Shown here piece after piece: positions 1 to 64,000 of a stretch of DNA of 64,000 bases. Position 1 is the first letter of the stretch; every line of letters begins with the position of its first letter. Location of the stretch: the NCBI GenBank assembly GCA_963514005.1, contig OY740787.1, forward strand, positions 22,382,001 through 22,446,000. Reading direction: 5' to 3'. The stretch comes from Raja brachyura (Eukaryota). The position numbers and the translations under genes are program-made. The notes below the pieces were generated by a model that was not told the origin of the DNA, made no database searches, and saw nothing but the letters and a program-made list of their open reading frames with translations.

Positions 1-24582: not shown

Positions 24583-24964
24583 CGCTGGGAGAGCGTAGGA
24601 GTAAGTCTTGTGATGGATTGACTAAATCAAGACATGGAAGTAATCGTCAATGAAGGGAGCGATATTAACTGAAAATTAGGGCTTCTCGCTTTGCCGCTTT
24701 GACCTGAGAATTAACTTCCAATTCTGCTTCATCGTCCTGAAGTCACTTACAAACACGATTCTCTGAATCTCCTGAACAAATTTGCCTATCATACCCAGCA
24801 AAAGGGCTGGCGGAACTCTGTGGGTCAGGCAGAATCTGTAGAGGGAAATGGACAGATAATGTTTCAGGTTGGGATCCATCATCAGTCTGAAGAAGACTCC
24901 AGCATCTGAAGTCTCTTGTGTCTCCTTCTTACACTACTCAGTTTTACAGCACAACTTTCACCAT

Positions 24965-25220
24965 GTGTAAGAAGGAACTGTAGATGCTGGTTTAAATCGA
25001 AGATAGACGCAAAAAGCTGGAGTAACTCAGCGGGACAGGCAGCCTCTCTGGAGAGAAGGAATGGGTGACGTTTCTGGTCGAGACCCTTCTTCAGACTGAT
25101 GTCAGGGGAGTGGGCGCGACAAAGATCAAATGTAGTCGGAGACAGTAAGACTGGTGGGAGAACTGGGAAGGAGGAGGGGATAGAGAGGGAAAGCAAGGGC
25201 AATATGAAGTTAGAGGTCAA
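24965..25220 (-). mobile_element. Penelope-like 3' end / pLTR in inverted orientation
   Basis: Reverse complement resembles both ends of 26126-26373 and contains CTGAAGAAGGGTCTCGACCAGAAACGTC. Confidence 0.75.
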
Positions 25221-25276
25221 ACTATGGTGATGGCCATTAGGGAATGTGGTGCGATGGGCAATTCAAAACAGAAGAA

Positions 25277-26373
25277 TGACTCCCACAACAATCTCGACTA
25301 TACTTCTTCCCACCCTGCTTCCTGAAAATACTCTATCCCCTACTCCGAATTCCTCAGTCTACACCAGATCTGCGCCCAAGATGAGGTGTTCCATACCAGA
25401 ATATCCGAGATGTCCTTATTCTTTAGGAAACGGGGGTTCCCCTCTCCCATCATAGATGAGGCCCTCACTCGTGTCTCTTCGGTAGCCTGGAGCTCTGCCC
25501 TTTCTCCCCCTCCCCCTTGTCGCATTAGAGACAGAGTCCCCCTAGTCCTTATCTTCCACCCCATCAGTCATCGCATACAACACATTATCCACCCAAAATT
25601 TCCGCCACCTCCAACGGGATCCCACCACGAGCCACATTTTCCCATCTCCACCCATGTCCGCCTTCCGTGGAGACCGTTCCCCCCCTCAACTCCCTGGTTA
25701 ACTCATCCCTTCCCTCTCAAACCACCCCCTCCCCAGGTATCTTCCCATGCAACCGCAGATGATGCAACACCTGTCTTTATACCTCCTCCCTTGACTCTGT
25801 CCAGGGGCCCCGACAGTCCTTTCAAGTTAGGCAGAGGTTCTGCACCTCCTCCAACCTCATCTACTGAATCCGCTATTCAAGATGTGGATTCTTATACATT
25901 GGCGAGACCAAACGCTGACTGGGCGATCGTTTCGCTGACCACTTTCGCTCAGCCCGCCTGAACCAACCTGATCTCTCTGGTGCTGGACACTTTAATTCTC
26001 CTTCCCATTCTCACACAGACCTATCTGTCCTAAGTCTCCTCCATTGTCAGAGTGAGGCTATACGTAAATTGGAGGAACAGCATCTCATATTTCGCTTGGG
26101 CAGCTTACAGCCCAGTGGTATGACTATTGATTTCTCTCACTTCAGGTAGCCCCGGCATTCCCTCTTTATCCCTCCCCCACCCAGGTCGCACTAGCTTCTC
26201 ATTTTCATCCTACAAACAGCTTATAATGGCCTGTTTCCTTAATCATCATTACTTTTTTGCATACCTTTCGTTTATTGTCTGAAGAAGAGTCTCGATCCGA
26301 AATGTCACCCATTCCTTCTCTCCAGAGATACTACCTGTTCCACTGAGTTAATCCAGCTTTTTGTGCCTATCTT
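25277..26373 (+). mobile_element. Penelope-like retroelement, 5'-truncated (RT thumb, GIY-YIG endonuclease, 3' pLTR)
   Basis: Decayed LDYTSSHP...IPYS, FRKRGFP, RVPLVLIFHP, NLIY.IRYSRCGFLYIGETKR (GIY-YIG), HFNSPSHSH...LEEQHLIFRLGSLQPSGMTID; hammerhead-like core at 26279. Confidence 0.85.
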
Positions 26374-26904
26374 AGAATAATGGTGAGGTGTTAGTGGAGA
26401 AATAAGGGATCCGGAGACATGATAAAAAATATTGGTTGACTGGAAGATGATTTGAGATCCTTACACAGTGAAGGTTGACCATTAACGCGCTTCAATCCAT
26501 TGGCACAGCCCTTGAATGTCCTAACAGAAAAAATGTCATTTAGCAACAAACCATCCACTAACCCATTTATCATTTTATCACCTGATGACATAAATTCCAC
26601 CCTTGACTGTATAATTTTACTTGAACCATTTACATTTTTTTTTGTCTCTCCAGCGACAATTCCATCTATACAGTTTTACACACATACACATTTACAGACC
26701 TGCTGAATATGGACACGTACAAGTGTAGATCCATTCACCCAATATAAGTACGCATGCACATAACAAAATATATCCATATATATTTTTCAACTTTGATCAA
26801 TCACCACCAAACTCAGAAATAATGTTATTTCTCAGGCACTCCACAAAATATTTAGCATTGGAGCTGGCTCTGGTTGTCTTTTCTTTCAGATCTGTTGCCC
26901 TTCT

Positions 26905-27129
26905 CAGGTAAACAAAAGTGCTGGAGAAACTGAGCGGGTGCAGCAGCATCTATGGAGCGAAGGAAATAGGCAACGTTTCGGGCCGAAAGACTTCTTCAGA
27001 CTGAAGAAGGGTTTTGGCCTGAAACGTTGCCTATTTCCTTCGCTCCATAGATGCTGCTGCACCCGCTCAGTTTCTCCAGCACTTTTGTCTACCTTCGATT
27101 TTCCAGCATCTGCAGTTCCTTCTTAAACA
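26905..27129. mobile_element. Fold-back (palindromic) Penelope pLTR-derived element with 13-bp TSD
   Basis: 94-bp inverted arms centred on 27000; CTGTTGCCCTTCT at 26892-26904 and 27130-27142. Confidence 0.85.
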
Positions 27130-28698
27130 CTGTTGCCCTTCTNNNNNNNNNNNNNNNNNNNNNNNNNNNNNNNNNNNNNNNNNNNNNNNNNNNNNNNNNN
27201 NNNNNNNNNNNNNNNNNNNNNNNNNNNNNNNNNNNNNNNNNNNNNNNNNNNNNNNNNNNNNNNNNNNNNNNNNNNNNNNNNNNNNNNNNNNNNNNNNNNN
27301 NNNNNNNNNNNNNNNNNNNNNNNNNNNNNNNNNNCATACTTTGTTAGCAGGAAATAGATTCTCAGCTGAAGAGCATAGTTGACCTGCTCGAGTTCTTGCT
27401 GTTCCTTCCGGTAACAGCACAATAAAAGTTTTGTGTTTTGAATTGTCCTTGACATTCTTTTATCCTACAGTGGTGGACACAGTGTGCTGAAAAACATGAC
27501 ATCATTATCACTGACAGATGCTCAAATAAATCACCTGCAAATCTGCTCCTTTTGCTTCTTCAAACCTTTGTGTCCAGAGCCGAGTGCCTCTTTGAAATTT
27601 TATTCCATGCATGATGGATAATAGGACTTTATGATTGTTCAGGAGTATGTTAGGCTTATTGAATTCCCATATTTGTTGAAGAAAAAGAATCATTGAGTGG
27701 TGTGTGGTGAGAGAATATATGTACTCTGCAGTGTTTAACAAGCAAGCTTTCTGATATGTGCCATCCATGCCTGTTGTATTATTTACTGCAGTACATTGAT
27801 CATTTTGCACTCGAGGACAACGAGGTGCAGAAAAAAAGTATGTTTCTGTCCGTCTTTCTTTCAAACCTGGCACCGGGGGACCAACCCCAGGGATACTGCC
27901 TCTTTTACACAGCTTGAATGTTCTGTTTTGAGTCTAGTTTGTTTACAAGGCCATGATTGTAGTGGTTTTCACTTTAGGTGCCACACTGTCTATGCAACTG
28001 CAACAACAAAATTAAGTTCACAAAATATCTGTAAACATAGTTCCTATTTATGAATGTTGTGGAAGCAAACAGATAGCATGGAACCAAAGAACCTCTCTCA
28101 CTCACCCTTTACCTAAAAAAGATTAGTAACATGGTCAGAGAGATAGAAAGCTCCAACATTGCCTTTATTATGCAAAAGTACGGTGTTATTTTATTCCTCA
28201 GCTGGTTAAAGTGCCATAAGATGAAAATACTTTGATGTGCCTGACTCACTGAGTCACATGAGATGAGCAATGGTACAGTACAATAGTTATATTTCTAATA
28301 GTCGCTTCTTTTAAATATCTTAAAATCAATGTATCTTTGTGAGTTAACATTGCCGGCTTTGTTTGTTTATCGAGGCTGGCAGCCCTTTTTGTGTGTGCTT
28401 ATTTCACTCCTCCATTTTAATTGTTGAGACTATTCAATCCCCATTTTCTTCCATTTTTTTCACCGCTAGCTGTAACATTAAAGGTAAATAAATACTAGTC
28501 TGGCATAGGGTGATTGGAATCATTGAAAAGAGCAGAACAGAGATGATGGAAGCAACAGTTTAAGGCAATCTGTGTTTACCTTCAAAGAATACCTCACTTT
28601 ACCAGGACGTACTTGCTGTTCCTGGCAGTATGGAGGTTACAACACCACAGTAAAAGCTCTGAAATAATTAGTCCCTTCTGTCTTTTGTTTCCTTACAG

Positions 28699-28770
28699 AA
28701 GAAATGAAGGAAGAGTATGACACTATGGGGCCTGAAGTCACACTTCAGCCAAGGAGAGGTAATGGTACAG
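28699..28770 (+). CDS. ZEB2: ZEB2 72-nt coding exon (exon 4 equivalent); absent from the ORF track
   Basis: tcttttgtttccttacAG acceptor, GTGAGT donor. Phase 1-1. Encodes (E)EMKEEYDTMGPEVTLQPRRGNGT, matching the ZEB2 EEMKEDYDTMGPE...NGT segment. Confidence 0.93.
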
Positions 28771-28897
28771 GTGAGTACATGTGGTGTTATTGCAAGTTTT
28801 TTTTTCACAGGCATTATATTTTATTCTAAAAACCTTAGCATAAAGCAGTGGTCACTTATTTTTCAAACATGACTTTCTGAAGTTCTGCTCTTATAGT

Positions 28898-29423
28898 TAG
28901 GGTTGCCAATAGTGTTGCCAACTTTCTCACTCACAAATAAGGGACAAAAAGGTCAAAATAAGGGACATATTCCCGACGGCAATTCGTTGACCGACTCGGC
29001 CGTGGTTGGGTGAATGATGAGTTGACCCGGGTGCTGGACTGCACATAAAGCCCAGCCGGCGGGCCAGCTGAGGAGTTTTGCGACATCGCGCGCAAAGTCC
29101 AGCACCCCATCCAAATCATGAACCGATGATCGGCCATGAGAAAGCGGGGTGGTGGTGTCGGCGGTAAGCGAAGGTCCAAAGGTCAGATAGCTGGCCGGGC
29201 TGCCAACCGACGGGGCCACGGGCGAGGCACTGCTGCTGCATTCCATGGGCTGCACTACGTCGGGATGGATGAGGCAGGGCCAGACGTGGCGCTCCGACCC
29301 GACTGTCTCCTCGACCCGAGTAGCAGCAGTCAAATACGGAACAAGGGCGGTCCCGTACAGGACAAACCAATTTAGCCCAAAAAACGGGATGTCCCGGCTA
29401 ATACAGGACAGTTATCTACCTTG
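28898..29423. mobile_element. Non-autonomous hAT-like DNA transposon (MITE), GC/CpG-rich
   Basis: TAGGGTTGCCAA left terminus (tandemly doubled), decayed right terminus, sub-terminal GGGACA-like repeats, 8-bp TSD CTTATAGT / CTTATAAT. Confidence 0.7.
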
Positions 29424-30728
29424 CTTATAATAAAGCTGCCAGTTCATTTTGATTGGGTTTGCATCAGCCAGATTTTTAGTCTTCCTGCGCTTTCCAATTA
29501 GCTTTCCCTTCCAACCACATACCACCTCCTTAGTCCCCTCCCAAAATAATCTAACCGGTCCAATTCCCTGTGTGTGGCTGGAAAGCCACAGATGTAGTAA
29601 TGTTTGTGTATCTAAAGTCTCTGCAGTCTAAATTAGCTTATTCGTTATGTAAACAGCAGTAAATTAAACTGCAGACAGTCATGGGGCTGGGTGCCTTTAA
29701 TTCTGATCCAAGTTGTTCAAAGCTATCCTGGGTGAATCCAACAACTGATTTAAGTAGGAAATGAGGAGCCATGTGCATTCGTGGGCATTCCGAGAATTTT
29801 TTTCCACCTGATAAAGAGCTTTCGTTGAAGCTATATAGCACAGCAATATTGAAAGCTTGTGCTCTTTGTCCCAGTGGCTGCAAATGGGTTCCTTTCTCCC
29901 TTCTCTCTGTTTGTAGGCTGAGCCATTTAAAACAAAATTTCAGTTCATCAAGGTGTTTTCCAGAATGCAAATCAAAGTTGCAACACTGAACCACAGAGAC
30001 ATACGTTTCGGTCTAAATTTAACTTCAGATGGGAACTTTACCAGTAGCTGGTTGCACTATGACATATTTTGCTAATCTCGTGAAAACTGGTCACAGGTTT
30101 TGAAATAAACAGAAGCAACCAGCTAAGCTGTTTCTGATTTTGCAAGTGCATCAAAAATCAAAGATAGATTTAAATACATCTTTTATGTTTCTCTTCACAC
30201 CGGTTAATAGGTTCCTCATACTGTATTTTGAAAGTCTGTGTAGCCATTCCATCTAGCTCTGCTGCAGCATTGTGACTAGTAAAATGTAAATGTTTTAAGT
30301 GTATATCCTTTAATGGGACAATCTATATTATAGTCGTCATTCTAAAGTTATAAATATTCAAAAATACACATGAAAAGTGCAATTCAAATTCCTCTTTATT
30401 TACTTCATCCCCATAGATTAACAAATAGTCAGCAAATTTATTTTCACAATTTTCTGTGGGCATTTAATTTTTTTGTTGGTCAGCCAGGCTATCATGCCAC
30501 CATTTCAATATTCCCTTTAGGACTTCCAATAGCTTTCAATGTACAACCCATTTGGCAAAACTCTGCATGCAAGGGCTATTAGATTTAAATCTGTAATTTC
30601 ATTTTCCATCCACATGCATTCAGGCAGGAACAAATGTTAGGCCTTGCATTAGTCAAAACTCAAGAAGGTCAGGATTTCTGTTCAGGCCAGAATGGTCTTG
30701 CAAAGGAGGTTACACCAGTTATCTCTTC

Positions 30729-30936
30729 CAAGATGGTGCCCAACACAGGAGACTATTTGCATGCTAGCCCCAGAAGCAGATCTACAAACATATTATAATC
30801 ACTCCACACATTTGATCTATACACTGTAAATGGATCGATTGTAATCATGTATTGTCTTTCTGTTGATTGGTTAGCACGCAACAAAAAGCTTTTCACTATA
30901 CCTCAGTACATATGACAATAAACTAAACTGAACTGA
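30729..30936 (+). mobile_element. Short Rex1/L2-like non-autonomous retroposon
   Basis: CAAGATGGTGCC head; 3' end gcttttcactatacctcagtacatatgacaataaa followed by CTAAA/CTGAA repeats. Confidence 0.5.
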
Positions 30937-32690
30937 GTTCAACAGCCTGTCAATGCCAGCAGAAACTGTCAGCCTTAGTCATGAGGTAGAAATTGGCGTG
31001 TGTTGCACTAATGTTTCAGCTGCAACATAGACTCAAGCACTCCAATTTCCACAATAAGATAGACTGCACTCATTCTCTACAGGCTTTTACCTCATTGCTC
31101 AATTCACAGAGACCATTTTTAATGCAACCCGGTCATCTACTTGAAACAAACATACAACCATTGAACTATACTAAAGGGAATAATCACTTTCAAAAATCTA
31201 TTATTGGTGTCCCTGCGTGCCTAAGATCACCCCGTCGCACCTTGATATTTTCAATTAAAGCAATAGAATTTACCTACAGACTATCATCTGTTCCGTCCAA
31301 ATACATTGTGACTTGTTGCCTTATCAATTCAATTGGCAAATGCTGCTTTTTGTTCAGTTTAAACAATTTGTTTCCAGAAAAAAAGATTGAAAAGGGATTT
31401 GGGGTCATTTTATTTTACCCTATTACTTTGTCAAAAGTGCATTCTAAAGTGAGTCACCCTGATCCTTCTGATGTGGCATTGGCATTGGCTTGATGGAATG
31501 ATGCCATTGCCTATGCCTCCCTCTCTGAGAGCATAGTGAAGAATGTAGACTAAATTCTCCCTTGATCATCCACTTTTGAATAATGGGTGGCTATCCAAGA
31601 TAACTGGGTCTTCACCACATTACAGCGAATTTGGAAGCAACTGGATCCCTTAGTTACCTTTCTTCTTTCAGGTTTACCCCCTAATACTTCACCCACCACC
31701 CTTTCCCCCCAAATCTTGGTGTCCACCTCACCAGGTCCAGATGCTGACCCTCCTGAACTTCATACTCCTCTAATATACAGGCCCCAATCAACACCCCAAC
31801 CCAATCCCCCTGACCTCCCACAGTTCACCTTGCTTTCCCAGATGGCAGCTGTATTTTCTAACCACTCATATTCACCAGAACTCTCACCCATAACTTGATT
31901 CATGGCCCACCCATTCCTTACCTTATGATTCTGGATCTCTTTATCCAAACTTCAATCATTTAACAAAAAAAATGCAATGTTAAAAACTAAAGTCTGCAGT
32001 GGAATGGTGGAGTAGGCAGAAGATTTGTGACTGATTCCCCACTCTAAAACCAGGCTGCCATGCACAATTGAGATCTTTACATTTTTATGGTAATTGTGCA
32101 AAAAGACCATTATAATGTGGCAATTCAACATATAACTTTATCTTTTGCACTCAAAGTTCATATTTACTCTTTCACTGCACATAGAAGTTCTTGGTAGTCA
32201 TATTGTTGCTGAAATATGTCGAGTTGCTGTAAGGTAGAGGGATTGTAACTTTTATTTCTTTAAATACCACCAAGCTTCCCAGTGTAACTATGAAATGCCA
32301 GTAACAAAATATAAAAAATAAAGGAAAAACCCTGAAAGATAACAAGACTGAGGAAAACAGAAGTAAAACTTGGCATGGTAGCAAGTCAGGCAGTTTAGGC
32401 TTGTAATCAGCATGTACCAATAAGGGTCTGTCATTTCCTGGCTAATGAAGGCTGTGGTTTTATTTGCTTTGTTTGTGATTATTTCAGCTATCTACACCTA
32501 ACAGTTAGAGTTCCCACAAGAGCTAAACAGTATGGGGAAGCAAAAATTCCAAGTAAAATTGCAGTTCTTCAAAGCTGTACATTGTGACTCGAGAGATGCC
32601 AAGTCACTCAGGCTTGTGCAGTAAGATTGGTCTGTGCAGAACTGACATTCTTCTCCCTCCCTCCCTCCCTTTCCCAATGTATAATTTTAG

Positions 32691-32879
32691 GAAAGACAGT
32701 AGGTTGCACGACAGATCTCGAGGAGTACTTTGCCAAACGGAAGCTGGAGGAAGGAGACAGCCATGCGGTTAGCATTGCAGAATACTTGCAGCGGAGTGAC
32801 ACAGCCATTATCTACCCGGAAGCGCCTGAAGAACTGTCCCGGCATGGAACACCAGAGGCCAATGGGCAAGAGGACAATG
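32691..32879 (+). CDS. ZEB2: ZEB2 coding exon (exon 5 equivalent)
   Basis: (CCCT)n tract then ttttAG acceptor, GTGAGC donor. 189 nt. Encodes (G)[20 protein letters not shown]...[32 protein letters not shown]. Confidence 0.95.
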
Positions 32880-33387
32880 GTGAGCCTCTGCCAGCCCAGT
32901 AGCCATTATATTGATATTTTCAGCTGATAAGTTCAGCTAGTGCTTATCTTCAAACATTGGGACATTTGTTACAGCTTTCAGAGGCCTTGTCTGAAATATA
33001 GAGTTACACACTTTGCCATTGGCAGTCATATGTCATTTTATTGACTCCATTTTACAACTTCCTATGCTTTACCCACACACATACATTATAAATGCTACTT
33101 CAGTCATGCGAGTAGTCACTGTCATGTGAGTTGTAGATATAGCATAGGAATACTTGATTACTGTTCATAGAAAGACTTTACCTAAATACGACAGCTTCTT
33201 GAAGCTATTTTAAAATTGGTATCCTGCATAACTACTCTCATGATCTGCACACAGAACTTATGCTTAACTCTTTGAAGGATTTTTCACGCACAACCAGTGA
33301 CATTTTATGCAGTGAAATGATATATTATGCATGCTGATATACAGCTCTCAAATGCTATACACAGCAACTGCCAGTAAAGATTGTACG

Positions 33388-33522
33388 TTTGGTTTAGAGA
33401 TACAGCGCGGAAACAGTCCCTTTGGTCCATTGAGTCGACACAGACCAGCGATCCCCGCACACTAATGCTGTCCTACACATACTAGCGACAATTTACCATA
33501 TACACTAAGCTAATTAGCCGAC
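33388..33522 (-). mobile_element. HE1-like SINE 3' fragment
   Basis: tttagagatacagcgcggaaacag...gatccccgcacacta matches the 3' half of 10207-10511. Confidence 0.7.
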
Positions 33523-34014
33523 AATAAAAACAGAAAGTCCTTTAACATTCAGCAAGTCAGACAGCTTCTGTGGAAAGAGACATGGAGTTAACATTTCAAG
33601 TTGAAGATTCCTCATATGAACAGTGAAAGGTATTGTCACATGCTGGAAAATGAAAACAAATTAATTTCTCTCCCGGGAGGTTTAGATGACCATTATAACT
33701 GCACTTCTTTGGGCATTTGCAGGGATTCAAATTTGATCAGTTTTGAGACACATGGTTGTTATACCAGGTCTCTCAAATTAACCAAGATCCAGATTATTAT
33801 CCATTGACTTCCCATTGGAAAAGGTAGGATTGCAAATGGATATTGGATCAGGACAAAATATAGTTTGCAAGTGACGACCTCACCATCTCTATTTTACAAA
33901 CTTGTTACTCTGCCTTATTATACACAAATGCATTTTGATGCTTATTTGGGGGGTGTGGACAGGGTGTGCTTCTACTAATATTCCACTTTGTTAATATCTC
34001 TGACTCAAGGACAA

Positions 34015-34325
34015 TTTAGTTTAGTTTAGAGATATAGCCAGGAAACAAGCTCACTGAGTCCATCCCAACCATCGATCACCCCTTTCACACAAGTTCTATG
34101 TTGTCCCACTTTCTCATCTACTCCTTACACACTACAGGAATTTTACAGAAGCCAATTAAACTACAAACCCAAATGTCTTTGGGAGCGAACAGAGTACCTG
34201 GAGGAAACCCATGCTGTCACTGGGGGAATGTGCAATCCTCACACAGCCAGCACCTGAGGTCAGGATCGTACACAGGTCTTTGCTGCTGTGAGGCAACAAG
34301 TCTATCAATGATGCCACTTTGCTGC
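34015..34325 (-). mobile_element. HE1-like V-SINE, diverged
   Basis: (TTTAG)n end and similarity to the other SINE copies. Confidence 0.7.
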
Positions 34326-34670
34326 CTAATTTCCTGACTGGAAAATGGAATACAGTGGTCAGAAGGAAGTCTGGAATAAATGAGGAGACAAATAAGGCAG
34401 TTGTTTTTCTGAAAAGTTGAAATCAAACAACTTGATCTTGTGATCTGATGACCAGGTCAACAAACAGTGACTCAGACGTCGAAAGTGTTGCAACATCAGT
34501 TATTCCTTCTTCTGCCCTAATCCCATTCTGAAATGTGCACAAATGTTGTCTCTCTGATGAAGGCACAGACACAATGTTGGAAAAATGTTATGAGGATGAA
34601 GTCGAAGTTCAGCTTTACAGTTGCTTTTTGCATACACTGCTTTGGACCAATTAAATAGGGGATGTACTTT

Positions 34671-34999
34671 TTTGGTTTAGGTTAGAGAAACAGTGCGGAA
34701 ACAGGCCCTTCAGCCCACTGAGTCTGCACCGATCAGCGATCCCCGCACACTAACATAATCCTACACACACTAGGGACAATTTACAATTTTACCAAGCCAA
34801 TTAGCTGACAAACTTGTACGTCTTTGGAGTCTGGGAGGAAACTGGAGCTCCTGGAAATACCCACACAGGTCACGATGAGAACATAAAACTCCATATAGAT
34901 AGCACCCGTAGTCGGGATCGAACCGGATCTCTGGCGCTGTAAGGCAACAACTATACTGCTGCATCACCTTCCCACCCCCACTGCACCACCGTGCCGCCC
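34671..34999 (-). mobile_element. HE1-like V-SINE, full length
   Basis: Closely similar to 10207-10511; GGTTCGATCC B box on the minus strand. Confidence 0.85.
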
Positions 35000-35631
35000 C
35001 AGTTGCTGGAGAAGCCATGCAACAGAAACATAATGGCTGGCCCTAAAATGTCCATTCCATTGGTATATTGGAACTTGCTTCTATTATCTGGCCATTTCAG
35101 TGGTAACAGTTAGCAGACATGAACATTTTTGTAACGTTATTCCCACTGCGTTAAAATGTATATGCACAAAGGTCACTGTTCAAAGCACAGATGCATAAAC
35201 ATTTCTAGGAACAAAAAGGAACTGGTTGATTAATTGTGAAAGAGCAACTTTCTTTTAATGCTCCTACATATTCAGTTGGCCGCATTCAGGCAAATTATTT
35301 GACCCTCCTTGTGGGTGGGCATAATAAGCTGCAATTTTGTCAGTCTAATGACTCAAGATTATAAAAATATCTTGAGTCATCAGGAAAAGAACATCAGTAT
35401 TGTCACTTTCCAAGCTTCAAGTACAGGTCTGTTGTTAAAATTGACAACCAAATGTTTAGAGCACGCTAAAGGTATTAGTGGTTGTTTGGTCAAACCTGAT
35501 GGTGGGTCAGTGTGTCCTCTGATTTTCAGATATGTTGAAGAAATAAAAGTAAAGTTTCATTTTTGTGAAAATGTTGCACCAACAATACCTATAGGTTTAC
35601 GTAATGAGGAACGGGGTCTCCACCTGAGCAG

Positions 35632-36680
35632 AAAATAAACTGCTGGAGGAACTCAGTGGGTCAAGCACAATCTGTGGAGTCAAAGGGATGATCAATGTTT
35701 AGGGTTCAGAGCCTACAGCATGACTGAGTGTGTAGTGGGAAGGTAGCCAGTATATGGAAGAGAAAGGAAGAATCAAAATAGAGGTGGTAATTGATAGTTT
35801 GTTTCAGATAAAGTGGGGGGGGGGGTGAATGATGGACAGAAGAAAATAGATGAGTGAGGGGGCGAGTTGAGACAAAGTCTGGTCATTGACAGATGGAACC
35901 AGGTGAGGGTAGAGGAAGATGGGCAGATAGAACCAGGTGGGGGAGAGATAGGAGAGGGGAACAACAGATAATAAGCCCAGGAAACAGGGTTTTTGTGGGT
36001 GGTGTGCTGATGAGACTGGGTGTGGCAGAGTGTTGAGTCCATCGGTCCCTCCACTTACTGACCAATTGAACTGGTTCCCATTGCCCGGAGAAATAGGATA
36101 GGCAACATTTCCAGTCAGGACTCTTCTTCAGATTGAAAGTCAAAGGGGGAGGGGGTAAGGGGGGGTCGGGTGGAGGGGATAGATTGGAGAGGCAAGAAAA
36201 AGCCAGGACAAATCAGGGCAGGCGCCAGGTGACTTCAAGCTGGGTGGTTCCCTTGTAGGCCAAAGAAGGTGTGATCTCAAGAGAGATGCTTTGTTGCAAA
36301 CTGTGGAACAGGTTAAATGACCAGGTGTAGGAAGGTAGCAAGGTATCTAACGAACGTTAGTGGAAGTTATTTAAAGTTAGAGAATTTTACATTCATATCA
36401 CAGGGTTGTAAGCTACCCAAGCAAAATGGGAGGTTCTGTGTTTCCAATTTGTGTGTGGCCTCACTCTGACAATGGAGGAGGCCCAGGTCAGAAAGGTCAG
36501 TATGACAATGGGAAGGGGTGTTAAAATGGTTAGAAACTGGGAGATTGTCATGGGCTTCGGCATAAGTTTTGAGCGAAACAGTCAGCTCATCTATGCTTCG
36601 TCTTGCCGATGTACAAGAGCCCACATCAGGAACTCCGGATGCAGTAGATGAGATGAGAGCTTCAGTACAATTCTTAAATG
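35632..36680 (-). mobile_element. Decayed Penelope-like remnants (two 3' ends and a GIY-YIG domain C-terminus)
   Basis: ORF 36367..36759 ends PVSNHFNTPSHCHTDLSDLGLLHCQSEATHKLETQNLPFCLGSLQPCDMNVKFSNFK, homologous to the 26.0-26.15 kb translation. Confidence 0.75.
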
Positions 36681-61740: not shown

Positions 61741-62775
61741 TTAAAACAAGAAGTGTAATGATGGTGTCTGCGGGAGAGTTAGGTTGAGGTGGAAGAATAG
61801 TGGCAGCTAAACGTAATGCGGGTGAAAGAAAGCATTCCTGATAATGGATATGATTTGAAGTTAAAATATTATCGGTTGCACACCACACTGAGGTTTAGTA
61901 CGATTTTGGCCAGACTGTGCGGGCAGCCAAGTAAAGGAATGTCACAGATCAGGGACCAGAAGTAATGGTGTTTATCATTTCAGGAAAATGTGATCTGTGC
62001 TGAAATTTGTGTTGCAACAAAGATCGTATTTTATTCTGCAAATGGCTTGTTGTCTCAGATTCATCGAAGACATCATAATTAGAGCACTCGTGCCTGAATA
62101 CTCGGTGCTGTCGTATTTATATCCTTTACTAATATTTAAATATTACTGAATCTCTCCCTGTTATTACAAAATTTGTCGGAACAAAGCTTTTTTGTGCTCT
62201 AATGAGTAACACGCTTCACTAAATATTCCACAGTATATGTAAAAATGTAATCCTGAAACAGGCAGAAGAGATCTGGTGATGCTCCCGTACCAAACAGTCT
62301 TATAATCAAGAGGGTGGGGTACATTTCGCATCCAATTAATAGTATAAATAGCATAGAATATTTGAAAGTAAGAAGATAAGTTCAAACAGAATTCAGATGG
62401 TGTGCCATCCAATAAATATTTTTATTTTAAATCTGAATAAATTGCTGCCATTAAGAAAGGTTACACAGAGATTTTTCTTTGGGATGTGTATTTCCTCTGA
62501 ACATTTGTGTTTGAACATAATTAAAATTTCAACATTAATGCCAGGCTTCAATCTGATGCTCCCACCTCTGCTATTGAATAGTCTTGTTGGCTGTTTTCTG
62601 CTCTATGTATATAGTCACATGAGAGAACTGTTGAGGCCAGGAGTTGGCATCTCTGTTCTAGAGATGTCAACTCCTGTATTGTAGAAAGGAAGAAAGCAGA
62701 TTTAACTTACTTGGAAACAGTTTCATTTTTGAAAAATAAAAAAATAGACGTAGGGATAGCTCGTATGGTAGATCA

Positions 62776-62908
62776 GTCTGAAGAAGGGTCTTGACTGAAA
62801 ATGTCACCCATTCCTTCTCTCCAGAGATGCTGCCTGTCCCACTGAGTTACTCCAGTATTTTGTGTCCACCTTCGATTTAAACCAGCATCTGCAGTTCTTT
62901 CCTACACA
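62776..62908 (+). mobile_element. Solo Penelope pLTR-derived short repeat with 7-bp TSD
   Basis: gtctgaagaagggtcttgactg...cagcatctgcagttctttcctacac; TAGATCA at 62769-62775 and 62909-62915. Confidence 0.8.
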
Positions 62909-63339
62909 TAGATCATATGGATTCTTGCTCAACGAGATTCTGTCTGATCTGACTAAGTGGGCTCAATTCTACTTTTCTCCTAATTACACTTGGTTCCCAT
63001 GAGGTCTAAAAATCTATTGATGTTAGCTTCCAAAATTGTTCACCACCTCCCAATAGTGCATGCTGCTCTGCCGCCGTTCAAGTCCCTTCATCCTCCAGAT
63101 AATATGGTGGCTTCAATGTGTCCTGCATGGCAAAAACCATAAATACGCACTGGAATCACCTTTGTATTTGGTGATGTTGGTGCTGTTGAAGAGAACCAAG
63201 AACAACAACAAATGGCAGACTTTGCTATATCTCTGCCTGTCCTAATTTCTGAGGACTTTCTTGGCTTGATTAGTTCATGTTGGGACCGTGCTAGGCTGTG
63301 AATATATGAGCATGTTGAAGCTTTCCTGGTGAGTTGGAA

Positions 63340-63900
63340 GCTCCTAAGCCCAGCCCACTACCCTCCCGTTACCTCTGCCAACCCTTTTCCTATCCTTCTC
63401 TCCCTCACAAATTCCCAACCAAAGTGTATTCCCTGCTTGGTGCAGGCTGCATTTTGAAACAAAGTAAATTCCAAAGCAGTATAGTACCCAGTGCTTCAGT
63501 TCTGTAGCATAGAAAATTCTTAGATATTTCACATTTCTGGGAGAGGAAATTCCTCTTTGTTCCATTCTTAAATGGCTAGCCCCTTATCTGGAGTCTCTGC
63601 ATCCTGGTGCTAGACTTCCTTGCTCTGCTTGGAAGTTTCCTGTCAAGTCTCCTTGGAAGCTTGTATGTCCCTATTGCCTTTCAATCTTCAAACATCCTGT
63701 GAGTATAGGCTTAGTCCACTTCCCTCGTAGGACAACGTCCTCAACCAGAGAGTTAGATTAGTGAAAATTGCAGTCTCCAAATTACGTCTATTCTTAAATA
63801 AGAAGGCCAAATTGTACTCAGTTCTCATGGTACAGCCTTGCCAAAGTGAACTACAGCAAGATTTCAGTACTCTTGTATTTAATTTCTTCCAGTAATTCTC
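63340..63900 (-). mobile_element. Highly decayed CR1 fragment
   Basis: ttcttaaatggctagccccttatctggagtctctgcatcctggtgctagact parallels 59510-59560. Confidence 0.45.
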
Positions 63901-64000
63901 CTTTCCATTTATCATTTTAAACCCGAGTAAGGAGAAACATCAACCTTTTATCTATCTTGTCTAATCGTCCACAAAATTGGTATATTTCAATGAGATCATT

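What the first reader, a model, noticed from the sequence alone, without database searches (positions are those of the whole stretch)
26892..27142. 189-bp near-perfect palindrome with back-to-back hammerhead cores, inserted as one event
Seen: arms 26906-26999 and 27001-27094 are reverse complements around a single A at 27000, and a perfect 13-bp TSD flanks the unit. Each strand reads from the centre CUGAAGA-A-(stem II, combined consensus GGGU-UUCG-GCCC)-GAAA-C-GUU. That is a hammerhead core with a palindromic (A)ACGU(U) mini helix III and an extra A after A9. Known: Penelope-like elements carry minimal hammerheads thought to cleave as dimers. The same fold-back point recurs near 4262 and 24886. 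Inference: a reproducible fold-back or template switch just upstream of the core yields MITE-like hairpin retroposons, and this one would form about 94 bp of dsRNA in the ZEB2 pre-mRNA. Caveat: only about 2 bp of helix I is evident and both cores carry substitutions.
Basis: partly seen in the sequence, partly recalled or inferred. Interest (0 to 1): 0.7.

Follow-up and report, generated by a model that had tools for sequence, protein, structure and literature searches.

The report
Two-armed Penelope insertion in skate ZEB2
This hairpin in an intron of a skate ZEB2 gene is one of many stump-sized, mirror-image insertions of a Penelope-like jumping gene, and because one arm carries the element's 35-base tail while the other lacks it, it was likely built on landing by copying the element's RNA twice, once from each cut DNA end.

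Summary
Real, and largely known. The arms match at 89 of 94 bases. A 13-bp direct repeat flanks a 225-bp insert that also carries a 35-nt extension on the right arm only. It is the hammerhead-bearing end (pLTR) of an RT/GIY-YIG Penelope-like element: inverted arm, tail and TSD are published PLE anatomy. About a third of sampled tailed copies have such an arm (29-36 of 90). Centres vary; the exact centre seen here occurs in 1 of 90, so no fixed fold-back point and no MITE. Added here: solo copies end at either of two sites 35 nt apart, and palindromes pair one of each (21 of 21 classifiable pairs in end-unbiased samples). That favours priming from both target ends over fold-back. 57% of intact cores lose homology within four bases upstream of the core; about 2% start at the cleavage site. 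Both local cores are damaged, face opposite ways and would be locked in the hairpin. The scan reported the same kind of element in a shark genome.

The parts
26892..26904 (+). Left target-site duplication (13 bp minimum)
   Evidence: Identical to 27130-27142, only two occurrences in the window
26906..26999 (-). Inverted, tail-less arm: pLTR positions -129 to -36 (numbering: -1 = 27129). Its outer end is the element's second end site.
   Evidence: solo copies end at -29 to -42 in 34 of 67
26972..26999 (-). Minimal hammerhead core, antisense to ZEB2; stem II broken by substitutions at 26989-26990; 2-bp helix I kept
   Evidence: Sequence against family stem II types
26996..27004 (.). Junction: the element's own 4-bp micro-palindrome just upstream of and including the core start; centre base 27000
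   Evidence: Same 30-nt centre at 75 places; centre base A in 13, T in 7 of 20 viewed
27001..27028 (+). Minimal hammerhead core, sense to ZEB2; G10.1-C11.1 pair changed to G-U, helix I reduced; predicted cut after 27028
   Evidence: Sequence; no Rfam hammerhead match even at E<=10
27001..27094 (+). Direct arm, pLTR positions -129 to -36
   Evidence: 92% to a solo copy at 5088-5210; 87.7% to the pLTR of a copy with a 1204-aa RT/GIY-YIG frame
27095..27129 (+). 35-nt PLE 'tail', on this arm only
   Evidence: 4555 exact copies of its last 34 nt in the genome; 30-40-bp one-sided tail described in PMC8557442 and PMC11167929
27130..27142 (+). Right target-site duplication

Best explanation
This is a single, now inert, head-to-head insertion of the hammerhead-bearing end of a Penelope-like retrotransposon, likely made when the element's enzyme cut both target strands about 13 bp apart and copied the element's RNA from both ends. 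Shown: element identity, TSD, one tailed and one tail-less arm, the same mixed pairing in other copies, solo copies ending at either site, variable junctions. Inferred: one DNA end was primed at the tail site (-1), the other at the site about 35 nt inside; both cDNAs ran through the uncleaved hammerhead and stopped 1-4 nt upstream of the core, where most copies of the family stop; the two cDNA 3' ends annealed through the 4-bp micro-palindrome with one central mismatch and were filled in. Both templates came from the same subfamily, likely sibling RNAs in one dimeric particle or one tandem RNA. The ribozyme is cargo, not the cause of the symmetry. Why cDNAs stop just upstream of the core is open: most likely the RNA's 5' end (an initiator-like start or a splice acceptor), otherwise an RT stop.
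For: Ends: 82 of 90 core-anchored direct arms end at -1 to -8 (28) or -29 to -42 (54); among 67 solo copies 26 are tailed and 34 tail-less. In the two samples not selected on ends, 38 pairs: 21 mixed, 0 tail/tail, 0 short/short, 17 with one arm ending elsewhere; 21 of 21 has p about 3e-7 if ends were drawn independently at the solo ratio (my arithmetic). All samples, some selected on ends: 56 mixed, 1 tail/tail (a complex locus), 0 short/short, 28 other, of 85. The same pairing holds in 6 of 10 ORF-bearing stretches with arms of 0.2-2.3 kb (3 of the 10 were picked as inverted pairs). Non-nested arms in 22 of 82 pairs. Arms share subfamily marks (e.g. 62 same/0 different, 47/1, 45/2). Centre base A or T as expected from repair of a mismatch (13:7). 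In vitro, the anole PLE protein cleaves and extends both strands, starts RT at two sites that define the tail, is predicted to dimerise, and uses uncleaved RNA (PMC11167929). 2703 of 4774 intact cores lose homology within four bases upstream (includes point changes), against about 2% starting at the cleavage site (287 of 16582 with a purine there, 16 of 30 viewed not point changes).
Against: [quoted passage not shown] This locus alone is symmetric and cannot tell two-ended priming from fold-back; both arms share a rare variant at -62 (5 of 379 arms), which fits one source, fold-back or later arm-to-arm conversion alike. Non-nested arms could partly be later deletions at hairpin centres. The tail- and core-anchored samples come from contig C1 only and from exact-match patterns. 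TSDs were found in only 12 of 23 inverted and 14 of 67 solo loci (narrow automatic search). No mechanism step was tested experimentally.
Confidence: 0.72

Rival explanations
1. Fold-back or self-priming: one cDNA (or an antisense template) snaps back at a micro-palindrome and is copied into the second arm, which stops about 35 nt short.
For: Proposed for PLE inverted junctions in PMC3846280 (passage). Arms share subfamily marks, and 9 rare variants are shared by both arms against 221 in one arm. Junctions cluster at self-complementary spots (-127 to -136 and -106 to -113).
Against: The short arm stops where solo copies also end; 22 of 82 pairs are non-nested; 20 of 36 junctions have filler rather than overlap; some loci have an almost full arm and a second arm only about 8-60 nt long at the proper end site.
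Confidence: 0.15
2. The hairpin has been kept or used by the host: dsRNA for editing or small RNA, or control of an 18-nt micro-exon whose donor the left arm supplies.
For: Very stable predicted hairpin; left junction present in at least three coded organisms; only micro-exon-like candidate in the 19-kb intron under my filter.
Against: Arms have drifted 5% apart, like neutral decay; 29-36 of 90 sampled tailed copies have such an arm and 4555 exact tails exist; none of the related ZEB2 proteins held carries the 6 residues (their genomes may lack the insert).
Confidence: 0.05
3. The palindrome is itself a mobile unit (MITE-like or retrozyme-like) copied as a whole.
For: 40 of 40 best-scored places match on both strands; 75 exact centres.
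Against: 21 of the 29 other loci viewed are one palindrome carried inside a larger repeat (511 exact junctions); the other 8 have six or more different centres; same-centre copies differ in arm length and subfamily.
Confidence: 0.04
4. Assembly artefact, or two separate insertions at one site.
For: Centre and right junction are not bridged by any listed contig of this locus; N run beside the right TSD.
Against: One TSD pair around both arms, 5 arm differences, left junction in independent runs, same anatomy genome-wide.
Confidence: 0.04

Closest known systems
EN+ Penelope-like element insertions with an inverted 5'-truncated copy, 30-40-bp tail and TSD (Arkhipova et al. 2013, PMC3846280; Craig et al. 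2021, PMC8557442; passages read)
   Same: Head-to-head inverted pLTR, tail on one side only, TSD around the whole unit, palindrome at the junction.
   Different: Here both arms are cut down to about 94-129 nt with no ORF; the passages seen do not state that the two outer ends are always one tailed and one tail-less, and PMC3846280 explains the inversion by self-priming.
Poseidon element of Anolis in vitro (Frangieh et al. 2024, PMC11167929; main text read, supplements not)
   Same: Two internal RT start sites bounding the tail; both strands cut and extended; hammerhead cleavage not needed.
   Different: Different clade (parent here has a Cys-rich RT-EN linker); inverted products and their joining were not described in the text read.
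Minimal hammerheads of metazoan PLEs (Cervera and de la Pena 2014, PMC4209133; parts 1-2 of 4 read)
   Same: Extra base after A9, palindromic mini helix III, 2-bp helix I as in D. virilis; pairs of motifs on opposite strands 100-700 bp apart were already noted in Schistosoma.
   Different: Cores here abut, and both local copies are damaged.
L1 twin priming (recalled, not read)
   Same: Two primings, one from each target strand, joined by microhomology.
   Different: L1 arms come from non-overlapping parts of one RNA; here both arms copy the same part.
Non-LTR retrozymes (bioRxiv 10.64898/2026.07.22.740005; part 1 of 5 read) and MITEs
   Same: Short, non-coding, PLE-derived, hammerhead-bearing; hairpin shape.
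   Different: Not a head-to-tail tandem of intact ribozymes; no fixed terminal inverted repeats or fixed length.

Membership tests
EN+ Penelope-like element (derived insertion) | Sequence is the pLTR of an element encoding RT plus C-terminal GIY-YIG | tested here: met
   7 of 8 long copies examined show GIY-YIG-type coding sequence upstream of the same tail; a related copy (pLTR 87.7% to the arm) has a 1204-aa frame with RVT_1 and GIY-YIG hits, both below Pfam's cut-off, and 1032 homologues at E<=1e-30
EN+ Penelope-like element (derived insertion) | 30-40-bp tail at one end | tested here: met
   35 nt, 27095-27129; bimodal 3' ends
EN+ Penelope-like element (derived insertion) | Inverted copy and TSD around the unit | tested here: met
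Neptune clade | Zn-finger-like linker between RT and EN (PMC8557442) | tested here: met
   Cys-rich motif seen by eye before the GIY-YIG domain; shared with Nematis
Neptune clade | RT phylogeny | not tested
   No tree built, no named references fetched
Minimal type I hammerhead | Core boxes, extra base after A9, palindromic helix III | tested here: met
   108 of 113 cores found by a core-shaped pattern read CUGAAGA, 109 have the extra A
Minimal type I hammerhead | Stem II with G10.1-C11.1 and helix I intact in this copy | tested here: not met
   + core G-U at 10.1/11.1 and helix I reduced; - core 2 of 4 stem II pairs
Minimal type I hammerhead | Covariation in stem II | tested here: inconclusive
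   Only one-sided changes between subfamilies (U-A 79, U-G 22 of 113); no recurrent two-sided change
Minimal type I hammerhead | Rfam model match | tested here: not met
   None at gathering or E<=10; Rfam may lack this minimal form
Minimal type I hammerhead | Self-cleavage as monomer or dimer | not testable with these tools
   Needs assay; genomic starts at the cut site are about 2%
MITE | Fixed ends and length, copied as a unit, uniform TSD | tested here: not met
   Variable centres, arm lengths and TSD lengths
Non-LTR retrozyme | Head-to-tail tandem units each with an intact hammerhead | tested here: not met
   Head-to-head, cores on opposite strands

The most novel reading that the evidence does not exclude
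PLE integration is an obligately asymmetric two-ended reaction: a dimeric particle primes one target strand at the tail site and the other 35 nt inside, on a short RNA whose 5' end lies 2-3 nt upstream of the hammerhead core. Every inverted PLE structure, from these 225-bp stumps to kb-long ones, would follow from it, and the skate genome would hold thousands of natural records of the reaction that predict exactly which products an in vitro assay should give.
Probability: 0.45. Interest if true: 0.62.

Novelty: new member of a known kind. Interest (0 to 1): 0.38.

Why it matters
The locus itself is ordinary PLE debris. The family statistics matter more: how PLEs make their inverted structures is called undefined in PMC8557442, and the mixed-end rule ties the two RT start sites measured in vitro to those structures with a sharp, testable prediction. 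It also means such genomes are seeded with many intronic hairpins of about 100 bp as a by-product, which can be mistaken for MITEs or miRNA precursors (one search gives sub-threshold miRNA matches only).

Tried and rejected
Cap-derived G as proof of a transcription start: G precedes the copy in 45 of 100 and 36 of 100 listed matches (hand counts; p 0.0007 and 0.03), but in the 30+30 loci viewed the excess lies mostly in joins to an inverted arm or to matching target bases (by eye), so it is not support. Spliced templates: no constant upstream exon in solo copies and no GT-AG joint to the core among the 15 of 54 joints shown for four runs whose RNA status is a guess: inconclusive. Hammerhead-cleaved RNA as main template: rejected. 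Rfam: no hammerhead family. Folding of five single cores: no structure beyond shuffles. Expression: no RNA holder listed. Empty-site allele: none among the listed pieces of four runs. Micro-exon in annotated isoforms: none found. L243 first looked like a pLTR palindrome at 1259-1526 but is a solo copy nested in an inverted arm. The left end of the carrier repeat could not be mapped. One search stopped on a script error after its first table; rerun. Literature searches listed no paper on skate PLE palindromes or on twin priming in PLEs; the library lacks most subscription papers, and Lunse et al. (PMC5785218) was not held. No covariance model was built.

Full report
Numbering used below: -1 is the last base of the element's tail (window 27129); the first C of the hammerhead core is -129 (27001).

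Observation. The palindrome is there: 26906-26999 and 27001-27094 match at 89 of 94 positions around A27000, and a 13-mer that occurs only twice in the window flanks it. The insert is asymmetric: 35 more bases (27095-27129) lie between the right arm and the right TSD. The predicted RNA hairpin is -182.5 kcal/mol, z -25. The gene is ZEB2 on the + strand, 98% identical over the large exon to Amblyraja radiata ZEB2, so the host is a skate. The insert lies in the intron between the exons ending at 9636 and starting at 28699. Public contigs run from the unique left flank into the left arm in run X1 (0 differences; possibly the source sample) and in X3 and X5 of two other coded organisms; X9 of a fourth reaches only about 25 letters in. 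Centre and right junction were not bridged.

What it is. The arm sequence is a very common repeat: 4555 exact copies of the last 34 nt, 16582 of an internal 29-mer. In 7 of 8 long copies examined the same end follows GIY-YIG-type coding sequence. A related copy, with a pLTR 87.7% identical to the right arm, has a 1204-aa open frame with RT and GIY-YIG matches (both under Pfam's cut-off) and a Cys-rich linker. It is an EN+ Penelope-like element, Neptune-type by the linker criterion in PMC8557442; no tree was built. An inverted truncated copy, a one-sided 30-40-bp tail, a TSD and palindromes at the junction are published PLE features (PMC8557442; PMC3846280). Opposite-strand hammerhead pairs were noted in PMC4209133.

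Is the palindrome a unit with a fixed centre? No. Of 29 other best matches viewed, 21 are one palindrome carried inside a larger repeat and 8 are independent, with differing centres. I took 90 of the first 92 tail matches listed on contig C1 (two near neighbours skipped). 36 have an inverted piece upstream (29 by a stricter rule). Junctions scatter, with clusters at -127 to -136 and -106 to -113; 14 of 36 overlap by 1-11 nt, 2 are blunt, 20 have filler. The exact centre of this locus is in 1 of the 90, though it recurs 75 times genome-wide as an exact 30-mer, each of 20 viewed with its own flanks. The window's sites at 4262 and 24886 are old, partial junctions of the same kind, not the same structure.

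The outer ends carry the mechanism. Among 90 core-anchored loci (30 from each of three patterns, contig C1) the direct arm ends at -1 to -8 in 28, at -29 to -42 in 54, elsewhere in 8; solo copies show both ends, 26 and 34 of 67. In the two samples not selected on ends, the 38 distinct head-to-head pairs are 21 mixed (one tailed, one short), none tail/tail, none short/short, and 17 with an arm ending elsewhere. Over all samples: 56 mixed, 1 tail/tail in a complex locus, 0 short/short, 28 other. Six of ten ORF-bearing stretches show the same pairing with arms up to 2.3 kb (three were chosen as inverted pairs). In 22 of 82 pairs the short-ended arm reaches at least 7 nt further 5' than the tailed arm, so neither can be a copy of the other unless the centre was later deleted. 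Both arms belong to the same subfamily at the non-CpG marker sites (for example 62/0, 47/1, 54/6 same/different), while rare variants are mostly private to one arm (221 against 9 shared). PMC11167929 shows in vitro that a PLE protein cuts and extends both strands from two internal start sites that bound the tail, on uncleaved RNA, and predicts a dimer; it saw no strand difference in start site.

The inner ends. Of 4774 copies with an intact 31-nt core pattern, 483, 546, 991 and 683 first differ from the element at the first to fourth base upstream and 2071 keep all four (sum). So 57% lose homology within four bases of the core, point changes included. Loose ends pile up at the same place in contigs of three other coded organisms. 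By contrast 287 of 16582 arms have a purine at the scissile base, and 16 of 30 viewed are not point changes, about 2% starting there after scaling (my arithmetic). Two cDNAs that both end 2-3 nt upstream of the core have complementary 3' ends with one central mismatch, which gives this centre with A or T (13 and 7 of 20). Why they stop there is not shown. The spot reads like an initiator (motif recalled) and also like a splice acceptor after a pyrimidine tract; in D. virilis Penelope the intron ends at the 5' end of a 2-bp helix I (PMC4209133; intron in PMC2377424). Tests for a cap-derived G and for spliced copies gave no support.

The ribozyme. The family core has the marks of minimal PLE hammerheads, with one-sided pair changes between subfamilies in stem II and helix I but no recurrent two-sided change among 113 cores. 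No Rfam hammerhead model matches. Both local cores are damaged, lie on opposite strands and would be paired with each other in a read-through transcript, so ribozyme activity at this locus is unlikely (inference).

Verdict. Single insertion, PLE origin, intronic position and hairpin potential stand. A fixed fold-back point, a MITE-like family and a paired ribozyme do not. The best model is two-ended priming at the element's two start sites with microhomology joining (0.72). Papers seen: PMC11167929 and PMC4209133 parts 1-2 of 4; the retrozyme preprint part 1 of 5; passages of PMC8557442, PMC3846280, PMC6765202 and PMC2377424; no supplements, where Fig. S2 of PMC11167929 may bear on the novelty of the mixed-end rule.

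Noticed in passing
window 26872-26913 (+): The left junction makes an in-frame 18-nt micro-exon candidate: host pyrimidine tract and CAG ending at 26889, 26890-26907, donor GT at 26908 supplied by the left arm. It would add 6 residues between two ZEB2 exons. It is the only such candidate in the 19-kb intron under a simple filter, the arm mismatch at 26911 moves the donor towards consensus, and the donor sits at the hairpin base. Not present in the related ZEB2 proteins held.
   Followed up: partly
L006-L011, L015-L023, L025-L030 (e.g. L021:1490-1901): One such palindrome, with a 12-bp duplication, sits inside a repeat over 1.7 kb long with a sharp right end (DNA-transposon-like by recall, untested) and was multiplied with it: 511 exact junction matches.
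   Followed up: partly
L241-L249: Open RT/GIY-YIG frames of 660-1204 aa and kb-long inverted arms 98-99.8% identical point to a recently active younger subfamily.
   Followed up: partly
L053, L060, L243:1414-1538, L270: Several copies inserted into older copies of the same element with clean TSDs, as expected from self-targeting.
   Followed up: no
window 4136-4305, 4806-4925, 5088-5210, 22593-22719, 24799-25100, 26279-26376, 35637-35679, 36098-36131, 60466-60532, 62772-62909: At least ten more fragments of this element family in the 64 kb, both tailed and tail-less; GIY-YIG/RT remnant upstream of the copy at 24963-25100 (frame 25326-25961 region).
   Followed up: partly
window 15418-18462 (-): Two long open frames (560 and 453 aa) that read like the endonuclease and RT of a CR1-type LINE (by eye), in the same intron.
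   Followed up: no
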